This document shows, one piece after another, positions 1 through 64,000 of a stretch of DNA of 64,000 nucleotides. Origin of the DNA: Desulfatiglandales bacterium (GTDB lineage: Bacteria; Desulfobacterota; DSM-4660; Desulfatiglandales; Desulfatiglandaceae). The notes under the pieces were generated by a model. The model was not told the DNA's origin. It did no database searches and was given only the letters and a program-made list of their open reading frames with translations. The DNA lies in the NCBI GenBank assembly GCA_963662465.1, contig OY759599.1, forward strand, positions 1,344,001 through 1,408,000, written 5' to 3'. The position numbers and the translations under genes were made by a program. How positions within the stretch are numbered: position 1 is the stretch's first letter; the number at the start of each line of letters is the position of its first letter.

Positions 1-254
1 AGCGCAGGTGCGGCAATAATGAAATATCGGACGCTGATTCTGTCGGCCAGAATTCCGATGTAGGGGTTCAGAAGAGAGGGAATCTGAAGGATGGTTGAAA
101 GAAAGCCCGCCTGAGCAAGAGACATGGAGAGTTTCTGTATCAGAAGGGGAAGAAGGGGAGACAGAAAGCTGGTGTAAATATCGTTGATAAAATGCGAGAG
201 GGAAAGACCGACAACCCTTCCCGTCTGAAATGATCCATCTCTTTTTTGCGCCAC
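1..254 (-). CDS. MFS transporter, FSR-like (5' part; runs off window)
   Basis: Manual translation from GTG at 254 (RBS GAGGAGGT upstream): ...LSLSHFINDIYTSFLSPLLPLLIQKLSMSLAQAGFL...NPYIGILADR, typical MFS TM1-2. Confidence 0.8.
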   Translation of the reverse strand, partial: MAQKRDGSFQTGRVVGLSLSHFINDIYTSFLSPLLPLLIQKLSMSLAQAGFLSTILQIPSLLNPYIGILADRISVRYFIIAAPA

Positions 255-601
255 GCCGCCATACCTCCTCAATGAAGCTTCGCGGGCATAGTAGTACCGG
301 CATAAACCTCCGTCAAGGGTCAGAAAAGCAAAATGAATTTAATTGTCTAAAGCGGCAAGCCGCAGTTTTAAGTTTTACGTTTTAAGCTCAGATGATCGAA
401 AGTTTCTTGTTTTTTATGACAGAAAACCTGAGAATAAGGGCCTAAAATGTCATTCAAAGTACTTTGAATTCAAACGCAACCCGGATATAATCAAATCCGC
501 GTTTTTGAGCATGGCAACCCGGGCATATCGTTTGGATCCCTGGTGTTTTTTTAAAGATAAGCGAGTGTGTTGATGAAAGATATTCAAAGACGGTATTTGC
601 A

Positions 602-1132
602 ATGAGAGGTCATCCCGAAGAACCTCCCTGGAAGGATGCCTCTTCCTGGAGTGAGGCAAACCAAACACTTTCTTTTCTCATTGATCGATACGGCAATCAT
701 CTCCACGAGACCGTAAATTTTGCGGGGAATGTGAAGCGGAAGATGGTTTCCCTGTTCCCCCTGCTGGATGACCTGTGCAGGGCAACCTGCACTTATTGTC
801 CGGATCCGTGTTGTTTTTCAGCGTATGCCTGGTTTGATTTCAAAGATCTTCTCTTTGCGCGCTTAAATGGTTTGGCGATTCCACCGGCCCAACTCATGAC
901 GGATCGGAAAATGATTTGCCGCTATCTTGGCGCCAGGGGATGCACCCTTGAAAGAATCTCCCGCCCCTGGATTTGTACCTGGTACCTTTGTCCCACGCAG
1001 ACAAGCGTGTTACGGGGGGATGTCAGCAGTGGGAAAAAGAGGCTTTTCATTGAAACAACAACAGAAATCAGGCGTGATCGCAAAGAAATGGAAACGGCAT
1101 TTATTAACGAAACACGGACGGCCCAGCGGTAA
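602..1132 (+). CDS. YkgJ-like cysteine-cluster protein
   Basis: CxxCxxxCC ... CRYLGARGCTL..RPWICTWYLC pattern. Confidence 0.6.
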   Translation: MRGHPEEPPWKDASSWSEANQTLSFLIDRYGNHLHETVNFAGNVKRKMVSLFPLLDDLCRATCTYCPDPCCFSAYAWFDFKDLLFARLNGLAIPPAQLMTDRKMICRYLGARGCTLERISRPWICTWYLCPTQTSVLRGDVSSGKKRLFIETTTEIRRDRKEMETAFINETRTAQR

Positions 1133-1429
1133 CAGGGCAAAATGGTGAGACCTGTTTGGTCAACCCGGAATTTGAACAAGGCGAACCGCTTGTTCCGTTC
1201 TTTGCCCGGGAAAGAAGCCAAAGTTCTTCTTTCTGATATTTTTCCGCCACGTTAGCAAGGGGTTTCCAGAAGGCTTTGGGTTTGTTTTTCCTGGCGCCTG
1301 CCTGAATTATTTGGGTTTTCCACTGTGGGTGTGTAAAAAAATACATCTTTGGCATATCTATTGCTGGTCGTCGCAACTTGATGAATGCGAACCTTTTTCG
1401 ACACTTCTTTTTTCAGGCGCACGAAAGCC

Positions 1430-1727
1430 GTCGCCTGATTTGATTCTCAACATACCCGTTTTTTTAATGGGCTGGAAATTTGTTGGAAAAAGGTTTTTTT
1501 TACAGCATTGTCGGCACGGGGGCCTTTACAATGGCCGTGGAATGGGTGCATTACCCGGTCCCGATTCAGGACCCCGTGCTATGTGCGGTCTTTATACGGT
1601 GATTACATTCCGGGAACTGGCGACCCTGAAACGAATGATTGGGACCTATGATCCCAATGCTTTTATTGTGGTGAGCGATACCCTTGAGGTGATGGGTCAG
1701 CGGATTGGAAACCAGCCGCACTGGTAG
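1430..1727 (+). pseudogene. YitT/DUF2179 family membrane protein remnant
   Basis: LILNIPVFLMGWKFVGKRFF and LYTVITFRELATLKRMIGTYDPNAFIVVSDTLEVMG are YitT N- and C-region motifs joined with the middle missing. Confidence 0.65.
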
Positions 1728-2015
1728 GAACGTTGACAGGGTCGCGGAAAGTCTTGATTCGCATCTGTGCGACGTCTAGTGATTATCCATGTATCCGATG
1801 GCTTTTGTTGCCATGGACCTGATGTTGTATTTCTTATTACTAATGAATGCAAAATTTTCCACTGCTGCCGCGACGAGGGCGCAACTTTCCTTTGCCGGAG
1901 AATACGTTTTTATATGCATGCAAAATACTTGCGCATTGATGATTCTTGCTTTAAGATGAAGAGAATAAACCACACATTCCTTTGCGTGGAACGGATTAAT
2001 TTCCCTGAGATTTAC

Positions 2016-3065
2016 ATGACTGTCAGAACCCGATACATGATTGCCGCGGCCCTGCTGCTGTTGCTGATGGCGGGGCCGTTCGCGGCCGGCGCCATTGTCG
2101 CGTGGACCGAAGCCACGCTGGATCACCGTGCCATATTTACCCATTATTTTCACCGGATCATGCCGCTTGGGGCAGGGCTGACGGTGCTGGCCCTTCTGTT
2201 CGGTTTTTTGATTCTCAACCGCCTTTTCAGGCAATATGTAACCGGGATGGCGGCAACGGTTGAACGTCTGACGGTGATGCTGGTGAGCAACCGGGACCTT
2301 CGTCTTGAAGAACAGGGGCCACCGGAGCTGCGTCAAGTGATTTCAGCAATGAACCGCCTGGCCGACCAGCGTGATCATAAAATTGACGAGATCGAGAAAC
2401 AGATTGCCGAACAGCAGTCCATGTATGCGGCCATATGCGAGCGTTCCAGGTCGGGGATCGATCTTGACCGGCCCTTGAGCACGCTGGTCTATACCGCGTT
2501 TGACACCGAGACCACCGGTCTTCAGCCGAGCGGGGGGGATGAAATCATCCAGATTGGTGCACTCAGGGTTGCAAATGGCGCCCTTTGTTCGGAGAAAAAA
2601 TTTGAAAAGCTGATCGATCCCGGACGTCCCATTCATCCTGAAAGTCTGGCGGTTCACGGTATCTCAGATGCCATGGTCAGGGGGAAGCCCGAGATCGGGA
2701 CCGTATTGCCGGATTTCCACCGTTTCTGCGAACAATCCGTCCTGCTGGGGCATAATATCGCCTTTGATATGCGTTTCCTCCAAATCAAAGAGCGGACAAC
2801 CGGCGTTGTTTTCTCACAGCCGGTACTGGATACACTGCTGTTGTCGGCTGTCGCTTACCCGAACCAGGAACATCACAGCCTGGAATCGAGCATGGCCCTG
2901 CTGGGAGTCAGTATCGAGCAACGGCACAACGCGTTTTCAGATGCCGCGGCAACGGCACAAGTTTTTCTGAAACTGCTTCCCCTGCTGGCCGAGCGGGGCA
3001 TCATCACGCTGGGTCAGGCCATTGAAGCTTCAAAAAAAACGCCCTATGCCCGCTTGAAGTATTAG
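2016..3065 (+). CDS. Membrane-anchored DEDDh 3'-5' exonuclease (Pol III epsilon-like) with HAMP-like linker
   Basis: Two TM segments; ExoI FDTETTG, ExoII HNIAFD, ExoIII HNAFSDA; start moved to ATG 2016. Confidence 0.8.
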   Translation: MTVRTRYMIAAALLLLLMAGPFAAGAIVAWTEATLDHRAIFTHYFHRIMPLGAGLTVLALLFGFLILNRLFRQYVTGMAATVERLTVMLVSNRDLRLEEQGPPELRQVISAMNRLADQRDHKIDEIEKQIAEQQSMYAAICERSRSGIDLDRPLSTLVYTAFDTETTGLQPSGGDEIIQIGALRVANGALCSEKKFEKLIDPGRPIHPESLAVHGISDAMVRGKPEIGTVLPDFHRFCEQSVLLGHNIAFDMRFLQIKERTTGVVFSQPVLDTLLLSAVAYPNQEHHSLESSMALLGVSIEQRHNAFSDAAATAQVFLKLLPLLAERGIITLGQAIEASKKTPYARLKY

Positions 3066-3448
3066 CTGGTGATTGGAGGTCAAGTCTTTGATTGACCTCT
3101 CTTTTGGAATTTCAGAAGTTCAGGGGAAAAATGATAGAACTCATACAAAATGTTAAAGGGAAAAATAAATTCAAAGATTCGGAATGCCATGATAGGCTAT
3201 CACTACTTGATGCGATTGGGACACTTTCTCAATAAACAACCCATATCATGATGTTATCAAAATAGTCCTGTACCGGTTCAGCTATCTGGATGGAAAAGTT
3301 GCCTGCTGCACACAGCAGAACAAATTTCGCGCTATTCATGCTTCGGCACTGGTTCTTTTCACATATCATTTGACATTTGAAAATTTCATGATATTTTCAA
3401 GTATAACTTCAAAAAAACGCCAACACCCCCCTATGAATAAGGCTTCCC

Positions 3449-4597
3449 ATGTTCGAACGCAAATTAATGCTTCCACCACCATCCACCGAAACTTTCTTTT
3501 TATGGGGGCCCCGACAAACGGGAAAGTCCACACTGTTGCACCGCTATTACCCCGAGGCCATCTGGCTTGACCTGCTTAAAGCGGAAGAGTTTCGGCGTTA
3601 CATGTCACATCCGGAATCTTTACGCGGTGAGCTTCCCGATTCAGGAAAAAACCCCTTTGTGGTTATCGACGAAATCCAGAAGGTCCCTCAACTTTTAGAT
3701 GAGGTTCACTGGCTTCATGAAAACCGAAAATTTCATTTCGCCCTTTGTGGATCCAGTGCCAGGAAAGTGAGACGAGGACATGCCAATCTTTTGGGTGGGC
3801 GGGCATTGCGCTACGAACTTTGTGGGTTAAGCGCGGCTGAACTGGGGGATAAAACGGATCTGGTCAGATTGCTCAACCACGGCTATCTTCCCCGTATTTA
3901 CACATCAACAAAGCCTCAGAGACTTCTGCACGCCTACGTGGCCGACTACCTTAAAGAAGAAATCGCAGCCGAAGGGCTGGTACGGAATCTACCGGTTTTC
4001 TCCGACTTCCTCAACATGGCCGCCCTCTCCGACAGTGAGCCGGTCAATTATTCCACCATCGCCAGAGATTGTGGTGTTTCCAGCCAAACCATAAAACAAT
4101 ACTTTCAAATCCTTGAAGACACGCTTCTGGGCCGCTGGTTGCCGAGCTACCGCAAAAGACCCAAACGAAGGGTCAGCGTGGCGCCAAAATTCTATTTTGC
4201 GGATGTGGGAGTCGTGAATATTTTAGCGCGCCGGGGGGAGTTGCAACCCGGCTCTGAACTATTCGGCAAGGCTTTCGAAAACTGGTGTTACCATGAATTG
4301 CACACCTATAATCAATACGAAGAAAGGTTTGCACAACTCAGTTACTGGCGTTTGGCGGGCGGGACTGAAGTTGATTTCATTGTCAACGATATGGAAATCG
4401 CCATTGAGGTCAAAGCGGTAAGCCGGATCTCGGGACATCACCTCAAGGGATTGCGCTCAATTATCAACGATCATCCGCTGATTAAAAGAAGGATCATGGT
4501 CTGTATTGAAGATAAAACCAGAAAAACCAATGACGGCATTCAAATCATGCCCGCAACCGTCTTCGTAAAAAACCTGTGGCAGGGGGATCTTTTCTAA
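3449..4597 (+). CDS. AAA_14 ATPase with DUF4143 domain
   Basis: GPRQTGKS Walker A, IDEIQK Walker B, GSS, KFYFADVG, EVDFI..IEVK. Confidence 0.9.
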   Translation: MFERKLMLPPPSTETFFLWGPRQTGKSTLLHRYYPEAIWLDLLKAEEFRRYMSHPESLRGELPDSGKNPFVVIDEIQKVPQLLDEVHWLHENRKFHFALCGSSARKVRRGHANLLGGRALRYELCGLSAAELGDKTDLVRLLNHGYLPRIYTSTKPQRLLHAYVADYLKEEIAAEGLVRNLPVFSDFLNMAALSDSEPVNYSTIARDCGVSSQTIKQYFQILEDTLLGRWLPSYRKRPKRRVSVAPKFYFADVGVVNILARRGELQPGSELFGKAFENWCYHELHTYNQYEERFAQLSYWRLAGGTEVDFIVNDMEIAIEVKAVSRISGHHLKGLRSIINDHPLIKRRIMVCIEDKTRKTNDGIQIMPATVFVKNLWQGDLF

Positions 4598-4731
4598 ACG
4601 CTCATGAATTATGCGGGCATTCACCCCCGCACATGAAAATGATTACATAAAAAAGCACCCGGACCCCCGCAAACAGCGCGGGTCCGGTGAGCCGGAGCGT
4701 TCGCTTTTTCCTGTCTGCTCAAACAGTTTCA

Positions 4732-4772
4732 TTGACTTTCAGCGCATTGGACCCTATTATAGGCCTATAAAT
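4732..4772 (+). promoter_or_regulatory. Candidate promoter and palindromic operator of TA operon
   Basis: TTGACT...TATTAT followed by the palindrome TATAGGCCTATA. Confidence 0.45.
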
Positions 4773-4806
4773 AAAGGCCCAATATAAGGACTTAAAGGGA
4801 GGCTGC

Positions 4807-5040
4807 ATGTTACAGGCAAAATTCAGCGTTGAAGAATCGCAAGTCCAGTTTTTGAATAATTTTACAGTTTATGGATTTAAGGATAAAAGCGCTATGCTTC
4901 GTGAGGCTATAGAGCATTTCAAGAAAGAAATGGAACTTGAAAGTCTAAGAAAATCCGCTGAGCTATATTCTGAAATTTATTCTGAAGATGATGATTTAAA
5001 AGAATTGACCGAAACTGCATTAAACGGATGGCCGAAATGA
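4807..5040 (+). CDS. Putative antitoxin (RHH-like) of PemK/MazF toxin
   Basis: Small acidic ORF overlapping the toxin start. Confidence 0.7.
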   Translation: MLQAKFSVEESQVQFLNNFTVYGFKDKSAMLREAIEHFKKEMELESLRKSAELYSEIYSEDDDLKELTETALNGWPK

Positions 5041-5396
5041 TAGTGCTCAAAAGAGGTATGGTTATTGACGTCAATCTTGATCCGACAAAAGGTTCAGAAA
5101 CTGGAAAAATTAGACCCTGTGTGGTTGTGACTAACGATATTTATAATGAAAGAGTTCCTGTTATCCAGGTTGTTCCAATTACTGAATGGCGTGCAAAAAA
5201 AGCGCGAATAAAAACCAATGTTGAAATTTATCCGTCATCCGATAATGGTCTATCGAAAAAATCCGTAGCAGACTGTTTGCAGACACGTCCAATAGATCAT
5301 CGTCATAGGCTGGTTAAAATTCGAGGAAGATTGTCAATAAACACCGTACAGGAAATTAACCAGTCTTTAAGGGTTGTATTTGAACTTAATTCATAG
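5028..5396 (+). CDS. PemK/MazF family toxin
   Basis: RG.V..VNLDPTKGSETGKIRPCVVVTND...S.ADCLQTRPID. Confidence 0.9.
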   Translation: MAEMIVLKRGMVIDVNLDPTKGSETGKIRPCVVVTNDIYNERVPVIQVVPITEWRAKKARIKTNVEIYPSSDNGLSKKSVADCLQTRPIDHRHRLVKIRGRLSINTVQEINQSLRVVFELNS

Positions 5397-5848
5397 CCCA
5401 AAATACCCAGAGGCTAACCCATAAGTGAATGCCATTTCATCATCTGGGCCCCGTCAGCCAAAGTAGTATTCATGCAGGTTTATAAAGGTCCAAAACATCG
5501 ATTCAGATCTTCCACCCTTAAATACGACCATAAACGACATAAGGGATGTTCGGCAGTTCAACAAAATGCGCGAGATATTCCCCATCGCCGTCCAAAAACA
5601 CATTGATGGTGTACCCCATCGAATGGATCAAACCTTTTCATTTTTAGTCTCCTCATATTGCACCGGAAATTGCTTTACCTGGTAGCCCTTTGCCTTTCCA
5701 CTCCTGCCTTCCCGGATGGGAAGCCGGCTCCGTTTTGGGGAATACCTGTTTTTTTGTCTTGGCCCGGACTGGCCGGACTGCGACTGCTTACTCCCGAACA
5801 GATGGAGAGCGGGTTTTGTATATATGATGTTTACCCCCGGTATGAATT

Positions 5849-6265
5849 TCAAACGGAAGTCTCAGAGGGATTGGCTTGAATCACATTATGTGCAGCATGT
5901 ACAAGAAATGCGGATCGTGACATACCCCTTTTTTTTGCGGCGGCATCGATCTGCCTGAGCGTCATTTCGGGCAGGGTAATATTGACACGGACGGTTCGGG
6001 GGTTCGACTCTGGACCCGTAACAACAAGGAAAGCGGTGGCATCCGCATAGTCGGGATCGTTCATAATTTCTTCAAGTTTAGAAGAAAATGGCAATTTATC
6101 ACCGTCTTCGAACATTCCCTGAATATGAAAGGTGAGGGCCTCCTCGGCCATATCCTTTGCTTCATCGATGTTTTTCCCAGCGGTAATGCAACCGGGAAAA
6201 TCAGGAAATGAAACGCTGAAATCGCTTTTGGCATCTTTGTGAACGACGGCGATATAATTTGACAT
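5849..6265 (-). CDS. hicB: HicB antitoxin with C-terminal RHH
   Basis: VSFPDFPGCITAG...EA; VRVNITLP...IDAAA..RGMSRS. Confidence 0.9.
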   Translation of the reverse strand: MSNYIAVVHKDAKSDFSVSFPDFPGCITAGKNIDEAKDMAEEALTFHIQGMFEDGDKLPFSSKLEEIMNDPDYADATAFLVVTGPESNPRTVRVNITLPEMTLRQIDAAAKKRGMSRSAFLVHAAHNVIQANPSETSV

Positions 6266-6274
6266 GGGAAAACC

Positions 6275-6463
6275 TCAATTGAACTTGATACCCGATTGGC
6301 GTTCGATACTCTTCAATGTGCCAATGTGTATGTCCTTTTTTGGATGTGGAACCGTTACGCGCCCCTTCATATCAGGATGTCGAAATTGGGTGTGAGAACC
6401 GGATGTCGCGACTTTAATCCATCCGTTTTGTTTGAGAATTTTGATTATTGTTCGACTATCCAT
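6275..6463 (-). CDS. hicA: HicA toxin
   Basis: IKILKQNGW...GSHTQFRHP..GRVTVPHPKKDI.IGTLKSI. Confidence 0.92.
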   Translation of the reverse strand: MDSRTIIKILKQNGWIKVATSGSHTQFRHPDMKGRVTVPHPKKDIHIGTLKSIERQSGIKFN

Positions 6464-6900
6464 GATGTGTAATAATACACACTTTAGAATGATCTGTCAA
6501 TTCTGAGGAACAGGGGCAGACCTGTGTGTCGACATGCCTGGACAAGCTTGAATCGATGCGCCGGCGGTTCTCCACCATCCCTCTTTCCGCCCTCCCTTTT
6601 TCCTTCCTTCCGCCGAACAGCGAAAAAAATCGCATGAAATAAAAAATCCTGACCGGTAAAAAAAAATAAATCACTGAAATTTCGAAACAAATTTCAAAAC
6701 AATAGATATAAATTATATGGTTTTCTATGATGTTTACTCATGGTTTAAAGATTTGACATCCGCAATGATTTCGGGTTAGTTTATCCAACTGTTCCGTCCC
6801 CTTGTTATTACCTGGCCGCTCTGCGTCCATCTTTCTTCAGGTTTACCCGGTCCTGGATTTGCGTTACCTGTTTCAGTTGCTGTGAATTCACGGGAGTAAA

Positions 6901-8052
6901 GTGGGGATTCTCCCGTTCCAATGCGCCGTATGGGAATTGAAAAGTAGGCCGATCATGGACATATATTGCATAAAATGCTTTACGATCATTCGGTTTGAAG
7001 GTGCGATTGCCCCGACCGGTTCAAAAGTGAAATGCTCCGGGTGCGGGTCAACGTTTACGATCTATCCTTCAAAAACCGTTATAAGCGACTTTTGGGCCTA
7101 TGTGATTGTCAATTCTGATATTTCGGTAAGGGCTTGTTCAATGATTCGGAGTCATGTCCGTGATGTGGATGTTTTCTTGCGATCATCTCGGGAGGATTTC
7201 CTTGGATTACGGAACTGTGGTCTCAAAACAGCCAATGAATTGATCCGATTTCAGCGTGAACTGCGGAAAAAACTGGGTTACGGCACGGAGAAAAATGATT
7301 CTGAAGACGAAATCAGTGAAACCCATAAAAAGGCCGTTATCGCGTTTCTTTCAAGAGACAAATTCTTCAAGGAGGTTTTTGATTCCCAATTATCACATCC
7401 TTTTTTCGAACCGCTGCGACGCCGCGGAATTGATACCCTCGAAAAAATTCTGGTTTTGAGATATGAAGATGCGCTTCGAATTAAGCACGTTGGGGGTAAT
7501 ACCTTGCGGTTGTTTCGGGGGCTTCAAGAGATCTGCTCTGAAATTGTAACGATCCTTGCCGATTCGGAAGCGCTTTGTTTCAAAGATTTCAAATGGGTGG
7601 TGAGTCAGGATCAAACGATTCGGGATGTTCTTTCCTGTGGAAAAAACATTGATGTGGATGCCCCTTTTTCTTCCCTGTCTAAATGGGTGTTGGAAAACAG
7701 CTGGGGTTCTGAACGAAACAGGGATGTATTCATGTGCCGAATGGGGATGTTGGGTGGGCCGGGGATGACGTATGATAATATCGGTATACGGTATGATATT
7801 ACACTGGAGCGCGTCCGGCATATTGTCATAAAAATACAACTAAACGGACGACATCCTCTCCAGAGAATAAGGCTTGATCCATTGATCGCCAAAGCCGTCG
7901 ACATTGTGAAAGCCGGCGGAGGAAAAACCGGGCTTTCTGAATTAACCGAAAGATTGCTGAATTGTGGACCTCAAGGCGAGCTCCTGAAACATGCGGAACG
8001 ATTTGTTGAATATCTGAAATCCTTCCCTGAATGGGAAGAAGCCATGGGATGA
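6901..8052 (+). CDS. Zn-ribbon / 2x RNAP alpha-CTD-like / sigma70 region 4-like protein, copy 1
   Basis: CIKC..CSGC; ISVRACSMI...LRNCGLKT; GIDTL...IKHVGGNT; ERNRDVF.CRMG..G.GMTYDNIG..YDITLERVRHI; start may be 6955. Confidence 0.7.
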   Translation: MGILPFQCAVWELKSRPIMDIYCIKCFTIIRFEGAIAPTGSKVKCSGCGSTFTIYPSKTVISDFWAYVIVNSDISVRACSMIRSHVRDVDVFLRSSREDFLGLRNCGLKTANELIRFQRELRKKLGYGTEKNDSEDEISETHKKAVIAFLSRDKFFKEVFDSQLSHPFFEPLRRRGIDTLEKILVLRYEDALRIKHVGGNTLRLFRGLQEICSEIVTILADSEALCFKDFKWVVSQDQTIRDVLSCGKNIDVDAPFSSLSKWVLENSWGSERNRDVFMCRMGMLGGPGMTYDNIGIRYDITLERVRHIVIKIQLNGRHPLQRIRLDPLIAKAVDIVKAGGGKTGLSELTERLLNCGPQGELLKHAERFVEYLKSFPEWEEAMG

Positions 8053-8137
8053 TAAAGACCCGTGACGTCTGGAGGTTCTGAGGGTGTTTTTTTTGCGTCA
8101 ACATTGGCTTATTTTCACAATGACAGGAGGGGCGAAT

Positions 8138-8287
8138 GGGACGTACGTCAGATTATAAGTTAATCATTCATTGCATGATATTAAGCAAACATACCGCACA
8201 AAACTCGCATGGAGTAGCACAGAAGGCTGCCAATTGTGGGGAAAGAACCAAAGGCCTTTCGGAAACTTATAATCTGACGAACGTCCC
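8138..8287. mobile_element. 150-bp MITE/REPIN-like element sharing RAYT terminal IRs
   Basis: 23-bp IR with 1 mismatch (gggacgtacgtcagattataagt / acttataatctgacgaacgtccc); second copy at 58821-58973. Confidence 0.75.
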
Positions 8288-8646
8288 CAAGGTTCCCCAC
8301 GGCATCACCGTGTCCCTGCTGGCCTTTGGGGTCTTCTACATTCGACGCTTTGGCCTCCTTTACGTGGGGCTTGGACTGTACACCCTGTTCATTTACATGT
8401 TCGGGACCATTGTGGCAAATGGCCGATCCCTTTAATGGCTTTAACCACCAATTCAAAAGAAAAGAAGTATGTGATTGACAGAATTCAGCCTTTGAATAAC
8501 TCTGATTCTTCTACGGGACCGAAAAAAGGCCGGTGCAAGGGGCATTGCCCAAGTCCTGGGGCTGACGTCGCGTGCCGTTGAAAAACATAATATAGGTATG
8601 CAATTCAAGGATGACGCTTTGGTATTGCATTGACAATATTACGATC

Positions 8647-8678
8647 TAACCCAATATTGTCTTGACAATATTGGGTTA
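8647..8678. promoter_or_regulatory. Perfect 15-bp inverted repeat overlapping TTGACA upstream of AAA_14 gene
   Basis: taacccaatattgtc-tt-gacaatattgggtta. Confidence 0.6.
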
Positions 8679-8697
8679 CGCTTTTATATTGTCGAAT

Positions 8698-9918
8698 ATG
8701 GAAATTGAAAGAGCATTATACCAAAATATCTGGGACAAGCTTTCCGCACATAAACAAATGGTTTTTATTGCCGGGCCGCGGCAGGCCGGCAAAACCACTT
8801 TTACGCGGATTCTGGCCGAAGATTTCATGAATTCGCTCTATTTCAACTGGGATATCATTGAGGATAAACGAAACCTGATTGAAAACCCCTCCTTTTATGA
8901 AGAAGTTCATCGTAGCGATAATACCGTTCCACTCATTATATTTGATGAGTTGCACAAATATTCAAACTGGAAAAATTATCTAAAAAGTGTCTACGATCGC
9001 GATAAAAGCAACTATACATTCGTCGTATCCGGCAGCGGCAGGCTTGATATGTACCAAAAAGGAGGAGATTCCCTGGCCGGTCGGTATTTTCTTTTTTACC
9101 TGTGGCCGTTTACCCTTGCAGAACTTGCGGGAAATAATCTTACCTTTGAACAATTTCTGGCCAATCCCATTGAAGTTCGCGCTGCGCCTAATGAAACAAT
9201 AACCATCTGGAATAAACTGACTCGTTTTTCCGGATTCCCCGATCCGTACCTTGATGGAACAAATGAGTTCTACCGGATCTGGTCAAACACTTATAAGAAG
9301 CAGCTCTTGCGGGAAGATATTCGTGATCTCGCATCACTTCGCAACATTGAGGCTGTGGAAATTCTTTTTTCTTTGCTCCCTTCCAAAATCGGCAGTCCAC
9401 TTTCAATGGCAAGCCTTTCCAGAGATATTAATGTGTCATTTGACAGTGTTCGGAGCTGGATCGAGATTTTTGAGAACTTTTTCCTGGTATTCAGAATAGC
9501 GCCATGGAGCGGGAAAATATCGAGGGCCATAACCAAGGAGAAAAAACTGTATCTCTTCGATTACGCGGGGATTGATTCCCCGGGGGCAAAATTTGAAAAT
9601 ATGGTTGCTCTGGAATTGTTCCGGGCGGTTTCGAACTGGAATGATCTCGGGCTTGGGAATTTTGCATTGCATTATATCCGAAATCGGGAGAAGGAAGAGG
9701 TTGATTTCCTGATTTCCAACAACCACACGCCTCTCATTCTCATCGAAACCAAACGATCCGATGATCATGTATCCAAAAGCCTAAGGAAATTTCAAAAGGT
9801 ACTCAATATCCCGGCGGTCCAGCTGGTCAACAGAAACAATGTCTGTAAAATAGTCTCTAACAATAACCTGCGAATCATGATCATCAGCGCGGATCACTGG
9901 CTGTCATTGCTGCCGTAA
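8698..9918 (+). CDS. AAA_14 ATPase with DUF4143 domain
   Basis: GPRQAGKT, IFDELHK, SGSG, KKLYLFD, EVDFL..IETK. Confidence 0.9.
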   Translation: MEIERALYQNIWDKLSAHKQMVFIAGPRQAGKTTFTRILAEDFMNSLYFNWDIIEDKRNLIENPSFYEEVHRSDNTVPLIIFDELHKYSNWKNYLKSVYDRDKSNYTFVVSGSGRLDMYQKGGDSLAGRYFLFYLWPFTLAELAGNNLTFEQFLANPIEVRAAPNETITIWNKLTRFSGFPDPYLDGTNEFYRIWSNTYKKQLLREDIRDLASLRNIEAVEILFSLLPSKIGSPLSMASLSRDINVSFDSVRSWIEIFENFFLVFRIAPWSGKISRAITKEKKLYLFDYAGIDSPGAKFENMVALELFRAVSNWNDLGLGNFALHYIRNREKEEVDFLISNNHTPLILIETKRSDDHVSKSLRKFQKVLNIPAVQLVNRNNVCKIVSNNNLRIMIISADHWLSLLP

Positions 9919-10145
9919 TCGGTTTCTGATGTGTTGTCAAAACGATGAAATTGCAGTATCGACTTTTTCAAAACCGTGCAGAACAAAATACACTTTTTAT
10001 CCGGACTTAGAAGACCATGAAGACCCAACGGAGATCGATGCCACCTTAAATACCATGCTTGATGAACTCGTTGTCGAACCCGAGACGATTGCCTGTGATA
10101 AATTTAGCTGATTCGAACAACTGATATCCGGAAAGGAATATCCTT

Positions 10146-11648
10146 ATGAAAAGACATATCAATATTATCGGTGCGGGGATCGCTGGTTTGTCTGCCGGGT
10201 GCTATTTGCAGATGAACGGCTATGAAACCCAGATCTTTGAGTTGCACAATTTGCCAGGTGGGCTTTGTACCGCCTGGAAGCGCAAAGACTATACCTTTGA
10301 CGGATGTCTTCACTGGCTGGTCGGGTCGAGTCCCAGGGATAAGTTTTATCAGCTCTGGAACGAATTGATCGATATGGAAAAATTGAAATTTGTCGATCAT
10401 GAATATTACATCAAAGTGGAAGACAAAACCGGCAAGTCAATGACTGTTTTTTGTGATGTGGACCGGATGGAAACCGAAATGCTTGAAAAAGCGCCGGAAG
10501 ATCGGGTTGTTATTGAAGAATTTGTAACCGGAGTGCGAAAGTTGATGAATTTTCGGTTGCCGATTGAAAAGGCGCCTGAAATATACAATTTGCTTGATTT
10601 TATAAAGATGATGGTGAGCATGCTCCCTTATATGGGTGAAATGAAAAAATGGGTCGGTATCAGTGCCACGGAGTTCGCCGGGCGATGTCGCAATGAATTG
10701 CTTCGTAAAACATTTTTATACATGTTCTGGCCGACCATGAATGTCTTGTTTTTGGTGCTGACCCTGGTTTGGATGAATAAGAAAAGCGCTGGGTATCCTA
10801 TTGGCGGATCACTGAATTTTGCCAAACTGATCGAAAAAAAATACCTGGCATTGGGTGGTAAAATCAACTATAAATCCAGGGTGATGCGCGTGATCGTTGA
10901 AAATGGAACCGCCAAAGGGCTTGTTTTGCAAAACCGGCAAACCTATCCCGCTGATATTGTCATTTCCGCTGCAGATGGTCATGATACGATTTTTAATATG
11001 CTCGACGGAAAATATCTAAACGGTAAGATTGAATCATATTACCAGGATTACGAAGTTTTTCCCTCTTATATCCAAGTATCGTTGGGCATTGCCAAAGCAC
11101 TGGAAGACCTGCCGCATATGGTCGTGTTTCCCTTGCAAACGCCATTGTATATCGATGACACTATTACTTATGATGATATCAATATTCGTGTGTTTAACTT
11201 TGATCCAACCATGGCCCCGGAAGGCAAAACTGTGGTCACAAGTATGCTGTCCACGGCAAACTACAAACATTGGAGACATTTAAAAAAGCAGCAGCCAGAA
11301 ATCTATAAGGCCGAAAAAAAGCGCATTGCAGACGCTATTGTCGAAGCTTTAGACAAAAAATACGGTGGTATTAAAGACCACGTGGAAGCAGTCGATGTGT
11401 CGACCCCATCGACGGTTATCCGGTATACCAATAACTGGCAGGGCAGTTTTGAGGGATGGGTCTGGACACCTAAAATCGGATTTTCGAAAATGAAAAAAGA
11501 ACTGCCCGGTTTAAATAATTTTTACATGATCGGCCAGTGGGTTGAACCGGGTGGGGGAGTGCCGCCGGCATTGATGTCCGGCCGGGGAGTGGCTCAGATC
11601 ATTTGTAAACGTGACCACAAACGGTTTAAAGTTTTGTCAGCGGTTTGA
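10146..11648 (+). CDS. FAD-dependent oxidoreductase, phytoene desaturase family
   Basis: IIGAGIAGL, PGGLCTAW.RKDYTFDG, GQWVEPGGGVP. Confidence 0.88.
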   Translation: MKRHINIIGAGIAGLSAGCYLQMNGYETQIFELHNLPGGLCTAWKRKDYTFDGCLHWLVGSSPRDKFYQLWNELIDMEKLKFVDHEYYIKVEDKTGKSMTVFCDVDRMETEMLEKAPEDRVVIEEFVTGVRKLMNFRLPIEKAPEIYNLLDFIKMMVSMLPYMGEMKKWVGISATEFAGRCRNELLRKTFLYMFWPTMNVLFLVLTLVWMNKKSAGYPIGGSLNFAKLIEKKYLALGGKINYKSRVMRVIVENGTAKGLVLQNRQTYPADIVISAADGHDTIFNMLDGKYLNGKIESYYQDYEVFPSYIQVSLGIAKALEDLPHMVVFPLQTPLYIDDTITYDDINIRVFNFDPTMAPEGKTVVTSMLSTANYKHWRHLKKQQPEIYKAEKKRIADAIVEALDKKYGGIKDHVEAVDVSTPSTVIRYTNNWQGSFEGWVWTPKIGFSKMKKELPGLNNFYMIGQWVEPGGGVPPALMSGRGVAQIICKRDHKRFKVLSAV

Positions 11649-11960
11649 TAAGGTGATGTGTTGCAATATTTGTAACCGTTCACGGTTGCCGGTTCACGGT
11701 TTTTCAATGAATTATGGGTTTCCTTCATACAGATTTACACTTTCCTGATGAATCGTTTTTTCAATTTTAATGAAGGATGCGGAATTATGTTGGGATTGAT
11801 AACCGCAATTTTTTAAATCTTCACAAGAGGACCCCATAGTCTTCCGTTATCCTCTGTTTTTCAACCGTAAACCGGCATAACGGGTATGATCGCCGATTGT
11901 AAGAAAGCGATTCAATGCCGGGAGCATACCGAATGTCGTTGAAGAAGCGCAGCAGTGCGT

Positions 11961-12473
11961 TTACAAAAAATCAATGTTGATTAAGGTGGAAAGATGATTG
12001 AATTCTTCCCGTATGATTTCTTTCAATAATTTGTTCATTTCATTGTCCTCAATGATGTTTGCCAGTCCCGCATAAAAAACGATACTGTCTTTTTCAAATC
12101 CTATGGCCATGCGAATCACGTCGCCTGTTTCCTCACTTCCGGTGACGACGTGATTGAGGATGAAATCAAAATCAAAAATCCGGGAATCCTGAACGGCACT
12201 CGCATACTTGGAGATAGACTGCCAGGTGGTCGCCTGGATCGGGGTCTTGATACGGTTTTCGTATGTTAACCGCAGATCTGAAAAAAAATCCTCATGTTTA
12301 AGCTCGTTGGTTGCCATTTTTTGAAGCACCAGAAATGCTTCTTCATCCGTAACGTTTTTGGAGATCTGGAAATAGAATCCTGCTGTGGCATGTTCAACCT
12401 TTGCGGCCATGTTCAGCAAACTCGATACGATCTCATTGGCATCTATCATGTTACTCTTCTTAAATAGCGCCAT
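11961..12473 (-). CDS. Ferritin-like/rubrerythrin family protein
   Basis: E..T..FY, ELKH, EKDSIVFY, EEFNH di-iron motifs. Confidence 0.8.
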   Translation of the reverse strand: MALFKKSNMIDANEIVSSLLNMAAKVEHATAGFYFQISKNVTDEEAFLVLQKMATNELKHEDFFSDLRLTYENRIKTPIQATTWQSISKYASAVQDSRIFDFDFILNHVVTGSEETGDVIRMAIGFEKDSIVFYAGLANIIEDNEMNKLLKEIIREEFNHLSTLINIDFL

Positions 12474-12810
12474 TGCAGCCTCCGCGATTTTTTTTACCTA
12501 AAAGCAGCAATCAGCTTTTGAGCTATTAGCCGTTAGGTTAATGACATAACTGATAACTGCGACTCCGACGCCTTAGCCTATTTTCATCGTTCGCAAAATG
12601 CAATAGGATTTATAAGCGTAATTCTCATTTTGGGAGCATTGGAAGAAGGTTGGTCGCTGACCGGGAACGCTGCTTGATGATTTGAGGATGTTTTTCTATA
12701 AACGCCATACTCAAAAAAACTTGACTCTCAAGTGAGTTCATGTAAAAGAAAATTTTCCCATGCGCATCTTATTTGAACTGCTGTATCGCCAAACGGGGTA
12801 ACGAGAAAAG

Positions 12811-13887
12811 GAAACGTTCGTCAGATTATAAGTTGCGGTTTAATTTTTCATTTGATAGCGTGTTTGCATGCCGAGAAAAGCCCGCATAGATGCCCCAGGA
12901 GCGCTTCACCATGTTATTGCCAGGGGGATCGGCCGTCGAAAAGTGTTTGATGATGATGACGACCGAGATTTTTTTGTTGAACGGCTGGGGCAAATTGTTT
13001 CTGATACGGAAACACACTGTTTTGCGTGGGCGCTGATGCCCAATCATTTCCATTTGCTTTTGAAAACCGGCATTATCCCTGTCTCTACGGTCATGAAACG
13101 CCTCTTAACCGGTTACGCCATGCACTATAACCGGAGACACAAGCGGTATGGCCATCTGTTTCAAAACCGATACAAGTCAATCCTCTGCCAGGAAGATTCA
13201 TATCTATTGGAACTGACTCGCTATGTGCATTTGAACCCGCTTCGGGCAAAATTGGTATCTGATCTAAAGGAGTTGTGCAACCATCCTTACAGCGGGCATA
13301 GCGTACTTATGGGGAGGGTAACCGCGGAGTGGCAGAACACGACAATCCTCGGGTTGTTTGGCGACAAGGTGTCCGTTGCGCGGCGGCGATACCTGGAATT
13401 TGTAAAAAAGGGGATAGCTGCCGGTAAGCGGCAAGATCTCACGGGTGGGGGACTGGTTCGGAGCGTTGGGGGGTGGTCCGCCGTGAAGTCATTGCGGAAG
13501 GCCGGCGTATTTCAGAAGGGGGATGAGCGTATCCTTGGCGATGGTGAATTTGTGGAGAAGGCGCTCTCTCAAGCCGAGGAGGCATTCGCGAGGAAATATC
13601 GCTTGAAGGCCAAGGGGGTTGATGTCGGCAGGATTGCCGAGAGAGTTGCCGACATTATGGGCATGGCCCCCGAAGTGGTTTGGGCCTCGGGAAAACAGCC
13701 TAAGATTGTGCAGGCCCGCAGCCTTCTTTGCTACTGGGCGACCGGTGAATTGGGCGTTAGCCAGGCGTGGTTAAGCCGGAAACTGGGGATTTCCCAGGCA
13801 GCGGTAAGCCTTTCGGTAAGCAGAGGACGTCGGATTGCATTAGAAAATCACTATGAGATTGGGAACTTATAAACTGACGAACGTCCC
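12811..13887 (+). mobile_element. RAYT element bounded by 21-bp inverted repeats
   Basis: acgttcgtcagattataagtt (12814-12834) / aacttataaactgacgaacgt (13864-13884), 1 mismatch. Confidence 0.75.
12868..13872 (+). CDS. REP-associated tyrosine (HUH/Y1) transposase with C-terminal HTH, intact
   Basis: MPRKAR..PG.LHHV..RG, MPNHFHLL (HUH), GHLFQNRYKS, RYVHLNP (catalytic Tyr). Confidence 0.9.
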   Translation: MPRKARIDAPGALHHVIARGIGRRKVFDDDDDRDFFVERLGQIVSDTETHCFAWALMPNHFHLLLKTGIIPVSTVMKRLLTGYAMHYNRRHKRYGHLFQNRYKSILCQEDSYLLELTRYVHLNPLRAKLVSDLKELCNHPYSGHSVLMGRVTAEWQNTTILGLFGDKVSVARRRYLEFVKKGIAAGKRQDLTGGGLVRSVGGWSAVKSLRKAGVFQKGDERILGDGEFVEKALSQAEEAFARKYRLKAKGVDVGRIAERVADIMGMAPEVVWASGKQPKIVQARSLLCYWATGELGVSQAWLSRKLGISQAAVSLSVSRGRRIALENHYEIGNL

Positions 13888-13896
13888 CTAGTCCTC

Positions 13897-13944
13897 CTCG
13901 TTCCCATGCTCCGCGTGGGAACGGACAACGGAGGCTCCGCGTCC
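13897..13944. repeat. REP-like hairpin family A (GTTCCCAYGCTCYGCGTGGGAAC)
   Basis: Copies near 13899, 17878, 20872, 21423, 22942, 23992, 51748 (reverse) and 61824; 48 bp identical between 13897 and 17876. Confidence 0.85.
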
Positions 13945-14080
13945 GTTCAGGGGGCGGCGGTCGAGGCCAGGGCAAAGGCGGAGGTTCCGGCGCCAAAGAC
14001 GGTACAAGCACCCCGGAACGCCCCCAGGACGGCACAGGCTACGGCGCCTGTTTCAACTGCTGTGAATTCACTGCAATAAA

Positions 14081-15232
14081 ATGGAGACTTTCCCGTTCCA
14101 ATGCGCCATATGGGAATTGAAAAGTATACCGATCATGAACCTATGTTGCACAAAATGCTTTACGACAATTCTGCTTGAAGGTCCCATTGCTCCGACCGGT
14201 TCAAAAGTGACATGTGCGGGGTGCGGGTCAGCGTTTACGATCTATCCTTCAAAAACCGTTATCGGCGACTTCGTAAAATATGTCATGAACAATTCTTATA
14301 TTTCGGCAAGGGCTTGTTCAATGATTCGAAATTATGTTCGTGATGTGGATGTTTTTTTGCGATTATCGCGAAAGGATTTCCTCGGATTTCGGAACTGTGG
14401 TCAAAAAATAACCAGTGAATTGATGAAATTTCAGCGTGAACTGAGAAAAGAACTGGATTACGACGCAGGGCAAAATGAATCTGAAGATGAAATCGTCCAA
14501 AGCAATCATAAGGCCGTCATCGCGTTCCTTTCAAGAGACGTATTTTTCAAAGAGGTCCTTGACTCCGAATTATCGCAGGCTTATTTCAAAGCGCTGCGGC
14601 ACTGCGGAATCGATACCCTGGAAAAAGTTTTGGCCCTGAGCGATCAAGATGCGCTTCGAATTAATCACGTTGGGCGTAAGACCCTGCGCCTGTTCCGTGG
14701 GCTTCAAGAGATCTGCTCTGAAATTGTAAAGGCCATTGTCCATTCGGAAGCGCTTCGTTTCAAAGATTTCAAATGGGTGGTGAGACAGGATCAAACGATT
14801 CGAAATATCCTCTCCCGCGGAAAAAATATGGATGTGGATGCTCCTTTTTCTTCCCTGTCTCAATGGATACTGGAAAACAGCTGGTATTCTGAACGAAACA
14901 GGGATGTATTCATGTGCCGAATGAGGATGTTGGGTGAGCCCGGGATGACGTATGATAATATCGGTATAAGGTATAATATTTCAAGAGGACGCGTACAGCA
15001 GATCATCCTGAAAGTACAATCCAATGGACGTCGTCCCCTCCAGAGAATAAGGCTTGATCCTTTGATCGCAAAGGCAGCCGAAATTGTAAAAACCGGCGGA
15101 GGAAAAACAGGGCTCTCGGAATTAACCGAATCCTTATTGAATTGTGGGCCTCAAGGCGAGCGCCTGAAAAATGCGGAACCCTTTGTTGAATATCTGAAAT
15201 CCTTCCCAGAATGGGAAGAAGCCATGAGGTGA
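14081..15232 (+). CDS. Zn-ribbon / 2x alpha-CTD-like / sigma70 r4-like protein, copy 2
   Basis: Colinear 383-aa paralogue of 6901-8052; shared flanks ~14047-15261 vs ~6867-8081. Confidence 0.7.
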   Translation: METFPFQCAIWELKSIPIMNLCCTKCFTTILLEGPIAPTGSKVTCAGCGSAFTIYPSKTVIGDFVKYVMNNSYISARACSMIRNYVRDVDVFLRLSRKDFLGFRNCGQKITSELMKFQRELRKELDYDAGQNESEDEIVQSNHKAVIAFLSRDVFFKEVLDSELSQAYFKALRHCGIDTLEKVLALSDQDALRINHVGRKTLRLFRGLQEICSEIVKAIVHSEALRFKDFKWVVRQDQTIRNILSRGKNMDVDAPFSSLSQWILENSWYSERNRDVFMCRMRMLGEPGMTYDNIGIRYNISRGRVQQIILKVQSNGRRPLQRIRLDPLIAKAAEIVKTGGGKTGLSELTESLLNCGPQGERLKNAEPFVEYLKSFPEWEEAMR

Positions 15233-15443
15233 TAAAGACCCGTGACGTCTGGAGGTTCTGATTGAGGGTCAAACCTTGATTTGTGATTAAGGATTTTAAC
15301 CCGTTCAGTAAGGTAAACTTCGCTGTCATTGTTATAAATTCAACGGAGCAGGCACGGATTACGCCCCAGTTGAACACCCAGAGTGGGTGGAATGGGGGTC
15401 CGTTGCTATTTAACTGAGTTTCTCATGGACTGGGGTAGTTTTG

Positions 15444-15959
15444 TTAGCTTTTTTTGCTGAACGTAAGAAGCAGGCGACGTGCATCTTTTAACAAAAGAAG
15501 AAGTTGTCGATCATAAAGCGGTGAGGCAACAAAACCAAAACGAAGATAGAATTGAGTTGCATCCTCATCGATCGGATGCGTAAGTAAGGCTCGTATGCCG
15601 GCATGTTCAGCCATCATGAGAGTGCGGCGAATGGCGTCCTGAAGGAGACCTCTTCCAATACCACGCCCCTGATGTCGTAGAGAAACGGCAAGCCGAGCGA
15701 GTAAAACCACAGGGATAGGGTACTGCCCCATACCCTTACGGATGCGCTCTGGAGCTTCCAGCGTATCCACCTGTCCGACGGTCAGACTGAAGTATCCAAC
15801 AATTCGGTCACTATCAACCACTACAAATGTTTTGGCTGAGCCGCTGGCCTGTGCCTGACGCGCATGACGAGCCAACCAGTCATTTAGAACCGGCTTGCCA
15901 CAGTCGAAGGGTGAAACGGGATGCTCAGTATTCAGCGGTTCGGGGGGAATCAGGGACAT
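15444..15959 (-). CDS. GNAT acetyltransferase toxin (TacT/AtaT-like)
   Basis: FDCG...LNDWL, PIPVVLLARLAV..RHQGRGIG..LL.DA. Confidence 0.88.
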   Translation of the reverse strand: MSLIPPEPLNTEHPVSPFDCGKPVLNDWLARHARQAQASGSAKTFVVVDSDRIVGYFSLTVGQVDTLEAPERIRKGMGQYPIPVVLLARLAVSLRHQGRGIGRGLLQDAIRRTLMMAEHAGIRALLTHPIDEDATQFYLRFGFVASPLYDRQLLLLLKDARRLLLTFSKKS

Positions 15960-16255
15960 TGCTCATCCCAAGGCGCAGGCTTGGAGAACAAATCCTGCAA
16001 CCCGATGTTTTCCTCAGCGGGACGATCCAGTAGATCCAGCAGGTTCTGATATCGGTTGCCGGAGACCATGAACATCCGCTGATCCAGCAACGCGTTTTCA
16101 GCGGCATGATATGCACTGTCCATGATAAATTCTGTCAGTGACTTGTGGCACACCTCTGCCGCACGGCGCAGGACGACCTCCTGTTCCGGGGTTGTACGAA
16201 GTCCAAGTCGAGACGATTTAACGGGTCTTTTTCCAATCGGTTGAGTCGCTGTCAT
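15950..16255 (-). CDS. DUF1778 antitoxin
   Basis: RLGLR..PEQ..L.RAAE...KSLTEFI..SA; overlaps GNAT gene. Confidence 0.88.
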   Translation of the reverse strand: MTATQPIGKRPVKSSRLGLRTTPEQEVVLRRAAEVCHKSLTEFIMDSAYHAAENALLDQRMFMVSGNRYQNLLDLLDRPAEENIGLQDLFSKPAPWDEQCP

Positions 16256-16355
16256 GATTGATCTCCTTTTTCAGAATCAATATGTAATGTTAGTACATTT
16301 GACGCGCGGTGTCAACTCAGATCAGTATCATGGGGGTCAGGCTTGGTTTATTTTT

Positions 16356-16392
16356 AGACAGGATTAACAGGATTAACAGGATTTTCAGGATT
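16356..16392. repeat. 9-nt tandem repeat (acaggatta)
   Basis: gacaggattaacaggattaacaggattttcaggatt. Confidence 0.7.
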
Positions 16393-16575
16393 CTTTTTGT
16401 TTTCATTTCCAATATCATAGGGGTCAAGTCTTTGATTGACTTGTTTTGCCGCCCTGACACGAATGAGGCGGGTGAAGTCAAAGCGCCGGCCGATATCGCC
16501 AACAGGCAATACGCGATTGAGGTTCAGAGGCTTGTGAACATCCAGGTTCCTAATCCAAGTACAGGAGATGCATGA

Positions 16576-17526
16576 ATGGCCGGAAGAAAAACAAAACCAT
16601 CGACTGAAATCGAAACGATTGAATTCGCCATTGAGGACGCATTGAGACCCGGTGACTTTATTGAGTATGATTTTAGCTGGTCTTTCACATCCGGTCTTGA
16701 AGAGGTCAGAAGTATCATCGAAAACTTCACCATCAGGGAACCCGTTCGCGGCATTGATCTAATCGAGACATTTATCGCTGCCTGTTATGAGAAAGCGGAT
16801 GAGATCGATGACTCCCGCGGATCATTCGGCGATTTTGTTGAAGCGCTGTTTTGTTCCTGGGTCAATGCCAGACAACGCGCGGACTGTGCGGCGAAGGAAA
16901 CCGTTCATCGCCTTCTTGCGTGGATCGATAACGACGACTACGGTTTTACTTACAACCTGGCAAAAGAGGTTCCCCGGTTTCTCAACGAAGAGGGTTTGGA
17001 AGAATTTACGGCGGCCATCCGTGCGCGCTATGAAGCTGAAATAAAGAAAGAGCATCATCGAAGTCTGTGGGGTGGAACCCTCAAAAGTATTTATGCCGCC
17101 GGCGGTGACTTCGATGCATATCTCTCAATCTGCAATGAGACGGAACTTCTGCCTGTGGATTGCGAAACCCTGGCGGAAATGCGCATTTCAAATGGAAGCC
17201 CGGCAGAAGCGCTGAAATGGGTGGAAAAGGGTCTTGAAATCGAGAGCAATACTCAGGTGTACCGGGGGTCAAGCTATAAACTGGTCACCATGAAACGCGA
17301 CATTCTCACCAGGCTTGGCAGACCCGAAGAAGCACTTTCCGATGCGTGGCGGGATTTTTCCAAACACCCGGATGAATTCACGTACGATGAACTGATAAAC
17401 CGTATTCCAAAAGAACAGCATGCCGAATATCATAACCGTATCCTTGAGGTCAGCAGCAGCGCGGAACTGGAACCGGCTATCCGTATTCAACATTCCTTGT
17501 TCGACATTCGATATTCAAAAAAATAA
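16576..17526 (+). CDS. Hypothetical helical (TPR-like) protein, likely 3'-truncated
   Basis: RBS AGGAG; ADEIDDS.G.FG motif; ends inside a heptamer-like repeat. Confidence 0.55.
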   Translation: MAGRKTKPSTEIETIEFAIEDALRPGDFIEYDFSWSFTSGLEEVRSIIENFTIREPVRGIDLIETFIAACYEKADEIDDSRGSFGDFVEALFCSWVNARQRADCAAKETVHRLLAWIDNDDYGFTYNLAKEVPRFLNEEGLEEFTAAIRARYEAEIKKEHHRSLWGGTLKSIYAAGGDFDAYLSICNETELLPVDCETLAEMRISNGSPAEALKWVEKGLEIESNTQVYRGSSYKLVTMKRDILTRLGRPEEALSDAWRDFSKHPDEFTYDELINRIPKEQHAEYHNRILEVSSSAELEPAIRIQHSLFDIRYSKK

Positions 17527-17602
17527 TGGTGGGCGACTGCCAATTCAGTCGAGAGGTCCGAGTGAGCGAAGCCCGAGAATTTCAGAAGTTCAGGAAAAAA
17601 AA

Positions 17603-17860
17603 ATGATAGAACTTATACAAAATGTTAAAGGGAAAAATGAATTCAAAGACAATGATCTTGTATGTTGCTGCTTTGAATACACAAAAAAAGATATCGAAAA
17701 TGATTACGATAAAAATGGAAAGTCCGTCATCTATGAAAATATAGTTTCCGAAAAAAAGCGAGGTGGATGCCATTGCACCTCCAGGAATCCCAAAGGCAAA
17801 TGATGCTTATCTGACGTCTACCAGGTGGTGGAATCGTTCAAAAAGAAAAAGAACATATAG
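17603..17860 (+). CDS. BFD-like [2Fe-2S]/metallochaperone protein, probable selenoprotein (UGA at 17801)
   Basis: LVCCCF.YT...GCHC..RNPKGK-UGA-CLSDVYQVV; UGA occupies the first Cys of NPxGxCC; hairpin CTACC-AGGT-GGTGG just downstream. Confidence 0.75.
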
Positions 17861-17977
17861 CAAAATTTTTCCTCCCTCGTTCCCATGCTCCGCGTGGGAA
17901 CGGACAACGGAGGCTCCGCGTCCCGTGAGAGCGTCTTCCAGCCGCGAAAAAGCACTCACTGGGGGTTCGCGCGGGCT

Positions 17978-18000
17978 GTAGGTGCAGCTTCAGCCGCACA
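17978..18000. repeat. REP-like hairpin family B (GTAGGTGCGGCTTCAGCCGCACA)
   Basis: GTAG-led palindrome; copies at 17978, 21676, 24040, each downstream of a family A hairpin. Confidence 0.8.
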
Positions 18001-18213
18001 TTTCAAAATCTTTTTAAGGCAAGGTTGCAGGCAAGATGCATTGTTTTTGAAAAATGTATTGGGGTAAGGTGGACCCCCATTTCGTTCAGGCACTGAGCTT
18101 CTTTTCCTTCCCTTTATGCGCTATGCTCAGTAAACTGTCGTAAAAAAAGCAGACTTGCCGGTTTAATCCGGCAAATTTTGTCTTCACTCACTCTATATAA
18201 AGGAGGTTGCCGC

Positions 18214-18402
18214 ATGCCTACTGCCAAACAACAAGTTATGGCGCTACTGAAAGATCTTCCGGACAGCAGCACTCTGGAGGAAATTCAATATTGCCTGTAT
18301 GTACAACAAAAAATTCAGCACGGAATGGATGACATCGAAGCGGGAAGATCATCAAATCAGGAAGAAGTCGAAAAACGGATGGAAAAATGGCTCGCGAAGT
18401 GA
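18214..18402 (+). CDS. Putative antitoxin of RelE/ParE toxin
   Basis: TAKQQV..LL.DLPD..TLEEIQY.LYV.QKI..G..DI; RBS AGGAGG. Confidence 0.8.
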   Translation: MPTAKQQVMALLKDLPDSSTLEEIQYCLYVQQKIQHGMDDIEAGRSSNQEEVEKRMEKWLAK

Positions 18403-18716
18403 TCTGGGCCCATGCTGCCCAAGAAGACTTGGAAGCGGCAGCGGCTTACATTCACCGTGACTCGCCGTTTTATGCAGCCGCTTTTGTAAAGAAGACGCTG
18501 ACAGCAGCTCGCTCTCTCGCCGATTTCCCTCTGCGTGGCGCTATGGTTCGTGAATTCGGAACCGCGGATATACGAGAGATCATTGTTTATAGCTATCGCC
18601 TGATTTATCGCGTTGAGAGTAATCAGATTTCAATTCTATCGTTGATACACGGCAGCCGGGAATTTACAAGAGCTTGGAATGAAAGAGATCGAGAAGATTC
18701 TCTTAGCGAAAATTAG
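18387..18716 (+). CDS. RelE/ParE family toxin
   Basis: VIW...A.EDLE...YI.RDSP.YA, FP..G..V.E, YRLIYRV, IHGSR. Confidence 0.88.
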   Translation: MAREVIWAHAAQEDLEAAAAYIHRDSPFYAAAFVKKTLTAARSLADFPLRGAMVREFGTADIREIIVYSYRLIYRVESNQISILSLIHGSREFTRAWNERDREDSLSEN

Positions 18717-18978
18717 AATCTTTAGTTTAGGCTCCGCAAGGATTTGTGATTATGACTGTTTACAATCGTTTTTTTAACATTCCTCTATGGTTCTGGTCAG
18801 GGTTCGGGATCCGGTAACGGGACTGGGGACGGTTCGGGCAGTGGCGCCGGAACAGGCAATCAATAGGATCGTCTCCTCCAATGCAGAGTTGGTCGGAAAT
18901 CACGCGGCTGGCAGGGGAGGAAGAAAAACCTCCGGCATCGGTGGATGGCGACCGGCAAACGGGGAGTGGCATACCAAA

Positions 18979-20127
18979 ATGAAATTCGAAGAATTCGAAT
19001 CAGGGTCGTATCGTCAGCAATATCAGTACAAGAGTTTTCTGCCGGAAAAGATCAACCATGAATGGACCTGGGATGATCCAAGGATCAACGTCCTGCTGGA
19101 GAAGGCAACAAGGGCACTGGGTGAACTGAACACCTTTACCCTGATCGTGCCTGACGTGGATCTCTTTATCCGCATGCATGTGATCAAGGAGGCGAATACA
19201 TCCAGCCGCATTGAAGGCACGCGAACCAGAATGGATGAGGTTTTGTTGGATGAAGCGGAGGTGATCCCCGAGCGTCGTGACGACTGGGGGGAAGTCCAAA
19301 ATTACATCCAGGCCATGAATGATGCCATTCAGGATCTGAAACAACTGCCCCTGTCCCTGCGCCTGCTTCGGAATGCCCATGCCGTTCTCATGTCCGGCGT
19401 GCGCGGTGAAAAGAAAACGCCGGGTGAATTCCGTCGAAGCCAGAACTGGATCGGGGGTGCATCTCTGTCCGACGCTGCCTACATTCCGCCCCATCATCAG
19501 GATATGCCGGAACTGCTTTCAGACATGGAAGCATTTTGGCACAACGAAAAGATTCAGGTGCCTCATCTCATCCGCATTGCCATCAGTCATTACCAGTTCG
19601 AAACCATCCACCCTTTCCTGGACGGCAACGGCCGGATCGGTCGTCTTCTCATCACCCTGTACCTGGTCAGTCACGGACTGTTGTCCAAACCATCATTGTA
19701 TCTCTCTGCACACCTGGAAAAGCAGCGGGGAGCCTATTACGATGCCCTCACCCGGGTTCGGGAATCAAAGGACATGGGCCACTGGTGCCGCTTTTTCCTG
19801 CAAGGGGTATCTGAAACCGCCGAGAATGGGAAACGAACATTTAAAAGTATTCTGAACCTTAGGGAGGATCTTGAAAGCCGGATTGTCACATTGGGGAGGC
19901 GCGCGGAAAACGGGCGCAGATTGATCTTACACCTTTATGAGCACCCCGCGGTGTCTGTTCATCAGGTGATGGCGCTTTTGGGTATTCAGTTCAATCCGGC
20001 CCGCAATCTGATTGCCGTGCTGGCGGATATGGGTATTCTGAAGGAAAATACCGGACAGCAGCGAAACAGAATATTCATCTTTGAACCGTACTTCAATATT
20101 TTTTCAGATAGCGAAAGTGAAATATAA
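18979..20127 (+). CDS. Fic family protein
   Basis: HPFLDGNGRIGR motif; SSRIEGT; start moved to ATG 18979. Confidence 0.92.
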   Translation: MKFEEFESGSYRQQYQYKSFLPEKINHEWTWDDPRINVLLEKATRALGELNTFTLIVPDVDLFIRMHVIKEANTSSRIEGTRTRMDEVLLDEAEVIPERRDDWGEVQNYIQAMNDAIQDLKQLPLSLRLLRNAHAVLMSGVRGEKKTPGEFRRSQNWIGGASLSDAAYIPPHHQDMPELLSDMEAFWHNEKIQVPHLIRIAISHYQFETIHPFLDGNGRIGRLLITLYLVSHGLLSKPSLYLSAHLEKQRGAYYDALTRVRESKDMGHWCRFFLQGVSETAENGKRTFKSILNLREDLESRIVTLGRRAENGRRLILHLYEHPAVSVHQVMALLGIQFNPARNLIAVLADMGILKENTGQQRNRIFIFEPYFNIFSDSESEI

Positions 20128-20443
20128 CAACTCTTATTTCACATTTAACCTTCTAAAGTGAAATAAGAAAATATCTAGGTCACTTTTTTCGCTTGAAAAT
20201 GAAATTATGGGCGCCAAACGGTCGAGCAACGCAAAGAAAAATGAGTCCAATCATGAAGCACGTATTGACCCTGATCGTGTGGGCGGCCGTCATAGAGACC
20301 TACTCCTCAGCCGGTTCATATCCCATGTGTTCCTGTTCGAAGATGTCCCTGCCAAAGACCGTAAGCCTAGGGCGTCTAAAAACGCCATTTTTGGGCCAAA
20401 TTCTTTGCCCGGTTTTTGGACCCAGGGAATATCGCTCATGACC

Positions 20444-20549
20444 GGGCAGGCACAGGGGCCTGCCCCTACGAGGACATCGTGGTCAAGGCCATTCCCGGTT
20501 TTACCGGTTATCGCGGTCTCCCGTAGGGGCAACCCCCTGTGGTTGCCCT
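20444..20549. repeat. GTAG-type REP doublet
   Basis: gggcaggcacaggggcctgcccctacg ... cgtaggggcaaccccctgtggttgccct. Confidence 0.65.
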
Positions 20550-20658
20550 GTTCGCTGTTATTCCCATTTTTACTATATCCTTCGAAAAGGAAACGGACAT
20601 TTATCGGACATATCGGACATATCGGACATTTTTCAGGCAAACGCCTGAAAGGCCCCTT

Positions 20659-20802
20659 AAAAACATCCCCACCGCCGAATACCAGTCGGTCATGCGGGAC
20701 GATGAAAAAGATCCCATTCGGGTGTCCTATGAACGCCGCAACCGGGACTTGGACCCGCAGCTCGTCTGGCGGGGTAAAGATGAACAGGACTGGTCAGATC
20801 TG
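20659..20802 (+). pseudogene. N-terminal fragment of type III RM Mod-like DNA methyltransferase
   Basis: KNIPTAEYQSVM...RRNRDLDPQLVWRGKDEQDWSDL. Confidence 0.6.
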
Positions 20803-21869
20803 GGTCGATCAGGGTGTAAATCACGACCGTTTGAGAATAGAAAGTATCCTCGTTCTTACGAACTTCACTCCCTCGTTCCCACGTTCTGCGTGGGAACGAG
20901 AGGAAGATCCGAATGTTTCGTACCTTCTCTAAATTTGCCATTTTTTCCAACAGCCCTGATTTACACCCGGTCGATCATGAGAGAGTGGACTTCAGACTGG
21001 AGTTCAGGAAAGTAATCGGGTTTTCCCTGGTCCTGGGTGAACAGGTTATCCATATATACATTTTTGCACGAGAAGATGGCCCGGGCTGAAATGCAGTGGA
21101 TTCGAGTATCGAGAGGTTTTCAAAAAGAAGACGAAATCGAAAGGTCTGGGAAAAATATCACCCAATAACCGCGGCCTGATAGCGCATAAATTCAGAATCA
21201 ATGGGGAAATAGCCAAAAAAAAGAACCCGAAAATCGGTCTTTGTTTTCGGTTTTTCTTGACTTAAAAAGTAGCTAGGTGTAGGCAACACTATAAGTATAT
21301 AAGAGACAGATTCCTTTTTTATTCAATGAAAAAAAGAGGAGCATGAATGGCATTCATTAACCAGAAACCCCGTTACTCCCGAACAGATGGAGATCGGGGT
21401 TTTGTATTTTGTACAATCCCCGCGTTCCCACGCTCCTGAGTGGGAGCGCCCTGGGGCGCTCCGCATCCGTATCGTTAGTAGCTTATTTTCTGACTTTCTA
21501 TATGGGTCGGGCTACGGCGCGGGAGCTGGTCAGGGCAACGAGGATGGTTCGGGGAAAGGAACCGGTGGTGGGTCCGGAAATAATAATGGTTCGAGCGGCT
21601 GGGGAAACCGGGGGGGGACAAGGGAACCGGTAGTGATATGCGGGTAAGGGACACTTCCCCGTTGTAACCCCGATTGTAGGTGTGCGGCTTCAGCCGCACA
21701 TTCAGCACCGTTTGCGGGGAGATACGGAATCAGAATACATTTTTTTAAGAAAGTTCAGGCGTTGTGACCGAATATGACAAAGCCGTATGGTAAATACTCT
21801 GAAAAACCAAATACCCGGTTTTAAACTGGTGGCATGGATGAATGTGAGAAATTCAGACGAGGAACCCGC

Positions 21870-22801
21870 ATGAAGAAGACAGGTAGCCATCGTTACAGCA
21901 TTTTCATCAGCAGCGTTCAGAAGGAGCTCACCCTGGAACGTCGGTCACTGAAAAACTATGTTTTCAACGACCCTTTGTTGAAAGTGTTCGTTTCAGAAGT
22001 GTTCCTGTTTGAAGAGCTGCCTGCCAGGGATCAAAAAGCGGACCAGGCCTATTTGGAGCAGGTCGATCAGTGTGATTTGTATGTGGGGCTTTTCGCTAAT
22101 GAATATGGACATGAAGATTCTGACGGTCTTTCACCGACAGAAAGGGAATTTGACCGCACCACTGAAATGGGCAAGACTCGAATGATCTTTGTAAAAGGTG
22201 GCAATGACGGAATCCGGCATCCCAAAATGGAACAGTTGATTCGTAAGGCCGCGTCCCAGCTCATTCGACGCAAGTTTAACACCGTCGCTGATCTGAACGC
22301 AGCGTTTTATGCCGCCATGGTCGACCATCTGAAACAAGCGGGCGATCTGCGAACCTTACCCTTTGACGCCAGTTCCTGCCCACGTGCAACCCTGTCGGAC
22401 CTCTCCCAGGAAAACATCAGAGGATTTCTCGCTACTGCATTGAACGCTGCATGGAAGTCGGTCTTCCCTCACCGGATTTCGAGGAAAGGGCCGGTATCTT
22501 TGTGTCCACGCTCTGGAGGGATTGGCTAACCGAGAAGTTTTTTGGAACACTCAATCTTAATGATCGACAGAGGAAAATCCTCAGCCTTTTGTTGCAGCAA
22601 CGTTATGTCACCAACGCCCAATACCAGGATCTCACAGGCGCCAGCCGGGCCACTGCGAAGCGAGACCTTGAGGGGTTGGTGAAGAAGGGGTTAATCATAC
22701 TGGAAGGTGCAGGCCGCGGAGCACGTTATCGAGTACCAAAGAAACGGCCCATAAATGGCTCAAACGGCTCAAACGCGAATGAAAAGGGAAATGGCTCATA
22801 A
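21870..22801 (+). pseudogene. DUF4062 / ATP-binding / HTH protein with internal deletion and frameshift
   Basis: IFISSVQKEL..ER, SPTEREFD; frame change near 22440 into LNDRQ..L...VTNAQYQ..TGASRATAKRDL. Confidence 0.7.
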
Positions 22802-23140
22802 ATGGCTCAAACGGCTCAAACAACCTACATAAAAGGCATCTGGTTATCAGTCTACGAGTGACCCGCTAAAGGGGCCAAATACGGGCCAATCGTGCCATAA
22901 GAGGTGACAAAATGGAGACACAAGGGGACACACTCACCCCTGGTTCCCATGCTCTGCGTGGGAACCCCAGACGTGTGGAAATGGGGACATCTATTAAAGG
23001 GTGGCATTTGATTCTGGATGCACTTATGGATGTCCCCTGCTGCGCAAATTCACTGTCCCATGGGGACACCCGAAAATAGCCCGGCAATTCATTTCCGGGA
23101 TAATAACAGCCGGATGCCTGAGTCCCATCGGGACGGCAGA

Positions 23141-23248
23141 ATGCACCGGATGGGGATGTTGGGTGAACGCAACCTGAAACATGCACAACCGTTTAGGGAA
23201 TATGTCGGGTCTTTCCCTGAATGGCGGGAGGTTATGGGTGAGAACTGA
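23141..23248 (+). pseudogene. Remnant third copy of the Zn-ribbon/alphaCTD/sigma4 gene
   Basis: RMGMLGE fused to LKHAQPFREYVGSFPEWREVMG. Confidence 0.7.
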
Positions 23249-23329
23249 CCTAACGCATTTGGCGGTTCCGGGGAGCATCCTTAGTAGCTTATCCCCTGAC
23301 TTTCTATAATGAAAAACAAGAAAATAACA

Positions 23330-23460
23330 AAAAAAATACAATGACCAAAATTCAAAAATCCAAACAAAAAATGCACACCCAGGGATCTCTGGAGCATTGG
23401 ATATTGGGATTTGGAATTTGGGATTTATTTGTAATTTGGTGCTTGGAATTTGGAATTTTA
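23330..23460. repeat. Degenerate heptamer repeats in opposed orientation
   Basis: aaattcaaaaatccaaac ... ttggatattgggatttggaatttgggattt...ttggaatttggaattt. Confidence 0.6.
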
Positions 23461-23577
23461 AAATAGTTTATTGGGTTGCGAGTATGGCCCGCGTTAGTAT
23501 TGTGCCGCACTTTTTCAGTGCCCGTGAACCAAGCGGGATTGAAAGACAACCACAACCCCAAAAAAAGGAGTCTAATC

Positions 23578-23973
23578 ATGAAGCACGTATTGACCCTGAT
23601 CGTATGCGCGACCGTTCTTGCCTGGGCGAACCCCTTAAGTGCCTGTCCGGGACCGGATATTGACGCTGGGTATTTTGCATCGGGTGCGGGAAGTCAGATG
23701 GCCGCTGATCTCCAGGATGCGGGCATCCATGACCTCCTGGCTCGCGGCGGCGGCGGGAGAGGTCAGGGAAAGGGAGGAGGAAGCGGTTCCGGGCAGTGTG
23801 ACGGGAGTGGTTCCGGCCAGGGAAAGGGCAAAGGGTATGGTGCCAAAGACGGGACCGGCACCGGGGAACGTCCCCAGGATGGCTCGGGTTACGGCGCGGG
23901 AGGGGGCAGAGGTTCCGGAAAACAAGACGGTTCGGGCGGTAAAGGGAAACGAGGCGGACAGTGGAATCAGTAA
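23578..23973 (+). CDS. Secreted glycine-rich protein
   Basis: RBS AAGGAG; signal-like N-terminus; GSG/GKG repeats, GYGAKDGTG..PQDGSGYGAG. Confidence 0.75.
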   Translation: MKHVLTLIVCATVLAWANPLSACPGPDIDAGYFASGAGSQMAADLQDAGIHDLLARGGGGRGQGKGGGSGSGQCDGSGSGQGKGKGYGAKDGTGTGERPQDGSGYGAGGGRGSGKQDGSGGKGKRGGQWNQ

Positions 23974-24424
23974 CCGTACCATCCCACTCCCCGGTTCCCA
24001 TACTCTGCCTGGGAACCGACGACAGGCGCTTCGCGGGTTGTAGGTGCGGCTTCAGCCGCACAGTTGAAGGTCTTTATAATTTGGGGAGTTGGGAGTGGGG
24101 AGTGGGGTCGGGCAAGTCAAATTATTGAAATCGAGGCTATATTGACATTTTTTTGGGGGGAAAACGCGCATTATAGGATTGGGCAAAGCATGAACTTTTT
24201 CTTATACAGCTCTTTTGGGGGTCAAAAAGAGCTGTATGCGGCCTGAAAAAGGTTGTTTTTGGTGATCTATTCGATAGAAAACAATATTTTGTCTTGACCC
24301 ACCCGGACTGCGACAGGAATGTACAGGGGGCATTCTGGGCAGACGGGAGCACAGAAAACGGCGCTTGGTGGCTTAGGGCCAGACCGACAAGGCAATTTTT
24401 CAGCCAAAACACAAAGGAAACCAG

Positions 24425-25009
24425 ATGAAAAACAATAAAAGACGTAAACCCATAGATGCCAACAAAATTGTGAATGGTGATCCACTATACAAGGTTCCTG
24501 GTGTTTCCGATCGTATCAGAGATGTAATGATAGATCTTGTCGATGATTCGTATTCACTGCTCCCGGGTGACGAAATAAACGTTCCATCGGCATCCGGAAG
24601 ACCAATACGTTGCATGAGCTTGCACTTGCATACGCCGCATCATATGTGCTTCGGGAAATTGTTCCAGAACCACAGATCGTTATGAAGATACGCGGCGACG
24701 CGGTTACTAATGAACGGATAACATGCATGGTACGCGGCGTGGATGCGAAAGACGGACAGGATAAGGAATTTTGGATCACGTGCGTGCCAACCAGACCAGT
24801 ATTTTGAAGAGGATGACACGACTCTCGCCTTCATCGCCCTTAAGGATATTCGACAGTTTTTCATCAACAGCGGCTACATACAGGTGTTGCGTGAAGCGAT
24901 TGAATTGGTAGAGGATACGATCTGGGCGAACATTGCGGCGGAAAGGAAGTCGAAAATCAAACTGCGAAAAAAAAGCACTAATACTCTTTATCGGTGCCAT
25001 CTGCTATAA
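24425..25009 (+). pseudogene. Hypothetical gene split over three frames
   Basis: Overlapping ORFs 24425, 24610 and 24743 read as consecutive protein-like segments after an RBS. Confidence 0.45.
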
Positions 25010-25098
25010 CACTGGATTCTCGGGGTTCTCTGGGCCATCGAAACCCACAGAATTCATTTAGAAAACGGTAATACGCAGTGAAATGACAATCATGGAGT

Positions 25099-27954
25099 TT
25101 GAAATTGGGAAGCCGGTCAAAAATAGATGAATTGCTTGCGGAGCTTATTAGCAGGTGGAGTTGTTGGGATATTTACGAAAATGTCTATTTGGATGAGGTG
25201 GCCCCGAAAATCGTTGAAGATCCCCGCTATGGCGATGAAAGGGAGATAGAACTGCATTTAGCCATCAGGAATGAACTTACTGATGCGGAATGGCGGGACC
25301 TACCGGGCCTCATCAGGGAGAAAAGAGCAGGATGCCTCAGGGAAACAGAGAAAGAACGTCTGATTCGGGAAGCAGAGGAGAAGGCCCGCGAAGAAAAGAA
25401 ACGCCGGTTGGCAGAGGAAGAAAAGGTTCGAAGAGAAAAGGCGCTTGCTGAAGCTGAACGAAAACGTCTGTTCAAAGCGTTGAAAAAGAAAATGGAGGAG
25501 GACTATCTCAGGGCAGATGTCTTTTTCACCTCCTGTTGCCGGCCGCTCATTTCAGTAGAAGAATACGAAAAGGAAAAAATTTCTTTTGTTCGCAATTGGG
25601 CAGAGGTCTATTCTGGAACACAGGTGGACTCTGAGCAGGCCTTGGCGATTGGAGCCGTAGATCGACATGTTCAGGTGGTGGCTCGCGCCGGCAGTGGCAA
25701 AACCACTACCATCGCCGTTAGAGCGGCGTTTATGATAAAGCATTGTGGCATCAATCCCAATGAAATGCTTTTATTGGCGTTTAACCGAAAAGCCGCCGAG
25801 GAAATGGCGGATCGGTTGTCAGGCATTTTGACTGGCATCTTACCTCATGTGATGACGTTTCATGCGTTGGCCTACGCCATTGTACATCCCGAGGAAAGTC
25901 TGCTGTATGATGAGCCGGAGGGTGCCCAGTCCAAAAGCCGAGCATTACAAACCCTGATCAACGATCATATGCGGGATCCGGATTATCGAGAACGCATCCG
26001 TAATGTTATGATGACCCATTTTCGATCAGATTGGGAACGTATCGTGGCAGGAGGCTTTGAACGAAGCAAGGAGGAATTCCTGTTGTATCGCCGCTCTCTT
26101 CCAAGAGAAACGCTGCAAGGACAATATGTCAAATCATTTGGAGAAAAGATCATTGCCGATTTCCTTTTTGAGCATGACGTTCCCTACAAGTATGAAAGGA
26201 ATTTCTGGTGGAGCGGCATCAATTATCGCCCCGATTTCACCCTTTTTAAAAGTTCAAATTCCGGTACTGTAATTGAATACTTCGGACTTTCAGGCGATCC
26301 GGACTATGATGAAATGTCTCAGGAAAAGGAAGGGTTTTGGAGTAGCAAGACCGGTTGGACGCTCTTGTCTTTCACTTCCCACAACATTAGGCAAAATGGG
26401 GAGGAAGCATTTCGAAAAACCCTAAAGGATTCTTTGGAAAAACTGGGTTTTGAGTGTGACCGACTCTCAGAAGATGAGATCTGGCACAGGGTCCGGGACC
26501 GTGCCATTGACCGCTTTACCACTGCCGTGGTCGGTTTTGTTCAGAGGTGCCGGAAGCTGTCTCTTGGGGGGCGGCAGTTGACCGATCTTGTGAGGAACTA
26601 CGTCACCACATCAGTTGTTGAGGCTGGGTTTCTGGATGTGGCGCTACCTTTATATGAGGCCTACCTGAATCGTATCGCTTCAACTGGTGAAGATGATTTC
26701 GATGGCCTCATGCAGCGAGCTTCCCAGGCTGTGTCCGGAGGGCACACCCGGTTTGAACGTCTTTCGGGTTCTGGGAATCTCAGGGAAATCAGGCATATCT
26801 GCATCGACGAGTATCAGGATTTTTCCGAACTGTTCCATCTATTGGTGGAAGCCATTCGAAAGCAAAATCCATCGGTTCTTTTTTTCTGTGTGGGTGATGA
26901 CTGGCAGGCAATCAATGGTTTTGCAGGCTCGGATTTACGCTTCTATGAAAATTTTCAGAAACAATTTAAGCCGTCGGACCGATTTCATATTTCAACCAAT
27001 TACCGCTCCTGTGCCGGTATTGTTGAAATTGGAAATGCATTGATGGATGGTAAGGGGACACCGGCAAGGGCCGCAAAACGTGAGCTGGGGGAAGTCCTTT
27101 TTGCCGATCTGAAAAATTTCAAGCCAACCAAAAGAGAAATAGAACGCCACTTCGGAGATAAGGTAACACCCGCCGTTCTCCGGTTGATCGGAAGCCTCCT
27201 GGAGGAAGGGCAAAAAGCCGTATTGCTGAGTCGAAAAAACAGTCTGCCTTACGATGTGAACTACAGGGAACAAACCGGTAAGCCCTCAAACCGGTTAGAG
27301 CGTTTTCTAGATGGCGTAAGGTCTTTCTTGCCGAAAGATTGGCGTGCCCAAATCAATGTTTCGACCGCCCACAAATTCAAAGGGCTACAAGAATCAACTG
27401 TGATCATCTTAGATGCCGTAGATCGAAGCTACCCATTGATCCATCCGGACTGGGTATTTACGCGTGTACTGGGAGATTGTGTGGAAGACATTATCGATGA
27501 AGAAAAACGACTTTTTTATGTGTCCCTCACCCGTGCGGTGAATAGACTTATCATCTTGTCTGAAGCGGGAAATTTTTCTCCATTTTTAGAAACGTTGTTT
27601 GAAAAAATGAAGATCCCTGTCGTGAAATGGGAACAGTACCCTCCCTTAAAAGAACAACAATTACGGGTTACCGTAAAGGTTGGAAACCAGGAAGGCACCG
27701 GGGTCGGACCGACCTTAAAGATCAAAGACCAACTCAAAGCAGAAGGTTATCAGTGGACTTCAACGGAATGGAAATCGTGGTGCAGAACCTGTCAGACCGA
27801 AGGCTTTTCCATCAAAAACTTATGCGAATCATCCGTTTGGATTCAAGAAGCAGATGGTGTAGAAGTCCGTGTATATGATGATTACAATTGCCTAATGGAA
27901 CGCTGTTTTGTTGATAGGGGCAAATTCCGTTCCGGCATGGACAAACCTAAATAA
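25099..27954 (+). CDS. UvrD/helicase IV-like SF1 helicase with inserted PD-(D/E)xK-like nuclease domain
   Basis: ARAGSGKT, IDEYQD, VGDDWQAI, TNYRS, TAHKFKGLQ, YVSLTRA; insert KSFGEKIIADFL..YKYE..YRPDF..IEYFG. Confidence 0.85.
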   Translation: MKLGSRSKIDELLAELISRWSCWDIYENVYLDEVAPKIVEDPRYGDEREIELHLAIRNELTDAEWRDLPGLIREKRAGCLRETEKERLIREAEEKAREEKKRRLAEEEKVRREKALAEAERKRLFKALKKKMEEDYLRADVFFTSCCRPLISVEEYEKEKISFVRNWAEVYSGTQVDSEQALAIGAVDRHVQVVARAGSGKTTTIAVRAAFMIKHCGINPNEMLLLAFNRKAAEEMADRLSGILTGILPHVMTFHALAYAIVHPEESLLYDEPEGAQSKSRALQTLINDHMRDPDYRERIRNVMMTHFRSDWERIVAGGFERSKEEFLLYRRSLPRETLQGQYVKSFGEKIIADFLFEHDVPYKYERNFWWSGINYRPDFTLFKSSNSGTVIEYFGLSGDPDYDEMSQEKEGFWSSKTGWTLLSFTSHNIRQNGEEAFRKTLKDSLEKLGFECDRLSEDEIWHRVRDRAIDRFTTAVVGFVQRCRKLSLGGRQLTDLVRNYVTTSVVEAGFLDVALPLYEAYLNRIASTGEDDFDGLMQRASQAVSGGHTRFERLSGSGNLREIRHICIDEYQDFSELFHLLVEAIRKQNPSVLFFCVGDDWQAINGFAGSDLRFYENFQKQFKPSDRFHISTNYRSCAGIVEIGNALMDGKGTPARAAKRELGEVLFADLKNFKPTKREIERHFGDKVTPAVLRLIGSLLEEGQKAVLLSRKNSLPYDVNYREQTGKPSNRLERFLDGVRSFLPKDWRAQINVSTAHKFKGLQESTVIILDAVDRSYPLIHPDWVFTRVLGDCVEDIIDEEKRLFYVSLTRAVNRLIILSEAGNFSPFLETLFEKMKIPVVKWEQYPPLKEQQLRVTVKVGNQEGTGVGPTLKIKDQLKAEGYQWTSTEWKSWCRTCQTEGFSIKNLCESSVWIQEADGVEVRVYDDYNCLMERCFVDRGKFRSGMDKPK

Positions 27955-28028
27955 GATAAGCTATAACCAATCATATGAATTTTTGACCCTATTAAATCAT
28001 ACTCGTTTATTTTTTGGGAGTAACCATC

Positions 28029-31000
28029 ATGAACTCAATTTTAAATTCCTGTGAACCCCGCCCTGACATTATTTCAGGTACGTTTAATCCCGAAATTTTC
28101 ACCGCGTCTCTGAGCGAGGTGTTCCGGTTTTATTCCGGACGTGGAACGGGTATCAACGCCATCTATACTGATGCGGAGCAGTTTTTCAGGGAAGGCACCT
28201 ATGCCACGGACGGCATGCGGATGGTTATTTCCGAGGTTTTCAGCCGTCTTTCCGGTGATAATACGGCCCCGGCGATCCACCGTCTCGAAACCGCATTTGG
28301 CGGAGGGAAAACCCACACCCTGATTGCGTGTACCCACCTGGCATACAAGGGAAAAGAAGCGGCGGGTTTCGCGGGTGACATAATCGACGCGAGCCAACTG
28401 CCCGTTCCCGGAGAAATCCTGGTAGCAGGGATAGCAGGGGATGAACTTCCCGTTCAAAAACCCAAAGGTACAAGGCTCATCCCCTACACGCTATGGGGGG
28501 AAATCGCCTACCAGTTGGGGGGAGAAGACCTCTATGGTCAGGTGGAAGATGAAGCCGCCTCTCCTGCTGCCCCCGGAAAAAATTATTTCGAGACCGTATT
28601 TGAAGACAGGAAAGTCCTTCTCATGATCGATGAGCTGGCTCAGTATGCGGCCCGGCTATCAGCCGCCATGCCGGATGGGGGAAATCAATTGGCGGCATTT
28701 TTGATGTCCCTTCACGGGTATGCCAGGACCCGGTCCGGTATGGCCATATTGCTCACGTTGGCCAGCGCCACAGATGCCTTTGCCAATCAGACCGCGCAAT
28801 TGGTCAAACTCTTGTCGGATGTCATGGGAAAGGAGATCTCCAAAGACGCCGCAATGGGTATCGGTCAGCAAGCCATCAGCGGCGTGAGCAGCGTTGTGGG
28901 GCGGGATGCGACTGCCGTTGTTCCGGTTCAGGCGGCTGAGATTTCCCGGGTCTTGGCCAAGCGGCTGTTTAACCGCATTGAACCCTCTGATGCAGACGCC
29001 ACAGCCAGGGCTTATGAAGCGCTCTATGTGAAAAACGCATCCCTTCTCCCGGATGATGCCATCCGGTCCGAATTTCTCGAACGGATGAAGGCCAATTACC
29101 CGTTTCACCCAACTCTGATCGATTTTCTCAACAACAAACTGGCCGCTTCCGAGGATTTTCAAGGGACGAGAGGTGTATTGCGGGTTCTCGCTTTGACCGT
29201 GCGAAATATCTGGAGAAGGGAAGTTGAAATACCCATGATTCATACCTGCCATATTGATCTCCGGGATGCACGGACAGTGAACGAAATGCTGGCACGGACC
29301 GGGGGCGGCGATCTCCTGCCGGTCTTGAATGCGGATGTGGGCGGCGCGGACACGGAGCGGATTGAAGGGGGCGTCAGCAACGCGGAACTGGCTGACCGCC
29401 GGAATCCCCACCCCGAAAAATGGCCCATGTATGAGTACACCTGGAAGACCATTTTCCTTCACAGCCTCGTGGGTCGGGAGCAGGGGCTGGAATCCAATAT
29501 TTTCGGACTCACCGAACAGGAAGCCCTGTTTCACACCGCGTTTCCCGGGCTCACTCCGCCGCAGATCAGTGAGGCCCTCAAGGAGATCAAGAGCAGCGCT
29601 TTTTATCTGCGACTCAACCAGGGTCGCTATTACGCCAGCCTGGACCCGTCGGTGAACATTGCGCTGGCCAAAATCAGCCGGTCCCTGGTAATAGAGGAGA
29701 TTGATGACCTCCTTAACGTGAAGGCCCGCAAGGTGGTTACCGCCAATGTCAAAACCTTTCATGTGGTACACGATGTGGCCATCCCCGAACACATTCCCGA
29801 CAACAAGGGGATTCCGGTTCTCGCCCTGGTTGCACTGGGGGCGGAGGAGGTGAACATGGAAGATTTTATCACCACCGCCGGGCTCAACCGGCCGCGCATC
29901 GAACAGAACCTGGTCCTGGTCCTGGCGCCTGAAACCGTCGTTTCAAGGATCGGTGGCAGCGATCAGGCATCTCTTTTTGGCAGGGTTGCCTCTCCCGCGG
30001 AAGAGGCCAAAAAGCGTCTTCATGATCTGGGCAGGACTGTCCTCGCAATGGCCAGGTTGAAAGACAAACCCCAAAATTACGGTATCAGCCCCAAGAAACT
30101 GGAGGACGAAGGATTCAGGCAGCGATTCAGCGAGCGGGACAAAGCCCTGGAAACAGCCGTTACTGAAACGTACAAAAAACTCTGGTATCCATCCTCCGAC
30201 GGAAAGATCACGGCCAAAGAAATCCGTACGGCCGGCGGTGAGGGGGGAGTCCCTGTCCTCGAACAGATTCGGAAAACCCTCCTGAATGAAGGCGAGCTTG
30301 TAACGGCTGAGCACTGCACCCAGTCCGGATTAACCAATCTCAAAGAATTGTTTTTCGATCGCGCCGATACCATACTGGTTAAGAAACTTCGGGAAAATTT
30401 TGCCCGCATTCGCACCTGGCCCATATTGGATGCCCCTTCACTGATTGAGCAGATTGTGCGAGAAGGGGTCCGCAAGGGTTTGTGGTGCCTTTTCCGCATG
30501 GGAAGCGATGAGAGTACGAAAACGGCGGAGTTTTATGATCGAGACAAAGGCGATCTCCCCTTTGAAATTGATCTCACAAAAGACTATTCCATTGTCACCC
30601 CGGATGGCTCCCGCAAACGCGGCTGGAGTACGGACAAAGGACCGGATGTGGCCAAGGTTGAGCTGTATGTGAGTCAGGTGGCAGGCGATCAGCAGATTGC
30701 TACCGTACGCTATATTGCTGAATCCATCAATAACCAATGGGGCGATATGCCGGCGCAGACTGTCAACAAAGCTATCACCAAATTGGTCCAGAGCGAACGT
30801 TTGATGACCTACAAAGGTACTGTGGATCAGGAGGAAAAGCCCGACCTGATCAGCGGAACCAAAGCCTCCTTTTACAGCGTGGAAGATGAAGATGTTATTG
30901 TGACCCCGAAAAAGGCAGCGGAAAAGGGATGGGTTGAGGCGAAAAAATCCGGATTTGATCTGGTAGGAAGGCAGGCCGCCCATATCCTGCTGCCCATGCT

Positions 31001-31286
31001 GCGAAAGATCGGCTCCTTTTATGAACGGGGTGCAAAGACAACCATAGACAGTTTGGATTTGAGCGATATGGAACTCCCCGGTGGCGGAACCCTGCGGATC
31101 AGTCTTTCGGAGGTGCCGCCCCAATCCATGAAGGATCTGGGGGAATTTCTTGAGACAGTGGCGGGTCTCGTGAAAATGGGAGACAACACCGAAGGTTATC
31201 TCACCGTGAAGGAGCGGGTAAAAGATTGTCCGTTCATGGAAGAGCTCAGTAAAGAGAAAAACAAGAAAGATCAGGACAAACCATGA
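28029..31286 (+). CDS. DUF499 AAA+ ATPase of restriction-like defence system
   Basis: LETAFGGGKTH, TLWGEIAYQLG, MIDEL, YPFHP, FQGTRGVLR. Confidence 0.88.
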   Translation: MNSILNSCEPRPDIISGTFNPEIFTASLSEVFRFYSGRGTGINAIYTDAEQFFREGTYATDGMRMVISEVFSRLSGDNTAPAIHRLETAFGGGKTHTLIACTHLAYKGKEAAGFAGDIIDASQLPVPGEILVAGIAGDELPVQKPKGTRLIPYTLWGEIAYQLGGEDLYGQVEDEAASPAAPGKNYFETVFEDRKVLLMIDELAQYAARLSAAMPDGGNQLAAFLMSLHGYARTRSGMAILLTLASATDAFANQTAQLVKLLSDVMGKEISKDAAMGIGQQAISGVSSVVGRDATAVVPVQAAEISRVLAKRLFNRIEPSDADATARAYEALYVKNASLLPDDAIRSEFLERMKANYPFHPTLIDFLNNKLAASEDFQGTRGVLRVLALTVRNIWRREVEIPMIHTCHIDLRDARTVNEMLARTGGGDLLPVLNADVGGADTERIEGGVSNAELADRRNPHPEKWPMYEYTWKTIFLHSLVGREQGLESNIFGLTEQEALFHTAFPGLTPPQISEALKEIKSSAFYLRLNQGRYYASLDPSVNIALAKISRSLVIEEIDDLLNVKARKVVTANVKTFHVVHDVAIPEHIPDNKGIPVLALVALGAEEVNMEDFITTAGLNRPRIEQNLVLVLAPETVVSRIGGSDQASLFGRVASPAEEAKKRLHDLGRTVLAMARLKDKPQNYGISPKKLEDEGFRQRFSERDKALETAVTETYKKLWYPSSDGKITAKEIRTAGGEGGVPVLEQIRKTLLNEGELVTAEHCTQSGLTNLKELFFDRADTILVKKLRENFARIRTWPILDAPSLIEQIVREGVRKGLWCLFRMGSDESTKTAEFYDRDKGDLPFEIDLTKDYSIVTPDGSRKRGWSTDKGPDVAKVELYVSQVAGDQQIATVRYIAESINNQWGDMPAQTVNKAITKLVQSERLMTYKGTVDQEEKPDLISGTKASFYSVEDEDVIVTPKKAAEKGWVEAKKSGFDLVGRQAAHILLPMLRKIGSFYERGAKTTIDSLDLSDMELPGGGTLRISLSEVPPQSMKDLGEFLETVAGLVKMGDNTEGYLTVKERVKDCPFMEELSKEKNKKDQDKP

Positions 31287-31897
31287 CAGGAAAACAAAAA
31301 CCATCCAAAATAGATGAAGCCCGTCATCTTCAACACATCAAGAAGTCGCTTACGAAGGCCCCCTGGGCTCTCAGGATCACCGATCACAGTGACAAGCCTG
31401 CCCCGGTGATGATTGTGAAGGAGCGCATTCTTCCACAGCAAAGGGTGGATACGGATGACCTTGTGGCGCCGAGATCTATTCTTAGGGAACGGGGTTTGCT
31501 GTACGGCCCCCCCCAGTTGCGGTGCCTGCCGGTGATCCGAACCATCCTGACGCGCGTCTGCGACAAGGCAGGTATCCCCCTTGAACTGCAGCAATTCCTC
31601 CAGGGGAAAAGAATTTCTTTCCGTGGCAACCTTCCCCTGGATGAAGAAGCCGGATGCAAGCTGGCCCTCCTGTTCAAGCTCCAGGAAAGGATCAAGGAAA
31701 TGGATCGGGTGGAACTGATTGCCCGTCGGGTAGACCGGTTTACCCGGGAAGAAGCGGCGTACTGGCATTCCCGGGTCACCAGCTTCGGAGATGCGGCCAA
31801 CCGGTGGGCCGCAGCCGGCATGAAGGTGATGCTGGCTGGTCAGTCCCGGGATCCCAACGTCGCAGTCATGCTGGAGGAACTAAGGCAAAAATACTGA
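31283..31897 (+). CDS. Small accessory protein of DUF499 system (positional equivalent of DUF3780)
   Basis: ATGA overlap with DUF499 gene; LDEEAG.KL.LLF...EEAAYW. Confidence 0.6.
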   Translation: MTGKQKPSKIDEARHLQHIKKSLTKAPWALRITDHSDKPAPVMIVKERILPQQRVDTDDLVAPRSILRERGLLYGPPQLRCLPVIRTILTRVCDKAGIPLELQQFLQGKRISFRGNLPLDEEAGCKLALLFKLQERIKEMDRVELIARRVDRFTREEAAYWHSRVTSFGDAANRWAAAGMKVMLAGQSRDPNVAVMLEELRQKY

Positions 31898-31966
31898 AAG
31901 ATGCTAAGATATTAATCTTTTATGTCTGTCTGGCAGCCCCGCCTCCACACCGGTGCAAAAAAAACA

Positions 31967-32078
31967 TTGCAAAACGGAACCAGAAGGGTTATTTTGTATG
32001 GCAATTCATTTAAAAATATTGAACAACACCCCCAACGCCTCTCGTAAGATCTGCGCACCATTGGGGGTTACTTTTTTT
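31967..32078 (+). ncRNA. Promoter plus structured leader, candidate abiF-type RNA antitoxin
   Basis: TTGCAA-17-TATTTT; stem ACCCCCAA/TTGGGGGT followed by a T-tract directly before the Abi ORF. Confidence 0.5.
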
Positions 32079-32091
32079 ATGGGGGCTTTTC

Positions 32092-32988
32092 ATGCAATTT
32101 GAAAAGTCCCCCAAAACATTTGATGAGCAGGTTGATCTGCTCATTTCGCGCGGCATGCGGATAGATAATCCAAAACGCGCCAAACGTTATCTTTCCCACC
32201 TCAATTACTACCGCTTTGCAGCATACTGGCTGCCATTCGAACAGGATCACCCCACGCATCGTTTTAAACCGGGCGTTACATTTGATTTGGTGTTTGAGCA
32301 TTATATTTTTGATCGAAAGCTGCGCCTGCTCATCATGGATGCCATAGAGCGGGTCGAGGTTTCCCTTCGTACACGCTGGGCCTATCACCTTGCCCATTCC
32401 CATGGCCCCCACGCCCTGCTGGACAAAACCCTCTTTAAAGCCAGGTGGCCTCATACAGATAATATCATTTCCCTCAAAAAGACGGTCCACAGCAGTTCAG
32501 AAGTTTTTATTCGTCACTTTAAGAAGTATGATGAAGCGTTGCCTCCCGTCTGGGTCGTTTGCGAGATCATGACCCTTGGGCAGCTGTCAAAATGGTACGC
32601 GAATCTGAAACGCGGCCAGGATCGCAACGCAGTGGCTCACGGTTATGGAATGGATGAGGTGAACCTCACCTCTTTCCTGCACCATTTGACCATTGTCCGT
32701 AATCACTGCGCCCATCATGCAAGAATCTGGAACCGGGAATTTACCTTTTCGTGGAAACTTCCCAAGAAAAAGCCCTCCGCCTTGCGACAGAATTTCAATT
32801 GGGCGGATAACCGCAGAATCTATAATACGCTTGTGATGTTGGCCTACCTCATGGACAGCATGGGCTCCAACAGTTGGAAAGAGCGTTTGTATGGTCTTTT
32901 CATTAAACACCCGGATGTGAAGGCCGGTGCCATGGGTTTCCCCCCGGACTGGCTTGGCAGGCAAATCTGGCAGGATATTAAAGCATAG
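32092..32988 (+). CDS. Abi_2 (AbiD/AbiF) family HEPN protein
   Basis: EQVDLLISRGM, NYYRF.AY, Y.FDRKLR, IE.VEV.LR, PVW...E.MTLG.LS, VRNHCAHH.RIWN (RxxxxH). Confidence 0.9.
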   Translation: MQFEKSPKTFDEQVDLLISRGMRIDNPKRAKRYLSHLNYYRFAAYWLPFEQDHPTHRFKPGVTFDLVFEHYIFDRKLRLLIMDAIERVEVSLRTRWAYHLAHSHGPHALLDKTLFKARWPHTDNIISLKKTVHSSSEVFIRHFKKYDEALPPVWVVCEIMTLGQLSKWYANLKRGQDRNAVAHGYGMDEVNLTSFLHHLTIVRNHCAHHARIWNREFTFSWKLPKKKPSALRQNFNWADNRRIYNTLVMLAYLMDSMGSNSWKERLYGLFIKHPDVKAGAMGFPPDWLGRQIWQDIKA

Positions 32989-33492
32989 ATCTGCTCAGCA
33001 TCAGCTTGGATACACACTCTCACAGGAAAGATATCCTGACATTTACATGAAATACGGAGAAAAAGATGAACCATTCCATTGAAAACGACCTGAGACTCAT
33101 CGAAGCCGGATTCCCCTGTCACCAGGTGGGGGCGGAAACCCAGCGGGAACGTGGAGCCAGCAGTGCTCTGCCGCCTCTCTACTTCCTCCATGTCTGGTGG
33201 GCGCGGCGGCCCCTTACCCCGAGCCGGGCGGCCATCCTGGCTTCCCTGCTTCCCGCGGACACGGACCCGGACTGGTTCCTGCGACAGTTGGGCATTGAAA
33301 AGCGGGTGGTGGAGATCAATGGGGAACAATGGACCCTCACCGGGAAGATCCTGGAGAAGATTGAGGTGGATGAGGCTGGGGCTGAGGTTCTGCCTGTGGA
33401 TGAGCGGGTAATCAAGGCGATTATGGTGGAAAATCAGCAGAGACAGGAACTCCGGGATTTTCTTGAAAACTGCCGCAGGGATGATGTTTCTA

Positions 33493-35290
33493 CAGCAATT
33501 CCCGGTCAAGAATTTACTCACAGAGTTTGAAAAACATATTTCAAAAACAAACCCTGAGATCAGATCCTTTTCAGAAAAATTGTATTAAATCCACTATTAC
33601 CTCCCTCGATTTCTTGCAGGTTGAGCTTCTTTGACAAGAGTAAGAGCATAAAAGCACGAGTTAGGGCAGAGATATCCATTTCCGGAATCTCCAGTTTTTT
33701 ATTAATGAGAGCATTTTTGTATGCGAACTTGGGCATGACAAATTTAACCACTGTTATATAGAATAACTGGCGCTTGAAACTTTACGCCATAATAGAGGGC
33801 TTCATAGAGCATCCTCATCGATTTGAATTCAAAATCTCTAAACAAAGCTCTCATCCGTTCCCACAATTCCCTTTTTGAGCCGAGTTTATGCCATGCGGCT
33901 ATAAATAGAGGGCAACAAAGCTGTTGAGTTTGATCCACCAAGAATGCCAGCATCATGAGCATCGCAAAAACAACACTCAGATTCTTCTTGCCGAGCCCGT
34001 AGTTGTGTTCAAAATGATATCCTTGGTTCTTAAGAGTATTGAAGGTTTCATTTTCGATCTTCCATCTCGCACGGCCGCCTCGCATTAGCTGGTATGCATT
34101 GTCCTTTCCTATTAAAAAATCTGTCACCCAACTAAAATGTTTTGTTTTTTTCGGTGTAATTTCCCAATATTCCAGAAAGTTAACCAGCATATTCTTGTTA
34201 GAGGCATTGAGAGGTACCTGGTTAATAAATCGGAAACGATGTATTTTTTCCGGATCCTCTTTATCGACCAATTCGAATTCAGTGACGTCACCATTTATCC
34301 GCGCTTGTTCGACGTGATTAAACAAGAAATGGTGATCTCCTTTTTTAACTCCCAGAATATAATGAAAATTTTGCTTTTGTATTTCTTCAATGTGGGGTGC
34401 ATTCGAACTTAACGCGTCCTCTGTTATAATGATAGGCAGATGGGGATGCTCCTCTTTTAGCTTTTGCAAGAAACGTTTCGCGGCATTACGCTCACAGTCG
34501 TTCTTGCTTTGGCCATCCTGCTTGACTATGAATTCCGGAGCAAGCGGAATGACCTCTTTGAAATCCGGATGGACAATTGCTGCCCCCAACATCTGCTGAT
34601 AATAGGTTTTTTCGCCGGTTTTTTTCGATACTTTTACCAAACAACTATCAGAGGAAAGTTTCTTCGATGAGAAGAAACCCGTTCCATCCAAAGATAGAAG
34701 ATAACAACCTTCGAAAAATACCATACGTTCAAGCACCTTTCCCCTTTGCAGTTCCCAGAAGATATTCCTATACGGTTTCCGAAGTTCTTCTGCGAGCACT
34801 TCATCAAGAATGGTGCGCATCGTACTGTCACATGGGATCTTTCCAATATGGTATATGTTCCCAAGATTACTATCGGTTTTTCTTCTTTCATCAAAGGCAA
34901 GCAACGATGGCTCCTTGAGCGAAAACATTGCAAACCCGGACATCAAGGCATCCGCAATAGTAATATCGGGATCCTCACGGCAGTCAGAGACTTCAGAAAA
35001 ATCTTTATGCAGACGCTTGAAAATTGCATCTGCATTAAGATGCTTGCGAACTCCAATCTTGCCTCTCTCTTTTCTTCCTTTTTGGCTTCTGATTCCCATA
35101 GGCAGTAATCATCGGCCAAGTTGATCTGAAAGTCCAGCTTTTTCTGAGAATTGCCAAAAAAATTCCTGTTTTATTTTAAAAATTGGAGAAAAAAGCCTTT
35201 TCAGGCTATTCATTCAACGTAAAGCTTTACGAAAAGGAAATGCCAAAAGGTACTGTCCTAGCGCCTTTAGAATCTAAGCGGGAATTGCTG
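33493..35290 (-). mobile_element. 1798-bp insertion sequence (DDE; family uncertain, ISNCY/IS4-like)
   Basis: Terminal IR CAGCAATTCCCG; 9-bp TSD ATGTTTCTA at 33484-33492 and 35291-35299. Confidence 0.92.
33744..35099 (-). CDS. DDE transposase
   Basis: LDGTG, TEDAL, GRARWKIENETFNTLK. Confidence 0.9.
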   Translation of the reverse strand: MGIRSQKGRKERGKIGVRKHLNADAIFKRLHKDFSEVSDCREDPDITIADALMSGFAMFSLKEPSLLAFDERRKTDSNLGNIYHIGKIPCDSTMRTILDEVLAEELRKPYRNIFWELQRGKVLERMVFFEGCYLLSLDGTGFFSSKKLSSDSCLVKVSKKTGEKTYYQQMLGAAIVHPDFKEVIPLAPEFIVKQDGQSKNDCERNAAKRFLQKLKEEHPHLPIIITEDALSSNAPHIEEIQKQNFHYILGVKKGDHHFLFNHVEQARINGDVTEFELVDKEDPEKIHRFRFINQVPLNASNKNMLVNFLEYWEITPKKTKHFSWVTDFLIGKDNAYQLMRGGRARWKIENETFNTLKNQGYHFEHNYGLGKKNLSVVFAMLMMLAFLVDQTQQLCCPLFIAAWHKLGSKRELWERMRALFRDFEFKSMRMLYEALYYGVKFQAPVILYNSG

Positions 35291-38236
35291 ATGTTTCTAC
35301 CTCTTTCAAGGGCACGATTGTTCGCTGGCTTGAGGAGGTTCAAAATGTAAACATCGAAGGAATAGGTCAGGTTTTACATGTTGAGAGACACGCTGGAGAT
35401 CCTGCCTGGGCTAATGAAAAACAGAGGCTTGGTAAAGCTGTGGGATATCGATTCCCAGGGGAGCCCTACGGGTACACAAGAGCATTTCAGAATTCCAATG
35501 ATGGAGTGAATGCGCAAAAAGATCTCGTGGTTCTCGACCCAACAGCTGGGGGAGGGTCAATTCCATTTGAAGCGTTTCGACTTGGTTATAGGGTTATTGC
35601 AAATGAATTGAATCCCGTAGCTTCTGTTATTTTGCACGCTACAATTGATTTTCCTGCGAGATGGGGTTTCGATCTTACAGGCGAAATACAAGCTTGGGGA
35701 AACAAACTTCTCGGGAATGCCCAATCTGATCTGCAGGGTGTTTTCCCGGACAAACAATTGCTGCCGAATATTGAACGGAAAATGCTGGAGTCCCATTTGA
35801 AGTCATTTTCGAATTACGCTTCTGATTTTGATTATGAAGAAATTATGGATTACCTCTACTGCCGGCAGGTCAGCTGTCCCAACTGCGGGGGCGAGGCCCC
35901 TCTACTGAATACCTGCTGGTTGAGCAAGGAAGCGGGAAAGCAGTGGGGCGTAAAGATCCTGACTGACGGGGAATCCAAAAACGGGAGGGTCCGGTTTGAA
36001 ACCTACCGGATATCCGGCGGTAAAGGACCGGCGGGAGAGGACCCGAATTTTGCAACAGTGAACCGGGGTATCGGACAGTGCATCCACTGCAAACAGGCCA
36101 TTGATGCAGATGAAATCAAATCTCAGGCGCGGGGAGAATCCCCCACGGGGACATGGCGTGATCGTCTCTATTGCGTGGTGGCAGTACGCTTTCAACCCAA
36201 ACTGGACAAAGCGGGCAATCTCCAACGGTACAAGGGCGGTAAAAAGGCCGGGCAAATCAAGACCGAAAAAATCCGGTTTTTCAGACCTCCCAATCAACAG
36301 GATCTTGATGCTCTTGAAGCGGCTGAAAAACAACTCATGGCCAACTGGGACCGCTTGGATGATACAGGGCTCATTCCCACCGAACGAATCCCCCTGGCGC
36401 ACAAGACCAAAGAACCGCTCCGAGTGGGCATGAACCGCTGGTGCGACATGTTTACGCCGAGGCAGCTCCTGGGGCATCTCACACTGGTGGAAGAACTCAA
36501 CCGGCTTAAACCGGAGATCCTTGTGGATCTCGGCGAGGACAGAGGACGGGCTGTGGCGACCTATCTTCAGTTCGCCATTGATAAAGGGTTGGATTACAAC
36601 AGCCGGCAGACGAGGTGGGAATATACAAGAGGGATTGTAAAAGGCACTTTTGGACGACATGATTTTTCGCTCAAATGGACGTTTGGTGAGATGATTTTTT
36701 CCGGACCCAATTCGGGCGCTGCCTGGGGATTGAGCCAGATCCTTGACGCTTACAAAGGGATCTCATTGCTTCTTGAGGGAACGGAAAGATCAAGTCAACG
36801 TGCCGCATTCATCAAAAACGGCACGGCTGCTCACCTAAACGGCATAGAAGATGGCTCGGTGGATCTTATTTGTATGGACCCCCCATACTACAACAATGTT
36901 CAGTACGCAGAACTCTCCGATTATTTCTACGTATGGCAAAGGCGAACCTTGCACGATCTCTATCCCGATTATTTTACCCGCCGCCTCACCAACAAACAGG
37001 ATGAAGCGGTGGCAAACCCGGATCGGGACGGTGGCACTAAGGGCGCCAAACAAGCCTATGAACGAATGATGGGAGAAATCTTCCACGAATGCCGTAGGGT
37101 TCTCAAAGACAACGGCATCATGACCCTCATGTTCACCCATAAGAGCCAGGATGCCTGGGAAACCCTCACCCGTTCCCTGATTGAAAACGGGTGGAACATC
37201 ACCGCTTCGTTTCCAGTTGAATCCGAAACCCTGCAAGGATTTCATACCAAGGAGACCGCTTCAGCCATCAGTTCTATTTTCCTCTCCTGCCGAAAACGCC
37301 TGAAAGAATCGAACGAACCCGCCACCTGGACCGGTTTTGGCGGAAAGGGGGTACAGCAGAAAATCCGCGGTGCGGTGAGGGATGGGCTTGCGGAATTTGC
37401 GCCGCTCAAGCTCAACCCCGTGGATGAAATGGTGGCATCCTACGGTCGAGCCCTGCGGGTGCTGTCGGAGCAGTGGCCGGTGCTGGACGGGGATGAGGAA
37501 GTGGGACCGGTGCGGGCCATGAACGAGGCCAGTCGGGTGGTGGCGGAAAACCAGATCCGGCGGATAACAAACGGCAGCCTTCAGGTGGAAGAACTCTCCC
37601 CCGAGGCGGCCATGGCCCTCACCCTGTACGGCATCTATGGGTTGGGGGAATTACCCTATGACGAGGCATTGAACCTGTCCCGCTCCCTGAATATCTCTCT
37701 CGAAGGCAAGACCGGCGGATACAAGGCCGAAGGTCGGTTCATCGGGGTAAATACGGCGGCTCATTCAGGCCGAAGGAGTCAGCAGGCCCGGGCCGAGGAC
37801 ACCGGCTTTTTTGCCCCGCTCATTCGAAAGGGATCCAAACTGCGACTGGCAAGACCCGATGAACGGAGCACGCGACGACTGGAAAACCCGCAGACCGAAT
37901 GGGACCTGCTCCAGGGGCTGGTCATGGCCTACCGAAAAGGAGATATTCCCGTGGCAAGGGGGTATTTATCGCAATATGCCGAAGGCCGTGAAGAGCGGGT
38001 GATGCACCTGCTTGCGGTCTGGGCCGCGGAGATGCCCGATGAAAAACAACGAAAAGAGGCCCAAGCCATGGTCTTCGGCCTGAAATAAGGGGGCCCCCGT
38101 AACAAACCCCAACCGGACGGTAAAGAGCTTCAAAAGCAGGGAGTGGCAATACGCCTACAAAACTTCCACCCCCGGCTCCGGCGGAAAGGCCGTCAACATT
38201 CTGCACGACTTTTACATCCCCGCCCTCAGCCTGAGC

Positions 38237-41200
38237 GTGCAGTATGACCGGGTGGCCGGGTACTTCCGTTCATCCTCCCTTGCCTCGGCATCCCAGGGAT
38301 TTTCCGCCTTTACGGCATCGGGTGGAAAAATGCGGTTGATTGCAGGGGCCGACTTTGCTGAAGAAGATGTCCTCGCTATCCTGGAAGGTAACCAGGACCT
38401 CCTGGCCCGACGTCTGGATCAGGATCTCGGTGATGATGCAACCTGGCCGGAAGAGGTCAAAAGAGGGGTTGAACTCCTCTCGTGGATGGTGGCCAAAGGG
38501 CATCTCGAAGTGCGTGTGGCTTTTCGGGTTTGTGGAAATACCGGAAAGCCCCTTGCTTATGGGGATACCCTGGATGGGTATGTGCATGAAAAATGGGCGG
38601 TGTTTACCGATGAACAAGGAAACCGTCTCTGCATCGCCGGTTCCCTCAACGAATCTCGGACAGCCCTGGTGTTGAACGCGGAGAATATCGACCTTCACGC
38701 GGACTGGTGGAACGACCTGGAAAAGCGCCGAACCGATGACGCATCGGGCGGTTTTGAAACCCTGTGGCAGGATGAGAACCCCCACCTTCGGGTGCTTCCT
38801 CTGCCCGAGGCGGTTCGGCAAAGACTGATTCAGATCGGAAAAGAGGTTAAGGCCCCCATTGAAATTGACGGCTCCACGGCCATCAAGCCCCAGGTAGACC
38901 CGCCCTCTGCCCTCGAACGCCTAAAATTCGCCCTCATCAAAGACGGCCCTCATCTTCCGGGCGGCCGGTTCGTGGGGATGGAGACTGCTCCCGTGAACCC
39001 CTGGCCCCATCAGGAGGTAGTCGCCCGCCGGCTGGTGGAGACCTGGCCTTACAGTTATCTCCTGTGTGATGAAGTGGGGTTGGGAAAAACCATTGAGGCA
39101 GGCCTGGCCATCCGTTCCCTCTACCTGTCGGGACTCGTCAAACGGGTACTCATTGCGCCCCCTGCCAGCCTGACCCGCCAGTGGCATCGCGAAATGGAAT
39201 CCAAGTTTTTCCTCCCCTTTGCGCGGATTCTTTCGGGAACGCCCGTGAGATACGAGACCCTCTTTCCCTTTGAGGAAACCACCTATGGCAAAGGCCTTTA
39301 CGATCCCAACCTCTGCATCGTCTCCACAGGTCTTCTGAGCAGAAAAGAGCGGCTCATGGAGCTCCGGACGGCAGAATCTTTTGACATCGCCCTCATCGAC
39401 GAGGCCCATTACGCCAGGAGAAAAAATCCCGTGAACGGGACTCGGGCGAACCCGCGATTTGGCAATCTCTACGGGGCTCTGCGAGACTATCTCAGGAATA
39501 AAACAGGGTGCCTCTGGATGGCCACGGCCACTCCCATGCAGCTTGACTGGGTGGAAGTTTTTGATTTGCTTTGCCTCATCGGAAGGGTCGGGCCGTTTCA
39601 GTTCGATCCGTCGCTCACACAGACCTACTATCACACCTTAGGCTCCCTGGTGCGCGGACAGAGAATCACCGAGGAAGCATGGGAGATGTTGCGCCGGGCC
39701 ATTGCTTCGCTGGAACGGCACGACCCGTTTCTGTGGCAATATCTGAATGGGGCTGTTATTTACGGCATCGTGCGGACCGCGGCAAAACAGTGGCTCGAAC
39801 AGGGCAGAACCCCGGTGGGGACCGACAGGAAACATATTCAAAGGCTGATATTTTCAGCAGCACCCCTCTCCCGGGTAATGCTCAGACACACCCGGCCGCT
39901 CCTGGAGTTATACCAGGAAAAGAACCTATTAGAGGAAACTTTAGCGAGGCGCGAAATCCTGCCCGTTCCCCCCATTGTCATGACCTCCCTTGAACGACAG
40001 GCCTATGATGAACTGGAGGCCTATTGTCTGGATCTCACCTCGAAAATCGCGTCCTGCGCCGATGGAAAAAAGGTCCCCACAAGCCTTGGGTTTCTGCTCA
40101 GTTTTCTGAGGCTCCGTTTTGCCTCAAGCCTCTTTGCCATTAGGGAAACCATCAGAAGAAGATACGAACGGGTGATGGCGACTCTCGACCATCATCAACA
40201 GCGTGAAGAAAACGGAATCGATGTTGATGATCCGGAATTCCTGATGGACGAAGGGTACGAGGCCGACAATCGCATCCTGGAATCGCTCCTGAAAAACCGC
40301 ACGCCTCAGGATCTGAAATGGGAGCGGGGGCGTCTTGAAACCATGCTCCTCACCCTGAATGATTTATCCGGCACACCCTCTAAAATGAAGGAACTCCTTT
40401 CCGTTTTGAACAGGCGCCGCCAAGGCGGAGGGAGGATAAAACAGACGGTCATTTTTACAAGGTTTTACGACACTCTCCAGGATATTGTGAAAAGGCTTCG
40501 GGATATTGATTCATCTCTACTGATCGGGACCTATTCGGGAAGGGGCGGACAGTTTGTGGATCCAAGTACCAAAAGACTTTGCGGCGTGGAAAGGGATGAA
40601 ATTAAACGCCGGTTCCTGCGGGAAGAAATCGACATCCTTATCTGTACAGACGCTGCGGCCGAAGGGTTGAACCTTCAGACGGCCGATCTGCTCATCAATT
40701 ACGACCTTCCCTGGAACCCCATGAAGGTGGAACAGCGCATCGGCCGTATCGACCGCATCGGCCAGAAACATGACAACATCTTTGTGCTGAACCTTTGTTA
40801 CGTGGATTCGGCGGAGCAGATTGTCTATGACAGGCTCCTCAAGAGACTGGCCCAGGCGGGCGACATCGTGGGGTTGCAGCAGGTTTCCCTTCTTCCGGTA
40901 ACGGAGGAAGAGTTCAATGATCTGGCTGCGGGGGTGCTGAAGCCCGACGAGCTGGAGAAACGGGCCAGGGAAAGGATCGCCCTCCAAAAAAGCCGGACGG
41001 AGAGTATGGAGATCCCGGCAGCGGATCTCTACAATATCTACCTTCGCATGAGCGAGAAACGACAGGGGAACGTCTCACCCGTAACCCTCGAATCCATTTG
41101 GGAAGTCATCTCAAACGCAGCCTATTTGAAAGACCTGGGTTGTACCCTTTCGCCTGGCAATGGTCCCCAATATCTCAAAGTGCGGGGAGTGGACGGCATA

Positions 41201-42001
41201 CCGGAAGAAACCTGTCTTACGGTAGACCGAAAGCTCTATGACCGGGGAGGGGCGAATATGGAGGGAAGGCTCCACTTTGCCTCCTATGGTGATCCGGTAT
41301 TCGATGCGCTCATGGACGAGTTTCAGCAGTATGAGCTGCCCCCGTATGTTGTAAGGCTCACTGAAAATGTGCTGGAGCTGAATGTGGAGGTCATGGCCTA
41401 TGCGGCCGCCGGCATAAGCGAAAAAGGGCTTTCCGAAGTTCGCTTGATCGCGTCCTTGAAGGATCTGGATGGATTTATACTAAACGAAACGGCGGAACTG
41501 TTCGAGACTCAACTGGAACCTCTGCGAAAAAAGCTTCATAACCTGGTTAGGCAGGCGTTCGACCCCACCCGCGCCGTGAAAAGGCTGGAAAAGCAAAATG
41601 AACGGGCAGGCCTCGCCCAGAACATCATGAATCTTCTGATCATCCGGAAGCTCCTCCCACCCCCGGGGCACACGGATGCGGATAATTTCTGGTCCACAGT
41701 AAAAGACCGCCTGGATCCCTTGCTTGAAAAAAGGGAGCGGCTAATGGTTCCCGATATGCCGGTCAACATCCTGACGGCCCTCCGCGACGAACTGCCCTAC
41801 GAGCTGGATCTGCCGCGGGTTGGAGAAAAGACGGTTCTTACACTGCCCATTTACGCCGTGGCCGCCGGAGTGGACTCAGCATGCAGACTGGCCGATTCTA
41901 TGAGAAAGAAAAAGTCGGATCTCACCATTTCCATGGTGCAGGGCCGATTGGATCGGGAGATTGAAAAAGAGTTGAAGGTGTACAAGCGGTTCTTTGTTTA
42001 G
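38237..42001 (+). CDS. PLD nuclease-SNF2 helicase of the DUF499 system (frame open from ~38090)
   Basis: YDRVAGYF, HEKWAVF..GSLNES (PLD-like), DEVGLGKT, DEAH, TATPMQ, AAEGLNLQ, EQRIGRIDRIGQ. Confidence 0.88.
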   Translation: MQYDRVAGYFRSSSLASASQGFSAFTASGGKMRLIAGADFAEEDVLAILEGNQDLLARRLDQDLGDDATWPEEVKRGVELLSWMVAKGHLEVRVAFRVCGNTGKPLAYGDTLDGYVHEKWAVFTDEQGNRLCIAGSLNESRTALVLNAENIDLHADWWNDLEKRRTDDASGGFETLWQDENPHLRVLPLPEAVRQRLIQIGKEVKAPIEIDGSTAIKPQVDPPSALERLKFALIKDGPHLPGGRFVGMETAPVNPWPHQEVVARRLVETWPYSYLLCDEVGLGKTIEAGLAIRSLYLSGLVKRVLIAPPASLTRQWHREMESKFFLPFARILSGTPVRYETLFPFEETTYGKGLYDPNLCIVSTGLLSRKERLMELRTAESFDIALIDEAHYARRKNPVNGTRANPRFGNLYGALRDYLRNKTGCLWMATATPMQLDWVEVFDLLCLIGRVGPFQFDPSLTQTYYHTLGSLVRGQRITEEAWEMLRRAIASLERHDPFLWQYLNGAVIYGIVRTAAKQWLEQGRTPVGTDRKHIQRLIFSAAPLSRVMLRHTRPLLELYQEKNLLEETLARREILPVPPIVMTSLERQAYDELEAYCLDLTSKIASCADGKKVPTSLGFLLSFLRLRFASSLFAIRETIRRRYERVMATLDHHQQREENGIDVDDPEFLMDEGYEADNRILESLLKNRTPQDLKWERGRLETMLLTLNDLSGTPSKMKELLSVLNRRRQGGGRIKQTVIFTRFYDTLQDIVKRLRDIDSSLLIGTYSGRGGQFVDPSTKRLCGVERDEIKRRFLREEIDILICTDAAAEGLNLQTADLLINYDLPWNPMKVEQRIGRIDRIGQKHDNIFVLNLCYVDSAEQIVYDRLLKRLAQAGDIVGLQQVSLLPVTEEEFNDLAAGVLKPDELEKRARERIALQKSRTESMEIPAADLYNIYLRMSEKRQGNVSPVTLESIWEVISNAAYLKDLGCTLSPGNGPQYLKVRGVDGIPEETCLTVDRKLYDRGGANMEGRLHFASYGDPVFDALMDEFQQYELPPYVVRLTENVLELNVEVMAYAAAGISEKGLSEVRLIASLKDLDGFILNETAELFETQLEPLRKKLHNLVRQAFDPTRAVKRLEKQNERAGLAQNIMNLLIIRKLLPPPGHTDADNFWSTVKDRLDPLLEKRERLMVPDMPVNILTALRDELPYELDLPRVGEKTVLTLPIYAVAAGVDSACRLADSMRKKKSDLTISMVQGRLDREIEKELKVYKRFFV

Positions 42002-42123
42002 AACGCCCCAGGGGGCACGTCAATGCATGCGGTCTCGAAACGTTGGAACCAGATTGTGACGGTCACTCCGGGGTTCTTTCACGAGTGCGACAGACAATTC
42101 CACAGCATGAGCTTATCTTCAAA

Positions 42124-42915
42124 ATGATTACATTCGAGCCGATTTGTAACGGAAACTTTTGGTCGGGATCAGATTGGTCGATCACCGACGAGGATGAATT
42201 GGCTGCGCTGATTGCACGCGTAGCCCTCGGGCAATATCGTCATGTCTTGAAAGTTCTGAATGAGACCGACTGCATCGCTTACGCACCTACCCAGAGTGCG
42301 TTGGCAGGTGCGATTCAAACGTTGACCGCAAAAGATCCTGAAAAGCCGTATCATCGCGATGGATGGCTTTTTCAGGTGATCTCTTGGATTGCTGCCAACT
42401 TGCAAGATCCCGAAACTCTCAAGTCACCACCTCACATTATCCATGCCGACAAAGGATTTGATGGCCTTCATCTCCGTTTAGATGCGTCCAATGAGAATGT
42501 TGTTTCAGTCATTGTCTGTGAAGAAAAAGCGACAGATGGGCCGCGCGGGAAAATTACCAGCGAGGTCTGGCCGGAATTTAAGTCACTAGAGGCTGGGGAG
42601 CGGGACAATGAGCTGGTCTCCGAGACGACCACACTCTTAGCTCAAAACAGTCACCTAGACCCAGACAGAGCGGTTTACGAAATCCTTTGGAAACAGGCCC
42701 GTGCTTACCGCATCTCGATCACGATCGGGGACAAGAATTGCTCCAATGAGGGCAGGAAGAGTCTGTTCAAAGGGTACAAAAATGTGACACCCGGTGATAA
42801 TGTTGAAAAGAGACGAGCCGAAACTTTCCATCAAAGTAAACTGCGCGCCTGGATGAAGAGAATGGCGGCGAAGGCCATTGAAGCCGCAAGAGACATGGAG
42901 GCTGAGAATGTATGA
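42124..42915 (+). CDS. hamA: Hachiman HamA-like nuclease
   Basis: KGFDGLH..., CEEKAT PD-(D/E)xK-like motif; overlaps downstream Ski2-like helicase. Confidence 0.65.
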   Translation: MITFEPICNGNFWSGSDWSITDEDELAALIARVALGQYRHVLKVLNETDCIAYAPTQSALAGAIQTLTAKDPEKPYHRDGWLFQVISWIAANLQDPETLKSPPHIIHADKGFDGLHLRLDASNENVVSVIVCEEKATDGPRGKITSEVWPEFKSLEAGERDNELVSETTTLLAQNSHLDPDRAVYEILWKQARAYRISITIGDKNCSNEGRKSLFKGYKNVTPGDNVEKRRAETFHQSKLRAWMKRMAAKAIEAARDMEAENV

Positions 42916-45900
42916 TCAGGATACAGCCGACCTCATTCGTGCGACGCCTACGCTTGAGGGTCTTGATCGTCAATCCTTGCCCGATCTATTGACCGAGGCG
43001 TTTGCAGAAATCGCTGTGGCGAGAATCAGGTTGCGCGATTTTGATGAGGAAAACCTTGAAGCGCTCACAAGGCTTGTTGAGAAGATGCGGCGGCTCGCAT
43101 ACACAAATGAAGCCTTGGTTTCTGTACTTCCCGAACGTGAAGACAGAAGTTCCGCTGCTTTTGTGGCCGCTACTGCGCACCAACTTTGCTTTAATGCAGA
43201 CAGCCTTTTCAAACATGTTTCCAAACCAACATTTATCGGTATCCGGACCATATCTAGCGATATTGCGGCTATGCTACTGTTCATGGTTGCGGAAGCAACA
43301 TCAGACGCAAGTGAAGTCTCAAAAGCGATGATCTGGCAAGCCAGCGACCCGATTGAAGAGGCTCTGATAGCGTCCCTTCGTGATCTTGCAAAAGGCAAAC
43401 TCCTCACCCTGACAAACCGCAGCATTCCAGATCGTGAAACTGTTGTGTCAGAGTATCCGGCCAGGAGTGCGGTGCGTGCTCTCTATCTCGCAATTCTAGA
43501 AGGTGTTCACGTTCTCGCAAACCAATTATTATTCGGGCATTTATTGGATGATTCTCGCAATCCTGTATCGTTGTTTCGTCGGATCTGTGAGCTTAGCATC
43601 GGGCCTGATCAATTTGTTTCAGAAAAATGGGTTGAGTCACCGAGCAGCGCTTTTTCCGGCCCGTATCATTTGGCATCGCTCCTGATTGCAGTCTCAAAAG
43701 ACCTTTCAGACAGCGCAGTTACGAAAATTCCCGCTCCATCTGGTGTTGATCCGATAAAATGGAGTCGGAGCATGCGTCGTATCGCAAAAACACGTCCCTT
43801 TCTCTGGCGAAATCATCGTTATGCAATTGATCAGGGATATTTGCAGCCGGGCACGTCCGCGGCGGTAGGTTTTCCCACTGGCGCCGGAAAATCAACCCTT
43901 GCAGAGCTCAAGATCAATAACGCCCTTCTGGCGGAGAAGAATGTTATATTCCTTGCCCCGACCCATGCCCTAGTCGATCAGACTTCGCAGTCATTGAGGC
44001 GATCGTTCCCAACGGCGTCGGTCCAGCGCGAACGACAGGACGAGTTTGGATTTGCTACTGGCGACGAGGATCTGCCTGAAATCCTCGTGATGACGCCGGA
44101 ATCCTGTCTAACGCAAATGAGCATTGATACGAGCGCATTTGAGAATATGGGCCTAGTTGTTTTCGATGAGTGCCATCTGCTTCATCCCAGTGAAAACCCC
44201 AACGATCGACGCTCCATTGATGCGATGTTGTGTGTACTGAACCTGTCCACTATTGCAGGCGAAGCCGATTTCCTTTTGTTGTCTGCGATGATGAGAAATA
44301 CCAACGACATTTCCGGATGGATCACAGAATTGACCGATCGGCCTTGCTTATCTCTGAATTTGCCATGGAAACCCACTCGACAATTGCGGGGAAGCGTCGT
44401 CTATAATCAACAGACCGTCACAAGGCTGCAAAATGAATTGACCCGCGCAAAGAAAAGTGCGACGACCAAATACCCCACGGCGGCGCTCAAGAAAACGCTT
44501 AATGCAATGCCTCAGGCGCTTTTTAGCATGAAGCAAACCTGGGCCACGAACAATCGAGAGGACTATGCGCTGGTCGACTTGCTCGATGATTCCGTTCAGT
44601 TGGCAGCCAGTCAGTATTGGAAGCTCACCCCAAATGCGGTGGCAGTATCTTCTTCCATTTCGGCGGCCTCTGCTGTTACGGGTGTGAAGACGCTCGTGTT
44701 CTTTCAGACCATCAAAAATGCGGCGAGCGCTACAAAGCAAATCTCCGACCTTCTTGGGCCGATCTCAATCAAACTGAACAACGAGGAGGCCGGGTGGCTG
44801 GACACCGCTAGAATGGAAATGGGTGGCATCTCACACCTTTATCTTGCGGTTCGAAATGGCAGAGTGGCCCAGCAAGCAGCGGTGCACCATGGTTTGCTGT
44901 TGCCGGAAGAACGACATCTTTGCGAATCTTTGTATAAGCGCGCAGATGGGATAAAGGTCTTGACGGCAACCTCCACGCTTGCTCAAGGGATGAATCTGCC
45001 GAGTGAACTTGTGATTATTGGTGAGGATAGCCGTTTTGATCAGGTCAAGGATAAGCGCGAAATTCTCAAGGCGCAGGAATTGCTGAATGCAGCCGGTCGC
45101 GCTGGGAGGGCGGGTGAGAATTCCAGTGGTATTGTTCTGGTCGTACCAGGCAAGGTTGTTGGCATCGATCTTGACGAGCTAACCATCGGAGCACACTGGA
45201 CTGATCTACGCGAAATATTTGGGCAATCAGATCAATGTCTTGATATTAATGACCCCCTCACGGCAATCTTGGACCGTGTTCACGCTGGTACAGAAAGAGC
45301 TAGAGAGATTGAAAGGTATGCTATCCTGCGGCTTGCATCGGGTGGAAAAGGCGACACCGAAACTGAAGCACTTTCGAACGCAATAAAGTCTTCCTTTGGC
45401 GCCTATCTCGCTCGAAAGAAAAAGGACTATAGCTGGTTAAAGGAACGGATCGATACGGCTACAGCCTTTTTCAAAGAGCAATCTCCAGAAACCGAACGCG
45501 AACTGGTTCAAACTCAGATTGCGGCGAGCTTGGGGCTTTCTCTTGAGCTGGTTTCGCGGTTGTCGGCCGCCCTTGAAGACAGAGGGCCAGGCCCGGACTC
45601 AAAGGTTCCGGATTGGAAGCGCTGGTTCTTCCTGTGGCTCTCTGAGAATCCCGATCTTCTTGAACAAGTCTGTCGGCGGCAGAGCCTTGTCGAACTGTTC
45701 GGAAGAAAAGCCTATGAGGCATTTACAACCGACGAAGAAAAAGCTGCTTATGCGCTTCCAATCCTCAGTAAACTTATTTGGTGCTGGATGAAGGGTGAGC
45801 CTCTGAGCGAGATGGAAAAGGTTTTGGGAACTGATCCGAAAAAGCTCAAGACATGTGACAAGGCACGTCGGTTTGCGCTTAGAATTGTTCCCGAATTGTC

Positions 45901-46210
45901 CTATTTATTCGGTTTGCCGGCATTGCTCCATGAACGAACGCAGGTGAAAGCGGATGATCCTGTTCCACTTCCCGCCGTCCTCACGCAACTGGGCCGTTGC
46001 GTAAGGTTTGGTTTCGATCTCCATGAGAAAGCGGCTCTCAATCAAATTCTGCGCAAGGCGCGGTTATCGCGCCGTCAGGTTCACCAACACTATGCGTTGG
46101 TTAAGCAGCATTTGGCATCAGCGTCGACAAGCGAAACATGGGAGCAGACGCTCCGAAGAGTCGAGATGGCTTCCGAAAAAGAGCTCAATGCCAAATATTT
46201 TGATGAATAA
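42908..46210 (+). CDS. hamB: Hachiman HamB-like DEAD/DEAH helicase
   Basis: PTGAGKS, MTPE, DECH, HHG, TSTLAQGMNLP, NAAGRAGRAG. Confidence 0.7.
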   Translation: MYDQDTADLIRATPTLEGLDRQSLPDLLTEAFAEIAVARIRLRDFDEENLEALTRLVEKMRRLAYTNEALVSVLPEREDRSSAAFVAATAHQLCFNADSLFKHVSKPTFIGIRTISSDIAAMLLFMVAEATSDASEVSKAMIWQASDPIEEALIASLRDLAKGKLLTLTNRSIPDRETVVSEYPARSAVRALYLAILEGVHVLANQLLFGHLLDDSRNPVSLFRRICELSIGPDQFVSEKWVESPSSAFSGPYHLASLLIAVSKDLSDSAVTKIPAPSGVDPIKWSRSMRRIAKTRPFLWRNHRYAIDQGYLQPGTSAAVGFPTGAGKSTLAELKINNALLAEKNVIFLAPTHALVDQTSQSLRRSFPTASVQRERQDEFGFATGDEDLPEILVMTPESCLTQMSIDTSAFENMGLVVFDECHLLHPSENPNDRRSIDAMLCVLNLSTIAGEADFLLLSAMMRNTNDISGWITELTDRPCLSLNLPWKPTRQLRGSVVYNQQTVTRLQNELTRAKKSATTKYPTAALKKTLNAMPQALFSMKQTWATNNREDYALVDLLDDSVQLAASQYWKLTPNAVAVSSSISAASAVTGVKTLVFFQTIKNAASATKQISDLLGPISIKLNNEEAGWLDTARMEMGGISHLYLAVRNGRVAQQAAVHHGLLLPEERHLCESLYKRADGIKVLTATSTLAQGMNLPSELVIIGEDSRFDQVKDKREILKAQELLNAAGRAGRAGENSSGIVLVVPGKVVGIDLDELTIGAHWTDLREIFGQSDQCLDINDPLTAILDRVHAGTERAREIERYAILRLASGGKGDTETEALSNAIKSSFGAYLARKKKDYSWLKERIDTATAFFKEQSPETERELVQTQIAASLGLSLELVSRLSAALEDRGPGPDSKVPDWKRWFFLWLSENPDLLEQVCRRQSLVELFGRKAYEAFTTDEEKAAYALPILSKLIWCWMKGEPLSEMEKVLGTDPKKLKTCDKARRFALRIVPELSYLFGLPALLHERTQVKADDPVPLPAVLTQLGRCVRFGFDLHEKAALNQILRKARLSRRQVHQHYALVKQHLASASTSETWEQTLRRVEMASEKELNAKYFDE

Positions 46211-46290
46211 GACAGCGGGGGAATGTGAATAAAGAAGGGGGCTAAATAAATAAGTTGACATGATTAGGCTCGAATTCATAGTTCCGGATT

Positions 46291-46671
46291 ATGCCACGAT
46301 TAAGCCCATTTAGTGAGCCCGGTATTCTGCACCACGTGATCATAAGGGGCATTGAGCGTAGACGAATATTCAGGGACAGCAAAGACCTGGATGATTTTTT
46401 AACGCGTTTTGGGGACCTCATTCCCGAGACAAGAACTGCCTGTTACGCCTGGGCGCTTTTAACCAACCATGCCCACTTTCTTCTGCGAACCGGAGATTCT
46501 CCTTTGGCAACCTTCATGCGAAGACTTTTGACCGGGTATGTGGGGCAGTTTAATCGCCGACACAAGCGATATGGGCCTTTGTTTCAAAACCGTTTCAAGT
46601 CGATTGTGTGTCAAGAAGATGCATACTTGCAGGAAAGGAAAAAGCAACAGTATCGAAACTTTTTTGAATGA
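46291..46671 (+). pseudogene. Truncated RAYT transposase
   Basis: HHVIIRGIERR, NHAH, FQNRFKS; breaks after CQEDAYLQE, catalytic Tyr absent. Confidence 0.85.
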
Positions 46672-46773
46672 CCCGCTCTATGGTATAGACATTCGGGAAA
46701 AGCCAAGCAGTAATGTAGACTGGTCAGAGTACCTCGGCTAACCAAACAAAAAATATGGAGACACATAATATCA

Positions 46774-47076
46774 ATGGACTTCAAGAGTTTGGCAAGAATC
46801 TGCGCAGAGGCGGAAATGAACCACATGATAAATGGAAAATCAGGAGAGCCTGTGGTCCGGGTCGGTGTTACCGGAGACCGGACAAAGGAAACGCGCGTAC
46901 ACATATTAACAGCACCCGAAGGTCATTCGGTCCTGATGGGAAAACCGGTCAAATATGTCAAACTGCATGACCTGACAATCGTGGATATCGTATGCCGCGA
47001 TATCAGAGCGTTTTACAGCAGCAGGAACTGGATCTTGGAAGAATTTATCGATGAAAAACCAAAGGTGCTGCACTGA
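46774..47076 (+). CDS. Hypothetical protein
   Basis: ORF with GGAG upstream; no recognised motif. Confidence 0.45.
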   Translation: MDFKSLARICAEAEMNHMINGKSGEPVVRVGVTGDRTKETRVHILTAPEGHSVLMGKPVKYVKLHDLTIVDIVCRDIRAFYSSRNWILEEFIDEKPKVLH

Positions 47077-47193
47077 CATTTGGCAGCCGGGAAGCACGTC
47101 TGCCTTTAGCTGTTGTTGGCGATTCAAAAATATCTAATTTATGCCACAAGAGAACATTCAGGCATTTTATTAACAGCGTAGAAAAGGAGACAC

Positions 47194-47805
47194 ATGGTTA
47201 AACAGAACAATCCTAAAACAATGTCAGTCCCCAGTGGTCCGGAACCAAACGCGTACCAAATCCAAATGCCGGTGCCACACCCAACACAGGCGCAGCGCGA
47301 TTACGTCTTCGAACACCTCTTTAAAGACGGTCCCACGCGTATGGCAACCGAAGTTTTTCCTGGTTCTCAGATCATCGTCGATAAACACACCTTCGCACGC
47401 AGAGGAAAACCGCCTGACGGCGAGAGCCCAGATCCAAAAGTCCAAACCGCGCCTACCATCTTTTCTCTCAACGATCTGGCGCTTCTCTACGCGTGGGTGA
47501 CCTTCAACGGCTATATTCCGCACGATCAGCGCTCGATCATGATTCGACACAAAGGTATTTCCGAGTGGGATCAGGCTGCGGTCGCGATAGCCGAAACACC
47601 GGACGGCACAACCCACATCCTTTACGCAAAAGCGTTCGAGCACTTCCCCATCAGCGATGATCCGTGCATATCCGACGTATCGTTGCTCGCCGTGGATCTC
47701 TCGGACGTCGAGGCGTTTTTTAAGATAACAGGCAACATCAACCGACTGTGGAGAACCCAATACAAAGTCTGGCACATGGCAACAACCTGGACCGGCCGGG
47801 TATAA
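47194..47805 (+). CDS. Hypothetical protein
   Basis: Strong RBS AAGGAG; no recognised motif. Confidence 0.6.
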   Translation: MVKQNNPKTMSVPSGPEPNAYQIQMPVPHPTQAQRDYVFEHLFKDGPTRMATEVFPGSQIIVDKHTFARRGKPPDGESPDPKVQTAPTIFSLNDLALLYAWVTFNGYIPHDQRSIMIRHKGISEWDQAAVAIAETPDGTTHILYAKAFEHFPISDDPCISDVSLLAVDLSDVEAFFKITGNINRLWRTQYKVWHMATTWTGRV

Positions 47806-47925
47806 ATGCCCTGGTGGTTCAAATACTCTCTGCCTGTTTAAATGTCCGAAGACAATCGAAAGGGGGGGGTGGCCAGGGTGTAGCAAGCGGAGGAATTTAG
47901 AATCCACAACGGCTTTAAACCCATT

Positions 47926-50900
47926 ATGCTCAACAAAAAACATAAATCCAATAAAACCGACCCGGCTCACTGTAAGCACCTGAAAGATAAAGCCCGGGAC
48001 ATGACCGGCTGCGAAATCCTAAAGAGTGCCCAAGGTCTTTATGACGCCTGGCGGCAGGAAAACCTAGAAACCATTTTGGATCGCTCCGCTGAAACCGTTC
48101 ACGCTATCCTGGCCGGTCTCAAGATGTTGGGTTTGGACCCTGATCACCTGTTTGCCCGCATGGCCACAGTGGTCAAATCCCCGAATGGCTGCCATTCAAA
48201 CCAACGGGCAAGGATTTCTGAGGATGCTATTCCGGGGATGCGAGATGCGCCGTCTTTCCTGTTCACGCCGAATAACGCAGCGCAGATGGTGGATCTGATT
48301 AAGAAGGAGATGATTGCAAGCGACAGGGTCTGGGTCGCCTCCGCCTTCTACTCTCCGGGAGTCATCAACCTGCTGATCTCCAGTTTTACCCGCTTTACAG
48401 AAACCGGGGGGGAACTCAAAGTCCTTACTTCCACCATGGGCAACTTCAACAGACCCGACTACCTGGTACATCTCCGAGATACCGTGCCGGGTATCCGGGT
48501 AAGGGTTTACCACCCCCGGAACATTCCGTTTGATAAAGCCCCTCCCCCCTTCCACCCGAAGGCCTGGCTGTTTCGCCACCGGGATGGAACGGGGGCTATC
48601 CTGATTGGCTCATCTAATTTTACGGAGGCAGGTTTTTTGAAGAATGTGGAGTGGAATTATTTTTCCGCCGGTGAAGTGAACATCCACTTTGAACAAACAT
48701 CCCCCTTTGAAGACGCTATTTCCGAATTCACGCGGCACTGGGACCTTGAGTCCGTCGAGATTTCCGACGAGTTTCTCTCAGCCTACCGAAACAGGTGGCA
48801 GATGCCGTACGATAGGCGGCAGGACGTTTTCGATCCTCCCGCTGAGAACTGGTCAACGGCGTCTGGAGGGGTAAACCCGAGCGAAACGGCGGTGACACCC
48901 AATCCGGCTCAAATCGAAGCCCTCGTTAGCCTTTCCCGCATGAGAGGACAGGGGATCAAAAAGGCCTCCGTTATCGCGGCCACGGGTGTGGGCAAAACCC
49001 ATTTGGCGGCCTTTGATTACAAGGAGAGCGGGCTCGAAAATATGCTGTTCATCGCACATCGGGAAAACATTCTACTGAAAGCCAGGGAGACATTTCAGAG
49101 CGTCCTGAAGGATGATGTTTTCGGGGAACTCCTGGGGGCAGGCCGGGAAGTCCAAAACGGCTCCGGGGCCGTCTTTGCCATGATCCAGACCCTCAGCCGG
49201 CCGGAACAGCTGGAAAGATTTTCGCCGGATCATTTTGAGTACCTGGTGGTTGACGAGTTTCACCACGGCATGGCGCCCACCTATCTGAAAGCCATTGATT
49301 ATTTCAAACCCCGGTTCATGCTGTGCTTAACAGCCACCCCCGAGCGCATGGACGGCAGGGATGTGCTGCGCCTGTGCGATTACAATGTAGCCTATGAAGT
49401 GCGGTTGCTCGACGCCGTGGACAGGGGGTGGCTCTGCCCCTTTCAATACTTTGCCGTCTATGACGAAACCGACTACCGGCAGATCGCCTGGCGCGGCGCC
49501 CACTACGACGATGAAGAATTGACAAAAGCACTCAGCAGTGACACCCGCACGGCCATTGTTTCCGCCAACCTCAAAAAATACCTTCCCAGTACCGGTAAAA
49601 CGAAGGCACTGGCCTTCTGCAGCTCCGTATCCCATGCGCGATATACGGCGGAAAGGTTGACCCTTGATCACGGCATCGAGTCCCTGGCGCTTTCGGGGAG
49701 TGACCCCGGGGATATAAGAACCGCGGCACTGGCCCGTCTTGAGAACGAAAACGATCCCCTCCGGGTACTCTGCACCGTGAACATTTTCAATGAGGGTGTG
49801 GATATTCCGGGCCTGACCCATGTGCTTTTTCTGCGGCCCACCCAGTCCTTTACGGTTTTTCTTCAGCAGCTGGGACGGGGTCTTCGAAACGCACCGGGGA
49901 AGGAATACCTGGTGGTCATCGATTTCGTGGGCAATTTCAAAAAGGCCCATGTAGCGCCCCTGGCCTTGAGCGGTTATACATCCGTTCAGGAATTTGTGGT
50001 GGATGGTGTTGCGGCGTTTAGGAGTGACGGTTCCGGTTTTACGCTTCCCAAGGGCTGTTTTCTGGATACGGATCTGGATGTCAAACGTATCTGGGACCGC
50101 GAGATACGCAATATCCTTGATGGAAATATTTCGGTTGAGGAAAGACTTAGAGCCCTTTACGCCGATATCCGGTCAGATCTGGATGGCACGTCTCCGTTTC
50201 TCACGGATTTTCTCGACAATGCATTCCGTATGGATCCCTATGTGTTTATCAGGCATTTCGGGAGCTGGTTGAGGACAAAACTTGAATGTGAAGGGCATCT
50301 CGATCCAAAGGAACAAGCCCTGCTGGATACCCCGGGTGAAGCGTTCCTCGGTCATTTGGAATCAGGCCTGAGCCCGGTAAAATCCTATAAGATGGTGGTG
50401 CTGACGTGTCTCCTGGAAATGAAAGAAACCATTTGGGATGTGGAGGCGATTGCAACCGCATTTCGTGGGTTCTTCCTTGTGCATCGGGACAAGCTCTTTG
50501 ATTATGACGACTTGGCAGGTTCCAAGGATCCCGAGGATTTTCCCATCTCGAAGGTTACGACAAAACTGCTCCAGATGCCGCTCAAATATCTGAGCAACAC
50601 GGATACGGACTGGTTCATCCTGGACAAGAACCGGGGGACGTTTGCCTTAAAGCCGGAAGTGGTCCCTTACTGGAATGATCCCTTTTTCAGGGAACTGGTG
50701 GCGGACCGGGTGAAATTCGCCATGGTGCGGTATTTCTCCCGAAAAGCCCGTATTGCCAAGGTGTTGTTCAGCGAAGATATTTTTAAAAGTGGTTTCCCGG
50801 TCGATCGTGATTTTGCTCTTGATTTTTACGCGGAAAGACCGCTGAAAACCGGTGAAAGCCGGAAAGTGAAGCTGAAGGTCAACGGTGGAATCTATGCCGT

Positions 50901-51108
50901 CTCTTTCCAGCGTGCCGCATCAGGGAGGGAGTACAAAATCGGGTACGAACCGGAAAACGAAGTTATCCAGGCATTCAGGGAATATCTGGGGAACCGGTTC
51001 AAGTCGGGTGAAACGGCGTTTACCCTGAAGGTTTCAGGGAAGCATGATCTGGCCGTGGAGGCGTTTCTTGAATGCGTTGACATGGGCGGGAGAGTGAGAA
51101 AACCATAG
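47926..51108 (+). CDS. PLD nuclease-SF2 (ResIII-type) helicase, SauUSI-like restriction enzyme candidate
   Basis: FHPKAWLF..GSSNFT; ATGVGKT, DEFHH, TATPERMD, FNEGVDIP, QQLGRGLR; start uncertain. Confidence 0.85.
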   Translation: MLNKKHKSNKTDPAHCKHLKDKARDMTGCEILKSAQGLYDAWRQENLETILDRSAETVHAILAGLKMLGLDPDHLFARMATVVKSPNGCHSNQRARISEDAIPGMRDAPSFLFTPNNAAQMVDLIKKEMIASDRVWVASAFYSPGVINLLISSFTRFTETGGELKVLTSTMGNFNRPDYLVHLRDTVPGIRVRVYHPRNIPFDKAPPPFHPKAWLFRHRDGTGAILIGSSNFTEAGFLKNVEWNYFSAGEVNIHFEQTSPFEDAISEFTRHWDLESVEISDEFLSAYRNRWQMPYDRRQDVFDPPAENWSTASGGVNPSETAVTPNPAQIEALVSLSRMRGQGIKKASVIAATGVGKTHLAAFDYKESGLENMLFIAHRENILLKARETFQSVLKDDVFGELLGAGREVQNGSGAVFAMIQTLSRPEQLERFSPDHFEYLVVDEFHHGMAPTYLKAIDYFKPRFMLCLTATPERMDGRDVLRLCDYNVAYEVRLLDAVDRGWLCPFQYFAVYDETDYRQIAWRGAHYDDEELTKALSSDTRTAIVSANLKKYLPSTGKTKALAFCSSVSHARYTAERLTLDHGIESLALSGSDPGDIRTAALARLENENDPLRVLCTVNIFNEGVDIPGLTHVLFLRPTQSFTVFLQQLGRGLRNAPGKEYLVVIDFVGNFKKAHVAPLALSGYTSVQEFVVDGVAAFRSDGSGFTLPKGCFLDTDLDVKRIWDREIRNILDGNISVEERLRALYADIRSDLDGTSPFLTDFLDNAFRMDPYVFIRHFGSWLRTKLECEGHLDPKEQALLDTPGEAFLGHLESGLSPVKSYKMVVLTCLLEMKETIWDVEAIATAFRGFFLVHRDKLFDYDDLAGSKDPEDFPISKVTTKLLQMPLKYLSNTDTDWFILDKNRGTFALKPEVVPYWNDPFFRELVADRVKFAMVRYFSRKARIAKVLFSEDIFKSGFPVDRDFALDFYAERPLKTGESRKVKLKVNGGIYAVSFQRAASGREYKIGYEPENEVIQAFREYLGNRFKSGETAFTLKVSGKHDLAVEAFLECVDMGGRVRKP

Positions 51109-51124
51109 AGAACGGGTGGGCGGT

Positions 51125-51712
51125 ATGACCGATTATTACCAGAAAAATTATCTTGCGTACCACGATCAGACCTTCAGTATCGACCCCGCATCTTTTCTTT
51201 CACCGCTGGTGCGCGCTATGGCTCCCCGCGGCAGCATCCTGGATGTGGGGTGCGGTTCCGGGCGCGATATGCGGTGGCTGAAAGACCGGGGGTTCCGGCC
51301 CACGGGTTTTGAGCGGTCAAGCGGCCTGGCCGCACTGGCGAGGGAGCATTCAGGGTGTTCGGTTCTGGAAGGGGATTTTGAGGCTTATGATTTTTCGGGT
51401 ATGGACGTGGATGCGATCCTGCTGGTGGGGGCACTGGTGCATGTGCCGCACGAGCGGTTTTCGAAAATACTTTCAAATATTGCTCAGGCGTTGAACCCCG
51501 AAGGCCATGTGCTACTCACCCTGAAAGAAGGGGTGAAGACCCGGGCCGCTGCCGGGGGTCGGGTGTTTTACCTCTGGGAGGATGGGGCGCTCAGTGCCGT
51601 TTTTGAGCCGCTTAACCTCACAGTGGTGGATTTTTCCCGGCAGATTTCTAAAGTCAGAAAGAGCGATGTGTGGTTGGGGTATGTGTTGAAGAAACAGGGC
51701 TTCGCGGATTAA
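51125..51712 (+). CDS. Class I SAM-dependent methyltransferase
   Basis: ILDVGCGSGRD motif I. Confidence 0.85.
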   Translation: MTDYYQKNYLAYHDQTFSIDPASFLSPLVRAMAPRGSILDVGCGSGRDMRWLKDRGFRPTGFERSSGLAALAREHSGCSVLEGDFEAYDFSGMDVDAILLVGALVHVPHERFSKILSNIAQALNPEGHVLLTLKEGVKTRAAAGGRVFYLWEDGALSAVFEPLNLTVVDFSRQISKVRKSDVWLGYVLKKQGFAD

Positions 51713-51771
51713 CGTGAAATAGAGCATTTTGTTGTTCCCCCGGGCTGGTTCCCACGCAGAGCATGGGAACG

Positions 51772-53674
51772 GTGCGCCTGTGAAGGCGCTTTATCAGTGC
51801 GGTGAAAGTCCGTACCGGAGTATGCCATAGCTCCGTAGCCGAAGGTAACTGCGTCGCCGCGAGGCGGGGTGGAGAGCAACCGGAGGCGAAAAGTCAGTCC
51901 GTAGGATGACGAACCCGATTCGGTGTCATGTGGTGGCGAGCCTACCGTTCCATGGTGAAGCCTGAAACTCACAGACCACGCTGTAATGGCGGTTAAAGCG
52001 ATGGTTTGACGGCATGGTATGTTTGGGGTCGGAATGACTGGAAGGTAAAGCGAGATAAGCAGGGAGACCTGTCTCTTGGGGTGACAGGAGGCAGGAGTCA
52101 GAGTCCTCATAGTACCGTAGCGACAGAACGGTCCTGCTAACAAGGCTTACGGCGTGAGACCAGTACCCGCCGCCTGCGTCGGATACCGGGTTGTGAAAAG
52201 CGCGGATAGCAAAACCGTGCCGAGGGAAGGAGGATAGGAAGATAGATACGGAAAGGTCATATAGATGCAGCTAAATCAAGCAGTCTCGGCAGTGTTGGAA
52301 ACAACTAAACGCGAGGCAGAAACCCGATGGGATTGGGTGGAAGCATCGGTGTGGACGGAACGTATGTTGGCAGCCCTGGGTAACGGGGTGAAAGGTGGTA
52401 AATGGTACAGTTTGATGGATAAGGTGTTCGCCTTGTCGACGCTGGAAGCGGCTTGGGGACGTGTCAAAGCCAATAAAGGAGCGGCAGGGATAGACCGTAT
52501 CAGCATAAAGCGCTTTAAGGAGCAGGCGGAGAAATACCTTGCCGAACTGCATGAAACCTTGAAAGCGGGAACGTACCGACCGGAAGCGGTAAAACGGGTA
52601 TACATTCCGAAAAGCGACGGCAAACAACGCCCGCTGGGGATACCCACGGTCAAAGACCGGGTAGTGCAGGCAGCGGTTAAAATGGTTATGGAGCCCATAT
52701 TCGAGCATGAATTTCTGCCGATGAGTTACGGCTTCAGGCCGCAAAGAGGTTGCAAGGACGCGTTGCGAGAAGTAGACGCGCTTATTAAGGAAGGCTACAC
52801 CTTCATACTGGACGCCGACCTGAAAAGTTACTTTGATACGATTCCGCACGATAAGCTGATGCAACAAGTCGAAATGCGCATCAGCGACGGCAAATTGCTC
52901 AATCTGATTCAAATGTTCCTGAAACAGGACGTGATGGACGGCTTGGAAAGATGGACACCGACGGGTGGTTCGCCACAAGGGGCGGTAGTCAGCCCCTTGC
53001 TTGCGAATATTTACCTGCATCCTCTTGACAGCCTGATCGCGGAATCAGGTATGCGGATGGTGCGTTACGCGGACGACTTTGTTATCCTCAGCCGCAGTCA
53101 AACGGAAGCGGAGAATGCTTTGCAAAAGGTACGGGAGTGGGTACAGGCTAATGACCTGAGCTTACACCCGGACAAGACGCATCTTGGCGACTGTCGACAA
53201 AAGGGTCAGGGATTTGAATTCCTGGGATACCGGTTTGAGGCAGGAAAGCGCTGGATACGCAGTAAAAGCCGTAAAGCCCTTCGTGATAAAATCCGGGAAG
53301 AGACCCGGCGCAAACGTAGCGGAAGTATGGAAAGCATCATTGATGATCTGAACCCCATGCTTGAAGGCTGGTTTGGTTACTTCAAACACGCCTACCGCAC
53401 TGAGTTTGCGGCGGTGGATAAGTTTGTCCGCCGACGCTTACGCGCCGTATTATTGCGTCGTAACAAACGCAAGGGCTGGGGCAAAAGCCTTGAAGCCCAC
53501 CGCCGCTGGCCGAATGCCTACTTCGCGAAAATCGGGCTTTTCACTATGCATGAGGCCCGGTTAGCAGCGTGCCGATCCCGATGAGGAAACTATCGACCGG
53601 AGAGCCGTGTGCGGGAGAACCGCATGCACGGTTCGGAGGGAGGGGAGAGCCAAGAGGCTCTTTCCTACCCCTAT
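51772..53674 (+). mobile_element. Group II intron copy 1 (1903 bp)
   Basis: 5' GTGCG; D5 GAGCCGTGTGCGGGAGAACCGCATGCACGGTTC; 3' ...ACCCCTAT. Confidence 0.95.
52265..53584 (+). CDS. ltrA: Group II intron RT/maturase without endonuclease domain
   Basis: RPLGIPTVKDR, PQGAVVSPLLANIYL, YADD, X domain GWFGYF. Confidence 0.95.
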   Translation: MQLNQAVSAVLETTKREAETRWDWVEASVWTERMLAALGNGVKGGKWYSLMDKVFALSTLEAAWGRVKANKGAAGIDRISIKRFKEQAEKYLAELHETLKAGTYRPEAVKRVYIPKSDGKQRPLGIPTVKDRVVQAAVKMVMEPIFEHEFLPMSYGFRPQRGCKDALREVDALIKEGYTFILDADLKSYFDTIPHDKLMQQVEMRISDGKLLNLIQMFLKQDVMDGLERWTPTGGSPQGAVVSPLLANIYLHPLDSLIAESGMRMVRYADDFVILSRSQTEAENALQKVREWVQANDLSLHPDKTHLGDCRQKGQGFEFLGYRFEAGKRWIRSKSRKALRDKIREETRRKRSGSMESIIDDLNPMLEGWFGYFKHAYRTEFAAVDKFVRRRLRAVLLRRNKRKGWGKSLEAHRRWPNAYFAKIGLFTMHEARLAACRSR

Positions 53675-55577
53675 GTGCGCCTGTGAAGGCGCTTTATCAG
53701 TGCGGTGAAAGTCCGTACCGGAGTATGCCATAGCTCCGTAGCCGAAGGTAACTGCGTCGCCGCGAGGCGGGGTGGAGAGCAACCGGAGGCGAAAAGTCAG
53801 TCCGTAGGATGACGAACCCGATTCGGTGTCATGTGGTGGCGAGCCTACCGTTCCATGGTGAAGCCTGAAACTCACAGACCACGCTGTAATGGCGGTTAAA
53901 GCGATGGTTTGACGGCATGGTATGTTTGGGGTCGGAATGACTGGAAGGTAAAGCGAGATAAGCAGGGAGACCTGTCTCTTGGGGTGACAGGAGGCAGGAG
54001 TCAGAGTCCTCATAGTACCGTAGCGACAGAACGGTCCTGCTAACAAGGCTTACGGCGTGAGACCAGTACCCGCCGCCTGCGTCGGATACCGGGTTGTGAA
54101 AAGCGCGGATAGCAAAACCGTGCCGAGGGAAGGAGGATAGGAAGATAGATACGGAAAGGTCATATAGATGCAGCTAAATCAAGCAGTCTCGGCAGTGTTG
54201 GAAACAACTAAACGCGAGGCAGAAACCCGATGGGATTGGGTGGAAGCATCGGTGTGGACGGAACGTATGTTGGCAGCCCTGGGTAACGGGGTGAAAGGTG
54301 GTAAATGGTACAGTTTGATGGATAAGGTGTTCGCCTTGTCGACGCTGGAAGCGGCTTGGGGACGTGTCAAAGCCAATAAAGGAGCGGCAGGGATAGACCG
54401 TATCAGCATAAAGCGCTTTAAGGAGCAGGCGGAGAAATACCTTGCCGAACTGCATGAAACCTTGAAAGCGGGAACGTACCGACCGGAAGCGGTAAAACGG
54501 GTATACATTCCGAAAAGCGACGGCAAACAACGCCCGCTGGGGATACCCACGGTCAAAGACCGGGTAGTGCAGGCAGCGGTTAAAATGGTTATGGAGCCCA
54601 TATTCGAGCATGAATTTCTGCCGATGAGTTACGGCTTCAGGCCGCAAAGAGGTTGCAAGGACGCGTTGCGAGAAGTAGACGCGCTTATTAAGGAAGGCTA
54701 CACCTTCATACTGGACGCCGACCTGAAAAGTTACTTTGATACGATTCCGCACGATAAGCTGATGCAACAAGTCGAAATGCGCATCAGCGACGGCAAATTG
54801 CTCAATCTGATTCAAATGTTCCTGAAACAGGACGTGATGGACGGCTTGGAAAGATGGACACCGACGGGTGGTTCGCCACAAGGGGCGGTAGTCAGCCCCT
54901 TGCTTGCGAATATTTACCTGCATCCTCTTGACAGCCTGATCGCGGAATCAGGTATGCGGATGGTGCGTTACGCGGACGACTTTGTTATCCTCAGCCGCAG
55001 TCAAACGGAAGCGGAGAATGCTTTGCAAAAGGTACGGGAGTGGGTACAGGCTAATGACCTGAGCTTACACCCGGACAAGACGCATCTTGGCGACTGTCGA
55101 CAAAAGGGTCAGGGATTTGAATTCCTGGGATACCGGTTTGAGGCAGGAAAGCGCTGGATACGCAGTAAAAGCCGTAAAGCCCTTCGTGATAAAATCCGGG
55201 AAGAGACCCGGCGCAAACGTAGCGGAAGTATGGAAAGCATCATTGATGATCTGAACCCCATGCTCGAAGGCTGGTTTGGTTACTTCAAACACGCCTACCG
55301 CACTGAGTTTGCGGCGGTGGATAAGTTTGTCCGCCGACGCTTACGCGCCGTATTATTGCGTCGTAACAAACGCAAGGGCTGGGGCAAAAGCCTTGAAGCC
55401 CACCGCCGCTGGCCGAATGCCTACTTCGCGAAAATCGGGCTTTTCACTATGCATGAGGCCCGGTTAGCAGCGTGCCGATCCCGATGAGGAAACTATCGAC
55501 CGGAGAGCCGTGTGCGGGAGAACCGCATGCACGGTTCGGAGGGAGGGGAGAGCCAAGAGGCTCTTTCCTACCCCTAT
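53675..55577 (+). mobile_element. Group II intron copy 2 (1903 bp), head-to-tail with copy 1
   Basis: Junction CCCCTAT|GTGCG; only difference seen is T53362/C55265 (synonymous). Confidence 0.95.
54168..55487 (+). CDS. ltrA: Group II intron RT/maturase, copy 2
   Basis: Protein identical to 52265-53584. Confidence 0.95.
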   Translation: MQLNQAVSAVLETTKREAETRWDWVEASVWTERMLAALGNGVKGGKWYSLMDKVFALSTLEAAWGRVKANKGAAGIDRISIKRFKEQAEKYLAELHETLKAGTYRPEAVKRVYIPKSDGKQRPLGIPTVKDRVVQAAVKMVMEPIFEHEFLPMSYGFRPQRGCKDALREVDALIKEGYTFILDADLKSYFDTIPHDKLMQQVEMRISDGKLLNLIQMFLKQDVMDGLERWTPTGGSPQGAVVSPLLANIYLHPLDSLIAESGMRMVRYADDFVILSRSQTEAENALQKVREWVQANDLSLHPDKTHLGDCRQKGQGFEFLGYRFEAGKRWIRSKSRKALRDKIREETRRKRSGSMESIIDDLNPMLEGWFGYFKHAYRTEFAAVDKFVRRRLRAVLLRRNKRKGWGKSLEAHRRWPNAYFAKIGLFTMHEARLAACRSR

Positions 55578-55620
55578 AGTGCGAACGCGAAGTCAGCACC
55601 GATTTTCACGTTAATCCGCG

Positions 55621-55761
55621 ATGAACCAAAATATTTTACTCATCGACGATCTATTTCGTTCAGGCGCCACGCTCAAAGTTGCCACTCAAATAATGCTCGA
55701 AAAAGCAAATGCCAAAAAAGTATGTGTATTAACAATGACAAAAACTAGGATAAACCGGTGA
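55621..55761 (+). pseudogene. C-terminal remnant of ComF-like phosphoribosyltransferase
   Basis: Manual translation NILLIDDLFRSGATL...KKVCVLTMTKTR; GTGA overlap with next gene. Confidence 0.7.
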
Positions 55762-56507
55762 ACAAAGTATTTATATCTGGATCAATATCAATAAAAAAAT
55801 TACCAGCTTCCGTAAAGGAAAGCATAAGTAAAATAGTTTCACAAAATATGCAAATATTTCTTGGTGACGCAGATGGTATTGATTCAATTGTTCAGAATTA
55901 CTGTAAATCCTTGGGGTATTCAAATGTAATCGTTTATTCTATATATTCAATTCCTAGATACATTGTCCCCGGCTTCAGTCACAAATATATTATTCCAAAC
56001 ACTACATCTAAAAATGAAAGAGAGCGTCAATCTGAAAAGGACGCTGCTATGACATATGATAGCGATTTTAGCCTAATAATTTGGAACGGGAAAAGCAAAG
56101 GAAGCTACAATAATATAATCAGAGCACTAAATGAAAATAAGAAAGCAAAAGTATATTTAGACGAAAAAGGTGAATTTCTTGGTCAAGAAAAAATGAATAA
56201 ACTCGAGATTGAATATATATACAGAGAAAATTGTGGCTATTCAGCCTCGGAGGTAGTTGAGCATTTAATACAAAAAGGCGAGGCTTTTTTAAGCCAAACT
56301 AGAGCATTCAACTCTTTTTTAATCAAAAACAAAATAATAAGAAAAGAAAATGGTATCTACAAGTCACTCCCAAATTACGAGCATTTATTCAAAATTGAAA
56401 AGTACCGAGGAAAAGAAAAAGGCATTAAGTTTACTAATCAGTTCATAAATTGGATTGAAAACAAAATAAAAGAAATAAAACAACCAGAACAAACAAGTCT
56501 TTTTTGA
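55758..56507 (+). CDS. SLOG-like protein with possible KilAC-like C-terminal domain
   Basis: KVFISGS, GDADGID, KD.AM...SD..L.IWNGKSKGS. Confidence 0.6.
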   Translation: MNKVFISGSISIKKLPASVKESISKIVSQNMQIFLGDADGIDSIVQNYCKSLGYSNVIVYSIYSIPRYIVPGFSHKYIIPNTTSKNERERQSEKDAAMTYDSDFSLIIWNGKSKGSYNNIIRALNENKKAKVYLDEKGEFLGQEKMNKLEIEYIYRENCGYSASEVVEHLIQKGEAFLSQTRAFNSFLIKNKIIRKENGIYKSLPNYEHLFKIEKYRGKEKGIKFTNQFINWIENKIKEIKQPEQTSLF

Positions 56508-56953
56508 AGTCACCTAACCATGTGATGAAAACAGAAAGAGGAGTTGCCCTTTAGAAACAGGTTTTGAAAAACAAAAAGGACTTGAGGAAAATAAACAACT
56601 GGTTGCGACATTCAAGAAAGCCATTTTGATTTTTACCGATGGCATTGATTTCGAAGATAGGATCATCTGTAATGAGTACGGCTTCCAGAACTGATTCAGC
56701 GTGTGAAGGTCAATTTGCGCGCTCAGGAAGTAGACGTTTTTGAACAGACCAAAGGATCGTGGCAGCAACTGCTCTATTTTAAGGAAAGATTCATCGCAAA
56801 AGATCACCCTCTCCGACCAAAATGGGAAATATATAGTCGGAAGCTCAGGAAAATCGGATTACATGAGGACATGGGTTTGGGGCCAGGAAAAGAGGAATTT
56901 TTGGGAATGCTTGATGACTTGGGCTTGACTATAAATTTGAACAAACGAAGAAA

Positions 56954-57220
56954 ATGAGGAAGAGCATGGCACTTAAAGAAGACCAGAGAAAATATATAAG
57001 CAATAAGATCCGAGAGCTTGGCACTATCAACAAAGTCAATAAATTTTATTCTCAAAACGATTTAATTTCCGAATACGCAAAAAGGATCGCGCCTAGTCTT
57101 CTTTTTCAGGACAAAACAATAGGGCCGGGTCCTGTCAAAGGCCAATTGCCCAACAGAATAATCAGAAAACCGATTACTAACTTACATTTCGCACTAAAAA
57201 ACCAAGTTTTCAGGGTTTAA
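56954..57220 (+). CDS. Hypothetical protein
   Basis: AT-rich ORF overlapping upstream ORF 56703-56957. Confidence 0.4.
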   Translation: MRKSMALKEDQRKYISNKIRELGTINKVNKFYSQNDLISEYAKRIAPSLLFQDKTIGPGPVKGQLPNRIIRKPITNLHFALKNQVFRV

Positions 57221-57636
57221 TGTGTGAAGCGGCCAGAGGGGCAACTTCACAAATAATAGGAGGAAAAGATTGTCCTGAACAATGTCAAATTCATGTGTTA
57301 TGTATATAATACATGAGGCTTGCAAAATTGATGAAAAATGATGCTGTTAAGCGGTAAATAATATACAGCTCCATCCTTTGACTATATTATTACGCCTCAT
57401 AAAAGTGAATAGGGAGGCGTTATGGAGCAATTTGAAACACGGTTCAAACGAGTTGATGTATTCCCAATGGTCAAACATTTTATTAGGGTGGTTTTTTGGA
57501 TTAACTAATTGATTAAATTTAGTTTTTCCTGGTCCGACCCCAGACCAACCAACAGATTATTTCGTATTGACAAAGGCACCATTGTGACGTACATTTATGC
57601 CGCGTGTTGATAAAAAAAACTCAGGGAAACTTTACC

Positions 57637-57924
57637 ATGGATGCAGCAACTCAAAATAGAAACGAGCGGATCAACCTCCGTGTGAAAAGCAGCGCAAAGC
57701 GCCTCTTAACGCGTGCAGCCGATTTTGAGGGCAAGACCGTCAGTCATTTTATACTGACCAGTGCCTTGAAGTGTGCAGAGGAAACCGTCCAAGAGCATCA
57801 GATGATGACGTTGAATACAGAAAATTCAAGGGCCTTTTTCGATGCGCTGGCCGCTCCGGTGCGTTTTAATCGCAAATTGATCACAGCTCTTGAAGAATAT
57901 GATAAGCGCGTCATCAGCAAATGA
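57637..57924 (+). CDS. DUF1778 antitoxin
   Basis: ERINLRV...K.LL.RAA..G.TVS.FIL.SA, FFDAL. Confidence 0.88.
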   Translation: MDAATQNRNERINLRVKSSAKRLLTRAADFEGKTVSHFILTSALKCAEETVQEHQMMTLNTENSRAFFDALAAPVRFNRKLITALEEYDKRVISK

Positions 57925-58463
57925 CGAATTTCCGGAATCTGGTCATAGCACCGCTGAACGCCGCTCATGACAGAGTCGGTTTCCGCTGTAATGTAGAAGC
58001 ATTGGATCAGTATATTCATAAGCAGGCAGGGCAGGATATCAGACGCCGCATCAGTCGTATTTTTGTTGCAGCGCTGCCGGACAACCCCAAAGAGGTAATG
58101 GGTTATTACAGCCTGAGCACATTATCCATTGAACTGAGGCAATTGCCGGAAAAGCTGGCCAGGAAGTTGCCGAAGCATCCAGTTCCCGCTGCTCTGATTG
58201 GCAGACTGGCAGTCAGTAAAAATGCCCAGGGATTTGGCATCGGCAAAATGCTGCTGGTAGATGCTATTCAGCGAACCCTGTCGGTCAGTGACCAGATCGC
58301 CATCTATGCCATTGTTGTTGATGCCATTAACGACAACGCCAAAGGCTTTTATGAGCAATTCGGGTTTGCCCGCTTAAGCGATGACAGTCCAAGACTGTTT
58401 CTGCCTTTAAAATCTTTTGTAAACAACCCAGTACCCATTAACCCAATACCCAGTGTCTATTAA
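57921..58463 (+). CDS. GNAT acetyltransferase toxin
   Basis: F.C.V.ALD.Y, PVPAALIGRLAV..AQG.GIG..LL.DA, VVDA...A..FY..FGF. Confidence 0.9.
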   Translation: MTNFRNLVIAPLNAAHDRVGFRCNVEALDQYIHKQAGQDIRRRISRIFVAALPDNPKEVMGYYSLSTLSIELRQLPEKLARKLPKHPVPAALIGRLAVSKNAQGFGIGKMLLVDAIQRTLSVSDQIAIYAIVVDAINDNAKGFYEQFGFARLSDDSPRLFLPLKSFVNNPVPINPIPSVY

Positions 58464-58570
58464 CACGTCCTTCAGATCACACCGATTGCCCAGAATTCAG
58501 CATCCAGCATCCAGCATTCAGAAAAAGCTATTTATTTTTTTATGGATGTCCCCTATTGCGTTGTAAATGG

Positions 58571-58781
58571 GGCTACGGCCACAAGCCGGGACAAAATGTT
58601 TGAACACGATTTAAAAGATTATAATGATGGACAGGATTACCATTGGCCGATAAAATGCAAACAAAATGGTGTAAAGGGGGGAAGGAACTTGTTTGGACGC
58701 TGTCTTTTAATCCTGTCCATCTAAGAAATCCTGTTCATCGTGTTCAAAACAATGAGGATGCCCACAGTGACTGATAACCCT
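58571..58781. repeat. ~200-bp repeat with internal IR, second copy at 61594-61794
   Basis: tttgaacacgat...gatggacaggatt / aatcctgtccatc...atcgtgttcaa in both copies. Confidence 0.8.
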
Positions 58782-58820
58782 AAAATCAAGGTTCAAACGA
58801 ATGAGAAACTGTCCCGCCTT

Positions 58821-58973
58821 ACGTCGGTAGCCGATTATAAGTTAATACATCATTCATTGCATGATATTGAGCAAACATACCACGCAAAACTCGTATGGAG
58901 TAGCACAGAAGGCTGCCAATTGTAGGGAAAGAACCGAAGGCCTTTTGGAAATTTATAATCTGACGAACGTCCC
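58821..58973. mobile_element. Second copy of the RAYT-IR MITE (left IR degenerate)
   Basis: Colinear with 8138-8287. Confidence 0.75.
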
Positions 58974-59497
58974 TGCCCCCCCTGCAAAGTTATTGAGATT
59001 GTCCGGTTTTAGCGTACTTGAATCTGGGTAAAAGGAAAGCGAGAGGAAATCCCTGAAAGGTTACCATGGATGCGATAAAATCAGAATTTCAGTTTGTCAA
59101 AGTGACCGGTGGCATTAATCCTCAGCGAACTGATTGAGAAAAAAATCCGATTCCCCAACGCTGAGGACATGGTCAGTTCAATTGACATCATCACCGACTA
59201 TTACGATGTGTCGGATGAACTGCTTCATGAGAATTCCGAATTCAAATCGTACCTGAAAGAACTGAGTACGGCAAAGGGTGATTTCAGCGAAGAAAGAATC
59301 CGAAAATTCTTCTCAGCCTTTGAACAGGCTGGTGTTTAGTTTGGGCAATGGAGACATTATGTTGAGAGGGAAAATGTCGAGAATCGGAATGAATAATCCG
59401 GTAAATGAAGTCTGAAAAGGACGGTCGCGATGATAACAGACGCCGATAGGTTATTAAACACCCTGAATCGACTTCTGTCCCTGCCGAGAGAAAACGC

Positions 59498-60327
59498 ATG
59501 GTATGGGGCGTGGACAACAGGACCCATTCCGTTTTGGGAACAACCTTCGCCCCCTTTGCGACAAAGGGGGCGGGCAGGCAACCGCTCATCATGTGGCTTA
59601 CGCAATTGATCTCCCCCAGACCGGATTTTCAGTTTCATGAAGTCGCGCATCCGGGTGGCCGGGTGGTGATGCTTGAAATTCATCCACCGCGTAGTGTGCC
59701 ACTGGCTTTCAAGGGCGTTCGCTATATCCGTATCGACAGCCATAAATCAAGGCTTTCCGAGCACCCTGCCAGAGAGGCCCGGCTATGGAAAGCGCTTGGA
59801 GGTGCCGAAGACTGGTCCGGGCATACCGTGCCCGAGGCTACGCTGAACGATCTGGACCCGGAGGCCATCGCGTTTGCCAGGGTTAATTTGGTGAATATCT
59901 TGTCAAGAGTGAGACCGATAGTGGCCGCCACGAAAAAATCCTGGCCGATGTTCACGCATGGGAACCATTGACGCTCCTAAATAAAGCCCGCATCACGAAA
60001 CAGGGCCATATAACCCATGCCGCGCTGTTGCTGCTTGGCCGTGATGAAGCGGCACATTTCCTGGCCCCTGCTGATGTCAAAATCAGTTGGATTCTTCATG
60101 ATGGAACAAACCGGCCCATCGGTGGACAACATTTCAGTCTGCCACTGCTCTTGGCCCCCAATGCGCTTTTCAAGCGGATCAGAAAAATAACGCTCGAATA
60201 TATGCCGGACGGCACTCTGTTTCCAACCCCAATATCTCAATATGACCCATGGGTTATCCGAGAGGCATTGCACAACTGTATTGCGCATCAGGATTACCAT
60301 TTGGCAGGAAAAATCAACGTTGGTTGA
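59498..60327 (+). pseudogene. AlbA_2/ATP-binding (RecG-like) protein fragment, frameshifted
   Basis: VWGVDN..H..GT, YIRI.S, LNDLDPEAI..AR; IREALHNCIAHQDY. Confidence 0.7.
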
Positions 60328-60413
60328 GGGGACGGTTGACTCAATTGTGTAAAGGGGGATGGGGCTAAATAAATAAATTGACATGATTACGCTCGAATTG
60401 ATAGTTCCGGATT

Positions 60414-61091
60414 ATGCCACGATTAGCCCGTTTAGACGCTCCCGGTATTCTGCACCACGTAATCATAAGGGGCATTGAGCGTAGAAGAATATTCAGGGAC
60501 AGCAAAGACCTGGATGATTTTTTAGCGCGTTTTGGGAACCTCATTCCCGAGACAAAAACTGCCTGTTACGCCTGGGCGCTTTTAACCAACCATGCCCACT
60601 TTCTTCTGCGAACCGGAGATTCTTCTTTGGCAACCTTCATGCGGAGGCTTTTGACCGGGTATGTGGGGCAGTTTAATCGCCGACATAAGCGACATGGGCC
60701 TTTGTTTCAAAACCGTTTCAAGTCGATTGTGTGTCAAGAAGGAGATGATAGAATCCTTGGCGATAGTGAATTTGTACATGAGATGTTGAAAAAAGCAGAT
60801 GATAGATTTGATCGGTATTATGAATTAAAACGCCTCGGTTATAATCTTGAAAGTGTGGAGGCCAAGGTTTGCAGGATATATGATGTATCTGTCGAAGATA
60901 TCTATTCAAAAAGTCGTGAAAAAGTCAAAGCGGAGGCCCGGGGTCTATTTTGTTATTGGGCTGTAAGAGAGCTGGGCTATAGCATGTTGGAACTGGCGCG
61001 GCGACTTAGAATGAGTCAACCGGGAGTGGTCTACGCAGTGAGAAGGGGAGAACGTTTGGCAACCGAGAAGTGGCTTGCGCTAACCGGTTGA
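60414..61091 (+). pseudogene. RAYT transposase with in-frame internal deletion
   Basis: FQNRFKSIVCQE fused directly to GDDRILGD; Y..LNP catalytic segment absent. Confidence 0.85.
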
Positions 61092-61092
61092 A

Positions 61093-61404
61093 TAAGCGAC
61101 CACCCGTTCAATGGGTGGTTTTGATATCGCCCCTATAAGGGGCCTATTGCTGGCAACGCCTGAAGGCGTAGTTTCGTAGCCACTATTGCTTGCAGCCCCT
61201 AAAGGGGCGTTACGGTTGCTTTTTCACGTTGTCTTCGATCTGATCCGCTTCTACCTGATTCTTGATGTACTTTTTTATCTCTTCTTCGTTTCTTCCAACC
61301 GTGTTGACATAATACCCTTTCGCCCAGAAATGCCGATTGCCTTTCTCTCTGAACTCCGGGTGCCGATCAAATATCATTAGCGCGCTTTTACCCTTCAAAT
61401 ACCC
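61093..61404 (-). mobile_element. IS200 tnpA 3' fragment with end hairpins
   Basis: KGKSALMIFDRH...HFWAKGYYVNTVG.NEEEIKKYI.NQ; hairpins gcccctataaggggc and gcccctaaaggggc. Confidence 0.8.
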
Positions 61405-61593
61405 AACGAAGGCCCTGGCCTTCTGCAGTTCCGTATCTCATGCGCAATACACGGCGGAAAGGTTGACCCTGGATTATGGCATTGAGTCCCTGGCGCTTTC
61501 GGGGAGTGACCCCGGGGATATAAGAACCGCGGCACTGTCCCGTCTTGAGAACGAAAACGACTCCCTCCGGGTGATCTGCACCGTGAACATTTT
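61405..61593 (+). repeat. Diverged duplicate of helicase segment 49600-49787
   Basis: TKALAFCSSVSHA...LRV.CTVNI. Confidence 0.85.
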
Positions 61594-61977
61594 GGCTACG
61601 GACACAAGCCGGGACAAAATGTTTGAACACGATTTAAAAGATTATAATGATGGACAGGATTGCAATTGGCGAACAAAATGGTGTAAAGGGGGGAAAGGAA
61701 CTTGTACGGATGCCGTCTCTTAATCCTGTCCATCTAAGAAATCCTGTTCATCGTGTTCAAGACAATGAGGATGCCCACAGTGCCTGATAACCCTTTGCCC
61801 GTTTTTGAAAACTATAAAAATCACGTTCCTACGTTCTGTGTGGGAATAGATTACAGTAAGGACCTGGTTAAGCTGTCCCGCTTTGTGTCCGTAGCCCCGA
61901 CCGTATGCGTCAAAGAGATCATTTACGCTTGAACATAAGCGCAATAAACGGGCAGCATCTTTTTGAAAGGAAACCAG

Positions 61978-62921
61978 ATGATTATCAGTGCCAGCAGGCG
62001 GACCGATATCCCCGCCTTTTATGCGGAATGGTTTATGAACCGCATTCGGGAAGGGTACTGTACGGTTCCCAACCCATTCAATGCAATGCAAAGCAGGTGT
62101 TGCGCATATCCCTGAGGCCCCAGGATGTAGACGTCATTGTCTTCTGGACCCGATATGCCCGACCCCTCCTTCCCCATCTGGAAGAATTGGACAGGCGTGG
62201 ATTTCGATATTATTTTCTCTATACCCTGATGAACAATCCCAGAGCGCTGGATCCAAAATCACCCAACCATGAAAAATCCATGGAAACCTTTCGCGCACTG
62301 AGTGACCGGGTGGGTAAGGAAAAAGTCATATGGCGATATGACCCGATTGTCTTTAGCACCATCACGAATCCGGATTTCCATATGGAAACTTTCCAGCGCC
62401 TCGCCGAGAAATTGCATGGGCATACCCGAAGGTGCATCATCAGCTTTGTGGACATATATCGTAAGGCAACGGGACGACTTCGAGTACTGGAAAAAAAAGG
62501 CATTCGCATATATGAGCAGGAGGCTGAGGAACTTGATCGGCTCATTGAAACCCTAATCGCCACGGCTGCGGCAAACGGAATGGATCTCCGCACCTGTGCG
62601 GAAGAGCAGGGGGTCTGTTCCAAAAAGATACTGCCCGGAAAATGCATTGATGACAGCCTGATTCAGAAAATTTTCGGACTGGATGTTACACACCGGAAGG
62701 ACCCTTCCCAGCGCCCGGCCTGTGGCTGTGTCGCCAGCCGTGATATCGGGATGTACGATACCTGCCGATTCGGCTGTGTGTACTGCTATGCAACGGCCAG
62801 TTTTGAGAGGGCCAGGGAACGGTATCAACAGCATGATCCTACTTCTCCTTCATTGACAGGTCGCTTTGAAGTCACCACTTCACAAAAGAAAAAAACCAGT
62901 CAACGCAGTCTGTTTGAATAA
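61978..62921 (+). pseudogene. DUF1848 family protein, frameshifted by a 5-bp duplication
   Basis: MIISASRRTDIPAFYAEWF in one frame, remainder (DIGMYDTC.FGC.YCYA) in another; AATGC doubled at 62080-62089. Confidence 0.85.
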
Positions 62922-62932
62922 GGTCGACGCAA

Positions 62933-64000
62933 ATGTCAGATGAAAAAACAGCAGTCTCCCCTGAGGTCCTTGAAACGCTGAAAACCATCATTGCACCCGG
63001 ACGAAGGGTTCGCATCAGTCCCTTTGTGGAAGCAGCACAGTTTCAGGTTCTTTTCGGTACACGGCCGGATTTTCATTTTCGGCGGAAAAGCGCTCGGCGG
63101 ATTCTGTCGGAAAAGGCTGAAAAAATAGAATCCATCGCCGCAAAATGGGCGACATTCACAGCGGATAGCAAACGATTCGGGTCTGAAGTTTACACCGAAT
63201 CTTTTCTTCAGTCTTACCTTGCCTATTATTTTACCGTGAATGTGGGGAAAATCCAGTTGGCCCTGCTTGAGATGGCGCCTTATGGTGTTTTTTCTCAAGA
63301 AATGGTTCTCGTGGATGTGGGTGTCGGTTGCGGCACTACTTTTGTGGCCGCATTGGACTTCTTAAGTGGATGGAGTCAGGCCTGCCGCTTTCATAACACC
63401 CGGCTGCCGGTCAAAGCCCTTCGCCTTCTGGGTATGGATGCAAACCCTGCCTGCCTTGACATGGGCAAAAGAGTTGTGGCCGTCTACGGTGATATTTTGG
63501 CAAAAGCTCCTTCTCACATGTTAAGCAAAGACGCAGGACCGGATGAACTAAAGAATATTGCGGGATGGGCGCTCAAAAGCGAATGGCAAATGGTGAATCT
63601 TAACCATCAAGCCCCGGAAATACCCGCGGATCGCACTGTCCTGTTTGGATCGAACCTGTTCAACGAGCTTCAAGCAACCGGAAAGCAGAACCTGGCCTGC
63701 TGTCTGAAAGTGCTTGGCCCAGAAAGTGCCGCGCTCGTGATCGAGCCTGGGGACGAGAAAAAGACTCAGAAGCGGAAATCCTTTTTAGAGGGCATCTTTA
63801 TGCAGAGAAAACAAAATACATTGAAAAAATTCTGTCAGCACTTTTTCGTTTTCGATCAACGGTCAAAGATGGCAGCAGTGTGAGTTTTCTCGATGAATTC
63901 AGTGCCACGGGCGCCGTCATTATAAAGCCAAAGGTTTTGAATGCTCAGGCCATTGTCAATTCAAACGCATATTTCGGAAAACTGTTTCGTGACAGGGGCC
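62933..64000 (+). CDS. SAM-methyltransferase-like protein; probable frameshift near 63770-63790, runs off window
   Basis: YLAYYF..N, VDVGVGCGT, SNLFNEL, IEPG; alternative frame RGHLYAEKTKY... stays open to the window end. Confidence 0.5.

Follow-up and report, generated by a model that had tools for sequence, protein, structure and literature searches.

Within the window, the 64,000-nucleotide stretch of a Desulfatiglandales genome analysed here, two group II introns of 1903 nt each lie head-to-tail and begin one base past a REP hairpin (Table 1). The two copies differ by a single base, at intron position 1591. Both start with GTGCG and end with TAT, in keeping with the GUGYG / AY rule, and the Rfam family RF00029 (domains V and VI, D5/D6) was detected at the end of each copy at 62.4 bits, above its gathering score of 40. 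In the Rfam alignment the D5 triad reads AGC (53603-53605), and the bulged branch-point A is predicted at 53667. Removal of both introns restores GTTCCCACGCAGAGCATGGGAACG/AG (slashes mark the insertion junction), the reverse complement of the REP consensus given in an earlier note on this DNA, as that note had claimed. The 5' part of the intron matched the Rfam model group-II-D1D4-3 at a sub-threshold score (27.8 bits, gathering score 32). A terminal loop of ~10 nt containing A(A/U)GC is the candidate for the lambda-epsilon' region; by its size it fits IIC or IIA, by its sequence it is a clean fit to neither, and it is not the 4-nt bulge of IIB; the rule given for IIC is a 7-12-nt loop with AGG (PMC12350094, in excerpt). 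Contigs of public runs cover the intron, all of the runs being contigs. Two relatives of the intron were also seen: a 1206-nt contig from a marine metagenome, with 61 differences, and a 651-nt RNA-library contig that has 37 differences and spans 51757-52405.

Table 1. Features of the tandem intron locus and of two empty targets, in window positions.
Feature	Position	Strand	Details
Empty REP-A target CATGGGAACG/AG	13897..13922	-	inferred leading-strand template
Second empty REP-A target, same orientation	17876..17901	-	inferred leading-strand template
Left TIR GGATTAACGTGAAA of MITE-like element	51706..51719	+	right copy at 55604-55617
REP family A hairpin GTTCCCACGC-AGA-GCATGGGAAC	51748..51770	+	10-bp stem with one C.A mismatch, 3-nt loop
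IBS1 GGAACG	51766..51771	+	last six bases of the 5' exon; complementary to EBS1
Intron copy 1	51772..53674	+	1903 nt
CATGT, EBS2 candidate of the earlier note	51927..51931	+	strand of internal helix (pairs 90/188, 91/187)
EBS1 hairpin, domain I	51935..51962	+	GGC-GA-GCC, 11-nt loop, GGT-GAA-GCC
EBS1 CGTTCC, copy 1	51946..51951	+	by covariation; copy 2 equivalent 53849-53854
EBS3 (T)	52022..52022	+	pairs with first base of 3' exon, A55578; copy 2 equivalent 53925
Intron-encoded protein (IEP), copy 1	52265..53584	+	439 aa; reverse transcriptase (RT) with YADD motif, maturase
Domains V and VI, copy 1	53600..53674	+	Rfam match
Intron copy 2	53675..55577	+	1903 nt; directly abuts copy 1; ORF 54168-55487; D5/D6 55503-55577
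First two bases of 3' exon, AG	55578..55579	+	A55578 is IBS3

A domain search of the 439-aa IEP, whose ORF lies in domain IV, returned RVT_1 (1.5e-41) and GIIM (6.4e-18) only; an endonuclease domain was absent. Compared with solved structures, the protein scored 222.6 bits against GsI-IIC (roughly 45% identity, estimated by eye from the alignment), 202.7 against 7uim, which we take to be the Eubacterium rectale IIC RT, 177.1 against 6me0, presumably T.el4h, and 147.6 against LtrA. By this comparison its nearest relatives among solved structures are IIC reverse transcriptases. The genome also holds a second intron family (40.7% IEP identity), whose copies have a hairpin and T-run upstream in common; its boundaries and triad could not be fixed with confidence, and it was left out as a comparator.

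REPs are among the commonest repeats of bacterial genomes. The family at this locus, REP-A, is a short, GC-rich, dispersed palindrome present at about 100 loci genome-wide. With up to 3 mismatches allowed, its 26-mer occurred 5 times in the window versus 0.00 times expected (100 shuffles), and the REP in the window is not a chance match. The earlier note had counted eight copies in the window; multiplicity held, while the exact number did not, as we obtained 5 copies at ≤3 mismatches and 10 with a looser core pattern. The empty CATGGGAACGAG sites that it had placed at 13897-13908 and 17876-17887, on the minus strand, are there. The REP and both introns are enclosed in a MITE-like element (genome 1395706-1399617, window 51706-55617). 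Full copies of this element elsewhere measure 224-226 bp and contain two REP-A and two REP-B hairpins, whereas the window copy has one REP-A. That the element splits one gene was considered and rejected, since a complete methyltransferase ORF lies upstream of it and a fragment of a PRTase downstream.

The same note had called the REPs RAYT-associated, a description that the genome does not bear out. A REP-A lies within 1.5 kb of only 2 of the 30 Y1-transposase (PF01797) matches, in neither case on both sides; of these two, one is a 75-aa remnant and one belongs to a group of matches with open frames of 337 aa. One end of a REP has been described as carrying an unpaired tag, GTAG or CGTC (PMC3733652, in excerpt); the REP studied here reads CTCG-TTCCC, which is neither. 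Among relatives of the intron, the junction lies inside the reverse complement of GTAG (CTA/C) in 11/51 and inside that of CGTC (GA/CG) in 9/51.

Guide pairings were assessed by covariation in 55 distinct relatives, which come from many phyla. Exon positions -1 to -6 find their partners at intron positions 175-180 in 53/54, 50/55, 50/55, 52/55, 52/55, and 41/55 relatives, respectively, compared to about 22-28 in shuffles. The six intron positions lie in a loop that is terminal both in the RNAalifold consensus of 29 sequences and in the Rfam RF02001 alignment; the proposal that CGTTCC is EBS1 was therefore confirmed by both structure and covariation. The pairing is 5-7 bp long in relatives, and EBS1 varies with the local REP variant. 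For exon +1, the partner is intron position 251, with pairing in 50/50 relatives versus 39.6 in shuffles; the intron base is T opposite A (window, L025, L075/L076, L108) and G opposite C. No intron column followed exon positions -7 to -40 above noise (best 40/55 relatives). CATGT, proposed as EBS2, is at the right position but is a strand of an intramolecular helix with 52013-52016, in which pair 91/187 has changed on both sides in 10/29 sequences of the RNAalifold consensus. The endonuclease-less, IIB-like classes D, E, and F (RmInt1, Cl.be.I2, Pe.th.I2) have a covarying EBS2-IBS2 next to IBS1 (PMC3753933, in excerpt); no such pairing was found beside IBS1 here. Judged by covariation, the intron uses EBS1 and EBS3, and no EBS2.

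In the whole genome, blastn identified 13 full-length, near-identical copies of the intron at 12 sites. Eleven of these sites are in REP-A, all in the same phase (GGGAAYG/AG), which upholds the claim that the intron homes into one REP family; the twelfth, GGTCATGCGAATG/AA, is not a REP. With the exception of one broken copy, the 13 copies differ by ≤2 SNPs, and their spread is therefore recent; 12/13 have an intact 439-aa ORF. All 987 non-REP GGAACG/A sites are empty, so short pairing alone does not explain the choice of sites. When only sites co-oriented with the replication fork were compared, none of the 10 non-hairpin CRTGGGAACG/A sites but 9 of the 16 REP hairpins were occupied (Fisher p=0.0039), the REP sites not being mutually independent and some lying within a larger composite repeat. 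As read from site occupancy, the seven bases GGAACG plus A are insufficient without the REP context that lies upstream of -10. From the occupied sites we infer that the hairpin itself is recognised; a protein reading the sequence upstream of -10 would give the same pattern. Pairing with EBS1 requires the lowest part of the hairpin to open, since all but one of the six IBS1 bases belong to the 3' arm of the REP stem; this is awkward for simple recognition of a folded hairpin.

The occupied sites were also biased with respect to replication. Origin and terminus were placed by cumulative GC skew, with its minimum at 5.76 Mb and maximum at 1.78 Mb, and by a DnaA-family gene at 5,768,458 that coincides with the minimum; a second, better-scoring DnaA-family match is at 4.83 Mb. 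Among 41 oriented REP targets, occupied ones were 9 co-oriented and 2 anti-oriented with the fork, while empty ones were 7 and 23 (Fisher p=0.0012). The inferred lagging-strand template carries 9/11 occupied sites, and the other strand 23/30 empty ones; the two remaining REP insertions have the "wrong" orientation. This bias fits an intron protein without endonuclease.

The copies could instead have been carried along when the REP, or the MITE bearing them, was duplicated or transposed, with no retrohoming by the intron. The window copy and two others are indeed in a TIR-bounded composite repeat, and about 100-150 nt of upstream flank are common to the sites at 2293020 and 6533869. However, flanks past about 150 nt are unrelated (about 25% identity), just 20 of 100 REP-A loci lie within 260 nt of such a TIR, and neither the strand difference between occupied and empty sites nor the match to EBS1 would be expected. 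We regard such passive spread as extremely improbable.

Hairpins also precede the introns' relatives. Calling a hairpin at a DNA MFE ≤ -5 kcal/mol in the last 32 nt of the 5' flank, 50/58 distinct flanks of relatives folded, versus 29/192 control segments (Mann-Whitney p=5.6e-23), and in 33 of the 50 the stem ended 2-3 nt before the junction. These hairpins are GC-rich, while the exon sequences are quite different. Relative L098 occupies a near-identical REP site though only 4/6 EBS1 pairs are possible. The target hairpin is multi-copy in Desulfosarcina alkanivorans (39 versus 2 for the control pattern) and in a second other genome (43 versus 0). The earlier note had argued from the AGC triad that the intron does not belong to the hairpin-targeting class; the triad is present, yet the lineage sits 2-3 nt after GC-rich hairpins with EBS1 and EBS3 only.

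That note's own model was an intron of the IIA/IIB type which selects REPs by sequence alone, pairing EBS1 with IBS1 and EBS2 with IBS2 (CATGT with GCATG); on such a view the hairpin would be irrelevant. It named EBS1 correctly, the triad agrees with it, and CATG is retained at -10 to -7 in the one site that is not a REP. Nevertheless, the CATG segment lies in a helix that covaries within the intron, exon positions upstream of IBS1 have no partner column in the 55 relatives, all ten co-oriented non-hairpin sites are empty, and relatives with quite different exons share only the hairpin and its spacing. Selection by sequence alone is very unlikely.

B.h.I1, O.i.I1, and GsI-IIC are examples of class C introns that insert after intrinsic terminators. 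Class C introns have no endonuclease and recognise the 5' exon through a stem-loop and EBS1 and the 3' exon through EBS3, with no EBS2 (PMC4424553, PMC7923331, PMC4748821, in excerpt). The intron here likewise lies just behind a stem-loop, although this is a REP without T-run and not a terminator, and the relatives show by covariation the use of EBS3 without EBS2-IBS2. EBS1-IBS1 of IIC is described as 3-4 bp (PMC7923331, in excerpt), whereas here six positions pair in 41-53 of 54-55 relatives. Target recognition appears IIC-like (hairpin, EBS1, EBS3) and the lineage would be class C or a sister lineage, departing from IIC in the 6-bp EBS1 and the AGC triad. The class C intron Cu.ta.I1 (465 aa) is listed for C. 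taiwanensis (PMC4244168 supplement); a family member on a C. taiwanensis plasmid encodes a 455-aa IEP, which we do not equate with it. No class label for the lineage was obtained from the supplements of PMC3552965 and PMC4244168, the plasmid records, or the cluster members, of which the only named ones were a Gammaproteobacteria MAG and Candidatus Kentron fragments.

One could see here an ordinary IIC intron that takes any terminator-like hairpin, REPs merely resembling terminators. The kinship of the IEP with IIC reverse transcriptases among solved structures, the mode of recognition, and the sub-threshold group-II-D1D4-3 match would agree with this; a phage intron behind a terminator matches the same Rfam model (PMC12350094, in excerpt), and in P. 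putida KT2440 a group II intron is REP-associated at 2/9 of its copies (Tobes and Pareja 2006, PMC1525189, in excerpt). Set against this, 11/12 sites belong to one REP family without T-run, EBS1 is 6 nt long, matched to the REP, and follows the local REP variant across relatives, and the IEPs of the family share 47-67% identity while the best plasmid-borne IEP outside it, among those listed, reaches 41.6%. We consider an unspecialised IIC intron unlikely. If the lineage were placed inside class C, it would represent a IIC sublineage specialised on REPs, an outcome that the explanation we prefer would accommodate.

According to that explanation, which we consider probable from the sequence data, a group II intron without endonuclease inserted at this locus twice, recently and in tandem, and belongs to a lineage that retrohomes to the 3' edge of REP-type hairpins. 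EBS1 (CGUUCC, intron 175-180) would read the last six exon bases, GGAACG, and EBS3 (U251) the first downstream base, A. The intron particle may recognise the folded hairpin in single-stranded DNA, as is thought for IIC introns with terminators and attC, and would reverse-splice into the lagging-strand template at the replication fork. Because the intron has no nuclease of its own, the nascent lagging strand would serve as primer. The second copy presumably re-entered the occupied site, which would be possible because hairpin and IBS1 survive insertion and the first G of the resident intron can wobble-pair with the U of EBS3.

More tentatively, and with considerable doubt on our part, the phylum-spanning lineage might be a dedicated parasite of REPs that reads a folded hairpin plus a 6-nt tail partly invading the stem, and in many hosts cuts in right at the unpaired tag, GTAG or CGTC, by which the REP superfamilies are defined. 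Such an intron would compete or cooperate with the REP transposition machinery and could disable REPs, or its entry point and primer could be single-stranded or nicked REP DNA from the fork or from a RAYT. Group II introns would then have a fourth natural class of target, the REPs, which would serve as a model for DNA targeting by structure plus sequence.

A 2015 review named three targets of bacterial introns, homing sites, terminators, and attC, with hairpin targeting in class C only (PMC4424553, in excerpt). REPs would extend this list as a further regular target, that of a lineage in which the guide loop follows the local REP variant. Such a lineage would provide a natural series of hairpin/guide pairs in which the recognition of folded DNA by an intron particle could be studied, and it may be of interest for retargeting introns as gene-targeting tools. 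For REP biology, REPs would be safe harbours that collect retroelements, and intron insertion explains assembly breaks at REPs. Our search, with subscription journals outside its reach and absence hence unproven, found no description of REP-homing introns beyond a table row in the excerpt of PMC1525189.

Among known systems, the intron resembles IIC introns of the terminator type in the missing endonuclease, the use of a hairpin with EBS1 and EBS3 and no EBS2, the compact domain I, and the IEP, which among solved structures is closest to IIC reverse transcriptases. Unlike them, it targets a REP family without T-run and has an AGC triad, and its EBS1 of 6 bp (5-7 in relatives) overlaps the stem, while theirs pairs over 3-4 bp behind it. 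With IIC-attC introns (S.ma.I2; PMC7923331, PMC4424553, in excerpt) it has in common a sublineage specialised on one repeated non-terminator hairpin that folds in single-stranded DNA, but the hairpin is a REP instead of attC and the junction GGAACG/A instead of TTGT/T. RmInt1, a class D intron of Sinorhizobium meliloti (PMC5894124, PMC3753933, in excerpt), also lacks the En domain, is multi-copy in a repeated non-essential target, and shares the preference for the lagging-strand template; however, it uses EBS1 and EBS2 on linear IS sequence, in contrast to a hairpin without EBS2. Finally, the REP-targeting elements ISPpu9, ISPpu10, ISPa11, and IS1397 (PMC1525189, in excerpt) likewise exploit REPs as a renewable intergenic landing pad. 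These are DNA transposons, whereas in the present case the REP is matched by an RNA guide loop, and the specialisation appears to extend to a whole intron lineage.

Two group II introns lie in direct tandem in the window (see table). Their sequences differ by one base, and both begin with GTGCG and end with TAT. Domain V/VI of each matched Rfam RF00029 with 62.4 bits (gathering score 40). Each intron encodes a 439-aa intron-encoded protein (IEP) with RVT_1 and GIIM domains and an intact YADD motif; as it contains nothing beyond the maturase, the IEP has no endonuclease. Without the two introns the exon reads GTTCCCACGCAGAGCATGGGAACG/AG (the slash marks the insertion point), a hairpin with a 10-bp stem plus one base. 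The positions given in the earlier note for this REP, for CGTTCC and CATGT and for two empty sites were all correct. Its figure of eight REP copies was approximate: in the window, five were found with the 26-mer at ≤3 mismatches (0.00 expected in shuffles) and ten with a looser core pattern.

Features of the window around the tandem introns (window positions; G000:C1, coordinates on the source contig)
Feature	Position	Detail
Complete methyltransferase ORF	51116-51712	upstream; unrelated to the phosphoribosyltransferase fragment
MITE-like element, shortened copy	51706-55617	contains the REP-A site
Terminal inverted repeats of the MITE-like element, GGATTAACGTGAAA	51706-51719 and 55604-55617	full copy e.g. 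G000:C1:5180145-5180370
Group II intron copy 1	51772-53674	1903 nt
Group II intron copy 2	53675-55577	1903 nt; direct tandem with copy 1
Phosphoribosyltransferase fragment	55621-55761	C-terminal 46 aa, directly after the MITE end; N-terminal part missing
Truncated Y1 (IS200-like) transposase remnant	61210-61398 (minus)	75-aa open frame
Divergent REP-A copy	61826	about 430 nt from the Y1 remnant

In the source genome, a single contig of 8.16 Mb, a blastn search detected 13 full-length intron copies at 12 sites. Eleven of these sites belong to the same REP family and are occupied in the same phase (GGGAAYG/AG); the proposed homing into REPs does not hold for the twelfth, a non-REP site reading GGTCATGCGAATG/AA. 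In this non-REP copy (G000:C1:2868022-2869931, minus strand) an insertion of 11 nt and a deletion of 4 nt break the ORF, and the protein match is divided over different frames. The sequence at its junction matches the REP site at 9 of 11 positions between -10 and +1, and an inverted repeat of 7 bp (ATGACCT...AGGTCAT) terminates 7 nt upstream. No more than two substitutions separate any of 12 intron copies, and beyond about 150 nt the flanks of different copies are unrelated. Near-identical copies in unrelated surroundings point to separate insertions and a recent burst.

The guide sequences were analyzed in relatives of the intron. We collected 80 loci coding for IEP relatives (47-67% identity) from genomes labelled Proteobacteria, Desulfobacterota, Acidobacteriota, Planctomycetota, Chlamydiota, Verrucomicrobiota and others, and set the intron boundaries by nhmmer against the ends of the window intron. 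Covariation was scored over 55 distinct domain I sequences, with exons shuffled among introns as the null. Intron positions 175-180 paired with exon -1 to -6 in 53/54, 50/55, 50/55, 52/55, 52/55 and 41/55 sequences, compared to about 22-28 in the shuffles, which confirmed CGTTCC (51946-51951), read as EBS1 from the window sequence. An RNAalifold consensus of 29 sequences places it in the terminal loop (11 nt) of the hairpin spanning 51935-51962. Position 251 (T52022) paired with exon +1 in 50 of 50 relatives against 39.6 in shuffles, being T where +1 is A and G where +1 is C; this covariation identifies it as EBS3. For exon -7 to -40, no pairing column rose above noise among the 55 domain I sequences (best 40/55, without a run of neighbouring columns). 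The CATG that had been suggested as EBS2 (51927-51930) forms one strand of an internal helix with 52013-52016 in the same 29-sequence consensus. Both sides of this helix had changed with pairing kept in 10/29 sequences at one pair and in 5/29 at the neighbouring pair. As CATG belongs to a covarying internal helix and no intron column pairs with exon -7 to -40 above noise, this EBS2 was rejected.

Site occupancy was associated with the inferred direction of replication. Cumulative GC skew is lowest at 5.76 Mb, which was taken as the origin, and highest at 1.78 Mb. The minimum falls at a DnaA-family gene (5,768,458; G000:C1:5768458-5768937); a second, better-scoring one lies away from it at 4.83 Mb (G000:C1:4828139-4828624). 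Both genes are full-length. A multi-copy ORF of 240 aa, probably that of an IS helper ATPase, accounts for about 30 additional weak matches. Forty-one REP target sites could be oriented. In the 11 occupied sites the intron sense strand was on the lagging-strand template nine times and on the other strand twice, compared to 7 and 23 for the 30 empty REP sites (Fisher p=0.0012, occupied vs empty). Occupancy was therefore 9/16 on the lagging-strand template and 2/25 on the other strand, and the two empty window sites of the earlier note are in the disfavoured orientation. The same strand pattern has been described, in parts of two articles, for endonuclease-less introns priming at the replication fork (PMC4424553, PMC5894124). 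The bias is also consistent with a target whose folding requires single-stranded DNA.

Outside REPs the genome contains 987 GGAACG/A sites, all of them empty, and seven paired bases therefore cannot account for the choice of site. Among sites co-oriented with replication, non-hairpin CRTGGGAACG/A was occupied in 0 of 10 cases and the REP hairpin in 9 of 16 (Fisher p=0.0039). This places the additional determinant upstream of -10, within the palindrome's 5' arm. Relatives agreed: of 58 distinct 5' flanks, 50 formed a hairpin (DNA MFE of the terminal 32 nt ≤ -5 kcal/mol), compared to 29/192 control segments taken from these loci (Mann-Whitney p=5.6e-23), and in 33 of the 50 the stem ended 2-3 nt before the junction. 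The sequences of these target hairpins differ widely; structure and spacing are common to them, and EBS1 tracks the local tail. One relative, in a MAG of a delta proteobacterium (L098), sits at a REP nearly identical to that of the window and ending in GGGAACG, with 4 of 6 EBS1 pairs possible, as a structure-led choice would allow. Its EBS1 loop is GGATTC, a loop shared by close kin that are inserted at GAATCC tails; L098 appears to have jumped to a hairpin foreign to it. The targets of relatives are themselves repeated, with 39 copies in Desulfosarcina alkanivorans (2 for a control pattern) and 43 in the second genome tested (0 for the control), often as close inverted pairs. In 20/51 relatives the junction lies inside the reverse complement of a GTAG or CGTC tag; according to Di Nocera et al. 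(PMC3733652), this tag forms the unpaired end in most REPs.

REP-A occurs at about 100 loci in the genome. It is often preceded by a second hairpin, GGACGCAGAGCGTCC, with inner stem and loop common to both. This family (GGACGC-AGA-GCGTCC) stands 6-10 nt before many REP-A copies (e.g., G000:C1 near 1334424, 2293020 and 6950286), and the shared ACGC-AGA-GCGT gives a BIME-like doublet. At 20/100 loci the inverted repeat of a MITE-like element of 224-226 bp is found no more than 260 nt from REP-A. The element carries two hairpins each of REP-A and REP-B, arranged as mirror images; the window site is a shortened copy of it. The genome contains 93 TIR-like matches, and the same ends also bound elements of 423 bp and of 1.72 kb, the latter with a 446-aa ORF. 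No RAYT for REP-A was found among 30 Y1-transposase matches: two had REP-A within ≤1.5 kb, neither flanked on both sides.

The tandem may have arisen by repeated use of one site. Hairpin and IBS1 survive an insertion, the G of GTGCG becomes +1, and the EBS3 U can form a wobble pair with it, so a second copy would be able to enter the junction between exon and resident intron. We infer this origin for the tandem; if it holds, the upstream copy should be the younger of the two.

In a search of literature outside subscription journals, group II introns were connected to REPs by a single table row, in which 2 of 9 copies of the Pseudomonas putida KT2440 intron are REP-associated (PMC1525189). A passage of a 2015 review gives the known specificities as homing sites, terminators and attC (PMC4424553). 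The insertion into REPs noted earlier is real, and stronger than was thought, because REP-hairpin homing is a habit of the whole widespread intron lineage.

This lineage stands apart as a discrete cluster, to which four records of plasmids or chromids (Paraburkholderia, Cupriavidus) belong at 62% IEP identity; the best other plasmid or chromid match among the records listed reached 41.6%, and the next intron family in the source genome 40.7%. One member, on the conjugative plasmid I of Cupriavidus taiwanensis STM 8555 (1044-2899), has the exon end ACCGC-gtca-GCGGTTTAGT/, EBS1 ACTAAA, A at +1 and T as EBS3; the lineage thus travels on plasmids. The D5 of the 40.7% family (G000:C1:355000-358200 and 1758750-1761950) scores only 37.9 bits. 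Upstream, all its copies have in common a GGGGC...GCCCC hairpin and, after it, AGTTTT; the family probably seeks hairpins of the terminator type.

The closest solved structures to the IEP are IIC reverse transcriptases, GsI-IIC (222.6 bits) and 7uim (202.7), which we take to be that of E. rectale, followed by 6me0 (177.1), presumably T.el4h, and LtrA (147.6). The 5' part of the intron gave a sub-threshold match to Rfam group-II-D1D4-3 (27.8 bits vs 32), which a terminator-associated phage intron also matches (PMC12350094, in part). Classes D, E and F were excluded as a working model, since their EBS2 covaries (excerpt of PMC3753933). Class C recognition is described, in sections of three articles, as stem-loop, EBS1 and EBS3 with no EBS2 (PMC7923331, PMC4424553, PMC4748821), and the window intron likewise reads a stem-loop, EBS1 and EBS3 without EBS2. 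It departs from this description, however, in an EBS1 of 6 bp instead of 3-4 bp, an IBS1 that overlaps the stem, a target without a T-run, an AGC triad, and a candidate epsilon' loop A(A/U)GC, not AGG. The lineage may be either a sublineage of class C or its sister. Two-site homing of the IIB type was not borne out; we read the mechanism as hairpin targeting of an IIC-like kind that uses a longer guide.
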